Source: Centroscyllium fabricii
Lineage: Eukaryota
Assembly (NCBI GenBank): GCA_051313645.2
Contig: JBNRSN020000002.1
Span: 166,904,001 to 166,968,000, forward strand
Direction of reading: 5' to 3'
DNA: 64,000 bases
The notes under the pieces were generated by a model. That model saw nothing but the letters and a program-made list of their open reading frames with translations. It did no database searches and was not told where the DNA came from. The position numbers and the translations under genes are program-made. Below are positions 1-64,000 of this stretch, in pieces; position 1 is the first letter of the stretch; every line of letters starts with the position of its first letter.

Positions 1-97
1 GCAAAGGGTAATGGTCGACAGGTATTTTTGTAACTGGAAGGCGGTTTCCAGTGGGGTTCCCCAGGGCTCAGTACTAGGTCCCTTGCTTTTTGTGGTA

Positions 98-629
98 CAG
101 GTTGCGCACTGGAAATCCGGCACGGGCAGGACCAGGCCCGTGCCGGGAAAGTGAAAAAAACGGCAGAATGAAGTCGGTCAGTGCGCATGCGCGCACCATG
201 CAAAATGGCCATGCGCATGCGCACAACATTGGAAATGGCCGCCGAACGTCTTTGTGGAGTCTCAGCTGATGGCCAGCAGGCTGCTCCGGGAAACGCGCGC
301 TTCACCTTGGCGGGCGCTCGGGACTCGCACATTCAAAACGCGGCGCGAGCCGCCGCGCCCTGACACCACGGAAGGCCCGGCGGCCGTTTTGAATGATCTG
401 CGCATGCGCTAGCCGTCCGGCGACGCATGCGCAGATCATTCAAAACACCCGGCAGCCGTTTTGAATGATCTGCGCATGCGCTAGCCGTCCAGCGACGCAT
501 GCGCAGATCATTCGCCGAAGCCGCAATCGCGGCTGCCATCTTGCGCATGCGCAGTGCAGTCGGGGCAATTTGTTCCGGCAGACTGAAGCTGCCGGCGTTT
601 CGGGTCACGGATTTTCGGTGCACAACCTG
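98..629. mobile_element. TA-flanked MITE (Tc1/mariner, Tigger-like), variant of family A
   Basis: TA|CAGGTTGCGCAC...GTGCACAACCTG|TA; CR1 sequence resumes on both sides. Confidence 0.88.
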
Positions 630-1412
630 TATATATAAATTATTTAGACTTCAATGTAGGGGGTATGATTAAGAAGTTTGCAAATGATACAAAAATTGGC
701 TGCGTGGTTTACGGTGAGGAAGAAAACTGTAGACTGGAGGAAGACATCAATGGACTGGTCAGGTGGGCAGAAAAGTGGCAAATGGAATTCAATCTGGAGA
801 AGTGAGGGGTAATGTAGTTGGGGAGGGATAACAAGGCAAGAGAATACACAGTAAATGGTAGGACACTGAAGTGTAGAGGATCAGAGGGACCTTGGTGTGC
901 ATGTCCACAGATCCCTGAAGGTAGCAGGACAGGTAGATAAGATGGTTAAGAAGGCATATGGGATACTTGCCTTGATTAGCCGAGGCATAGAATATAAGAG
1001 CAGAGAGGTTATGCTTGAACTGTAGTACTGTGTACAGTTCTGGTCACATTACAAGATGTGATTGCGCTAGAGAGGGTATAGAGTAGATTTAGGAGGAAGT
1101 TGCCAGGACTGGAGAATTTTAGCTATGATGAAAGACTGGATAGGCTGGGGCGGTTTTCTTTGGAGCAGAGGAAGCGGAGGGTAGACATAAATTGAGGTGC
1201 ATAAAATTATGAGGGGTCTAGATAGACTGGGATAGGAAGGACCTATTTCTCCCAGCGGAGATGTCAATAACTAGGGGGCATAGATTTAAAGTTTTTGGTA
1301 GGAGGATTAGAGGGGAGTTGAGGAGAATATTTTTCACCCGGAGGGTGGTGGGGGTCTGAAATTCACTGCCTGAAAGGGCGATAGAGGCAGAGACCCTCAT
1401 CACATTTAAAAA

Positions 1413-1520
1413 TGCTGTGTTTGTATGCATCTCTCTACTACACCTGACGAAGGAGCAACGCTCCCAGAAGCTTGTGATTTCAAATAAAACTGTTGGGACT
1501 ATAACCTGTTGTGTGACTTC
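1413..1520 (+). mobile_element. Penelope-like terminal-repeat fragment with degenerate minimal hammerhead
   Basis: 13-bp duplication tcacatttaaaaa (1400-1412, 1521-1533); CTGACGA-ggagc aac gctcc core; AATAAA. Confidence 0.65.
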
Positions 1521-1548
1521 TCACATTTAAAAAGTATTTGGATATGTA

Positions 1549-1941
1549 AACATAGAAACTAGGAGCAGGAGTAGGCCATTCGGCCCTTCGAGCCTGCTCT
1601 GCCATTCAATGAGATCATGGCTGATCATCCAAACCCAGTATCCCGCCCCTGCCCTCCCCCATATCTCTCGATCCCTATCGAGCCTGCATCGACACATATC
1701 CCACTCTATCCCCGTAACCCCACATATTCAATCCCTAACACTAAGGGTCAATTTATCCTGGCCAATCAACCTAACCCGCACATCTTTGGACTGTGTGAGG
1801 AAACCGGAGCACCTGGAGGAAACCCACGCAGACACGGGGAGAATGTGCAAACTCCACACAGATAGTACCCGAGGCTGGATTTGAACCCGGGTCTCCAGTG
1901 CTGTGAGACAACAGTGCTAACCACTGTGCCACCAGCCACCC
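1549..1941 (-). mobile_element. tRNA-derived V-SINE (HE1-like), full length, long CR1-derived tail
   Basis: Box A/B-like head (tggcacagtggttagc; ggttcaaatcc), V-core gtggagtttgcacattctccccgtg, ttctatgt tail. Confidence 0.88.
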
Positions 1942-2880
1942 CGTACTTGAAGTGCTGTAACCTACAAGGCTATGGACCAAGAGCTGGAAAGTGGGATTAG
2001 GCTGGTTAGTTCTTTTTTGGCTGTAAATTTCTATGATTCTAGAAAAAAAGCTATCAGCCTCCTGGGACTGTATTAGGGGCAGAGCAAAACATCCACTCAC
2101 CCTATGGATGTGTCCTGACCCCATCCAAAAATCGTAGCATATTTTCGGTGGATGCCTGCATTATTTTTCAACTGTGGCATGCACCTCAGTGGGACAGGGA
2201 TATCACTATGGCAACTTGCTACAGTGTAAGTGGAGACACCATGCTGGACAAAGTGTTTTTTTTAAATGGCAGTGCAATGTAATGTTTAAATTTCTTCCAA
2301 AGTGTGGACAGTTTTTGCACTTTCCTATTGCCCACATTTACTTGCCAATGGCAAAATGTCTATACAAGAATTAAATAACACTTAACTTGTGCGCTTAGGC
2401 AGGAAATTACTGCATCATTTAATTGAAGCTGGTGCTCATTAGAACATCAGAAAATTCCAAATGAGAAACAGTCTATTAAGCCTGCTCCACCCAGAGTCCA
2501 TGATAGATTAATCAATGATGAATTACCCTCCTACACCACCTGTTAGTCTACTATTTTAGGCAACACTAATATCCTTCTTGGATCAGCTGTAAAAAAAAAT
2601 TAAGCAAGAATTGTTAGTTCTCCAAGCCTCAATCCCACTTCTCAATCACTATCGACCCAACTCCTTTTTAAATCAACTACCTTTCCCGGAAGTTTATTCC
2701 ACATAGCCATGATCACATTGCAGCAAAAAAAGTTTTCTTTTCTGATCTCGTCTTGCTGGATGCCTGTGCATTATTATGTGTTGAATTCCATCTCATCCAT
2801 AGACTCATCTTGTATCATGTCTCCCCTCAGTTTTTCCACAGCAGAAATAAAATGATTAATTTGAGCCTCTTTATACCGAA

Positions 2881-3536
2881 GGGGAAAAATTGAGTCGCGT
2901 CCCCTTTGGGGTGTTAACTTCGCCAGAGCGCTACTTTTAGCGCCCAGGAAAAATTAGTGCCCCAAGAGGGAAGCGGGGTGCTACTGGAAGCACCCCGCCT
3001 CCCTCTTGGGGCACTGTGAGTGAGTATCACGGCGCGATGTGCCGCGGCGCCACACCGCGGTACTGCAGGTCTTCCTCCCCTTCTTAAAGGGGAGGGGCCT
3101 TGCGCAGCGTTACCCGAGGCCCAGCTGGGCCACCCGGGATCAGAGTGCCAGGCTCACAGAGCGTAGCCGGCGGGGAGGCTACAGAGGAGGCCGGAGACGG
3201 CAGCTGCTGGCAAGTGGCCAGCAAGAAAAATGACCGCCCGGCACCTTCCCTTTCATTTGTGTAGCCCTGGCCGCAGGGAGGCACCCCTGACCCTGTCGAA
3301 CATAGTTTCCGACAGCAAATCAGGGGGCGCTACCGAAGATTGTGGCGGGACGAGAGCGGGGCGCTGTGCACGGTGATGACGTCATTGCCGGCAGCGCAAT
3401 GCGTGCCAACGGTCACCCCCGCCGCTAACCTCTCGCTGAATTTCGCGAGAGGCATTGGCGGCGCAGCACTCGGGCACTAGTTGCTTTGTGCCCCGTTAGT
3501 GCCCTAAGAGGCGCAAAGCAATCACATTTTTAGGCC
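2881..3536. mobile_element. GC-rich non-autonomous DNA transposon (family B)
   Basis: Starts GGGGAAAAATT; colinear with the copy at 7446-8110. Confidence 0.7.
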
Positions 3537-3560
3537 TGCGTGTCCTAGGGCTTGGGATCA

Positions 3561-4887
3561 CAGAAACATAGACAATAGGTGCAGGAGTAGACCATTCGGC
3601 CCTTCGAGCCTGCACCGCCATTCAACACGTTCATGGCTGAACATGCGACATCAGTACCCCATTCCTGCTTTCTTGCCATATCCCTTGATGCCCCTAGTTG
3701 TAAGTATTACATCTAACTCCCTTCTGAATATATTTAGTGAACTGGCCTCAACAACTTTCTGTGGTAGAGAATTCCACAGATTCACCACTCTCTGGGTGAA
3801 GAAGTTTCTCCTCATCTCGGTCCTAAAAGGCTTACCCCTTATCCTTAGTCTGTGCCGCCCTGGCTCTGGACTTCCCCAACAATGGGAACATTCTGCCCGC
3901 ATCTAACCTGTCTAAACCGGTCAGTATTTTAAACGTTTCTATGAGATCCCCCCTCATTCTTCTGAACTCCAGAGAGTGCAAGTTCAGTTGATCCAGTCTT
4001 TCTTGATATGTCAGTCCGGCCATCCCGGGAATCAATCTAGTAAACCTTCGCTGCACTCCCTCAATAGCAAGAATGTCCTTCCTCAAGTTAGGAGACCAAA
4101 ACTGCACACAATACTCCAAGTGTGGCCTCACCAAGGCTCTGTACAACTGTAGCAACACCTACTGCTGTACTCAAATCCCCTCGCTATGAAGGCCAACATG
4201 CCATTTGCTTTCTTACCTGCCTGCTGTACCTGCATTTCCACCTTCAGTGACTGATGTACCATGATGCCCAGGTCTCGTTGCACCTCCCCTTTCCCTAATC
4301 TGTCTCCATTCAGATAATAGTCTGTCTTTCTATTTTTACCACCAAAGTGGATAACCTCACATTTATCCACATTGTACTTCATCTGCCATATATTTGCCCA
4401 TTCACCTAACCTGTCCAAGTCACTCTGTAGCCTCTTAGCATCCTCCTCGCAGCTCACACTGCCTCCCAATTTAGTGTCATCCGCAAATTTGGAGATACAA
4501 CATTTAATCCCTTCGTCCAAATCATTAATATATAATGTAAACAGCTGGGGCCCCAGCACCGAACCTTGCGGTACCCCGCTGGTCACTGCCTGCCATTCTG
4601 AAAAGTACCCATTTACTCCTACTCTTTGTTTCCTGTGTGCCAACCAGTTCTCAATCCACGTCAACACATTACCCCCAATCCCATGTGCTTTAACTTTGCA
4701 CACCAATCTCTTGTGTGGGACCTTGTCGAAAGCCTTCTGAAAGTCCAAGTACACCACATCCACTGGCTCTCCCTTGTTTATTCTATTGGAAACATCCTCA
4801 AAAAATTCCAGAAGATTTGTCAAGCATGATTTCCCTTTTACAAATCCATGCTGACTTGGACCTATCATGTCACCACTTTCCAAATGG
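3561..4887 (-). mobile_element. 5'-truncated CR1 LINE (RT C-terminal half and 3' UTR), frameshifted
   Basis: ORFs 4128-4883 (QHGF, DFQKAFD, GVPQGSVLGP, FADD), 3832-4158 and 3651-3902; CR1 3' stem-loop and tail. Confidence 0.95.
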
Positions 4888-5286
4888 TTGTCATTGTTCT
4901 TTGTATCCTTTCTAATGTATGTATTTTTTTTTGTTCTTCACAAAACATGATGATTACTTTAAAGCATGCTGAGGTGGCAGGACCAGAGAACATTAAATAG
5001 TAATAGTGCAAAGTAAATGCAATAAAGATCTCAAGAAAATCTTGTTAATCAGAGTGGTAAATATTTGGAATAGAGGCAAAAGCATTGGGGTGATTCAAAA
5101 TACATTAGAGGCTATGCTGAGAGAATTAAAGTAGCAGAGGGTTGAGTTTAGATGCGCCAAATAGCCTTTTTTTCACAACTGACTTTTGAGTTCTGTCTTG
5201 TCAGCTCCTTCTTCTTTCTTTCTTTGTTATCAAAGTATTCTTAACTCTTAAATGAGGAAAAAAATGTGAAATGTGTTTGAACATAC

Positions 5287-5501
5287 TGTAACGACCAGCT
5301 GTCCCAGAGGCGCATCTTCACTGATCACTGCCATATATACATTGTGGCTAAATTTAGGAGTGTTGTCATTGATGTCTGTCACATTAATATTCACTGTTGC
5401 TACATCATTAAGTGAAGGTGTTCCACCATCTGTGACTTCTACTGTCAAATAATATTCATGAGATGTCTCAAAGTCCAGGCTTTCAAGCACAAAAATGGCA
5501 C
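5287..5501 (-). CDS. FAT1: FAT1 exon (exon 15 equivalent)
   Basis: [50 protein letters not shown]...VVT; cag/gtatgt; 215 nt. Confidence 0.95.
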
Positions 5502-5678
5502 CTGATAAAAACAAAATGGCAAATTAATAGAAAAGACAACAACAAAAAAATACATCACACCAATGATCAGAAAATATGTAAATTTTCCTTCACATTTTAA
5601 CCAACTGAATTCTCTACAATAATCAGTGTATTACTACTGAGCAAATGATTTTCAAATTTAGCTACAATTATAAAATAC

Positions 5679-6068
5679 CTGTATTTGCATCTATGCTGAA
5701 CTTTCCATGTTCATTGCCACTGATGATGGAATATGTAATCTCTGCATTGGCCTCAATGTCCCTGCTGGCTGCAAATATCTGAAGAACCTCAGTTCCCAAA
5801 GGAATATCCTCAGAAAGTGTGACTAGATACTCTCTGTACTCAAACACAGGCGGGTTGTCATTGATATCTAGCACAGAAACCAATACTGTACAAACGGACG
5901 ATAGCTTTTTGAGAGCGCCTTGATCAGTGACCTTCACACTAAGACTGTACGAAGCTTGGAGTTCCCGATCTAAAGGTTTCTCCAGACTAATGATTCCAGA
6001 TAACTCATCAATGGAGAAGTGATCGTCTGCAGAATCCACAAGTGAATAAAGTACCTTACGATTCAAGC
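5679..6068 (-). CDS. FAT1: FAT1 exon (exon 14 equivalent)
   Basis: [14 protein letters not shown]...[32 protein letters not shown]; tag/gtattt; 390 nt. Confidence 0.95.
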
Positions 6069-6407
6069 CTATTTAAAATTTAGAAAGAAAAAAAGTTTCA
6101 TCAATGTTATCACTTTAATCATGAACAATAAAAAAGGAAATAATGCAGAATGCTTCCAGTAAATTGTGTTTACTGAAGCATTAAAATTACCTCCATAAAG
6201 TTAGTAATAGAAAATGAACATCTTGCATAAGTTTAGGAATGCTTGGTCCTTAATATAATAAAATTCATAATTGTACATCTTTTTATAGTAATACAAGGTA
6301 TATACACACATGTATATCAATGAAAGGTACTATAGTACATTATAGTTTTTTTCCCCGTTGTTTATTCCTGAATGGCGTAAACAAATAAATAGAACTGTAA
6401 TGTAGTA

Positions 6408-6939
6408 CAGGTTGTGCACCGAAAATCCGTGTCCCGAATAGCCGGCAGCTTCAGTCTGCCGGCACAAATTGCCCCGACTGCACTGCACATGCGCAAGATG
6501 GCCGCCGCCATCGTGGCTTCAGCGAATGATCTGCGCATGCGTCCAGCGCATGCGCAGATCATTCAAAACAGCTGCCGGGTGTTTTGAATGATCTGCGCAT
6601 GCGTCGCCGGACGGTTAGCGCATGCGCAGATAATTCAATACGGCCGCCGGTTATTTTCTCGACAGCTGAGCCCCGTGACTGAGGCGGACAGTCACTAGGC
6701 AACAGCTGTCAGCCTGAGTCCGGCTCGGCGGCAGCAGCAACCCGAAAGGCGATGGAGAGGGAAGGCGGACCCGGGCCCGATCTGCGCATGCGCGCGCCAG
6801 CCAAGCCCAATGTTGTGCGCATGCGCGCGGCCATTTTGAATGGTGCGCATGCGCAGTGTCCAACCTCGTTCTCCCGGTTTTTTCTGTTTCCCGGCACGGG
6901 CCTGGTCCCGCCCGTGGCGGATTAATGGTGCACAACCTG
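6408..6939. mobile_element. TA-flanked MITE family A
   Basis: TA|CAGGTTGTGCACC...GGTGCACAACCTG|TA; nearly identical to 31265-31922 apart from an internal deletion. Confidence 0.92.
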
Positions 6940-7445
6940 TATTAGCAAACTATTAGAATTGTGCTGGACATTTTGTTTTTACTCTGAATATCTTATTTTT
7001 CAACAGAAACACTTTTATATATTTGAGAACACTCTTCCCTTCTGCAGTAATTCATGTATATTATTTACCTCTAATCACAATAGACTGCAAATAGTTTGAA
7101 CACAACTGGTTCTGCATAAACTGTCACTGTTCTATCCTTTTTGTAAGTTACCAACATTTTTGTCCCCATAGGCGCCTACTTACTTTTGAGTGGCTCATTC
7201 CTTCACCTTTACCCATCAAGCTATGTAAGCAGACTGTTTAGAGATTTCTAAGCCTCCTACCCTGCACCCGCCCCCCTAACCAGGTTCCAACACTAGGCCC
7301 ATAATGCATCATCAACTGGAAAATGTACCCTCGTAGGTCCATCCTGGTAAATCAAGTGGTGCTGAATGTATTGTAAAGTTTCATACACAACTTTTTTTAT
7401 TCTCTAGCTATACTTTTTTTCTTCTCTAGCATTTTTTAAGTATAA

Positions 7446-8110
7446 GGGGGAAAAATTCGGTGGCGCTCCACTTGGGGCGCTACTTTTAGCGCCCCGAAAA
7501 TGTTAGCGCCGGTCCGCCGGGAATTTGGTTTTAGCGCCCCAAGTAGGAGGTGGGTCCCGACTGAAGGTGCCCCACCTCGTTCTTTGGGCGCTGCCACTCA
7601 ATTTTGGGCGACTGCTTGCCGTAGCGCCACGCTCTGCAGAGTGCCGCGGTACTGCAGGCCTCACTCCCCTGATTAAAGTGGAGTGGCGCGGAGCCCCGTT
7701 GGACCACCAGGGATCAGAATGCTGCCAAAGGAGCACAGCCAGCACTCCACGGGGGGGCATTGGGGAAGGCTGGAGATGGCAGAGGGGGCAGGTGCTGGCA
7801 GTCGGCCAGCAAGAAAAATGGCCGCCCGGCACCTCCCCCCCTTTAAATAGCGCTTCCCCGGCTGCAAGTACGCCCCCCCTGACCCTGTTGGTAATGGCGT
7901 CCGGCGGTACGGCAGCGGGCGCGACTGAAGTTAGCTGCCTGGGCACTGCGATGATGTCATCGCTGGTGGCGCAGCGCCACAGGGTGCTACCGGTTGCCAC
8001 CCACGCTGAATATCGTGGGAGGCGCCAGCCCAGGCGCTAGGTGCCTTGCGCCCCATTAGCAGCCCTCTTAGGGCGCTAACGGGATGCGCAAGCAACCAAA
8101 TTCTTCCCCC
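7446..8110. mobile_element. GC-rich non-autonomous DNA transposon (family B)
   Basis: Termini GGGGGAAAAATT...AATTCTTCCCCC; related to 2881-3536. Confidence 0.75.
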
Positions 8111-9580
8111 AAAGTCTATAACACTTTACAACAAAATTGTAACTTGAAAAATGGTGTTGGTTCAGGTTGGTATCCAAACTTCAACCCCTATGAGCCAAAA
8201 GTGACAACACTGCTTTGAACCACAAATCATCAAGTCCTGGTGAACGAGACACAATTATAAATTGTTCATTAATATGGATACAGACTGAGGTTCATTTTTC
8301 TTTGTGTGTAAAGGTAAAGGAACATTATTTTACTAAACTATCACAACAAACCAATGACAGTTTAGTAAAAAAAAATCCTTTATCTGACGCGAGGGAAAAT
8401 ATTCCAAAATCTTTATTTATGTGTCATGGTTGGCAACCCTAAAGCTACATTTCATTATGAATAAGCTGTAAATATACAAGATGAGCAGTTATGCCACCAA
8501 GATAAATAATTTATATGATGCATGTAGAGGCTTGATTGATAAGATTATTCATAAATTAATATCTTAAAATTTATTTTAAAATGTGCAAATTCCTTTTAGA
8601 ATAACTACCGCTGAAATCACTTCAACTTTACTGAAAAAAAGACCTTGAAAATGAACAACGTGGATAAAATCATTTGTGAATTCATCGTGCTGAGAAACAT
8701 ATGCTTAACAATGTATGTTGCACTCATGTAACTGCTATTGGGCTTCACTGTTCCCTCAGCGCTCAGCATGGATAATTCGTGTACAGAACATTACCATGAT
8801 GAATGATTTGCTTAATTGCACTGACACGATTGATCCTATTTCTGCATTTTCACTAAAATTAACAGCCACATAAGAATATCAGCCTTATGTGAGCTAAAAA
8901 TAACACTGTTGGTAAGGGAGTATAAAATTCCTGGGTAATTGTTGTTTAGTCATACTGGAGATCCCCTTGTTAAACTGTCATTAAAAAAAAATCAAATAAT
9001 GCTGCTTTAAAAAATTGGCAAGTTATAAAATTGTAAATCTCTGTTATAAATAACATCAACACTATCAAGTGTTACAATCACCAAAGGTGACCCCTACAGC
9101 TGTCATTCAGAAGGCCGTTATACCGCTTATCTTTGGGCATCGGGATGCCAAACCTGCTCCGACCTACTCTTCAGCTCAGGAAACAAACTCCCAAAGTAGG
9201 AAGCCCCATCCATTGATGCCAGTGGTTTTCTGGTGACAGAGGCTCTACCCCTCACAAAACTTAAGACCTCTAATATTAGGCGTATCTGGGTTCCAGCCTG
9301 ATTTCCAGTCCACTCTTGCTAGAACTACAGCTCGAGTGCATTGAAAGGGCCAAGGAATTTCAAGCCCTATTTGTTTGCCTGGAGTACTACTGACTTGAAT
9401 GGACAGAGCCCCAAATGATTTTCCCCATGGGACAACGGCAATATCCTGTTTGTATATGGAGGTGGAACAAATGATCAAGAATTAATGTGATGTCATCTGC
9501 TATTCATCTTAAAATAACTTTCATAAACAATAGGAGCAGGCTATTCAGCTCCTTGAGCCTGTTCCACTGTTCAATTAGAT

Positions 9581-9765
9581 CAGGGGTGGGCAATTATTTG
9601 GGCTGGAGGACCACTTAACAAGTTTTGGTGAGCTGTTAAGGGCCGCACACCAATGTTGTCCCGAAGGTCCCACACAGGCCGCTCACCAGCTCCTGCCACT
9701 GGAAGAGGTACTGCGCCTACAGTATTGTTAAGTGGCTCTCCAGCCCAAATAATTGGCCATCCCTG
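9581..9765. mobile_element. Small hAT-like MITE
   Basis: About 27-bp TIR CAGGGGTGGGCAATTATTTGGGCTGGA; degenerate 8-bp flanks aattagat/actaagag. Confidence 0.7.
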
Positions 9766-10630
9766 ACTAAGAGCTTTTGAAACTAACCAGCTACATTTAC
9801 ATTGTCTTTGAAAACATACAGGGGTTACATGTTTGACTGTGCAGCTGGCTGTTTGTCATGGTGTTTCCAGTACCCCATGCAAGTATCCATTGTTCCTTAT
9901 TTTGCTATTTGATTTCAAGACTACCTCTGTGCAATGCTATTCTTGAAATGATTCAGCACACAAAACCCTTCATCAGCCCCAGCAGTCCAGACACAACAGT
10001 AGTTCCAATTAGCATGAACTCTGACCCAGCAGAAATAAACCCACCCCTCAGTCCCCCAGCTACAGCAAGGTTGAAATGAAGGGCCCTCCATTATGACAGA
10101 AACAATAGTGACCACACAAATGATGGCAGATTAAACACACTACTCGAAAACCAAAGATGGCATGTGTAGTATCTGTAATTGTGGGCCATTAGCTGGAGTC
10201 CTTGTGCTCCAGAATCCACTCCCGTGTCTAAGGCGGTGATGAGAACACCCTACCGTCGTACTCCGGGTAATTGGAGTTGCGATACAGATCAGCCATGATC
10301 TAATTCAGTGGTGGGCAAAATGCGACCCACAGGCCATATCCAGTCTGCTGGACAGGACAGAAATAGAACACAAACTGGGAGAGGACAGACACAGTGCTGA
10401 TCTCCCTCTTTGGTAAGAGAATCGTGGAGATGAGCAGCCATGTCTCAACTCTAAAATGGATAGGGCGTATTTGAGTACCCAGTGCATTCTGGGTACAAAC
10501 ATTAAGGAGGCCCACAACTACCTTCTCAGGGTAACTATAGATTTGTAATAAATGCAGCCATGCCATATCCCAGGAAAAAAAATGCTATCACTTTCGATTT
10601 ACAGGAAGTCACTCCTGCATTTAACCAGTA

Positions 10631-11898
10631 CAGGTTGAGCACTGGTAATCCAGCACCCGATGGTCCAGCACCTTCAGTGGTCCGGCACGAATCGAAACCG
10701 GCGGTCTTCAGTTTGCAGAGCAGCCGCTTGGTGGCGCCACTGTTTCCCGCAATGGGTGGCTGAGCGCCAAAGGTGTCGGGTGTTTGGGTTGCTGCTTTTT
10801 TAGGTTTTGTAAGTGTTCTATCGCCGGGCTCCCTCCCGGGGAGTGTTCTACCCGCGCGCTCCGGGCCCCGGGGAGTGTTCTACCCGCGCGCTCCGGGCCC
10901 CGGGGAGTGTTCTACCCGCGCGCTCCGGGCCCCGGGGAGTGTTCTACCCGCGCGCTCCGGGCCCCGGGGAGTGTTCTACCCGCGCGCTCCGGGCCCCGGG
11001 GAGTGTTCTACCCGCGCGCTCCGGGCCCGGCGAGTGTTCTACCCGCGCGCTCCGGGGAGTGTTCTACCCGCGCGCTCCGGGCCCCGGGGAGTGTTCTACC
11101 CGCGCGCTCCGGGCCCCGGGGAGTGTTCTACCCGCGCGCTCCGGGCCCCGGGGAGTGTTCTACCCGCGCGCTCCGGGCCCCGGGGAGTGTTCTACCCGCG
11201 CGCTCCGGGCCCCGGGGAGTGTTCTACCCGCGCGCTCCGGGCCCCGGGGAGTGTTCTACCCGCGCGCTCCGGGCCCCGGGGAGTGTTCTACCCGCGCGCT
11301 CCGGGCCCCGGGGAGTGTTCTACCCGCGCGCTCCGGGCCCCGGGGAGTGTTCTACCCGCGCGCTCCGGGCCCCGGGGAGTGTTCTACCCGCGCGCTCCGG
11401 GCCCCGGGGAGTGTTCTACCCGCGCGCTCCGGGCCCCGGGGAGTGTTCTACCCGCGCGCTCCGGGCCCCGGGGAGTGTTCTACCCGCGCGCTCCGGGCCC
11501 CGGGGAGTGTTCTACCCGCGCGCTCCGGGCCCCGGGGAGTGTTCTACCCGCGCGCTCCGGGCCCCGGGGAGTGTTCTACCCGCGCGCTCCGGGCCCCGGG
11601 GAGTGTTCTACCCGCGCGCTCCGGGCCCCGGGGAGTGTTCTACCCGCGCGCTCCGGGCCCCGGGGAGTGTTCTACCCGCGCGCTCCGGGCCTCGGGGAGT
11701 GTTCTACCCGCGCGCTCCGGGCCCCGGGGAGTGTTCTACCCGCGCGCTCCGGGCCCCGGGGAGTGTTCTACCCGCGCGCTCCAGGCCCCGGGGAGTGTTC
11801 TACCCGTGCGCTCCTCCCGAACCTTCAGTGGTCCGGAATTTTCAGTGGTCCGGCACCGGCCTGGTCCCGAGGGTGCCGGATTACTGGTGCTCAACCTG
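10631..11898. mobile_element. TA-flanked Tigger-like MITE carrying an expanded minisatellite
   Basis: TA|CAGGTTGAGCACTGGTAATCC...GGATTACTGGTGCTCAACCTG|TA. Confidence 0.88.
10838..11812. repeat. 32-bp GC-rich minisatellite, about 30 units
   Basis: Unit GGGGAGTGTTCTACCCGCGCGCTCCGGGCCCC; irregular units near 11025-11056. Confidence 0.97.
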
Positions 11899-12155
11899 TA
11901 CTTAAAAATACATTAATGGTTTGACGAATCATTGACTATCTTTTATTTTTGAATATTGCTGTATTTTCTGAAATGCATTCATGAGTCAAGAGTTCTAGTT
12001 ACTGTATTTACAACACTGGGAAGTTGCATTTTCTTGATTTCTAAATAGGACTTTCATTGTAAAGTACATCTGGTAACATCTTACAAATTTACTTAGTTTC
12101 TGAGGGCTGTGTTGTAACAAGAATGGTTACTTACTATCACTGGAGTAAATCTTAC

Positions 12156-12389
12156 CTGTATCTGGATCAGTGGCTTGAACTCTTGTCAGCAGTGTTTTAT
12201 TAGCTGTGTTTTCAAAGACTGATACAGTGTAGGGATCAGATGAAAACTCTGGTGCGTTGTCATTCACATCCTCCAGTATTAGAACAACATCAGCCTGGCA
12301 GAAGCGACCGCCACCATCAGTGGCTCTCATCAATAGGTTATAAACTGCTTGCTGCTCACGATCAAGTGGAGCTAAAGTTTTCAATTCAC
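12156..12389 (-). CDS. FAT1: FAT1 exon (exon 13 equivalent)
   Basis: [32 protein letters not shown]...ATDPDT; tag/gtaaga; 234 nt. Confidence 0.95.
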
Positions 12390-12764
12390 CTAATATTCAA
12401 GTAAAATACAAGTTAATTACAGAAATGCTTATTAAATGACAAGTTTTAAATTTGATGAATAATATTTAAAATTCATTTGGCTTTCAACAGCTTTTAGAAC
12501 TCAAAAGTGTTTTAGCATTATATTCTCCAGTTATCTGATAAAGCCATACCATTTAACAAATTTATAATATATACCTAACAGTACCTAAGCTTTTGGCTTC
12601 GACGTTGCCATATACTTTCATTCCATAAATGATTGTAATTAACTTCCTGGAGACTGAGATTTACAGTAATATAAATCAATTCAACTGCGGAAATAAGAGT
12701 GTAATCTTGCAAAGTTTGGATGCACCCTTAAATGAGCATAAACCATGCAAAATAAACAAAAGTA

Positions 12765-13498
12765 TTGGCGGTCAGTGGCGAAGCATCGGTGCTGACCTCG
12801 AAGAAAGCTGCCCACAAAGATCTAGCGATCTCTGGTGTCGATTGCAGCTAACCGAACTTTGGTTTGAATCAGGTGTCAAATCAAGTGAATCTCCAGCGTT
12901 CAGCAGCAGTGATGTCGTCAAGCTGGCTAGCAGCCAATCACATTGAAGAATTCTCACAGAAAGTAAAGTGCACAGATTCTAATATACTTTTTATTAATTT
13001 TACTTAGAGCAAAATAAAGATTGGGACATACACATAGAATTATGGTAGAAGATGAAATATCAAACAAGCTTTAAAAAATATTACTTTAAAAATATGTAAT
13101 TCGTAATCATATTAATGGAAACATTTGACATTCTACAAATATAAAATTAGTCTTTCAGGGCTAGAACGGTTGTTCAGCAATCACTACGCTGTTAAAAACC
13201 CAATTATACCTCTTTCAGCAAGGTTTTACCTTTCTTTTCTTTTTTTGGGGGGGGGGTGATTAATAGTGATGTTCCAGGGTAATAGGAAAGTTTTCATTCT
13301 TCAGTGAGATTTTAATTGATTGCCGGCTTTGGGGAGTTCCACAGTGTAACCTGTGGCGGAGCACTGACTGACCGCAACTTCAGGATTTCCGCTTTTATCT
13401 GCACATGCGCTAAATTCTGAAGTTGTTGTCAGTTTCAGAGTGTATTAACAGCTAATGATGACAGTTTCGCTGTCATTACCACCGCAAAATCCGGGCCA
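12765..13498. mobile_element. Older non-autonomous DNA transposon, loosely palindromic
   Basis: Ends gcaaaatccgggcc like other GGC/GGG-ended MITEs here; AT-rich core; left boundary uncertain. Confidence 0.45.
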
Positions 13499-13537
13499 TT
13501 ATATCTTACTACAATAGAACAGCGGGAATATTCTCAC

Positions 13538-13691
13538 CTGTGCCTGGATCTAGCCTGAATTTCTCTGCACCAGTTCCATGGAGTGTGTAAGTGATTTCTG
13601 CATTTGAACGAATATCTGCATCGTCGGCAAACACCACAAGGATTAGTTTGGCAGAAGGAACATCCTCCGCAATAGTCTCGGTGTATAGTGT
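13538..13691 (-). CDS. FAT1: FAT1 exon (exon 12 equivalent), absent from ORF track
   Basis: Hand translation [51 protein letters not shown]; tag/gtgaga; 154 nt. Confidence 0.94.
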
Positions 13692-14064
13692 CTAAAAAGA
13701 AAAATCATGTACAATATATTGCTTTGAGTAATTTTCCAATTCCAGGCCTACTCCTGCTCCTAATTCCTATGTTCCTCCCCCACCCCCCCCCACCGCAAAA
13801 AAAACCTTGAAATAATGGCGGATGACAGAGACATGGAAGAAAGATGCTGCTGTAGTTTCGCATATTTTATAGATCCACTGTTAACATTGAAAATCTTTTA
13901 AAATCCTACTAAATCATTTATTTCTATTGTGCTGTCAACCTTTTTCAGCCATTTGTTTCCTCTCTTGCCACCAAATAGTCACCCTTAGCGGACAACTGCA
14001 CTGGCGCAATGGCATGAAGCTATATAGTCTTATGTCACTAAAGATCTTATTGTAACACAGTGGC

Positions 14065-14428
14065 TATTTTTAATACAAGTTGATCTCCCATGGCATTGCA
14101 CATGGAGAATTGAAATTAAGTGTATGCTTCAGGTCAAGTGGGACTGAAGAATGGGGGATAATTGGACCAGGGTGTGTTGATGTAATTCAGTCCTTATTTT
14201 AAAGTCATACATTCTGTCCTTATTTTCTATATTTTTATTATGAATTTCGATATCCACATTTATAATGCAAGCTGCTCATATAAACCTGACCCATTACAAT
14301 TAGACCCTCCTTGCAGTAATGGCACTGTAATGCATCTACTAGAGGGAGGGTACAATTACACTATGGTAAATTTACATAGGTAGTATCTATTATAAATGTG
14401 AACACAGGAATTTATAATGGAATAAGTT
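14065..14428. repeat. Ancient hairpin-plus-tail interspersed repeat, copy A
   Basis: Alignable by eye to 49830-50190; right half is an imperfect palindrome. Confidence 0.7.
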
Positions 14429-14749
14429 GACAGCAAGTGGATGCAGGCATAAGATATAATCTATATTTCTGTCTATCAAGAACTATCATTTGACATAACT
14501 GTATAATTCCAATGCTAAGATAACCTTTCATACCAACACCCATAAAATTCTGCTCACGTGCTTTAAGTGTATGTGCTGAGGTACTGCAGACATAGATCAA
14601 TAGAAAGTAATCCACATGGAACAGAAAATTGCAAACATGTGTGGATTTATGTTGCTTGCTGACCTTTTGCTGAAATGTGAGGCTGATTTCAACAAGGCTA
14701 AGTAGGTACCACACTGTATCTCAAGAATGTTTGATCATAAATTGAAGCA

Positions 14750-15230
14750 AAGGTAATTCTAACCTTGTATACGTCACATTTGGGATATGGTGTACAACTT
14801 TGGGCACCTACCTTCTGAAGGACATGATGAATTGGATCAGGATTAGAGAAGAGTCCCAAGGATGATTATTAGACTTAGCACTACAAATTATAAGAGCTGA
14901 TCTTATTTTCATTGAAGAAGATTGAGAGGGCCTTTAAAGTGCTGATAATGTAGAGGAAAGCTAATCTATAAGCAAATGGCATTGTGTATTTTTGTACATA
15001 GGAATACAATTAAGAAGCCTCAAGTGAAACTACAAATGAGTAGAATTTTCTTTCACCGAGAATAATGGATATGGGGAACAGATGAGCAGAAAAAAGTGAA
15101 TACTTAGTTAATTGACACCCTTAATGTAGAGCTGGAGAAATACCAGGTAAAAAAGAGGATTCAAGTTGATGATAAAGCAAACAGTTGAAGGAATGGACAA
15201 TAGGCTAAACAGTCCTTTTCTTGCACCACA
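14750..15230 (+). mobile_element. Highly decayed CR1/L2-type RT 3' fragment
   Basis: Remnant of the RPHLEYCVQFW coding motif (cgtcacatttgggatatggtgtacaactttgg). Confidence 0.55.
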
Positions 15231-16364
15231 CTTTCTTAATTACTTCTGAGACGAGAGGGTATGTGTCCTTGAGGCACAGGATTCATCAATGATCAGAAAA
15301 ACAGAGTAATAATAAAACATAGCATGCAAGCATTTCCTGACCCAAGGGGACCTTCTCTATGGCTTGGCACAGCAAAGCAGATTTAAATGAGACAATAGTT
15401 TTGCTGCAACACTGTACTTTCTGTCTCCCATCTTTATCACCTCAGTAACGGTGGACGTAACTGATATTTTATACAACAGGCATCTGATATTGCTGTAGTC
15501 AAACATAGGCACAGGCCAAAGAGGGTTTAAATGGCCACAACAGCAGTTTAATGGAACAAGTGCAATTTGTGATTCTGAATGGAGGCCGCTGTATGGTAAC
15601 AGATGAGGATGCGGCCTGGTCCTTGAACTTGTTGCAGCCATTGGAACCCTGCAGCTGCAGTCATCTCCCCACCATCAATATTTGCAAGATCCCCAGTTGA
15701 GGCTGAAAAATGGCTGGGAATCCCCCAAATTTGGCTTTGGGTCTCATTTAAATGTTGCCGGCAAGCTGTGGGTGCTCAATGGGCACCCCAGTTGAGTCTG
15801 GGTGAAGGGGCAGAGTAGGTGATTCCAAGTGTCTCAAATAAGTTATTTTGTGCGCCCAAGAGGTGCCACTCCTCCTTCTCCTCTGCCCTCAAAAGTCAAA
15901 TCTGGAAATTTCTTTGGCTGTTTTTTGAGCAGCCTCCAGCAGTCCCTTGAAGGATTGCTGGTTAGGTTGCACAACACCTGGTAATTTAGGTAGTGTGTGT
16001 GGGGTGTACATTCTGCTCACTTGTACCTGAATATTACATTTGGGATCCTACAACTGGATCTTGATTTGCACATTTAAAGAAGCTTAACACCTGTTCGCCC
16101 CTGGTTAACTAAAAATTGGCCGAGCTAATACGGTGTCCAGTGCATTTCCAGCACAGTTCAGACGCGTCAGATTACGAGGTAAAATTTTGAGTTCTAACCC
16201 CGATATAACACCGGAAAAACAGGCAGTTGAGAGTTCAATTTTGCCTCTTAGTACAGAAATAGATTAATATCAAGCATTGATCTGGCTAAAACAAAATTTT
16301 CAATATAAAAACAAGAAAATCCCTGGCTAATTATGATAACATTTTTCTTGGCTAACTCAAACAT

Positions 16365-16670
16365 ATAGAAACATAGAAACTAGGAGCAGGAGTAGGCCAT
16401 TCGGCCCTTCGAGCCTGCTCCGCCATTCAATGAGATCATGGCTGATCATCCAAACCCAGCACCCCGCCCCTGCCCTCTCCCCAAATCCCTATCGAGCCTG
16501 CATCGACACATATCCAACCCTATCCCCATATATTCAATCCCCCTAACAATAAGGGTCAATTTATCATGGCCAATCAACCTAACCCGCACATCTTTGGACT
16601 GTGGGAGGAAACCGGAGCACCCGGAGGAAACCCACGCAGACACGGGGAGAATGTGCAAACTCCACACAGT
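16365..16670 (-). mobile_element. V-SINE, 5' truncated, long CR1-derived tail
   Basis: Near-identical to 1549-1860. Confidence 0.88.
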
Positions 16671-17423
16671 TAGTACCTGAGTTAATAAAAATGCTAAGAG
16701 CTGTATAAAAATGAATAAAATTGACCATTAATTCAAAGAGAGATGAATCAAGAATGTTTTCCGACTGGGAGAAGAACAATAAAACACAACCATTGATGGG
16801 GAGAAAAACCATGCCCGTTCATCTGGAGCAGTGACTCATCCTGCACAGAATCACAGGAGAGAAGGAACATGTAGCTTTTGATAAGCTACAATGAGCAAGC
16901 CTCTTGTAAATGTGCTCTCTGTGGTTTATTCCACTGGGTAATGCATCTGTCTTAATGTATGTGGTGGATAAATGCGTGAGAATGTTTTTCTTGTTGTTTT
17001 CATCACGTGTGTCATTAACTTTCTATGAATCCAATCCAGCACCTTGTTTACAGAATTACTCACAGCTGAGCAACACCATCTGCTTGATCCATCTGATTTA
17101 CGTCACTTAGCCAGATTTAAACACTCATGTAACCTTTTAAAGGCTGAATTTACTTTGTCTAGTTTCCTTCATTACTATTTCTAAAAAGACAATCTGTAAA
17201 ATAGCAAAGCTGAACCTTATAAAGGCAGTACAAATTCACTGAATACATCTTTTAAAATAAAAATGATCTAGTACTGTAAACTCTAAAAATCAGTAGAAAC
17301 TTCTTTCCCCAGAGAATGAGTAGAACGTGGAATTCACTAGCACCAGGTGTAGTTCAGGAGAACAGCACAGATGCATTCAATGGGGAAGCTAGATAAGCAC
17401 GAAGGAGAAAGGAATAGAAGGAT

Positions 17424-18243
17424 GGGGGTGATTTTGCCAGCCCTAGGGAGGCGGAACTGCCGGGAAAATGGCAGAATCTGGGGGCAGGTGCCCAACCCGC
17501 CTCCGTGCCATCTTCCCATGTGGTGGGTAGCCGACCCGCACTGGGATCCGCCTCCTCGAGGCGGGAAGGGGATTAGTGCCAAGTAACAGCCTGTGAACAG
17601 GTAGTTAACAAGCAGTTTTTTGGATAATCCCTATTTTTCCACCTAAAGTATGGGCTTCCCAACGGCTCCGAACCTCGCCACGGTCAGTGAGGTGAGCCGT
17701 GGGTCTGTGGGGGTCGGAGGGGCCAAGATGTCTGGTGTGCAGGTGAGTGGTGGGTGAATGTGTGTAGAGGTAAGTGTGTGAGGTGAGTGTTGAGTGTTTT
17801 AAAAGCTTTACTTACCTTTACTTCTTCCTCCAGGCTTCCTCCCTTCAGATCTCAGGAGTCCCTCAGCTCACCGACACAGAAAGCAGAATGGCCACTGCAT
17901 TCTCAAATGCATCAGCCTTCTTGCTTTCTGTTCAGGAAGGCTTTCTAATTCAGTCTTGAGTAAAGACAGAACTTAGAGGACAGATTGTCAGTGTTTGACA
18001 GCTTCACAGAGCCGTCAGACAAGGACATTTCATCTGTTAAAAAGCTTGACAGATGAAACGTCACTCGCTGACATCACCAGTAACCGGCTTTCCCTTAATT
18101 GGCCTGCTTAGCCCGCTGGGCGGGTTTAACAAGTTCAATCAACAGAAAATAACGTGGGTTGGCCACAAGTCAATGAAGGCGGGACTAAAGCCCGACAATT
18201 GGGAGTCTGCCTCCAAAAGCTCCCCATTGAGAAAATCCAACCC
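17424..18243. mobile_element. Non-autonomous DNA transposon (PIF/Harbinger-like) splitting a CR1 3' fragment (about 17290-18360)
   Basis: GGG..GATTTT / AAAATC..CCC termini; 3-bp duplication GAT; CR1 3' end resumes at 18244. Confidence 0.65.
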
Positions 18244-18418
18244 GATATGTTGATGGGGCTCGATGGAGAGAGGTGGGAGGAAGCTCGAGTGGAGCATAAA
18301 CACCGGCATGGATCGGTTGGGTTGAATGGCCTGTTTCTGTGCTGTAAACACTTTGTAACGCTGCAATGTAGCTTTCAAGAAATAAGAAATTATTGACTGT
18401 TTTATTGTGCAAACACTT

Positions 18419-18663
18419 AATCATAGAATCCCCACAGTGCAGATAGAGGCCATTTCGGCCCATCGAGCCTGCACCGACACATATCCCACCCTATCCCCGT
18501 AACCCCACATATTCAATCCCCCTAACACTAAGGGTCAATTTATCCTGGCCAATCAACCTAACCCGCACATCTACTGTGGGAGGAAACCGGAGCACCCGGA
18601 GGAAACCCACGCAGACACGGGGAGAATGTGCAAACTCCACACAGATCGTCACCCGAGGCTGAA
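18419..18663 (-). mobile_element. V-SINE (HE1-like), 5' truncated, short tail type
   Basis: Reverse complement matches 51700-51946. Confidence 0.88.
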
Positions 18664-18800
18664 TTTAATGTGACTATATAAGATTTTTCACTCTGCTATT
18701 CTAACAGAGGTATCAAGCCTTAGTTAAAATAATGGAGAAAACATGTTTGCATCAAATTCCTAAGTATTTGTACAATAATTGCTACCCGTATAACACTTAC

Positions 18801-18997
18801 CTTTTCACAAATAGGACTGTTATCATTTGCGTCAAGAACTTTAACTTCGACTACTGCTTTGGCCACTAAAGACCCATCAGTAGCTGTAATGTTTAAAAGG
18901 TAATGATCCTTCTTCTCTCTATCCAAAGACTTCCTGACATAAACCTTCCATTCATTCTGAATGTGCTCAATGGCAAATTGTCCCAGAGGGTCTCCTC
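18801..18997 (-). CDS. FAT1: FAT1 exon (exon 11 equivalent)
   Basis: GDPLGQFAIEHIQNEWKVYVRKSLDREKKDHY...DANDNSPICEK; cag/gtaagt; 197 nt. Confidence 0.95.
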
Positions 18998-19052
18998 CTG
19001 AAAATTAATTTAAAATTGATATTAAAGAGCATTGACATACTAATGTGTTTAT

Positions 19053-19509
19053 AAACAAAGAAAGACTTGCATTTATGTAGCGCCTTTCACGACCACCGGA
19101 TGTTCCAAAGCACTTTACAGCCAATGAAGTACTTTTTGAAGTGGAGTCACTGTTGTAATGTAGGAAATGCAGCAGCCAATTTGCGCACAGCAAGCTCCCA
19201 CAAACAGCAATGTGATGATGATCAGATAATCCATTTTTGTTATGTTGGTTGAGGGATAAATATTGACCAGGACACCGGGGGATAACTCCTCTGCTCTTCT
19301 TCAAAATAGTGCCATGGGATCTTTTACGTCCACCTGAGAGAGCAGACGGGGCCCTCGATTTAACATCTCATCCGAAAGATGGCACCTCTGACAGTGCAGT
19401 ACTACTTCAGAACTGCACTGGAGCGTCAGCCTAGATTTTTGTGCTCAAGACCCTGGAATGGGACTTGAACCCACGACCTTCTGACTCAGAGGCAAGGGTG
19501 CTACCCACA
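19053..19509 (-). mobile_element. DeuSINE (SacSINE1/AmnSINE1-like Deu domain, tRNA head)
   Basis: Box B gggttcaagtccc; Deu-like block gtaaaagatcccatggcactatttt; tail ataaatgcaagtctttcttt. Confidence 0.8.
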
Positions 19510-21821
19510 GCAATAGCTACTGCTTACTCATTCGCATCTATTGCTACTTTTAGCTCATTTGATAAAAATCGAAGCAAAAATTTTGATCCATATTGAAAAC
19601 ATGTGTAGCATCTGCTGCTGCATAAATTTGTCAGCAGTCAATCTGGTTGAATACCACCAGAGGTTTAGAGGAGGTTGTTCCAGTAACTGAGCCTACTGAA
19701 ACAAAACTTTATTTTGAGGTGATAATAAATGGCTGTCCAGCAACTCTTAGTGTGTGAGCCTAGATATTGAATTTCAGCAGGCTATTTGACTGTGAAGAGA
19801 TATTGGCCAAGTCCAACCTTATCACCAAACATGTTGACACATGCACTTTCCAATCAGGGTGCGTGGCGAGAGGATACACAAGATAGTGATCAGTAGTTAG
19901 ACCCATGATTGAATTTCGCCTTTCTAGCTCAGAAACGCAGCTTGACAATTGCTACCCTATCTGAGATCAGTTGCCTTAGCATAGACTGGCAATCAAGCAT
20001 GGACATCCGATGTGCCTGGCCAAGTGCTGCCTTTAATGGCACCTTTACCTACTTGCCATTGGAAAAGGTCCAATAAGCAAAATCTGATAAAGTAATTAGA
20101 AAAGGCAATCATTTCTACTGCCCAAAATGTGCTTTGGTTTGCTAGAGGTGACATCAAATCAATAAATTCTTACTAGATTTCACCTTCCGTTTCTACTTTA
20201 ATATGAAGCAGTGTTATAAATTTAAAGCTGGCTGGTAGCGGTTCCCCAATTTTAGATTCTAACGATAATCTCTGTAGAGACTAAAAACAAAGCCCTGTGA
20301 TTGTGGGCTGGGGCCTGTAACAATAAAATCGATTGTTGCATAGGATTATTTACACCTAGGGGCTACACCATGAAAAGGGATGCTAAATCAAATAATTTTA
20401 TCTGGACAAATTCTTTGCAGTAAGAGACACAGATCTTTGTACATGGCGTAATTACTGACACATTACTGCGCGTGCAAATGAACCTTGCTTCCCATCAAAG
20501 CTCTCCGTACAAATCAATTACAATTGATCAGTAACTCTACCTACACTGTCTCTGTCTCAATAATGTACTCGCTATTGGGAGAGTTCCATGAGCAAAATCC
20601 AATAAGTAATCAGAAAAGGCTAACAGACTAACCTTTACAATGCCAATCCAATATAGCTTAACATCACCAGCTAAATATAAAAATACCCCCGTGCAATGTA
20701 AATAAATGGATACCAGTGGAACAAAACTGATTTTGCATTATTCAGAACAGAATCTATAGCAATGTACACAAAAATTGTTTCCAAACTAGTGGTGAGGTTA
20801 ATGGCCCCAATACAAAGCACTTCTATGGCCATCTGTCAGTCCATCATTTTGGCAGCAATTTATTGGAAAATATAATAATATAATGAAGCAATAGCATACT
20901 CCATATTTTTATCTCAAAGAAGGTTCATTGTTAACCAAATACAAGACTAGAAAATTAACCAACAATGACAAAAATGTTCAGTGGAGAAATAAGTGTTGAT
21001 GGAAGGAACAGTTCAACTAATCAAACTACACAGGTATACAATCCTTCCTGGAAAGTTGGAATTTTGCCAATTTTCCAGTTTATTTTTAACTAAACTGACA
21101 TTTCAGAGAAATATTTAGGGTAGAGGGACAGATTTCTAGCATTCTTTTAATCAGTCACAAATAATAGAATTAACAAGTTTTACCACTATTCAACATAATG
21201 GCCTGGAATTTGCTGAATGCCATAAATTAGACAGCTGTGCTTCCTGATCTTCCAGTGACAAATTTACACAAGTTGCTGAAAAATAACTAAGAATATCCCG
21301 CAACAAGCATAGTGCTGGATCGGGAGCGGTGTGGCCAATGGCCAAAATAAGAACCCATTGCAATGTGATGCTACTCGGGCCAGGAAGTGTTTAAAACAGA
21401 TGTTTGAAGGTTGAACTTATGGGCAGAAAAAAAGCACAAATTCAAATTAGAGAGAGCTGATTCGCCTGAGGGACTGTTTTTATGTCTGGTTAGTTCATTA
21501 GATGGAACAGTCATAATTTCCTGGAATTTCTGCACCATAATAATGGCAGAGTCACCAAATTCTATCCCATTGTTAAAGTTAAGTGAAGTTGTTTGCTGAG
21601 CTTTGTATTGCTGAAGCAGTCAGCTTCTAAGCAATAGTTCAGTAATAGTTTTGGACTCATCTACATTGAATTTAGGTATGTCTATTTTCCAAACTTAAAA
21701 AAAAATCTGATTACATAAAGCAACTTGTCAATTGCGTTGTAAAACTATGTGTTATAAAGTTCGGAGGTAGATTGCTATGGGTTAGACTGCTCCAAAGACA
21801 CACACAGTTTATATCACACAG

Positions 21822-22265
21822 GGAGGTGGAAATTCTTTTAGGCTTAGTTTCAGGCCAGAAATGGGCGCCGTGCACAAAACGTACCTCCCAATCAGGAGGC
21901 CCGAGGCCGGCCCAAAATTGGGCCTTGGCAATGTTCCCTTTAATTTTTGGGGGGCTACGTGGCCCATTCAAAATTCCGCACACGTGCGTTTTTTTCCAAT
22001 TTAAAAACCGACTTAACGGCTGCGTGGGACTGCCAGAGCACAGCTTAAAGGGAACATTGGCCTCGGACCCAATTAGTACTATTTGGATAAACTGCCATAG
22101 GCAATGTGCCCATTTAAAGACGCTGAATGTCAAGGCGCTTGCCTCCCCGGGCTGGACGTTTTTCAGGCGTACTTTGAGCACGGGATGCTGGTCCCCGAAA
22201 TTGGCCCTCTGCACCCATTTTAAGGGCTCGAAATGGCGGGTGCAACAAAGGTCCAATTTCAAACC
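21822..22265. mobile_element. GC-rich palindromic MITE
   Basis: ggtggaaatt...aatttcaaacc imperfect termini in AT-rich intron. Confidence 0.5.
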
Positions 22266-22561
22266 AAACTCTGAAAGGAACTCCAGGACTCTCAAAAGGG
22301 ATGGATTTATCAAGTCTGGCAAAAATCAAATAGATTTGTTACTACAATGTAAAGTTTCACAGATAAACAAAATGCCATGATTTAAATTCATTTAAATCTA
22401 GTGGCGAGGCATGGGGAATATAACCTTCACAATTTCTTAAATGTCAGTTACTCAAAAAAAAAATACATTCAGCTTTTACGAGTAAAATGTTAATATGTAT
22501 AGTTGTCAATATCTGCACAAAGCACCTGTAACATATTACTCTATTTTGACAAAGTCCTTAC

Positions 22562-25500
22562 CTGTAATGTAGCAGGTCACTTGTCTATTGACTTCTTCAG
22601 TATCAGCATCTGTAGTACTCAAGATAGCTATCACTCCACCAGGTGGGTCATCTTCACTCACAGTCCCTTTGTAGACCTCAGCAGTAAAGCGTGGAGGGTT
22701 GTCATTCACATCAGTAACAGTGACATCCACCACTGAAGAAGTGGACAATTGTACCTTTTCTCCATGATCAGATGACACTATTATGATGTTATATTTCTTC
22801 TGTTTCTCATGGTCTAATTCTTTGAGAGTTGTTATCCAACCTGTTTCGCTGTTAATAGTGAAGAGTTCCAGCATTTGATCAAGCTCCTGAGATTGAGCTA
22901 AACTGTAAGTCACCTGACCATTGGCTCCAGAATCAAGGTCGATTGCTTTTACCTGAATTACTGTGGTTCCTTCAGGAAGGTTTTCCACAACAAAGGCTTC
23001 ATATGGGTTAGAGTCAAAAATGGGTTTGTTGTCATTTTCATCTTTCACTTGAATACTTACATCCACGAAAGAGACTACTTCATGTTCCTCAAAACGATAT
23101 TGTGCCATAACTGTAATCTGGTACCATTTAGTTGTTTCATGATCAAGTTTCTTTTCAGTTTTTAACCTCCCAGTGTTGCGTTCTATGGCAAATATTTCAT
23201 CCATGTTACTTTCAGGGGTATTTCCCTTCACAAGATTGTAGACCAATGGTTGATCACTTTCTGCTCTAATTAAATCAATCTCGGTTCCAAGGCTGATCTC
23301 CTCAGAGACTGTGAATGTATAGAAGGGTTCTGGAAATTTTGGAAGTGGAACTTCAGGTGGGAGTATTCTAACATAGACAGGAACAACAGACTCCTGCTGT
23401 GGAACACCACCATCTTTAGCTCTGACAAAGAAAGTATAAAAGTTGTTTTCTAGTCCAACTAGGCTTTCTTTGGTGCTAATGATCCCAGAAAATGAATCAA
23501 TTTGAAGGTTTTCTTCAACATTGTCAGAATCTGCCTCAATGGTGTAGACAATGTCTGCATTACTACCTTCATCGGCATCTGATGCTACAATCCTAATGAC
23601 TGAAGATCCTTTTGGAGCATACGACCCAATGTTTACCTTATACTCTGCAGCTCGGAACTGAGGCATATTATCATTTTCGTCAGTGAGTATAACATTGATA
23701 TTGCAGAAAGCCACTTTACCACCACCATCTTTTGCCATCATACTGATAGTGACCACCTTCTCTACAGGGTTCTCACGATCCAATTTCTCCGATGTGAAAA
23801 TTTTTCCTTTCTGATCAACAGAAAATTTGTCTCTTGCAAAGTCATTAACAATGAAATAACTTATGTGCCCATATGTACCAGGGTCTTCATCTGTTGCTTT
23901 TACTTCAATCACCAGGGTACCAATATCAGAATTTTCAGCCAATTCTACTTCATAATCAGTTTGATCAAAAGCAGGATTATGGAAATTAGCAGTAATAATG
24001 CTTACCTGAACTTTTGCTGAGCTTCTAAAAACACCATCTGATACAGATACACTAAGATTGGAAACGGCCTCCAGATTCTGCTTGTGCAAGTTTGCAACAG
24101 TAATAATGCCAGACTTACTATCTATTGCAAAATTCATACGGTCATTGCCAGACACAATTGAATATCGAAGTTTCTCCACGTCGGAAGTATCTGCATCAGA
24201 GGCCTGCACATGTGTTACAAAATGCCCACGGGTTACAGGCTCACTTACGGAGGACTGGTACAGCAATTCGTTGAACAATGGTGGGTTGTCATTCAAATCA
24301 GTGATGTGCACAGTCAGAATAATGTCACTACTAAGTTGAGGTTTTCCACTATCCAAGGCTCGAACAAGGAGGTTATACTGTTGAATCTGTTCATAATCAA
24401 GCATCCGTGCTGTCAAAATGAGGCCACTGGTGCTGTCAATGTGAAAATATTCTGAACTTTTGGTCTCATCTTCTACCAATTGGTAGTAAAGAACTTTATT
24501 CACTCCAGAATCTGAATCCGTAGCAGTGACCTGGACCACTGATGTACCCACCACGGAAGCCTCAGATAGAGTGGCAGTGTATTTCCTCTCTGGAAACACT
24601 GGAGCATTATCGTTAACATCTTCTACCACAATATCAACAAATACCTCAGCGTGAGATCCAGTTAGTGAGTCTGTTGCTCTTACAGTTAACTTATAAGCTG
24701 GATGTGTCTCAAAGTCTAGCGAGCTAATTACATTGATAACTCCAGTGTTGAAGTTGATTGTAAACTGATTGAAAGGATCTCCATCTGTGATGCTGTAAAT
24801 GACACGAGGACCTTCTGGACTGTTAGCCTGTACATATACGACGGGAGTGTGCAGCTGAATATTCTCAGGTATCTCAATACTGTAGAATGGCTTTTCAAAT
24901 ACAGGCATGGCTTTGTTTATAAGAGTGATGGGCACTTCAACCTCTGCAGAAAGTGATACCTCGCCTCCATCTTTTGCTACAACAATAATAATATACTCCA
25001 CATTTGACAGGTTGAGTTCAAACATCTTCTTTAGGGATATTTCTCCCGAAGGTTCTACCTGAAAATGTTCATGGTGTTCTTTAAGATAATAGTAAACTTC
25101 TCCATTTTTTCCAACATCCTTGTCTATAGCAGTGACTTGGCGAATGACATGGCCTACTTCAGCATCAACCTGGACTACAGCATAATAAGGCAGGTTGACA
25201 AAAACTGGAGCATTGTCGTTAATGTCTTCAACAGTAACCTTCACAACAACATGAGCAACTCTTGATGGATTCTTTTCTTCGCTAACTTCAACCACTACAT
25301 CGTACACGTCCTGCTCTTCACGATCAAATGGAATTCCTGTAGTTGCAAGAACACCTGAAGTGTGACTTATTTTAAACTTTCTATCAGGGTTAAGGATATG
25401 GTAAAATAATGGTTCATTAATTTCATTGCCCATTGTAGTAATAATGGCAATAGTTTTAACTTCTGTAGAGTTTTCCTTTACCACAGCAGAGTATGAGCTT

Positions 25501-26632
25501 TGTGTGAATTTCAGGTGGCTTTCTTTGCTTTCTTTTATATTTATTCGCACTGAAGTTGTGCTTGAAAATCTGCCGTCACTAGCTCTAACTGTAAGCTCAT
25601 ACCTGCTCCTCAAATGAGTAGTGTTGTGCACGGAAATAAGTCCTGTCTTCGTATAAATGGAGAACTTCTCACCTATGTTACCATCAATTATGGAATAAAT
25701 TAGATCTGCGTTTGAACCAGAGTCTGCATCTGTGGCATTTACAACAGTCACTTTCACTCCTTTATATGTTGGCACAAGCAGAGACGTCTCATACAAATCC
25801 TGAACAAATACCGGAGGGCAATCGTTTACATCAATCACATGAATGGTAACATTTGCTGCATGTTCTGCAAACAACTGAGAGTTTCCACTGTCATGTACTT
25901 GAACAGTGAAATGAAAAATATTGGTCTGCTCATAGTCTAGTTTCAACACTGCACGAATCGCACCTGTGCTGGAGTCAATAGCAAAATATTTCTGGGCAGA
26001 TGATTCAGTAATCTGATAAACCAGAAGAGCGTTGGATCCTTCATCAGCATCTGTAGCTTGAATCACCAATGGAGTATTTTTCTCATTCAGAACAACATTG
26101 TTGATATGGGCAGATTCACTAATGATTCCTATATACTCTGACTGAGTGAAGACTGGCATGTTGTCATTTTCATCTTGCAGGTGTATCAAGACCGAGATAT
26201 TGGTAGATAAGCCAGCCATATTCGTAGCTTGAACTGTAAGTCGGTAAGAAGCCAGTCTTTCATTGTCAAGCGGCTTTTGAGTGATTATGACTCCAGAGTT
26301 AGGGTTGATGTTAAATGCACCATCTGTATTTCCATCTTTTATTTCATAAACAATAGACGATTGGCTGGATGCAGTTACCAGGGTGACAAAACTACCAATG
26401 CCGCCCCCTTCACTTATCTCTGCATAGTACTCTTTTACTGTAAACTTGGGTGCTGCATTATCTGAAATGGTCACAAAGATGCGAGCAGTAGTAATAGCAC
26501 TCATTGGAGGCTTTCCTCCATCAGTTGCTTTGACTAGAAGTTCATACTGCCTCCGTGTACTACGATCCAGACCTTTTGCAACTATAATAGTACCCAGCAC
26601 TGGATCAATGACAAAACTGTTGCCAGCATTTC
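22562..26632 (-). CDS. FAT1: FAT1 large exon (exon 10 equivalent), about 13 cadherin repeats
   Basis: 1354-aa ORF with repeated DxNDNxPxF, LDRE/LDYE and AxDxD motifs; cag/gtaagg; 4071 nt. Confidence 0.97.
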
Positions 26633-28389
26633 CTGTGAAAACAAATATGCATATATGTTAACACCAAATTAGAATATATACATATAGATTATAGACATGT
26701 ATTGGTGAGATATATCAATACAGTGGGGTAGTAGTTGGTCATCATTGTGCTGGTTACCGGATGGAGAAAGGGACAGCATCCTCCAGCAGTTTATTTAAGA
26801 ACCGCTGGTTTGGCTGCTAAGCGCCTGAAGAAACTGACAGCAACATGTATCGCGCATACTGCAGTCATTTGTAATTGAATCCTGCAAAGGGGCCTGAAAC
26901 ATATGCAAAGAGCTTAACCTTCCAGACATGCAACTTGGACATCTACAGAGAAGCGCTAAACAGCATGGCAGACGGCACACTTTTGGCGAGGAATGAGCAT
27001 GCATACTCTGCTCGCCGCATTGGACTGTTAGCCGCCCGTTTTACACTTGTAAAATGTACGCAGCACGGTCCAATTTCTAGGCCCTTGCTTCTTCGGTCAC
27101 AGTTTAAAGAGATGACATAAAATATTTTTTTCCTCAAATCTCTAATAATTAAAATAAAAAGGTTATTTAAAACGCTTAACAATGCCTTCTGAATGCTTGA
27201 TCTCTTGCACACTAGCCAAACTCTTCATCTAAAGTGAGTAATGTAATTCACAGCTCACACCTCTCAAGCGTGGCTAGACTGTTATCATGTTTTGTTATAT
27301 TATTAAAACCATAACCTGTTTTTTCTCCCAGACAGTAAAGTAACTAGAATTTGGTTAAATCACTCAGTCAGTTAACTGATTCAAGATTTTAAATTTTATG
27401 TTGAAAAATATATATTAGCTTATTTAACAAGGAAATCTCACTTAACACTTCACTACTTGGTAGTTTTTGCATTTAAGAATTTCTCTCTTCCACACAAACC
27501 CAAACCGTCTCATAAATAATAGCCCAAAGCATTCCAGACATCTGAGGAATGTGCTTGCAATATAGTTACCACCCCCAATATCATTGTTTCTTGTATAAAA
27601 TACAATGCTGGGAAAATAGAAAAATATGTCTCCATAGGTTAATGTGCCAATTAGATTCAACACAACACAATCCAATTAGATTCAACACAACACAATCCAA
27701 TTATTTATACTGATTAGAATATATGTATAAGTAAAAAAATAGAAAACTAGGTACATTTGAGCGGTAATTTAACAAATTTGCACGACAGACATGACATTTT
27801 GTGCTGCGGGCTGGGGTGCATATCAGCAATTTGGATGTGAAAGCTCCCTAAGACTTTTCATTCATAATGGACACATGGCCGAATTCCCCACACAAAACCG
27901 GCCAGTTACAGCGGAGCGTCCATTTAGGGCCACAGCTCGGAAATAAAATTTAAATATGACCCAAACCTGAAAATAGTTTGAACCTCCCGAATGTGGCCTT
28001 GGGAAGGGTGGGGTGGGGTGGGGGGGGGGGGGAGAGACACATAGCCGATATCAGGCCTATTTTGGACCCAACTTGAAAATCTCCCCCATTGTGTTCTGCC
28101 AGCACTATTTGCTTTCATTTCAACCTCCTACATGATTATTTCCTCTTATTTTTTAATTTCTCAACTTTTTTGTTTGTGTGAGTCTCCCATGCACTTTTTC
28201 CACATTATTTTGTTTTTAATGCCTTTCCATTGCCTTATTATTGACCTTTTTTCGAACAGTTTTCTATCAAGCAGTTTACAGATTATTCAGCCTATTAAAC
28301 TCCCTCAATGTGATTGGAGTATATTTTATTTTCCCCATCCCTCTTCTATTTGTTCCAAACTTACTAAAATGCTTACTTATGATCTTTTG

Positions 28390-28496
28390 GTTTACAGCTC
28401 TGATGAAGGGCATGCAGCTGAAACATTAGCCTGTCATTTCTCTTTACAGATGCTGACTGACTGGTTGGGTATTTTCCAACATTTCCTGTTTTATTC
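28390..28496 (+). mobile_element. Penelope-like fragment with hammerhead core
   Basis: CTGATGA (28400-28406)...GAAA (28420-28423), then cagatgctg...tttcca block shared with 55607-55740 and 59701-59765. Confidence 0.6.
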
Positions 28497-28550
28497 AATG
28501 GATCGGTAATTCTAGTCTCAAAGCAAGAAAACAGTGATAAAAATCATTAC

Positions 28551-28761
28551 CCGATTCAATAGTGTAAGTAACTTCTGCATTTTGGCCCTTATCTTTATCC
28601 AGTGCTGTAACCTGAAGCACCGCTGAGTCAATTGCAGCAGATTCATACACACGGCCAGTATAGGAAGAGCTAGTAAACCATGGTGTATGGTCATTGGTAT
28701 CTTCAACATTAATAATGACTCTCACGTAATTGCGTTTGACAGGAACATCTTGATCTCGAAC
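28551..28761 (-). CDS. FAT1: FAT1 exon (exon 9 equivalent)
   Basis: VRDQDVPVKRNYVRVIINVEDTNDHTPWF...YTIES; aag/gtaatg; 211 nt. Confidence 0.95.
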
Positions 28762-29861
28762 CTTGAGAAGAAATTTACAAATGAGTACACAACCACAAAA
28801 AGGATCAGTTGATAATCTCTTAACTCCTGTCCTGCCTAAAATCAGAATGGGGGCAAAACGGGCGAGAGCAAATCGGCAGTCCATTTTACACCATATCCCC
28901 ATTTTCAAGTCCATGATAAAGAAAATCGGATGGGGTATAAATGGGCTACCTATTCACTATTGCCAATTTGGCATTTTTGCCAATTTGACGCCCAGTGTTT
29001 GAACCGTAACAACAGCAAAGCCTTGCAAGTGGTGGTAGGCACAGGACTCGAACAATGCACAGAAAGTTTCTGTGGAAAGAACAGCATAATTATGCAAAAA
29101 AAAGTGGGAAGGATGGGAATATGTGACACACAAGGTCAGCACCATTTCTGCCACTTAGAGGTCCGGGCAGGACTGGATGAAAAGTCCTCACTTTAAAGAA
29201 CTGAAAGGTAAAGCATGAATAATAGTATAAACTGGGAACAGGTGAGCATTTATGGTCCTGAAGTAGAGTAGTAGTTAAATATATATGTACAGAAAAAAGT
29301 TAGCAAGGGTGTAGCAAGTACTTAAAGTAAAAAATAGGGAGTTTATGCAAATTACGAGATCTGTCACGATGGTGGAGAAAATATATTGAAACAAAGAGAT
29401 TTCCCAGGGTCCAAATCACCATTTTCAATCCTTACTGCTCTTATGTTTAAAGGAAAAAAAGGCACAAAATAGAAAAGTGCAAGAACAGACGGTGAAGCCC
29501 CAGACATGGTTGGGGTGGGGAGAAAATTGTAGAAGCCATTGGTGCTATGGCGATGACAGAAAAGGGTTGGACTAATTAGATGCATCTTAAAATCATATAT
29601 TGAAAGAATTATACAATACGTTACATCAGCATGTCCATATTTACTGATTATGTAGAAGCACGTACTACTACATATACTGACAATACAGTAAACAAATGGA
29701 TTCTGCATCTGTAATCATGTATGACCACCTGCTCTCCTCACAAAGCAAAGAGACCCCAGTGAATCACCAGCTGCATGCAAAGAGCACCGCACACTTGAGT
29801 ATCACTCCAATGGAAACATGGAGCAGTACAGATACACACAATAATGGAGAGCATTGGTGAG

Positions 29862-30234
29862 GAAACACAGAAGATAGGAGCAGGAGTAGGCCATTCGGCC
29901 CTTCGAGCCTGCTCCGCCATTTTGATGAGATCATGGCTGATCATCCCAACCCAGCACCCCCCTCCTACCCTCTCCCCATATCCCCCGACACCCCCAACTC
30001 TAAGAACTATATCTCACACACATACTCATGGGCAATTTTTTTTAGTATCTCCAATTCACCTAACCTGCATGTCTTTGGGTAGTGGGAGGAAACCGGAGTA
30101 CCCGGAGGAAACCCACACGAACACGGGGAGAACATGCAAACTCCACGCAGAGGTGTCTCGGGCCAAGCAGGATTCGAACCCAGGAGCTCCTTATTGCGAG
30201 GCAGCAGTGCTAATCACTGCGCCACCGTGTCGTC
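29862..30234 (-). mobile_element. V-SINE, second subfamily, full length
   Basis: Box B ggttcgaatcc, V-core, CR1-derived tail; inverted near-copy of 33875-34228. Confidence 0.88.
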
Positions 30235-30930
30235 CTACTGTGTGGAGGACTGTTGATGGTTGATGATACAGCTCGTACTAACAGAGATCCAGCATGCTGA
30301 TTGCTCCCACTGAGCTGTCGTGGCCCTGTGTTAATAAGGAGGCTAGTTCAGTAGCAGCACATTATTGAATAAACACTTCTCTCCTTGCACATGATTTTTG
30401 AAGGTAATCTGGATAGAGTGGATAAATCCAACACTCAGATATGCACCGCCATCACCCAAGAGTGCTGGCTGTTATCTGCACTGCAGTCTGCCTTTGCAGA
30501 AGTGGCAATAGTAGTGCATCTGCAGTGGAAACCTCACTTACATACATAGGTCATAGACACAGTAGGAGCCCTTCTCCTGAATGCTGCTATGGAGACTAAA
30601 CTCTAAGATGCAGTTATGGCTGTTTCAATTCATTTGGAGAATTGTTATAGGCAACTATGGTGGAAGGATTACAAAATCATAAATCTAGAGTGTACGATCG
30701 AAGCAATGAGTTCCAGACGTGGAAAAATATTCCAGTCGCTGATATTGCCGTCCCTCACCCTGATGAGAACCAAACCAGCCCTTCAACTTGCTGCCTGTAG
30801 TCAATCATAATTGGTGAAAGATGGAAATAAGTCATGCAATGTATATAATAGTATTATTAAAAGCATTGGCTGTGATAAAAGATGAAATGTGTCAAGAAAA
30901 TATATTTGCACTGAAGAGTATTAAACTCAC

Positions 30931-31206
30931 CATTATAGTAAGCACATGCTGATGCTTGGTCTCATGGTCCAGCCTTTCAGCTGTAAAGAGAACTCCAGTA
31001 CCAGGATCCAGCCTAAATTTTTTCAGACTGCTTGGATCTGTGCTGCTTTGAAGAGTGTAAATCAACTTGTTCTTCTCATCTTCATCAGTGGCACTAACTT
31101 GCAGAATTATTGCATCAGGAATTGTGTCTTCTGGGATATTTACTTCATATTTTGGTTTTGAAAACTCAGGTCGATGGTCATTTGTATCAATCACTTTAAT
31201 GTATAC
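30931..31206 (-). CDS. FAT1: FAT1 exon (exon 8 equivalent)
   Basis: [22 protein letters not shown]...HQHVLTIM; cag/gtgagt; 276 nt. Confidence 0.95.
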
Positions 31207-31264
31207 CTGAAATTAAATAAAATGTTACATTTGACAACTGTAATTCCATTACATTTCTTTAGTA

Positions 31265-31922
31265 CAGGTTGTGCACCGAAAATCCGTGTCCCTAAAAGCC
31301 GGCAGCTTCAGTTTGCCGGCACAAATTGCCCCGACTGCACTGCGCATGCGCAAGATGGCAGCCGCCATCGCGGCTTCGGCGAATGATCTGCGCATGCGCC
31401 GATCATTCAAAACGGCTGCCGGGTGTTTTGAATGATCTGCGCATGCGTCGCCTGACGGCCAGCGCATGCGCAGATAATTCAATACGGCCGCCGGTTATTT
31501 TCTCGACAGCTGAGTCCCTTGACTGAGGCGGACAGTCACTAGGCAACAGCTGTCAGCCTGAGTCCGGCTCGGCGGCAGCAGCAACCCCAAAGGCGATGGA
31601 GAGGGAAGGCCGACCTACTGGGCCCGACCCGCGCCCGCACAACCCTCCTTCCCCCCGCTGCAAGACCGGCCTTTCACTGCTGCCCGACAGCCCTAAAAGG
31701 CAAACGGAACGCCACACAAGCCTGAGCCCCTCAAAAAACTTTGCGGCGGCCATTATTGGTTGATCTGCGCATGCGCGCACCAGCCAATCCCAATGTTGTG
31801 CGCATGCGCGCGGCCATTTTGAATGGTGCGCATGCGCAGTGACCAACTTTGTTCTCCCGGTTTTTTCAGTTTCCCGGCACGGGCCAGGTCCCGCCCGTGG
31901 CGGATTAATGGTGCACAACCTG
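31265..31922. mobile_element. TA-flanked MITE family A
   Basis: 13-bp perfect TIR CAGGTTGTGCACC, TA duplication. Confidence 0.93.
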
Positions 31923-32865
31923 TATATCAAGAGGAACTCACAATACAACAGCAGCTCTCATCATTCTTTATGGCTTTAATCACCAAGTCAGTGATGCAGC
32001 AAGATTGTTAGAATTTTATATGTTTTACAAAATGAACCATAGATACTTAGATTGCTTACTATATTTTTCAAAATTCTAATCATCTGAAAAGAGTACTTAG
32101 ATAAACAGGTTAGGTGAATGAGTTAAAGCAACACATCTATCTATGAAAGCCCACAAATGAAAATCTAAATGGTTTATAATTACCAGATTACAATTTCTAT
32201 TTTAAATAGCTTTATTTATTTTCCCTCTTTCTCCTGAGAATTGTCATTAACAAGATTTAGTGCATTCTTAAGTACTTAAACTGTTAACAAACTATGCTTA
32301 AATCATGAAAAATCCAAAATATTGTTATTCAGAAACTCCTTATACAGTATTCAGCTGTTGACTCCCAAACATTTCCAGAACTTTAGATAACACAGCATGC
32401 CTGTCTTCACTAGCATTCCATTGCCTCCCACTGCTGAGGGCAGATGTGTTGCTGACTACAGCAATTCACTTCTAAAAAAAAATGTTTGTTCAGCCAGTCA
32501 GAAAGATGAACAAAAACTGCATATCACTGAAAATCACAATGACATCATACGTGGCTTATCTTGAATTAGTTCATTTATTAAGTATGCAAGGAATGCTTCG
32601 CTCTATACAGTGATCAGCTTTCTAAATTCCATACTGTTCTAATGCTCGTTATACTTACAAGTACTTTTGCCAAATGATGCTTACTGAACTGATGCTTACA
32701 GCAGTACCAATCCAGTTTCCTTTGAAACTTGGAATGCTAGTGCACATATGCAATATCATGCCAAGTTTCAGAAGAAACTGGAGCACCCAGCGTGCATGAT
32801 TTGTCATCCACCTGTACACACATCTATTTGTTGGTATGAATTTAATTGTGAGGGGAGGGATTTTG

Positions 32866-33415
32866 TCAAGTTCAAGTTTACTTTATTTCTCACATACATC
32901 ATTATACATGTACAGAGTGTAGTGAAATGATTAGTCGCAAGCTCCATGCCTGTGCTCTCTGGATAACAATAAATACAAATAATAATTACACGAAGAAAAA
33001 GGCATTCAATCATCAGGGAGCAGTATACCGACCCTTGGCAGCGTCTTCATTTAGGATCCGGATGGCTTGGGGAGAAAAGCTCCTCCTAAGCCTCTCGGTG
33101 TTGGTCTTAATGCTGCGGTAGCGTTTTCCTGACCGCAGCAGTGAGAAGAGGCCGTTGTTCGGGTGACTAGGATACTTAATGACCTTCTTAGCCTTAGTCA
33201 TGCACCACCTGGTGTAGATATCCTGCAGGTTAGGGAGTGCACCCCTGGTGGTACGTTCTGCCGACCGTACTAGCCTCTGCAGGGCCCTACGGTCTTGTTT
33301 AATGCTGTTACCATACCAGACAGTGATGCTCCCCGACAGGATACTCTCAATAATACATTTATAAAAGTTGTTCAGTATTTGGGGGGACATTCTAAATTTC
33401 CTCAGGCTTCTGAGA
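32866..33415 (-). mobile_element. Rex1/Babar-type LINE 3' fragment
   Basis: FYKCIIESILSGSITVWYGN...PSHPNNGLFSLLRSGKRYRS...SFSPQAIRILN; AATAAA followed by cttgaacttga tail. Confidence 0.8.
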
Positions 33416-33874
33416 TGGTCTCATGATAATAAGTGGATACACTGGTGTCTATAACATGTCAAGTTATCATGTTGCACATCAGCTTCTGGAACACGGTGCT
33501 AGATGCAGCTGCCAGAATGGAATCAGCATACCACTAGAAGGTCAGACCACCTACAAGAGGGGGTATTGTTTGTAACACTCTAGCGGTGCCGATTTCAGAT
33601 TCAGCAATTTGAATCTGGTAGCAGATTAACCCTCTTCCCACCCCTGTCCCCCCGCCCTCCAGCACAATCTATGGGATTTGGGGCCTTCTGGCTGCTGCTC
33701 TCTAGCAATAGCTAGTATCCAGAAAGCCAAGATGTCAGGTCAGGAGCGCAGCTGCACACCTACACTTAGTTTCCAATGCTTCTCCTGTCCTCCTGCAGAA
33801 AGCTGTGCTGGTTTAGTGCCCAGCTGCAGCTCGCAAAAGAAAATGGGCCCTAATATTTTATTCTAATGCTAAAA

Positions 33875-34228
33875 GGTTAGCACTGCTGCCTTGCAATAAG
33901 GAACTCCTGGGTTCGAATCCTGCTTGGCCCGGGACCCCTCTGCGTGGAGTTTGCATGTTCTCCCCGTGTTCGTGTGGGTTTCCTCCGGGTACTCCGGTTT
34001 CCTCCCACCACCCAAAGACATGCAGGTTAGGTGAATTGGAGATACTAAAAAAAAATTGCCAATGAGTAGGTGTGTGAGATATAGTTCTTAGAGTTGGGGA
34101 TGTCGGAGGATATGGGGAGAGAGTAGGAGGGGGGTGCTGGGTTTGGATGATCAGCCATGATCTCATCAAAATGGCGGAGCAGGGTCGAAGGGCCCAACGG
34201 CCTACTCCTGCTCCTATCTTCTGTGTAT
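33875..34228 (+). mobile_element. V-SINE, second subfamily
   Basis: Matches 29862-30234 in inverted orientation. Confidence 0.87.
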
Positions 34229-34342
34229 GTATGCATCTCTTAAGGCTAAGAAAATTAGGTGATTTCATATAGAGATCAATCAAGAAACTTTAGACATTCT
34301 GGCTCTGATATTTTCTGATACTGGAGCGTTCATTTGTTACTA

Positions 34343-35029
34343 CAGGTTGTGCACCATTAACCCGGCACGGGCGGGACCAGGCCCATGCCAGGAAAGTGGG
34401 AAAACCGGGAGAATGAAGTTGGACAATGCGCATGTGCGCACCATTCAAAATGGCCGCATGCATGCGCACAACATTGGGAATGGCTGGCGCGCGCATGTGC
34501 AGATCATCCAATAATGGCCGCCGCGAAGTTTTTTGAGGGGCTCAGGCTTTTGTGGCGTTCCGTTTGGCTTTTAGGGCTGTCGGGCAGCAGTGAAAGGCCG
34601 GTCTTGCAGGGGGGGGGGGGAAGGAGGGTTGTGCGGGCGCGGGTCGGGCCCAGTAGGTCGGCCTTCCCTCTCCATCGCCTTTGGGGTTGCTGCTGCCGCC
34701 GAGCCGGACTCAGGCTGACAGCTGCTGCCTGGTGACTGTCCGCCTCAGTCAAGGGGCTCAGCTGTCGAGAAAATAACCGCCGGCCGTATTGAATGATCTG
34801 CGCATGCGCTAGCCATCCGGCGACGCTTGCGCAGATCATTCAAAACACCTGGCAGCCGTTTTGAATGATCTGCGCATGCGCTCGCCGTTCAGTGGCGCCT
34901 GCGCAGATCATTCGCCGAAGCCGCGATGGCGGCTGCCATCTTGCGCATGCGCAGTGCAGTCGGGGCAATTTGTGCCGGCAGACAGAAGCTGCCGGCGTTT
35001 CGGGTCACGGATTTTCGGTGCACAACCTG
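34343..35029. mobile_element. TA-flanked MITE family A (inverted relative to 31265-31922)
   Basis: TA|CAGGTTGTGCACC...GGTGCACAACCTG|TA. Confidence 0.93.
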
Positions 35030-36214
35030 TATATATATTTTGAATATGCCACTTGAAGTGTGACAGCGAAGTATGGCAGACAGGAAATATATGCTAGACG
35101 TACCAAAGTAAAAATATTACCACCAGATCTCTTGTGGCATTGCTCATGGTGAATCAAAGGTTTTATAACAATAACCTGTAACATTAAATGTGTTTTCAGG
35201 GCCACTGACTTATAGTGATCAAACAAGTTAAATTCCATATTTACTGCATGGCATTTTGGGCACTGAATTTTGAAATTCTGTTCAGTCTTTCAACAAAACC
35301 ATAAATGAGTGGCCTCCCTCACTCTTTAAGCTATGTATTTAATTTTTTTTACTTCTGATCTTTCTCTAAAGTGCAGTATACACAGGAACATGGCAAGTAA
35401 CATGTAGCCAATTGGAGGCATCTATGTGGAGTTTAGCAACAGTGGACAAGCGGATTGTGGGGTATAGCAGCAGTTATAGGGGTTTCTGGACTTTGATGGA
35501 TGGTTCTGAAAGTAGCACTGTGTAGATGAGGGTTGGGGTTTGGTAGTATTGGTTAATGCAATTTGTGGTATGGTTTATACAGTGATTCCCAGGGTCTGTT
35601 GGTTGGGGGGGGCAACATGGCTCGGCAACATATGGGGGAGGGGGTCCCGGATGTGGCAGCATGAGAAGGTGCTGAGGCCTTGAATACTGCAAAAGGGTAT
35701 TGGGTGATCATACTTGTATCTAGGAGCATTAGAGGGAGGTCAGTACTGGGGGCAGAGGGTCTCAGGATGTAGCATCGCTGGAGGGAGCTGATAAAGCTGG
35801 TAACATTGGGGGAAATGAAAGTGTCTAGGAGTGCTGGTATGGGTGGTCCTGGGGCCTCATAGCATTGGAAAGGGGCATCCTGGGGTTTGTGAGTACAGTA
35901 GGGGGGCTCCCCACAGTTTGAAAGGAAGAATAATTAATTCTCTTCACTCCCCAAAACTGAGTTCTTCCCCAGCAATGATCTGGGAAAACCTATAGTATTT
36001 TAACGAGATATTTTGCTGAGTATACTTATTTTATATGAAAAGGTTTCCCCATCAGTGAGCTGTTGGAGAAACACTTTCAGCAATCTTGTCTTCCTGTCCC
36101 AGAGTGTGAAAAGCTGGTCATGATCAAGAACTGACTCAAAGTTCCTTGAACAATTTCAGCACGCTGGAGACTCTGTTCCTCCAAAGGTCTCCTGTGCAAG
36201 CTCCCATTATCCAC

Positions 36215-36590
36215 CTTCTATCAACGTCAGCTCATTCAAAACTCTGCTACCCATATCTTATGCTGCATTTTCCATCGCCTCGTCCTCGCTGACCTACATT
36301 GGTTCTTGGTTTCCCAAAGTCTCTAATTTAAAGCTCTGATCCTTGTGTTTAAATTGCTCCATAGCCTCAACGCTCCCTATCTCTAACTTCCTCCAGCCCA
36401 ACCTCTGGAATTCCCATCCCAAACCATTCTACCTCTCCACCTTCTCCTTTAAGACCTCCTTAAAACCTACCTTTTAGAACAAGCATTTCAATACTCCTCC
36501 TAATCTTTCCTTTGGCTTGGCCTCTGAATCTCCTTGGGATATTTTTCATCATTAAAAGTTCTACATATGATGTGCACGCTATACACAAGA
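36215..36590 (+). mobile_element. Decayed L2 LINE 3' fragment
   Basis: IQNSA, LHW and FKxLILVFK coding remnants; tttaagacctccttaaaacctacc end motif. Confidence 0.6.
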
Positions 36591-36752
36591 CTTTTAATAT
36601 ACCCTGTACTTGCAAGTTATTTTCACGGGTTTTTCCCAATCCCTGCCATAGCTTCAACATGAAGACCAATGGAAATCCTGGAAAAATGGTATAAACATTC
36701 ATTTACGCCATTTCTCCATAGTTTCCCGCGATCTTCCATTGAAGTAATGGCA

Positions 36753-38745
36753 GGAGCTGTGTGCTGAGAAACGCAGAGTCCAGCCAGCTGGGAGCCTGAG
36801 GCGCAGAAAAAGGACAGGTAACTTTCCTTCCAGGGGAGCTGTAACTTTCCTTCCAGGGGAGCTGAGCTAACGCTGCTTCAGGGGAGCTGAGCCAGGAGAG
36901 AAGGACAGGTAACTTTCCTTTCCTTCCAGGGGAGCTGAGCTAGCGTTGCTTCAGGGAAACGGAGCCAGGAGAGCTGAGCCAGCGCGGGCTTTTTTAAAAA
37001 GCCGTTCAGCAGCGTCGCCGAGGAGCGGGGGGCGGGACAAGTCTCTGCAAGTCTCGTGGGACTTTCTTTGCAGTATAAAAGGGGAGCTGTGTGCTGAGAA
37101 ACGCAGAGTCCAGCCAGCTGGGAGCCTGAGGCGCAGAAAAAGGACAGGTAACTTTCCTTCCAGGGGAGCTGTAACTTTCCTTCCAGGGGAGCTGAGCTAA
37201 CGCTGCTTCAGGGGAGCTGAGCCAGGAGAAAAGGACAGGTAACTTTCCTTTCCTTCCAGGGGAGCTGAGCTAGCATTGCTTCAGGGAAACGGAGCCAGGA
37301 GAGCTGAGCCAGCGCGGGCTTTTTTAAAAAGCCGTTCAGCAGCGTCGCCGAGGAGCGGGGGGCGGGACAAGTCTCTGCAAGTCTCGTGGGACTTTCTTTG
37401 CAGTATAAAAGGGGAGCTGTGTGCTGAGAAACGCAGAGTCCAGCCAGCTGGGAGCCTGAGGCGCAGAAAAAGGACAGGTAACTTTCCTTCCAGGGGAGCT
37501 GTAACTTTCCTTCCAGGGGAGCTGAGCTAACGCTGCTTCAGGGGAGCTGAGCCAGGAGAGAAGGACAGGTAACTTTCCTTTCCTTCCAGGGGAGCTGAGC
37601 TAGCGTTGCTTCAGGGAAACGGAGCCAGGAGAGCTGAGCCAGCGCGGGCTTTTTTAAAAAGCCGTTCAGCAGCGTCGCCGAGGAGCGGGGGGCGGGACAA
37701 GTCTCTGCAAGTCTCGTGGGACTTTCTTTGCAGTATAAAAGGGGAGCTGTGTGCTGAGAAACGCAGAGTCCAGCCAGCTGGGAGCCTGAGGCGCAGAAAA
37801 AGGACAGGTAACTTTCCTTCCAGGGGAGCTGTAACTTTCCTTCCAGGGGAGCTGAGCTAACGCTGCTTCAGGGGAGCTGAGCCAGGAGAAAAGGACAGGT
37901 AACTTTCCTTTCCTTCCAGGGGAGCTGAGCTAGCATTGCTTCAGGGAAACGGAGCCAGGAGAGCTGAGCCAGCGCGGGCTTTTTTAAAAAGCCGTTCAGC
38001 AGCGTCGCCGAGGAGCGGGGGGCGGGACAAGTCTCTGCAAGTCTCGTGGGACTTTCTTTGCAGTATAAAAGGGGAGCTGTGTGCTGAGAAACGCAGAGTC
38101 CAGCCAGCTGGGAGCCTGAGGCGCAGAAAAAGGACAGGTAACTTTCCTTCCAGGGGAGCTGTAACTTTCCTTCCAGGGGAGCTGAGCTAACGCTGCTTCA
38201 GGGGAGCTGAGCCAGGAGAGAAGGACAGGTAACTTTCCTTTCCTTCCAGGGGAGCTGAGCTAGCGTTGCTTCAGGGAAACGGAGCCAGGAGAGCTGAGCC
38301 AGCGCGGGCTTTTTTAAAAAGCCGTTCAGCAGCGTCGCCGAGGAGCGGGGGGCGGGACAAGTCTCTGCAAGTCTCGTGGGACTTTCTTTGCAGTATAAAA
38401 GGGGAGCTGTGTGCTGAGAAACGCAGAGTCCAGCCAGCTGGGAGCCTGAGGCGCAGAAAAAGGACAGGTAACTTTCCTTCCAGGGGAGCTGTAACTTTCC
38501 TTCCAGGGGAGCTGAGCTAACGCTGCTTCAGGGGAGCTGAGCCAGGAGAAAAGGACAGGTAACTTTCCTTTCCTTCCAGGGGAGCTGAGCTAGCATTGCT
38601 TCAGGGAAACGGAGCCAGGAGAGCTGAGCCAGCGCGGGCTTTTTTAAAAAGCCGTTCAGCAGCGTCGCCGAGGAGCGGGGGGCGGGACAAGTCTCTGCAA
38701 GTCTCGTGGGACTTTCTTTGCAGTATAAAAGGGGAGCTGTGTGCT
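36753..38745 (+). repeat. Six tandem 330-bp monomers plus 13 nt, each with GC box and TATA box
   Basis: Exact period 330; GGGGCGGG at 37029 and TATAAAA at 37074, recurring every 330 bp. Confidence 0.97.
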
Positions 38746-39062
38746 AAACCCGAAACACTACGTGGTAGTGTTTCCCACCCTTCCATCCTCCTCTAACCTT
38801 AGGGGGTTAGAGCGATTTTAAAAAAGGTAAGTTCAAATTATTTTATTTTCAGGAGCCCAACCTAGGTGGAAAGGGTTCCAGGACAGAGAAAAACCTTCAC
38901 AACAGGATCAAGGGACTGGTGAGTACTTTCCTCAAACTTTTCTAAAAACTACTAAAAGTAGTGGGATTCAGTAAATCTAAAAAGGAAACGAAGGGTACTT
39001 TATAGACCGGTCTAAAGTCAGAGTAGATTAAGTCTACTAGAACAAGGGATTTAAGATATAAA

Positions 39063-40022
39063 ATGGGAGACATGGCAGTGCAGGCCATCGCAGTCATATG
39101 CTCCACCTGTAATATGTGGGAATTCAGGGGCCCGGACGGGGCCCCTGAAGTACACGTATGCAGGAAATGCATCCATCTACAGATCTTAGCCGACCGCATG
39201 GCGGCGCTGGAGCTGCGGATGGAAGCATTATGGGGCGTAGACAGCGATGAGCGGGTCGTGGACAGCACGTTTGAGAGGGTGGTCACACCAAAGACTAGAG
39301 TAGACCAGATAGAAGGAAATTGGGTGACCACCAAGAGGAGTGCCAGAGTGAGGAAGGAAGTGCAGGGAACCCCTGTGGCCGTCCCCCTGTCCAACAGTTA
39401 TACCGCTTTGGATACTGTGGAGGGGGAGGACCTACCAGGGGAGGGCAGCAGCAGCCTACTTCCTGGCACTAGGGGTGCTGGGGCTGCCCAGAATGGGAGG
39501 GAAACTAGTGTGCCAGCAGTAGTAATAGGGGATTCAATCGTAAGGGGCACAGAGAGGCGGTTCTGCGGCCGCAGACGTGACACCAGGATGGTTACTTGCC
39601 TCCCTGGTGCCAGGGTCCGGGATGTCACGGATCGGCTGCAGGACATCTTGAGGGGGGAGGGGAACCAGGTAGAAGTTGTGGTCCACATTGGCACCAACGA
39701 CATAGGACAAAAGGGGGACGAGGTCCTGCAAAGAGAATTTAGGGAGCTGGGTAAAAAGCTAAAAAGCAGGACCCCAAAGGTTGTAATCTCTGGATTACTC
39801 CCAGTGCCACGAGCTAGTGAGTATAGGAACCGTAAGATAGAGCAGCTTAATTCGTGGCTAAGAAGTTGGTGTAGGAAGGAGGGTTTCAGCTTTTTGGACA
39901 ATTGGTCTTGCTTCTGGGGTAAGTGGAACCTGTACATGCAGGACGGGTTGCACCTGAACCGGAATGGGACCAATATCCTTGCGGGAAGGTTTGATAGTCG
40001 GGTTGGGGTGGGTTTAAACTAA
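39063..40022 (+). CDS. CR1 ORF1p: N-terminal Cys zinc finger/coiled coil plus SGNH/GDSL esterase domain
   Basis: CxxC...CxxC; VIGDSIVR, PGA, HIGTND and DGLHLN blocks; intact 319 aa. Confidence 0.93.
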   Translation: MGDMAVQAIAVICSTCNMWEFRGPDGAPEVHVCRKCIHLQILADRMAALELRMEALWGVDSDERVVDSTFERVVTPKTRVDQIEGNWVTTKRSARVRKEVQGTPVAVPLSNSYTALDTVEGEDLPGEGSSSLLPGTRGAGAAQNGRETSVPAVVIGDSIVRGTERRFCGRRRDTRMVTCLPGARVRDVTDRLQDILRGEGNQVEVVVHIGTNDIGQKGDEVLQREFRELGKKLKSRTPKVVISGLLPVPRASEYRNRKIEQLNSWLRSWCRKEGFSFLDNWSCFWGKWNLYMQDGLHLNRNGTNILAGRFDSRVGVGLN

Positions 40023-40061
40023 ATTGGCAGGGGGGGGGGGGGGACCCAGAGTGAAGGCATA

Positions 40062-42941
40062 ATGGGTAGGGGAATACAACCTAATAAAGGAAAGCAGACT
40101 AGACAGCAAAACAAGGTAGTATTAGGTCAGAGAATGAAAGGTATATATTTTAACGCAAGGAGTCTGACTAACAAGGTGGATGAGTTAAAGGTATTGGTTG
40201 ACTCATGGGAATATGATATAGTAGCTATCACGGAGACGTGGCTGAAGGAGGGGGCAGGAATGGCAGCTAAATATTCCGGGGTATAGAATTTTCAGGCGGG
40301 ACAGAGACGAGGGAAAAAGGGGAGGGGGGGTAGCGATACTGATTAAGGATTCAATCACAGCCATCAGGCGGGTCGACCTAATGGATGATTCCTCAAACGA
40401 GGCACTATGGGTGGAGGTAAAAAATAAAAAGGGGGGGGGGCACCTTACTGGGAGTATATTATAGACCACCAAACAGTAAAGGGGAGATGGAGGGTAAGAT
40501 ATGTGAGCAAATCACGAAGATAAGCGAAAATAACAAAGTAATAATATTAGGGGACTTTAATTTCCCCAACATCAACTGGGATTGTCAGAGTGTGAGGGGC
40601 ACGGAAGGTTCAGCATTCTTAAAATGCAGCCAAGAGAGTTTTTTGAAGCAATATGTTGGGTCACCCACAAGGGGGGGGGGCGGTACTAGACCTAATACTT
40701 GGGAACGAAGACGGGCAGATAGAGGAGGTAACAGTGGGGGAGCACTTCGGGGATAGCGACCACAATTCAGTTAGTTTCAAGATTGTAATGGAGAAGGATA
40801 AAAATGGACCAGGGGTAAAAGTACTAAACTGGGGGAAGGCGGATTTCATTAAAATTAGGCGCGATGTAGCCGCAGTAGATTGGGGCCATCTTCTCAGAGG
40901 AAGATCTGCATCAGAGCAGTGGGAGGCCTTCAGAGGGAAGGTCGGGAAGATACAGGAGGAACATGTTCCTGCAAAAATCAAGGGCGGGGGAGGTAAACAA
41001 AGGGAACCTTGGATGTCTAGGGATATATGTAAATTAATGAAGAAAAAAAGGGGGGCCTTCAATGAATATAAACGGCTAAAAACTGAGGAGGCGCTAGGGG
41101 AGTATAAGAAGTATAGGGGGGAATTAAAGAAGGAGATAAGAAAAGCCAAGAGGGGTCATGAGATTGCAATGGCCGGCAAAATCAAGGATAACCCTAAGGC
41201 ATTTTACAGTTATATAAAAAACAAAAGGATCACGAGGGAAAGAGTGGGGCCCATTAAGGACGATAGCGGAAAGTTGTGCGTCGAGCCCGAGGCGGTGGGG
41301 GAGGTACTAAACGAATTTTTCTCTTCAGTATTCACAAGAGAGAGGGACGGAACCGACATCGTAATCGGACAGAGTGTAGGGGGGGTAATTGAGGATATTA
41401 CCATTACAAGGGAAGAAGTACTAGAAATCTTGGGAAGCTTAAAGGTAGACAAATCACCAGGGCCGGACGCGATGTTCCCCAGGCTGCTGTTCGAGGCCAG
41501 GGAAGAGCTTGCGGGCCCCCTGTCTCAAATTTTCAGGTCCTCTCTCGCGTCAGGGGATGTACCCGAGGACTGGAGAACGGCTAATGTAGTACCCCTGTTT
41601 AAAAAGGGTAGTAGGGACAAACCGGGTAACTATAGGCCAATCAGTCTTACATCTGTAGTGGGGAAAGTAATGGAAAAAATTCTGAGGGACAAAATCAGTC
41701 TGCATTTGGAAAAGCAGGGTCTGATAAGGGATAGTCAACATGGCTTCGTCAAAGGTAAGTCGTGCCTAACTAATCTGTTGGAATTCTTTGAAGAGGTAAC
41801 AAAGAGGGTGGATGAAGGGAGTACTGTTGACGTGGTGTATATGGACTTCAGCAAGGCTTTTGATAAAGTCCCACATAGGAGACTAATAACAAAGGTTAAA
41901 GCACATGGGATACAGGGCAACTTGGCACAGTGGATTCAAAATTGGCTGGGGGATAGGAGACAAAGGGTAATGGTAGAGGGCTGCTTCTGTGACTGGAAAC
42001 CAGTAACCAGCGGTGTCCCCCAAGGATCGGTTTTGGGACCCTTACTGTTTCTAGTATACATCAATGATTTGGACATGGGAGTAGGGGGTACGATCAGCAA
42101 ATTTGCTGACGATACGAAAATTGGAAGGGTGGTAAATAACGATGAAGATAGTAAAAGGCTCCAGGAAGATATAAATGTAATGGTTAGTTGGGCAGAAAAA
42201 TGGCAAATGGAGTTCAACCCAGAGAAATGCGAGGTCATACAATTCGGCAGACCAAATGGGGTAAGGGAATATACCATGAACAAAAAAACGTTAGGTAGGA
42301 CCGAGGAACAGAGGGACCTTGGGGTACAGGTGCACAGCTCCCTGAAGGTCGCTGGACACGTAAACAAGGTGGTTAAGAAGGCATATGGAATTCTGGCCTT
42401 TATTAACCAGGGCATAGTATACAAAAGTAGGGAGGTAATGTTAAACTTGTATAACACGCTGGTGAGACCTCAGCTGGAGTACTGTGTGCAGTTCTGGTCA
42501 CCGCACTTCAGGAAGGATGTGGTTGCCCTGGAGAGGGTGCAGAGAAGGTTTACCAGGATGATACCTGGTCTGGGGGACTTATGCTACGAGGAAAGGCTGG
42601 ACAGGCTGGGGTTGTTTGCCTTGGAGAAGAGAAGATTGAGGGGTGACATGATTGAGGTGTACAGGATCATGAGAGGACACGATAGGGTGGATAAAGGGGC
42701 ATTGTTTCCCTTGGTGGGAGAGTCAAGTACTAGGGGACATAGATTCAAGATTAGGGGGGGGAGGTTTAGGGGGGAGGTAAGGAGAAATTTCTTTACTCAG
42801 AGGGTGGTGGAAGTGTGGAACTCCCTGCCTGTAAGGGTGGTGGAGGCAGAAACCATCGCAACATTTAAAAAATATTTGGACCAGCACATGAAGGACCGTA
42901 ACATACAGGGTTATGGGCCAGGTGCGGGCAAATGGGGTTAG
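40062..42941 (+). CDS. CR1 ORF2p: APE endonuclease plus reverse transcriptase (three +1 shifts in poly-G runs as assembled)
   Basis: NARSL, ITETWL, YRPP, GDFN, SDH; PGPD, YRPISL, QHGF, DFSKAFD, PQGS, FADD; last 762 codons uninterrupted. Confidence 0.92.
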
Positions 42942-44401
42942 TATAGTGAGGAGTTTCCTGGGCCGGTGCGGACTGGATGGGCCGAATGGCCTTTATCCGC
43001 ACTGTAAAGTTTCTATGATTCTATGATTGGGAAACTTCTGCAAAAATTCTACCCAGCTACATAAATTTTAAAATGGCTCCAATTATTTTAACCCCACTTG
43101 AAGCACCATTCCCCATTCAATGGAGGAGTTCACTGGCCTGCTCTCCTCTCTTCCCCGTCCCACCAAGGTCTCTGTCCATGCTACAAAAATGTTCCATCAC
43201 ATTTGAGAAACTATCTGGCGTTGGCTCAGAATCTTTCCAGAAGGTACTTTCCAGATAGGTGTGAACCAAGCTCTGCCCTTCAACAGCACAAAATGCCAAT
43301 GTGTTAATGTACTAAGTTACTGCATTATCTTTAGAAGTCTGCAAATTGTTCACTGCCATCTTACTGCTTCTTTTCTGTAGTAATCTATTGGTAGCCCTGC
43401 AATGTTTTATTTCAGCAACATAACAAGTTTTATTGGCAGCTTTGAGACTGACTAATTCCCATTTCACATTTATAAAATATAAAACTCAAATAGTCCGCAT
43501 TCCCACTATGAGAACTATTATCAGATAAAATCCAAAAGGCACGAACAGAAAATCTCCTCTTAGGATCTTTCTGGCTCTAAAACCATTAATGAAATCTCAA
43601 AAATTGTATTAAGTATGATTCATTGCACTCTCGGGAAAAATAAATAACCTTTCAATCTACAAGTCTGAGCATTGCTACTCACTATTACTTCAGAGATGGA
43701 TCTTAAGAGTTTCAGTTCAGTGATGGTATTGAAATTGAACTCTGTTTGGTACTGTAGGAATTTCTCATCATAAATAAAGATTGCAAGTTCCATGCTTGAA
43801 CATGGATATTACACTTTCCAGGTCATTTTATGTGCATGTTTAAAATTCCCATTAATAACAGACTATTTGAATTTTCCCAAATCCTTAGATATGGCAGACA
43901 ATTAATCAATTGGAAATCTGGTGGTCTAATTTTTTTTGAATGTTGTACAGTACTTTCATTGTGTAACTTGCAAAGCATCCCCCCAAAAAAACAAAAAATC
44001 TTGTGCAACTCAGCAACCATCATAACTAGATCTGTGCACATAATTATTTTACTGCAGAAAACAAAAAGTATCCATTATAGCTTTTATATTATTTCAGAAG
44101 ACATTAACTGAAGAATTTTCACACTGTATGCCATATTCAAAACTATAAACTGCAGCAGCATGGTGAGAAATGACATGCTATCGCTAATTTATAAGTTGCA
44201 AGTCGTGTGAATAAACAACTGAAATAGACAAAGAAGCAGAAGATTAATCTTTCACCAGAAAGAAGTTCAATGTTGAAAATGTTATACGGCAATAAACTAA
44301 TAACTTCAAAATGAAAATCCTGTTTTGCAACACTGATGGCTAAAAGAACTAAAGCAAATATCCTTTCCCGAATCCAAGTCCTACATCAGGAATTCAATTA
44401 C

Positions 44402-44541
44402 CTGAGTGCTGATGGACATTGTTCCATCTGTTGCCTCCACTGTCAAGTTGTAATTTGATTTCTGTTCTGCATCAAGTGGTCTAGCAACAATGATGGTTCC
44501 ACTACCTTTGTCCACATCAAATCGGCTGTCATAGTTGCCAC
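44402..44541 (-). CDS. FAT1: FAT1 exon (exon 7 equivalent), absent from ORF track
   Basis: Hand translation [46 protein letters not shown]; cag/gtaatt; 140 nt. Confidence 0.95.
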
Positions 44542-44872
44542 CTGGGTTTAAGAATATGAAAAAGTAGATATAAAAAACTGATTTTGCTCAGCTATCAAAT
44601 TGTATGTAAATTAAAATAAAATTGATCTTGTTTCACTGAGCATGCAAGAGGTGAATTTTGTCCAATGTACCTTCAGTAGAAAAACTGACAAAAATTCAAC
44701 CCACCATTCTTTCCTAACAATTTTAAGTCAATGCTGATTTTGTTTCTTTTTGTTTAATGAGGATCTTTAGAGAAATGGAAGGCTGTTTGTTTTAACCAGT
44801 GCTTCCACAGTGTCAGAACCACACTTTATTTCCACAGTTAATAAGAGAGCAGAGCATTATGAAATTTACAAT

Positions 44873-45563
44873 GGGCCTGAATTTGCAATCAGAGGCTTCC
44901 AATCATCAACAAATCTACGCATTTACCTGGTGGTCCGAGAGATGCAGAGGCTCGTGCTCCTGGAGGCCCACATATCCCAGGGCGCATGCAGTTCGCAAGC
45001 ACCCCATGGTTCACATGGGCCGGCCCAACCAGTGAAAGAAGGGAATCCCCATTCATACTTATGGGAGTTCCGTACATACGGAACTGTCATAAGTATGAAT
45101 GGGGATGACTTAAAAAATACATAAACACATTTAAATTACATATAGAAAATTTTAATGGCATTTAATTAAGTATTTTAAACAAAAATTTAACTTTTGGAAA
45201 AAAATGTGTATGTTTTAACGGGGCTAAATATAAACTTACATTATTGGACATGGTTTTTAATGTAAAATTTTATTTTTCTATTTTTAAAACTCTTATGCTG
45301 GTAAAAGCAGGCCTTACGCCTGCTTTTATCAGGTGTAAGAATTCACAGCCTTTCAGCGGGCGTAAGTTGGACAAACAGCACAACTCTCCACCCAAAGAAG
45401 CCCTTTTCCTGGGGATGTGAAGGATCTGCAAGAAGATTCTTGACAGATCGCAAGGGCCGGGTTTCAGCGCATGTGCTTCGCATGACTGAACCCATCACTT
45501 GCGTGGCCCCTATGGGCACATGCACACCTTGTACGCACCCGTAGGGGTTGCAAAATACGACCC
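44873..45563. mobile_element. Harbinger-like MITE
   Basis: GGGCCTGAATTTGCAA...TTGCAAAATACGACCC imperfect TIRs; AT-rich centre. Confidence 0.6.
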
Positions 45564-46011
45564 ATTAGTTTGGCTTGGCGTCACATTGCAGGGGTAACAT
45601 AGGGTTTCACAGAACTAGGGAGTGGAATGGGTAGTTTAGTGTTTGTCAGCAGTGAGAGGAGGGGAGGGGCTTAGGCCTGATTTTTTTGGGGGGTGGGGGG
45701 GGGGGGGGGGGGGGGGGAGGAATTGGTGAGAGAGATCCCAGAGGTCTGGCAGCACTGGTTTTTAACCTTCTAGGGGTCTGCAAACATTAAATTTGGTGTT
45801 TTGTGATTGTTTCCTGGAAGTGTACCTGTCTATCTCGGCCTTTCTCTATTTACATGTCTCTTTCTCTCGCTCTGTCTGTCTCATAAGTATTACTAAATGG
45901 AATGTTTTTATTTCTTATCCATCAACAAATCGTAGGCAATAATCAGTTGATAATTAGAGGCTTTGTTTGCTTTCAAAACATTGTTAAATAATACAAAGGA
46001 GAAAAAACATT

Positions 46012-46277
46012 GGCCCTGAATTTACGGTCAGGATGACGGTGTACGCTGCGTCATATGTCCTTCGAAATTGACTGCAAGATTGGTATTTCCGCATGTGCTA
46101 AATCCAGAACTTGTGATCTGTCAAGTTCTGAATAGAAAGATGATCCGCTGCGACTTTTAAGTCCTGATTCAAATGATGTGCTGGCGAAAAGTCACGCTAA
46201 TTGCCCACCTACTGTGCATTAATTACCAAGAACATTTCTATGTCTGGTGCGAACAGGCGCAGGAGCCTGTTGCACAG

Positions 46278-46311
<34 letters not shown>

Positions 46312-47074
46312 CAGGGATATGAGAAAATTGTCTTAGTTGGTGGCTGCTAACTGACCCGCTGAGAGTTTCCAGCATTTTCTGATTAAAAATGTATTGGCCA
46401 GACATCTTTTCACGTGCCAAAATCATTCCCGATGAGTTTTTGAACCCAGACACTAAGCACAGTAAACACGAGCAATGGGCACTCTATAGATTGGATACAT
46501 TGGCTTATGGGCAAAGTTTGTGTGTCGATTATTTCTCAACATTACAATTAAAAAAACTACTGATTTATAGAAACATTTTGTACTGGGGTGTGGTATTTAA
46601 TGAGCACAATTCAAATAATAGAGCATCTAATCCAATACTCGAACAAATTAAGTATTATTTACACATAGTTATGAAAGATGCTTGATCAAATGTACATTTG
46701 GCATAACTAAAATTTATCTACCTATCTTTTTAAATCCCTTCAACCAACATTTCCAATTAAGTGTGGCTGTTAAATGCTATGTAGATTATAAATATATGCC
46801 AGTAGAAGACTTCGGTCTTCTATTGACATATATTTACAACCCTGTTTTATGAATCTCCTCTGTTTCCTGATTGACTAAGAGTCAGGAAGTGAAAGGAGCA
46901 CCGCCCCACATGATTCCAGGTTCGCCCCATGGAACCGTGGGCCACTACGCTGTGCATAACTCTACAGCGTTTGAAAGCAAGTTTCACTTGGGGCTTCACG
47001 AGGTTAAGTGCGGATTTCCTTCAGATGTCAGCGGTGTACTCCTTAACTACGCCGCCGACCGTCAACTCAGGGCC
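46012..47074. mobile_element. Non-autonomous DNA transposon
   Basis: GGCCCTGAATTTACGGTC...GACCGTCAACTCAGGGCC inverted termini. Confidence 0.55.
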
Positions 47075-48339
47075 AATGTGTACTTTTCTCTCTGAAGTTT
47101 ATAGAAAATTTATAATCAATTAAAAGGTATCACAGTAGTCTGTCCTACTCTTTTAACTCTTGCATATGTATATATAATACACATTTTAACCTGAATAAAG
47201 CTTTTGAAATTTGTCCTCTAGGTTTTCTTCAAATAATTTTGAAAAACAATCAAATTGTGTTATGGAATGGAGTTGGTTAACAACAGGGATAGAGGCATTG
47301 AAGCATTTGTCTATCTTACAAGCTACTTATGCGTCCTGGGAAATTGTGCATAGTAAACATGATCAGATTGCTGAATCTGCCTTCAGTTTACAGAATTACA
47401 GCTCTGAGCAAAATATCAAGCCCACGCCTAGGCTTTTGGGACAGACTATAGCCTTCAAGTAAAAACTTTAATGAAGATATTAAAAGACACAGAAAACAAG
47501 TCAATGGAGAAATATAATGTTATCATGAAAATGTTTTTATTTTTTATTTTGTTTAAAGCCTTATTTTACACATTAGCAATTTCAGTTGTTGAGAAAAAAA
47601 GCCAGATGTTTATTCCAGAAAGCATTTTCAGTGATTCAGTTGGTTCATCAACAAATTGTGACAACAAAAAGTTGGCATGTCAAAATAGGCTTTGTCCATT
47701 ATAAATGCTGACATAGGAGTTTCAATGTTAAATGTTGAGATCAAAAGCATGATTCGTATGAATTAAGGTTTGTGGACAAGAAATGTGCGCCATGAAAGGT
47801 TCTTAACATATTTCCAGTTTTTCCTTTTCATTCACTGGATTATAAAGAACCTTGAAACAGGGTCAAAATTGGAAATTGCTGAAACTATTTAGTTCATTGT
47901 TTTTTTTTTTACCATAATCATCAAAATACAAATGATTAATAGTTTTAGCAATTATTTTGAGATTTTACCCTGTGTCTTTGCAGATTATTTACTGACCAAC
48001 CACTCAATGAACCTTCAACATAACTGACAGAAAACCGCTGCTTAGCACACAAAATCGATTTGGAAATAAGTCAGAAAATGTACATGCAATAATTATGTTC
48101 ATTCTGAGCCAATTGTTTCATGCTCACAGATGGCTTGTTAAAACTTTGGAAAACACATGCTGAATACTGGTGCAATATATGGGAATAGAATTCCTCAAGG
48201 TTTTTAGAAAAGCAAATTTCAAGACCTGCTCTTCATAAGATGAAGTGACTTTTTAAACCAAGTTATGCATATTAGTACACTGTAGCATTCCTAGGGAATC
48301 AATGTGCAACATCAAATTACATGGGAACACAAGTTTCAT

Positions 48340-48765
48340 TTAGCCCATTGAGCCTGTTCTGCCATTTAATCAGATCATGGCTGATCTGTACCTTAACTCC
48401 ATTTACCCGCCGTTGCTCCGTATCCCTTGATACCCTTACTCAACAAAAATCTATCAATCTCAGTCTTTAACATTTCAATTCAACCTGCATCCACAGCCTT
48501 TTGGGGCAGAAAAGTCCTTTGCATGAAAACAATGCTTCCTGATTTCACTACTGAATGACCTAGTTCTAATTTTAAGATTATGCCTTCTAGTTCTGGATTC
48601 CCCCACCAGAGGAAATACGTTTATCTATCTCTACCCCACTGAATCCCTTTATCATTTTAAATACCTCAGTTAGATCACCCGGCAACCTCTAAACTCAAGG
48701 GAGTACGAGCCACGTTTAGCCAACCTGTCCTCACAACTTAACCCTTTAAGCCATGGCATAATTCT
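48340..48765 (-). mobile_element. Decayed CR1 3' fragment
   Basis: gcccattgagcctgttctgccatttaatcagatcatggctgatc tail and RT C-terminal remnant. Confidence 0.75.
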
Positions 48766-49829
48766 TGCAAATATTCGTAGAAAAAACTGCTTAAGAATAA
48801 TAATCTGAATTTAGAATTATTTTTGATACGACATTTCTTTTAAGCTGTAACAATCCTAAATGACCGTGCAGCAGAGCGTTGCAGGTCATCTAAATATTAC
48901 ACCGAGTGATCAGTTTAATATTGCTATTCTAATTTCTTTTAAAAGTCCACCAAAAAGAGCTGTTTAAAATATAAACATCAACTTGGATTATTTCCACATA
49001 TAAAGGTCTGCTGGGGCAAAGTATATTTCATTTTAGAAAGCAATTTGTGTATTTGTGAATGGGATTTACTGATTACATTCAATAAATACAAATGAAAAAT
49101 AACTACAATCTTTATTTCTTTATAAATACAAAAAGTTGATTTTAATTACTGATTGCTAGTATGCTACGTAACTTTCCTCCACCCAAAACCAAGCATTATC
49201 AACAAAACTTCCAAACCCTCAACAAAGGAATTAGTTAGTTCTGATCAGTGGCAAGCTCTGGTAGTATTACCCTATGCTGAATACTTTCGTTCTAACCTTT
49301 CCAATGCTAATGTTTTATATATGACAGCTATACTAGTGGGACATGATTCTATTTAAAATAATTAGTTACTTCATGATGGAGCTCCGAAAACTACCGTTGA
49401 AGTCATCAGCAAAATGGCAAGAATTTAATTGATGAATACATTAATAACTTCAGGTAAAAATGCATCACTGAATTTTTATTGTTTGATCAACCCATTCATC
49501 ATTTGTAATGGTATGTTCCAACAGAAGTTTAAATCTGTAGTTACTATGAGTCACTGAGAGGTGGCAATCTAATCATCCAATTTGGAGTTACACCACAGAG
49601 TAGACAAATCTTGATTGCTCCCTTAATTATTAAAAGTTACCTTCCAATTGGGAATCAAAGAGTTTAAACAGCTGATCAATCCAACATCATTTTATATTTT
49701 GAATTTACTTTTACTTGGTAATTCTTTCAATTTCAGCACTAAAGCAAAACAGTATACGGTTATGAAACTGAATGAAACACAAATTTGTTTGAGAGAGAAA
49801 CTGGTTTTCAGCCAAGATTTGCATTATTT

Positions 49830-50190
49830 TATATATAGATCCAAGTCAATCTCCCATGCTATTACATGTGGGAAGTTAGGACCAAGTGTAGTTTTCAGGT
49901 GAAGCTAGGTTAGAAATCAAGGATAACTGGACCAGGGCATACAAACATAATTCAGTCCCCATTTTGAAGTAATAAATTCTGTCCTTATATTTATATTGCC
50001 ATTATAAATCCCTATCTCCACATTTAAAATAAAAGCAGCCTATGTAAACTTGTCCTGTTGTACTTACACCCTCCTGCCAGTTGTGGTGCTGCAGCACAGC
50101 ATTGAGGAGAAGGGAGTAATTACAGCCTCAAGTTTACATAGGCACTTTCCAATATAAATGTAGATATAGGAATTATAATTGAAAAAGTTA
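49830..50190. repeat. Ancient hairpin-plus-tail repeat, copy B
   Basis: Perfect 15-bp inverted repeat gcctatgtaaacttg (50038-50052) / caagtttacataggc (50129-50143) within a longer imperfect hairpin; paralog at 14065-14428. Confidence 0.72.
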
Positions 50191-51632
50191 ATGGATAGTA
50201 CGCGCAGATGTAAGATTTTTAATATATAGATGAGATAGATATATACATAGAATGAACAGAAGAGAACAACTGGATTAAACATAAAAACAGCACTTTTTGC
50301 AACCACTGAACATAAAACATGTTTAACTTGCTAACTCAATGATACTTACATATAGGAGTGCAAGTTATTCGGGAAACATTTTTTCTTAGTTTATGAATAG
50401 AACAATCTTAGTTTATGAATAGAACAAAAGCAAGAATACAATTTATATTACTAAATCTAATTAGTAGATCTCATAATGTAGTACCAAAGTATAATTATGA
50501 GATGGCAGCAGATACCTTCTGCTGTACAGTTCAGGTCACAAGCCATCTGAAAGATATAAAACATTTCTCTAGCTTGTTTGTCACCTTGCAGAGCCAGAAA
50601 CATAGTCGAAGACAGAAAAGGCAGCAAGGATAGAAAAGAAAAGAAATTAGATTAGTTAATGAGAATCTAGTAAAAAGTGTGATACACAATAGAGGTAGAC
50701 TAAATAAATCCATTCTAGGGGTGATTCCACAATCAAATGCTCCTGATGGGATGCAGCATTCACGGACAACACAGTCCATGATTTTTTTGTCCATTAAGGT
50801 TAACGTGTGAAAAATCACAGGCTGCACACCCGTGACTTCCTGAGATGCATTCCCTTTGAGTACTGCTTCCTGCCGGGATTGTCGGATTGCAGAATCACCC
50901 TTTATTTTCCAGCTTTTAAGCAAACTGCAATTTACACTGACTGGGATGCACGGGTTTACACTGACTAAACATGCCAAAAAGGTCAGTCCCTTTAATGAAC
51001 ATAATCAACAATTCTGAAGCATTTGACTTAAATACATTTAGACATAACAGTTTAAATCCAAAAAATATTAAATTGATGCAATCTCAATTACATTTTTTTT
51101 GTATGTGGGTCTTGGGTATTTTGGTTGTTCTTTAATTTTGGTATTTTGGTTGTTTTTTAATTTTACCATACAAGTCTGTTACATTGCAAGATCACAATAG
51201 GACAAGATAAAATGATGGACGCTAGAGCCAGCTTTGTTTATTGTTCCTGGGATATTTTATATAACTTTCCGTTTGTTTATTTGAGCATTTATTTGCATTA
51301 AATAATACTAAACTGATGCAAGGAAAATAAATAATGTATGAAGAAAATCAATCAATAGATACAATTTTAAGTTTAAAAGAAAAAGCAAACTCTGTAGTAA
51401 CTCAATTAGTTTATTAATGCTGTAATTGAGCCAGAGACCAGGAAGATCCGAGGTAGCATGGGCTGATCTTGTTCAGTAAGGTACTACAATAACCCACTGT
51501 GCCACTAGATTAGGGTCAGTCAGTGTTTCTGCTCTTGATTGCTTTCTAACGAATCCTGTGGGAAATGGTGTGTGGGGATAGGACCAAACTCAGCTGTGAT
51601 CCCCCAATAGTCAAATAGCCAACATTCACCAA

Positions 51633-51946
51633 GGGCGGCACGGTGGCATAGTGGTTAGCACTGTTGCCTCACAGCGCAAGGGGCCCGGGTTCAAACCCGG
51701 CCTTGGGTGACTATCTGTGTGGAGTTTGCACATTCTCCTCGTGTCTGCGTGGGTTTCCTCCGGGTGCTCCGGTTTCCTCCCACAGTCCAAAGACGTGCTG
51801 GTTAGGTTGATTGGCCATGATAAATTGACCCTTAGTGTTAGGGGGATTAAATATGTGGGGTTACGGGATAGGGTGGGATATGTGTCGGTGCAGGCTCGAT
51901 GGGCCGAAATGGCCTCTATCTGCACTGTAGTGATTCTATGATTCTA
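51633..51946 (+). mobile_element. Full-length V-SINE (HE1-like), short tail, inserted in an older SINE-like repeat
   Basis: Box A TGGCATAGTGG, box B GGTTCAAACCC, V-core, gattctatgattct tail. Confidence 0.92.
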
Positions 51947-51972
51947 AGGCTTGCATACGAGTAATGGCCACG

Positions 51973-52093
51973 ACACTAAAGAAAAACGAAAAACAAAAAT
52001 TCTCCAAAATTCCATGGCACAGGGAATGGTTTGGGTCTCACAATCCACTCACTGTGCCGAGTGTGGATGATTTCTGAAGACGTCCATTATCCA
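51973..52093 (-). pseudogene. Degenerate partial duplicate of the neighbouring FAT1 exon
   Basis: Aligns to 52410-52528 with substitutions and small indels. Confidence 0.85.
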
Positions 52094-52327
52094 ACGAGTA
52101 GGCAAGGTACCGGCAGGCACCTTATGCCTATTGAAGATTACCCCAGAAGGGAGTTGACATATTCAAAAGAGGAGCAGGGATAAAAATTGACAAGAAAAAA
52201 GATAAACCAAAAGAAATTTGTACCCAAAAGAAACTCAATTAAATATTGTGAAGTAGCCAATTTGGAAAGATGTTTGATATGGAAATCATTGCAACTTAAC
52301 TGGCAAGAGGGCCATCATATTCCTTAC

Positions 52328-52538
52328 CAGTGATATCAAACCAGAGGGTAGTGCCAGCAGGTTCAACAGCAATGACTCCAACCATATGAGTAACTGGATC
52401 ACTCTCCATAACACTGAAGGAAAATGATGATTCTTCAAAATTCCATGGCACAGTGGGTGGCTTGGGTTTGACAATCCACTCAATGTGCAGCCGTGTTGCA
52501 GATGATTTCTGAGGGCGTCCATTATCCACAGCTTTTAT
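52328..52538 (-). CDS. FAT1: FAT1 exon (exon 6 equivalent)
   Basis: [21 protein letters not shown]...LWFDIT; cag/gtaagg; 211 nt. Confidence 0.95.
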
Positions 52539-52769
52539 CTGTCAAAAAATATGAATCTTTTAACTGAAAACCCAAATGCATATTGCTCAAGGAAATTGCA
52601 TCATTATGTAATTCATTGTGTATAAATAAATGGTACACAGTCACTGCTTGACGTTTCCACGCGTCCGTTTATCCCTCTATTTTGTCAGTAGCGGTAACAA
52701 TTTGCATTTTGAACCTTTAATGTTCACAGAGACAAAAAAAATAACTGGCCACTAAATACTGGTGGGTGA

Positions 52770-53055
52770 AGGATTAGAGGTGGTGATGGAAAGCAAGATC
52801 AAAGAGGTCAGTTTTAAAGAGGCTGCTGAAGGTGGTGAGAGATAGCAGGGCAGAGGTTTCTAGGAAGTACGTTCCAGGGTGTTGGGCCGAGGCAGAGGGG
52901 GCAATACAAAGTGGTCCAAAATTGGGAGCGATGGGCACATGCTGGTACATGGGCTGAAGGAGGTTACAGTGGTAGGGAGAGGCAAGGTCTTGGGGGGACA
53001 AACAATTTGAAGTCTCTACATTGAAGGGTGGGGAAACCAATGAGGTCACCAAGTG
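52770..53055 (-). mobile_element. Decayed L2 3' fragment
   Basis: FSSLFKTDLFDLAF-type C-terminal remnant. Confidence 0.5.
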
Positions 53056-54072
53056 TCAGGAGATAGACAAGCAGAACAGGGGGCCAAAGCTAAAGCAGTG
53101 CCTGGGAAACCATGACCAGTCAAGTGGGATTTCATTTGCACAGCTGTTTGCTTGCACCTGCTGCCATCCGCCCACCAATCCACCTCACCCCAGAGAAACC
53201 CTCGAATTCCTCAAGCAACGTAAAGAGAGTGGTGGAATGTGTGTCTGTCTCTTTTTCCTTTGCACCTAGGAAATGAGCAAGTGGAAAATTGGACTTTAGG
53301 TCTATAAAGGTACTGAAATCAGTCTCAAAGGGGAGCCATTTGCACGGGCTTCATGGTATATGGCTTACTTAATCTTTAGGAAACTAATGATGGCACATTA
53401 TATTAGATGATGTGGTGTTTGAGCTAGTTTGAGGTACCGTACTTTGTAAACAAAGAATATGGCCGAGAATTTGGTCTGCACAGCACCTACTTTTTAGTTC
53501 CCAATATAGTAGTCAGGTAGCGTGCGCACATTTCCAGCTGGAAGTGCACTGCCTGTCATATTGGGCAAGTACAGAAAATATGTGTTCTTTACCCGCACCA
53601 GAAACAGGCATTACCCCCTTTGCATATGCAAATAAGGGGCTTAATGACTGTTTTAGGCCCCTTCTCCAAGACTGGTTTGCCCTGAGGCAGCCAGAGCCAG
53701 CTGTACTCAGGGAAATCAGGCCTAGCTATTGCCTGCTAGGCCCAACCAAGAAGGTAAGTGACTTACCCGAATATGGAGCCAAGAGCAGAAATGCTCTCAA
53801 CCCCACATTAAAGGAATTGATAGCCACCGCTCCCTCTCAGTACTGCCACATTCTGCTCCCACCTCCCAAATCACCGCTGCTCCCCCTGATCCTAGCCCCC
53901 AACCCAAACCCAACTCCAGTCCCTGAGGGCCGTTGTGACACTAGCAGTAGCTCAAACTTGCACTCCTCGTCACTGGCAGGGTCTCAGTCAGTTCCATTAA
54001 AATGAGGCCAGAGGCATATGTATCTGAACTCAATGCACGCACACATGCACGCCCACACACAGATATACTCAC

Positions 54073-54402
54073 TGTAAGAATATCATATTCCCCAGCTGCA
54101 GAAAACTTCTTGGATGAGACAACGCCAGTTTTAGGCTCAATGAAGAACTTGCCCTGTTCATCTCCCTCTTCAATGCTGTAAGATATCTCTGCATTTGGAC
54201 CCTCATCTTTATCAGAAGCGATGACTCTAAAGATGGGTTCCCGTTTAACAGATTTCTCTCGTTCTGGTTTAATTCGCTCTGGAAGTTTGATTTTATAGAA
54301 CTTCTGCAAGAACTGAGGTTTGTTGTCATTTTCATCCAAAACCTTCACTATAACTCGAACAATGGTAGATTTTGGGGTGCTGCCATTGTCAGTAACTGTC
54401 AC
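54073..54402 (-). CDS. FAT1: Protocadherin FAT1 exon (human exon 5 equivalent), cadherin repeats
   Basis: [42 protein letters not shown]...AAGEYDILT closely matches FAT1 as recalled; cag acceptor, gtgagt donor; 330 nt, phase 0/0. Confidence 0.95.
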
Positions 54403-54437
54403 CTGTTGAAACAGCAGGAAAAACAAAACACGTTATG

Positions 54438-54943
54438 CAGGAAACTCTTATTTAAACGGCTCCTAAATATCCGGAATTATCTGTTAACCGGCAAAATTCT
54501 CATCCGAAAACAACACCTCAATAACCGACAGTGTTGCCGAGTCAGGGTCTCCTGTGGTGGCTGAGTTAATCAGTGGGGGTAGTTCTCCAAACTCGGTTTC
54601 TTGGCGCTGTTGGGAGTCAGAACACCTCAATACACCTGTAACAGGAGTCTGGCTCTCCCGCCCTGCCGGTAGTCTCTTCTGATCTGCCATTTTACACTGC
54701 TGGTAGTCATTGTATTGCATTACCCTCAACTGGCAGTACTGTACTTAATCAAGCATCTTCCACCATCCATTTAACACAACATTCTGTAGGTGAGTACCCA
54801 ATTGATCTATACAGCACATTTCTTGATTTTTTAATTTTTCTTTGTTATAAATAGCCTCGGTAGATAACCCTCTCTGCCATCCGAAATTTTTGATCAACTG
54901 GCAACATGCCGGTCCCATTGGTGCCGGATACCAGAGTTTCCTG
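54438..54943. mobile_element. Tigger-like MITE 35 bp from a FAT1 splice acceptor
   Basis: TG|CAGGAAACTC...GAGTTTCCTG|TA. Confidence 0.7.
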
Positions 54944-55606
54944 TAGTAAGTACAGGTATTTGTTACAAAATGCATTTTAAAGCACCCAGTTTTATAATAG
55001 AATCCATCTCCCCCCCCCACTCAGTAAGTGGAAGAAAATATACTCATAGGTCTAAAATAAAGGTATTTATTGCCGGACCAAAAAAACATTTTTCTTATTT
55101 TTGCTTTACTGTAAGCAATTTGTGGCCAGTAATTTCACAATCTTGCAGCATTTGTATATTGGAAGAAAGGTGGAAAAGGGAAAGGCAATTCAGAGCACAA
55201 CCCCTATAGCTTAGGCACATAAACCGGGGGGATTTCAGGTTTTAATGGACCTTAAAAGGGAGTTCCACACTATAAAGACCTTACCATACCTGACCTGGGA
55301 GTCCGTGATGCTGATGTTAGGAGATGCAAGCGCTAATAAGTGATTCATGCCCCAACACTGATATCTCTTGCCTTAATGAGCACAAGATTTAATGACAAAA
55401 AAATCTAATTCAGTTTAAAAAGCTGTAAATGATATACCTAGTTCATAGCTAGGAGTGATTTTCACCCATGCCAAATATTGGCTTTAGTTCTTGAACAACA
55501 AACTAACATAAAGATGCTATCTTCTGAAAAGCAAGCACTATTCTGGTGACCAGTTTAGTTTCACTGCATACAATCCATTGGAAAACAAATATACACTAGT
55601 TCTATA

Positions 55607-55740
55607 GCAAAATACTGCGGATGCTGGAAATCCGAAATAACAACAGAAAACGCTGGAAAAACTCAGCAGGCCAGGGCAGCATCCATGGAGAGAGAAACGG
55701 AGTTAACCTTTAAGGTCGAAGACACTTCGTCAGAACTGGA
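55607..55740 (-). mobile_element. Penelope-like terminal-repeat fragment with mutated hammerhead
   Basis: Minus strand CTGACGA-agtgtc ttc gacct-TAAA-ggttaac, followed by the gatgctgcc...gctgagttt block. Confidence 0.7.
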
Positions 55741-57380
55741 AAATACACAAGTTCTATTCGTCCTCATTAATCCGATCACAACTTCTCAACACCTGACACC
55801 AATTTTCATTCCTGTTTTTGGGTAGGACTGGGGTGGTACTGCGTTCATAATTAGAGTGCAGAACCTAGCGCCCCAATTCTGCTGCTGTTGTGCCTGCCTT
55901 CAGATAGGCGGGCAAGGCTCCCGTCGAAAACAGGAAGGACCTTCATTATATGATGCAAATCAGGGTCTTATGATGTCAACAGGATCCCAATTCAATTTGG
56001 ATGTCACAATGAGAGTGCATGCTCTACACGGTACTGCTGCCTAACCAACTGTCCTTAAAAGAGCCGCTGGAGGCTGATTCCAAAATAAGGCAGGTCGGTT
56101 TTCTGGTGATTCTGGCTTGGAGGAGCATTAATGCTTGCCTAGCCCCACAACATTTCGACTGCTCCAACGCCTGACTCTCCACAGCCCATTCCAGGGATTG
56201 CCTCCCCCACTCTTTTAATCAGAAAATGCCAACTTGGCTTCGTGGAGGAACCACTGGATCTATCCCACACCATCAGCGAGCTGCTTGTCAGCACCTTAAA
56301 CATGTGGGCATACTAAAATATTGGGCTGGTCACAAAAATGGTTTTGGCCTCGTGCTGGTGTTGGTTGCTCTGCCTAGCGCCTGCGCAATGTGCACCACAC
56401 ATGAAAAACTAACCCCGCCTGTATTTTATCAACTGCAGATAAGGGGGGGGGGGAACTCCTGCCTTCATTATTTATACTGGAAAAATTGGTATGACTAAAA
56501 AGTGGTGTTCCATGCTTCAAACTTCAGTAAAATTAGCAAAGATTGGAATTTTACCTACTGCAGCTTATTTGCTCATATCAAAAGACAGCTGCTTTGGGTG
56601 TCTGCCAACAACTGAGACTATAAAACAAGCACTTTAGATCTTACTGCATACTGCTGATTGAAATGACTGAACTCTAATTGTGGCATAAATGAGTATTAAT
56701 TAAATTGCATTTTATATATTTCAACTTAAATTAATGTAACAGTTTGAAAACAAGAACTGAAACTTACACCAGCAGTTACATCTGCCAATGACACTGGAGG
56801 AATAACAGTGATATTTTCCATCAGAGATCTCTGTTCAAAGCAACTATTTAATTGTGAGCAGACAGACTGAAAATAATACAAAGAGAATAAAAAAAACTAT
56901 TGCTGCTAAAAATTGAAACAAAAACAGAAAGTGTATGTTACATACAGATCAATCAGCATCTGACTGAAGATAGTTGATAATTCTGAGCAGAGACTCTTGG
57001 CCAAATGAAGGGTCTCCACCCTTCATTTTTCAGGTACTGATGAATCTGTACTTCCATTTTCATTGCAGATGAAATAACTAAAACTTCAAATAATGTTTTA
57101 CGCAGCAAATTTCTTGGATTTAATTTCAGTTTAATTGAAGGGTTTCAGGACCAGTCTGCACATATTGAATCCAACTGTCAACAGCTTCTGTGCATTCTAC
57201 ACTCTGCAATACCCAAGAGCTCTCAAGAATATAGAACAGAAGAACCTAAGAAATCGGAGCAGGAGTCGGCCATTTGGACCTTCGATCCTGCTCCGCCATT
57301 CAATAAGGTCATGGCTGATCTTCTACCTCATCGCCACTTTCCTCAACGATCCCCATATCCCCAAAATCTATCGATCTCTG

Positions 57381-58570
57381 CAGGGTGCTACGACAAGTGG
57401 ATTTCTAAAATACTTGCCCGAACACATATTTTACTTGCCCAAAATTTTTTAAGAAATAAAGATTGGACATTTTTATTAAAATGCTTCAATATAAAGCCAT
57501 AGATTGTGATTGTGCCTTTAGTTGCATTGGCCCGGTTCCTACCCCTCTCTGCCAGGGTCTCTCTCTCTCTCTCCCTAACATTCTTCCCTCATTTACCAAA
57601 CTTTCTGTGAAGCCTCCGCAGGCTCCCTCACTCTCTCTCTCCCCGCCTACCTTCGTCCAGCAGCCGCTCTGGTTTTTTCTCTCCTCCTCAGCGGGTCGAC
57701 GGCACCGACCCACCCCTGCCGTGCGCCACCAGCCCGCTCCACCTAACCCAACTGCTGCCCCGTCCCCTGATTGACACGCCACCTCCTGCAATCCCCGCTG
57801 TGCTGCCCGGCCCCGCTGGCCAATCCGCACCCGCCTCCAGGGCGGGTTCTACCGCCCGTGGCCTCGATCATAGAGCGGGCAAGCGGTATTATCGCGCCCT
57901 GGACTGTCCCAGGATTTGGTCTCTGGGTGCCAGTGTCCCTGGATTTGGTCTCTGGAAGTCAGTCAGTGTTCCTGGATTCGGTGTCAGTGTCCCTGGATTC
58001 GGTCTCTGGGTGTCAGTGATCCTGAACCTCACGAAGCGATTGAACCCAGTGTTCGGACACTCCCAGCTGCCTGGAGGAGCAGGAATTCCAGCGTCTCTCA
58101 AAGGGTCCCAACTCGAGACGTCGACTCCACACCTCTCTTCTGCGATGCTGCCCGGCCCACCGAGCCCCCCCCCCCCCCCCCCCCCCCACCCACCCAGGAT
58201 GCTGCCTGGCCCGCCACCACCCCTCGGATGCTGGCCGCCCCGCCGAGCCGCACCCCCCCATCCCCAGATGCTGCCCAGCCTGCCGAGCCCACCCCCCGAG
58301 TACTTTCTGCCTTTGTTACTGACCCACTGTTGCCGCGTTCTACCAGCCCGCTCCAACTAACCTGATTGCTGCCCTGTCCCCTGATTGACACACCGCCGCC
58401 TCCTCCAATGCCTGCCGCGCCGCCTGCCCCCCCAACCCCTGGCCAATCCACTCCCCCCCCCCTCCAGGGCGGGATCAACCGCACTTGCCCGTTTGGGCAA
58501 GTCCGATTTTGTTTTGCTTGCCCATCGGCGCATTTTGCTTGTCCCGGGCAAGTGGTTTTGTCGCGCCCTG
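57381..58570. mobile_element. Non-autonomous hAT-like DNA transposon inside the CR1 3' end
   Basis: CAGGG...CCCTG ends, subterminal ACTTGCCC repeats, ctctg duplicated on both sides, internal tandem repeats near 57900-58020. Confidence 0.75.
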
Positions 58571-59700
58571 CTCTGTCTTAAATATACTCAACGACTGAGC
58601 CGCCACAGCCCTCTGGGGTAGAGAATTCACCAATGATTCACCGCCCTCTGAGTGAAGAAATTTCCCCTCACTTCAGTCCTAAATGGCCGACCCCTTATTC
58701 TGAGACTCTGACCCCTGGTTCTAGACTCTCCAGCCAGGGGAAACATGCTCCCTGCATCTACCCTGTCAAGTCCTGGAAGAATTTTATATGTTTCAATGAG
58801 ATCACCTCTCCTCTCATTCTTCCAAGCTCGAGCGAATATAGGCCTAGTCTACTCAATCTCTCGTCATAGGACAATCCCACCCATCCCAGAAACCAGTCTG
58901 GTGAACCTTTGTTGCACTCCCTCTATGACAAGTTTATCCTTCCTTAGATAAGGAGACCAAAACTGTACACAATACTCCTGGTGTTACCTCACCAGAGCCC
59001 AATTGCAGTAAGATATCTTTACTCTTATACTCAAATCCTCTTGTAATAAAGGCCAACATTCCATTTGCTTTCCTAATTGCTTGCTGTACCTGCATGTAAA
59101 CGTTCAGTGATTCGTGTACAGGGACACCCAGGTCCCTCTGAACACCAACATTTCCCAATCTCTCACCATTTAAAATACTGTTTTACTATTTTTCAAACCA
59201 AAGTGGATAACTTCACATTTCTCCACATTATATTCCATTTGCCATGTTCTTGCCCACTCACTTAGCCTGTCTATATCCACCTGAAGCATCCTTGCATCCT
59301 CCTCACAACTAACAATCCAACCCAGCTTTGAATCATCAGCAAACTTGTATACATTACATTTGGTCCCCTCATCCAAATCATTGATGTAGATTATGAATAG
59401 CTGAGGCCCAAGCTCTGATCCTTATGGTACTCCACTAGTTACAGCCTGCCAACCTGAAAATGACCCGTTTATTCCTACTCTGTTTTTTGTCCATTAACCA
59501 ATCCATGCTAGTATATTACCCCCAATCCTATGTGCCCTAATTTTGTTTAATAAACTCTTGTGTGGCACCTTATCGAATGCCTTCTGAAAATCTAAATACA
59601 CTACATCCACTGATTTCCTCTTATCTATTCGGCTAGTTACCTCAAAAATCTCTAACAGATTTGTCAAACACAATTTCCCTTTCATAAATCCATGTTGACT

Positions 59701-59765
59701 CCGCTTCTCTCTCCACCGATGCTGCCTGGCCTGCTGAGTTTCTCCAGCGTTTTCGGTTGTTATTT
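59701..59765 (+). mobile_element. Short Penelope-like fragment inserted in CR1 RT
   Basis: Flanked by ttgact duplication; same sequence as reverse complement of 55630-55700. Confidence 0.75.
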
Positions 59766-60166
59766 TTGACTGCCCAATCCTGTTATTATTTTCTAAGTGC
59801 CCTGTTACCACATCCTTAATAGATTCTAGCATTTTCCCCACTACTGATATCAGGCTAACTGGTCTGTAATTGCCCGCTTTCTCTCTCCTTCCTTTCTTAA
59901 ATAGTGGGGTTACATTTGCCAACCTTCCAATCTGCGGGATCAGTTCTTAAATCTATGGAAATTTGGAAAATGACACCACTTTCAAAACCCTAGGATGTAG
60001 GTCACCAGGTCCAGGGGATTTATCGGCTTTCAGTCCCATTAATTTCTCCAGTAATATTTTTTTTACTATTACTAATTTCTTACAGTTCCTCATTCTCACT
60101 AAACCCTTGGTTCTCCACTATTTCCGGGAAGTTTTTTGCGTCTTCTTCCGTGAAGACAGACACTAA

Positions 60167-60998
60167 GGGGTCAATTTTCCTCAAGTTGTGGGGAATTGGT
60201 GGGTTCCCTGCTGATCACTTTTTCTTCCCGCTTTCTGAAGGGTGTGGAAGCCCCGTGCAATTTTGGCTCAATTGGCCAATTACATCCCCAAGTGTGGGAA
60301 GCCCCTGCCAATTATTGATTGATTTTAGATAGAAAGCCAGCGGGGTTCCCAAGGTGTAACCAGCAGAGCCCATGATTGACAGCTGTAAGTGGTCTGCTCT
60401 GTTTCTTTCTGTGGTTTCAGTGCATTGTGACATCACAATCCACTGTCAACAGAAACTAACTGCAAGTCGATGATTGACAGCTCTAAGTGGTTTGTTTCAC
60501 TGGCAAGCTCCTGACAGCTAGGGAACGCTCATCTGTCAATCACTAGAAAGCAGCTGGAAGCTAAGTTTTTGAAAGGTTTATTCCCACTAATCTTGGGCAC
60601 CCCAGGGAGACAGTGAGACCTCCAGCATGCTGGGGGCCAGGAACCCATTCTGCTACAGGTGCTTCAATGCCTTGAAGGTGAAAGTCAGCAAACCGAATGT
60701 GTACCCGCTAGGTTTCCCCGGCAGGGTTTCCAGCTGGTGGGTTTTGCATGGGAAAAGGCGGAAAATTGCTAGGGGCACTTAAAATGGCATTATATATGCC
60801 AATTAAGGGCCCCTAATGAGCCTAACAACCACCCTCACTGATGCCGGGCGCGACTGAAGCGGTCTGATCGGACCTGCCGGCCTGAAACTGACAAGCTGGC
60901 GAGAAAGCGGCAGGAGAGGTCGCGACTCCCCCGTTTTAGCGATTTTCCCTCCCCAGCTGCCGAAAAAGCCGTCTGTCGGCTCCAGGAAAATTGACCCC
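60167..60998. mobile_element. Harbinger-like MITE inserted in CR1 ORF2
   Basis: Perfect TIR GGGGTCAATTTTCCT; CR1 sequence resumes on both flanks. Confidence 0.82.
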
Positions 60999-63900
60999 AT
61001 AGTATTTGTTTAATTTCCATACCATTTCCTCATTCCCCATTATAATTTCTCCTGTCTCAGCCTGTAAGGGACCCACATTTACTTTTGCTAATCTTTTCCT
61101 ATTTACATACCTATAGAAGCATTTACAGTCTGTTTTTATGTCTTTCACTAGTTTACTCTCATTCTATTTTCCCTTTCTTTATCCTCCTTTGTTGAATTCT
61201 AAAATCCTCCTAATTGTCAGGCTTACTACTCTTTTTGGCAACATTATAAACCCTTTCCTTTGATCTAATACTATCTTTAATTTCTCCTTAACCACGGTTG
61301 GACCACTTTTCCTGTGGGGTTTTTGTGCCTTAAAGGAATGTATATTTGTTGTAAATTATGTATTAATTCTTTAAATGCAAGCCATTGCTTCTCTACCATT
61401 ATACCTTTTAATGTCATTTCCCAATCTACCTTAGGCAACTCGCCCCTCATACCTACGTAGTTTGCTTTGTTTAGATTTAAGATCCCAGTTTCGGATTTAA
61501 CTAAATCACTTTCAAACTCAATATAAAATTTCATCATATTATGGTCACTCTTCCCTAAAGACCCCTTTACTACAAGGTTATTAATTAACCCTTTCTCATT
61601 GCTCAATGCTAGATCTAAAATAGCCTGTTCAGACATTGTTTCCTCAGCATACTGATCTAGAAAACTACCTTGTATACTTTCCAAGAATTTGTCCTCCATA
61701 CTATTACTGCAAATTTGGTTTGCCCAGTCTATATGTAGATTAAAGTCCATGATTACTGCATTACCCTTGTTATATGCACCTCTAATTTCCTGATTTATAC
61801 TCTGCTCTACATTACAATTACTATTTGGGGGCCTATAAACAACTCCCAGCAATGATTTTTGCCCCTTGCTGTTTCTTAGCTCCACCCAAACTGATCTACT
61901 TCTTGATTTTCAGAGCCAAGATCCTTTCTCTCCACTGTCTGTATCCCATCCTTTATCAGGGCTACCCCACCCCCTTTTCCATTTTGCCTATCTCTTCCAA
62001 AAGTTAAGTATCGATAATATTTAGTTCCCAACCGTGGCCACTTTGCAACCACGTCTCCATTATGGCGACTAGATCAAACCTGTGAATTTCTATCTGCGCT
62101 ATTAATTCATCTATTTTGTTGCGAATACTTCACGCATTCAGATATAGTATGAACTATTTCAATTTTCCCCCTGATGTCAGCTTAGTCACTGATGCCTTAT
62201 TACCTTTGTTACTCTCTCTGTCCCTTCCTGGCCCACTCTGCTTATTTTTACCCAAAACTCTACACTGCCTTGACATTTCTCTCGCTGCTTTGAAATTTAC
62301 TTCCTGAATCCTCCCACCCCCACTTCATTAGTTTAAAGCCCTGTCTACTGCCCTAGTTATTCAGTTTGCCAGGACTCTGGTCCCAGCCCGGTTTAAGTGG
62401 AGCCCATCCCAATGGAAAAGCTCCCTCTTTCCCCAGTACTGGTGCCAGTGCCCCATGAACTGAAACCCCTTCCTCCCACACCACTTTCAGCCACGCATTT
62501 AAACCTCTAATTTGTTCGTCCCAATGCCAATTTGCGTGTGGCGCAGGTAACAATCCAGAGATTATTGCCTTTTGAGGTTCTGCTTTTTAATTTGGATCTT
62601 AGCTCCTCAAACTCCCTCAGCAGAACTTCATTCCTAGTTCTAACTATGTCGTTGGTTCCTACGTGGACCACAACAACTGGGTCCGGGTCCTCCCACTCCA
62701 AGTTCTTCTCCAGCCTCGAGGAGATGTCTTTAACCCGGGTACCGGGCAGGCAACAGTACCTTCGGAACTCTCGGTCGCAGCTGCAGAGAACAGTATCAAT
62801 CGCCCTGATTATACTGTCCCCTACCACAAATACATTCCCTTTCAATACCCCCACTTAAATGGCCTCCTGAACTGTGGTGCCATGGTCAGTTTGTTTATCC
62901 ATCCCGCAGGCTTTTCCCTCATCCACACAGGCAGCAAGAACCTCACACCTGTTGGACAAGGGCAAAGGCCGAGTCTCCTCCAGCACTGCACCTGGGGTCC
63001 CCTTATCTGCCTGAGTTGCAGTCACACCCTCCTGTCCTGACCACTAACCAGACCTGTACCACTACCTAACCTAAGGGGTGTGACTGCCTCCTGGATCAAA
63101 GTGTCCACGTAACTCTCTCCCCCCCCCCCCCCACCCCCCCCACCCCCCCCACCCCCGGTACCCTGTAATGTCTGCACCTCAGACTCCAGTTCAAAAACTC
63201 TGAGCTGAAGTTCCTCAAGGTGCAAGCACTTATTGTAAATGTGGTTGTCCAGCATCACAATGTTCTCCACAAACTCCCACATGCTGCAGTTGCGGCACAC
63301 CACCTGCACGGCCATCCCTGTATGACCTTGTTTTATTGAATTAAACTTGTAATTAGGTAACTTAGTTTACAGTGTAGTTTCTTGACTAGTTACTTGATCT
63401 AGATTAAGTTAAAGGTACTGCAATTAAATATCTACCTGTAACACAAAGCACTACAAGTAGTGTAGGCAAAAAGTTACAACTCTTACCCCCTCGTCTCTGA
63501 ATTTCCACTCTTCCCAAATTCTCAAACAAAACACTCTGTTCAAGTCCACTCCATTTAAGACCGCTCTGTGCAAACCGCTCTGTCTTCTGCAGAAATGCTT
63601 ACTTTTATACTTCAAAAATGTAATGTTTTTCATTTCCAGACACAAAGGCATTCAGGGCATTTTTCAATTTACACTCAAAGGAGGTTGACTTTTCTTCTCC
63701 TTTAATCCTTCTGCCTAACTCCCACCCCGGTCAAGCCACGTGTTGTGGCGGCACGCCCACTGGGACACCGAATCCGCCACGGGAACTCCGCGGAGCAGAG
63801 CCCCGCTCATCCGGGTGACGCGATGATGTCACCACGTCTGCCGGCGCGCTGACGTCACCAACGGCGGGCAGTTTAAATATGCTTGTTGCGAGTGGTTCAC

Positions 63901-64000
63901 TCTCTTTCCTGTTTAACTCTTATGCCTTAAACTAGTGTTTTCTCTAGCTCTCTGGCTCACGTGTGGTTTCTAGGCCTGGCTGGCGCTACAGTGTTCTATT

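Follow-up and report, generated by a model that had tools for sequence, protein, structure and literature searches.

A tandem 5' array with a GC box and TATA box in every unit, possibly a renewable promoter, in a young CR1 retrotransposon within an intron of shark FAT1

It has long been asked how a LINE retains its promoter when it is copied in a way that sheds sequence from its 5' end. In elements of other clades, namely Drosophila HeT-A and the A-modules of Dictyostelium TRE5-A, an upstream repeat gives the promoter for the sequence that follows it, with HeT-A drawing its promoter from the 3' end of a neighbouring whole element. A further layout is that of the mouse L1 subfamilies L1Md A, Tf and Gf (PMC9022269, PMC6454616, PMC5381506; additional sources for the present comparison are PMC3747384, PMC8665684 and PMC4245944), in which tandem near-identical monomers are followed by a tether of approximately 250-380 bp and then by ORF1. 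In this literature, mouse L1 5' ends are described as clustering at fixed monomer positions, spare monomers are argued to preserve activity despite 5' loss, and the arrays are said to grow either stepwise or by unequal crossing-over, the mechanism being debated and re-expansion of the array remaining unresolved even in mouse. As for CR1 elements, PMC2734521 reports that the chicken CR1 5' UTR (CR1-B/F) drove a reporter and that turtle and pufferfish CR1 5' UTRs carry 32-bp direct repeats; its description of the CR1 promoter cites E boxes and Sp1, while the word TATA is absent from that text. The 2026 survey by Stuart et al. (PMC13343379), which puts the family group at 22-34% of elasmobranch genomes, mentions in the legend of its Fig. 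4 that some ORF1-less CR1-group elements have species-specific subunits of 100-500 bp, numbering 1-5, close to the 5' UTR; its main text gives these subunits no function, and the words promoter, monomer and tandem are absent from it. Given these precedents (ORF1-less subunits and turtle and pufferfish repeats), the view in the first-pass annotation of this DNA that monomeric 5' arrays are unrecorded for CR1 cannot be upheld. For shark CR1 elements in particular, no study of monomeric or TATA-type promoters was found in literature whose coverage was thin in subscription journals, in the original turtle CR1, HER1 and ZfL2 reports and in Repbase reports.

The element described here lies in a window of 64 kb, by which we mean the whole stretch of DNA that was analysed, and its features are collected in Table 1. 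Its 5' array, reported by Tandem Repeats Finder at 36753-38745 with a period of 330 and 6.0 copies, consists of units of which the first, third and fifth are identical, while the second, fourth and sixth depart from them solely by one G to A change each at positions 148 and 193 of the unit, such that A units carry G,G at 36900/36945 and B units A,A at 37230/37275. At a period of 660, direct comparison gives zero mismatches up to 38745, and the six 330-bp units with two linked sites in exact ABABAB order, as first annotated, are thereby confirmed. Another 13 nt match beyond the six units (38733-38745); counted from the tether, the array comprises six complete units and the final 10-13 nt of a seventh. 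Within each unit, sub-repeats of 22-31 nt precede the GC box and TATAAAA. The difference at site 193 is a change of CG to CA, and a paralogue inside the unit retains CG. The array has a GC content of 56.7% and a CpG observed/expected ratio of 0.53, compared with 0.50 for the 64-kb window, and is no CpG island by that ratio. Strict alternation has a chance of 0.10 for a random order of three A and three B units, or of 0.031 for independent draws, and is only modestly improbable; the ABABAB order itself is ordinary tandem-array behaviour. The unit was also considered as a structured RNA and rejected (fold z +1.4, 90/100 shuffles equally stable), and since the single Rfam match in 36500-43300 is at chance level (E 0.3, below gathering), there is no known ribozyme or structured RNA in that interval. 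A second copy of this CR1 family is missing from the 64-kb window, and a scan for family members in a collection of genome contigs yielded no LINE, its matches being 3 bacterial SGNH proteins at 26-27%.

Table 1. Coordinates of the CR1 element, its 5' array and the surrounding host features in the window
Feature	Position	Strand	Remarks
FAT1 exon downstream of host intron	30928..31209	-	98% to Pristiophorus FAT1 aa 1469-1562
Old host palindrome (MITE-like): left arm, start of right arm	36600..36754	.	CR1 sits in right arm
Six 330-bp units, order A-B-A-B-A-B (660-bp dimer x3)	36753..38732	+	
Unit starts in array	36753, 37083, 37413, 37743, 38073, 38403	+	direct comparison
Last TATA box	38724..38731	+	22 nt before hairpin motif; positional counterpart of relatives' AT-rich box (6/10)
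Spacer (13 nt) between TATA and hairpin motif	38733..38745	+	same spacer position in relatives
Tether, unique, 317 nt, without ATG	38746..39062	+	splice-donor-like sites at 38824 and 38918
Conserved 5' motif: 10-bp hairpin (38752-38774), then C-rich tract	38746..38798	+	
ORF1, 319 aa, open	39063..40022	+	two CxxC motifs and SGNH esterase (GDS, GTND, DGLH motifs)
ORF2, endonuclease and reverse transcriptase	40137..42941	+	RVT_1 E 2e-35; Exo_endo_phos_2 E 3e-8, separate frames
3' UTR: hairpin and CR1 octamer tail, no poly(A)	42942..43028	+	last 4 nt common with target
FAT1 exon upstream of host intron	44399..44542	-	98% to Pristiophorus FAT1 aa 1423-1470

In layout, the element resembles the mouse L1 subfamilies, and the first-pass annotation was right in this respect: an array of 6 x 330 bp is followed by a tether and ORF1, there is a partial monomer at the 5' end, and neighbouring monomers differ from each other at 2-3 nt. 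That said, the mouse elements belong to the L1 clade, end in a poly(A) tail and have monomers of approximately 200 bp with CpG-island character and, in Tf and Gf, a YY1 site near their 5' ends, whereas the present CR1 has 330-bp units of low CpG ratio with a TATA and a GC box, whose promoter activity is putative, and the YY1 core motif is absent from both strands of the unit. By its layout the element may thus work like a mouse L1 monomeric promoter, yet by clade, CpG content and YY1 it is no member of that group. With the arrays in the Fig. 4 legend of Stuart et al. it shares the CR1 group and a unit length within 100-500 bp, but it differs from what is said there in its open esterase ORF1, in having six units as opposed to 1-5, and in its two-unit higher order. 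It likewise departs from the chicken, turtle and pufferfish CR1 elements, for which PMC2734521 describes short repeats and E boxes and neither a long monomer array nor a TATA.

Both the coding region and the 3' end allow the element to be assigned to CR1, namely by its ORF1, ORF2 and tail, and the hairpin motif of its tether matches consensuses that the survey (PMC13343379, supplement) labels LINE/CR1. The cited literature defines the CR1 3' tail by the octamer ATTCTRTG and the lack of poly(A). At 43010-43025 the octamer tail holds one exact ATTCTATG and one variant, preceded by a predicted 3' UTR hairpin of modest stability (z -1.72, 14/200 shuffles equally stable). ORF1 matches the Lipase_GDSL_2 profile (E 1e-16) and the 'ORF1-encoded protein' of PDB entry 4c1b (E 2e-30), which we take to be the ZfL2-1 esterase, and its best named matches are elasmobranch, at up to 59%. 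The last 764 codons of ORF2 are open, and three frameshifts near 40250, 40431 and 40671, each in a G run, split its endonuclease part across frames; these are either lesions or errors of consensus or assembly. Endonuclease and reverse transcriptase do not share the one open frame that an intact CR1 has, and the copy as assembled cannot make ORF2. As the ORF1 matches P0027, P0075, P0076, P0084 and P0006 indicate, the ORF1 sequence of CR1 also occurs in annotated host isoforms of other species, namely RPS24 in Pristis and TMEM204 and ABHD14A-like in Mobula, which suggests exonised CR1 5' regions; one match, labelled Pseudomonas aeruginosa, is probably contamination.

As regards the insertion, the reverse complement of the left arm of the host palindrome matches the 5' flank as far as 36754, and the alignment resumes in the 3' flank at approximately 43025; the palindrome itself folds stably (z -4.4, 0/200 shuffles equally stable), with no convincing further copies in the 64-kb window. 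Since its arm is split by the CR1, the whole array lies inside a clean insertion. At the junctions, the last 4 nt of the tail are also target sequence and the first 2-3 nt of the 13-nt repeat are also host sequence. The target-site duplication amounts to 0-3 nt and is inseparable from microhomology; the LINE insertion literature gives short duplications with a peak at 3-5 bp. The overlap of the 5' end with host sequence fits a microhomology truncation, and for the esterase LINE ZfL2-1 in DT40 cells joining by microhomology or extra nucleotides is reported as the sole mode seen, with 2/33 inserts full length. The host gene is FAT1, on the minus strand, at 94-95% identity to Heptranchias and Pristiophorus, and the CR1 lies antisense in its 13-kb intron between the two exons of Table 1; the earlier placement of the element inside FAT1, antisense to the gene, is borne out by the domain matches of the ORFs and by these flanking exons. 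These observations show a young esterase-ORF1 CR1 of a squalomorph-type shark that entered a FAT1 intron by clean, antisense target-primed reverse transcription. Sense transcripts of the array would be antisense to FAT1 and would head for the upstream exons of that gene. The minus strand of the unit holds no TATAWAW, poly(A) signal or donor-like word, and therefore gives no sign of truncation of the FAT1 transcript; any effect of the array on FAT1 is a matter of speculation.

Every unit carries a GC box (GGGCGG) at unit positions 278-283 and a TATAAAA at 322-328, just as the first-pass annotation had it for the close of each unit. Canonical TATA promoters follow the consensus TATAWAWR with an upstream GC box, and in vertebrates transcription starts 28-33 nt from the first T. 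Unit positions 322-329 fit this consensus with the GC box upstream, in promoter order, and TATAWAWR arose in 0/5000 dinucleotide shuffles of the unit, although this was a post hoc test. Each internal TATA is followed by pyrimidine-purine steps at distances of 29 and 31 nt, and the last one by steps at 28 and 33 nt; within the unit, the steps at the 28-33 nt spacing correspond to positions 21-23. The stretch from GC box to TATA also contains, at unit positions 288-313 (37040-37065), a near-palindrome that presumably resembles a BANP-type site together with an NF-kB-like word. The element's own 5' end was earlier thought to lie where a TATA would set the start. However, it sits 9-12 nt past the first base of a TATA, as opposed to 28-33, and is therefore not a TATA-set start. 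What is more, of the direct repeat claimed at the 5' end, all 13 nt do match 38733-38745, but the first 2-3 nt are shared with the host palindrome, which leaves 10-11 nt specific to the element and places its specific 5' end at 36755-36756. The chance that a random truncation lands in the interval between a TATA and its start is approximately 7-10% (1/15 GGA sites, 3/39 GG sites, 34/330 nt), so the coincidence is not fully explained, and a 5' end within 13 nt of the register of the array has a chance of approximately 4%. We infer that this copy was truncated within a seventh unit and that its 5' end is no start site.

Downstream of the last TATA, the start that this box would set falls at the hairpin motif of the tether, which is present as a single copy in the 64-kb window; the fold of 38746-38815 has a z of -2.96, with 2/200 shuffles equally stable. 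Splice-donor-like words on the sense strand, found at 36816-36821 and 36907-36912 (and in every unit) as well as at 38824 and 38918, number 4 in the 660 nt of last unit and tether, against approximately 0.6 per kb outside the element; those of each unit precede pyrimidine-rich acceptor-like words, and many shark CR1s have such donor-like words at their 5' ends. To give them a function related to U1 would be a guess. Back-splicing was considered as an origin of the 660-bp period and discarded on inspection, as a circle from donor-like to acceptor-like word would shorten one unit, while all six are 330 bp long.

How does this 5' end compare with those of other shark CR1 elements? The survey supplement (PMC13343379) gives the first 400 nt of each consensus, and all counts that follow refer to that stretch. 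In it, the CR1 rows of four sharks, 87 in total (24 Squalus, 16 Rhincodon, 23 Scyliorhinus and 24 Carcharodon), were judged by eye; the 45 rows of at least 4100 nt were counted, and the 42 shorter rows, mostly beginning inside ORFs, were left out, with doubtful cases uncounted. Clear 5' tandem units were seen in 14 of these 45 near-full-length consensuses (SquAca_CR1-7 and -15b; RhiTyp_CR1-2a and -7; ScyCan_CR1-6, -7a, -7b, -11b and -19; CarCar_CR1-2, -4, -5, -7a and -23), several of which also show the start of ORF1, as well as in 1/7 Pristis rows and 0/6 Callorhinchus CR1 rows. Unit length and sequence vary freely between families, from 28 to 330 bp, as in ScyCan_CR1-6, with at least 2.6 units of approximately 154 bp, and CarCar_CR1-7a, with approximately 6 units of 43 bp, and a motif search of these first 400 nt found no family with the present 330-bp unit. 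The hairpin and C-rich motif, in turn, recurs by eye in 12 rows from the 4 sharks, among them SquAca_CR1-7, ScyCan_CR1-7a, -11a and -16, RhiTyp_CR1-2a, -7, -8 and -11, and CarCar_CR1-2 and -23. Several of these relatives have upstream tandem units and, as here, donor-like words in units and tether, but their units measure approximately 76-131 bp where measurable and are unrelated in sequence to the 330-bp unit. Two of the 12 rows start inside the motif; in 6 of the 10 that remain comparable upstream, an AT-rich box stands 20-21 nt before the hairpin motif (22 nt in the present CR1), a spacing of 20-22 nt that is kept across three other shark species, while in the other 4 the box is missing, and a textbook TATA occurs solely in SquAca_CR1-7. 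The six box-bearing relatives have just one box each, placed downstream of their repeats, whereas in the present CR1 the repeated unit includes both box and spacer. As the position of the spacer is matched in these relatives, the 13-nt repeat is, on this comparison by eye, the ancestral spacer between box and hairpin.

The comparison of consensuses thus shows 5' arrays to be, as far as such sequences reveal, a trait of the shark CR1 lineage, and the constant distance of the AT-rich box from the hairpin in 6/10 relatives favours a promoter role. Tandem 5' units are known for the CR1 group, but the survey text mentions them only for ORF1-less elements; the present data suggest that monomeric, possibly TATA-driven promoters may be widespread in ORF1-bearing shark CR1s. 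In the supplement of the same survey, the consensuses CalMil_L2-1 (chimaera), TacAcu_L2-1 (echidna), AciRut_CR1-1 (sturgeon) and AllMis_CR1-9 (alligator) likewise show tandem units at the 5' end or words resembling a TATA close to it. In the window itself, an older, decayed CR1 on the minus strand (63640-58590), broken up by other repeats, has no long array and resembles SquAca_CR1-17a and -6c by eye. It carries TATAAAAG at 63609, 294 nt before its ORF1 ATG (339 in the present CR1), a word that occurs 6 times in the 62 kb outside the array, on both strands.

On balance we lean towards the following joint reading, with considerable room for error: a young esterase-ORF1 CR1 whose array acts as a renewable promoter, which underwent recent block duplications of 660 bp and was truncated at its 5' end in a seventh unit. 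The order of the units bears directly on its second part, as the two linked markers per unit allow the A/B order across genomic copies to separate single-unit jumping from block duplication. In a toy simulation starting from AB, ABABAB was obtained in 0/200000 runs when the 5' unit was re-copied, in 0/200000 runs when single units were duplicated in place, in 3.3% with random 5' addition, and in 27%, as the commonest outcome, with block duplication. The first-pass annotation had proposed that lost monomers are restored by template jumping at the 13-nt repeat or, alternatively, by copying a 660-nt unit; in the simulation the former yields runs of A or B, and the latter is the option that fits the observed order. 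A start just after the TATA at the 13-nt repeat, with monomers restored singly by jumping there, does have in its favour the 5' end close to the register of the array and the clustering of mouse L1 5' ends at fixed monomer positions. However, we find it hard to credit: apart from the simulated orders, the distance of 9-12 nt is far below the vertebrate spacing, 2-3 nt of the repeat are host sequence, and a cDNA end would presumably find a better pairing partner in an entire neighbouring unit of 330 nt than in a stretch of 13 nt. A less remote, though still unlikely, explanation is that the family has 1-2 units and that the six-unit order arose here by expansion after insertion or by the assembler unrolling a 660-bp cycle. 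The three 660-bp copies without any difference agree with this, as do the three G-run frameshifts in ORF2 and the 14 G/C runs of at least 9 nt in the window, which hint at an imperfect consensus in repeats, and the 13-nt terminal repeat could seed duplication of a whole dimer in place. Against it, the consensuses of relatives such as ScyCan_CR1-6 and CarCar_CR1-7a hold multi-unit arrays, each of the 10 listed FAT1 segments aligns in a single frame at 92-98%, and A and B keep their phase, for which sites at least 285 nt apart must stay linked. Were this explanation true all the same, the A-B pair and its motifs would remain, and only the copy number would be affected.

The promoter role itself might also be questioned, in that the array could be an unstable passenger or an enhancer only, the promoter being internal, at the tether's hairpin and C-rich motif, and the TATA incidental. 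In the consensuses the hairpin is kept in 12 rows while the AT-rich box is missing in 4/10, units differ freely in length and sequence between families, and the published accounts of the CR1 promoter name E boxes and Sp1 and not TATA (PMC2734521). Yet the conserved spacing between box and motif in other sharks, the promoter order of GC box and TATA in each unit and the failure of shuffles to produce such a TATA speak against an incidental box, and we regard an exclusively internal promoter as rather improbable. A renewable upstream promoter is, in our judgement, the most likely role of the array. Namely, each unit would supply sub-repeated factor sites, a GC box and a TATA starting transcription approximately 30 nt downstream; this start would fall within the following unit, except that the last box would set it at the conserved hairpin. 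Since the start lies downstream of the box, every round of copying would lose at least one box, and spare units would preserve the activity of daughter copies, an argument also made for mouse L1. The order ABABAB, in turn, would reflect history and not design: one older duplication may have given two units, which then acquired the two site differences (one by CpG decay), and two very recent block duplications of the 660-bp pair may have followed, through unequal exchange, slippage or a template switch over two units. These may have taken place in the source element, in the course of insertion or later, or may be the work of the assembler. The 5' end would then have arisen by truncation within the seventh unit, joined through 2-3 nt of microhomology. 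We can only tentatively, and against our own expectation, extend this to a general scheme in which shark CR1s have an external TATA-type promoter in self-renewing units, hairpin and splice donors mark the 5' end, and the reverse transcriptase re-copies the 660-nt block in one insertion. If such re-copying were true, the marked units would record a mechanism of renewal still unresolved for mouse L1.

A few other features of the window may be mentioned. At 10835-11814 there is a GC-rich minisatellite with a 32-bp unit, 30.9 copies and 97% matches; by eye it is enclosed in an element whose terminal inverted repeats are located near 10630 and 11900. The G or C runs of at least 9 nt reach up to 24 nt, three of the 14 falling in the present CR1, and may reflect over-calling of homopolymers. 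Finally, a GC-rich stretch at 63760-63900 on the plus strand, with a CRE-like palindrome and an AT-rich box, is possibly, as judged by eye, the 5' end of another element leaving the window.
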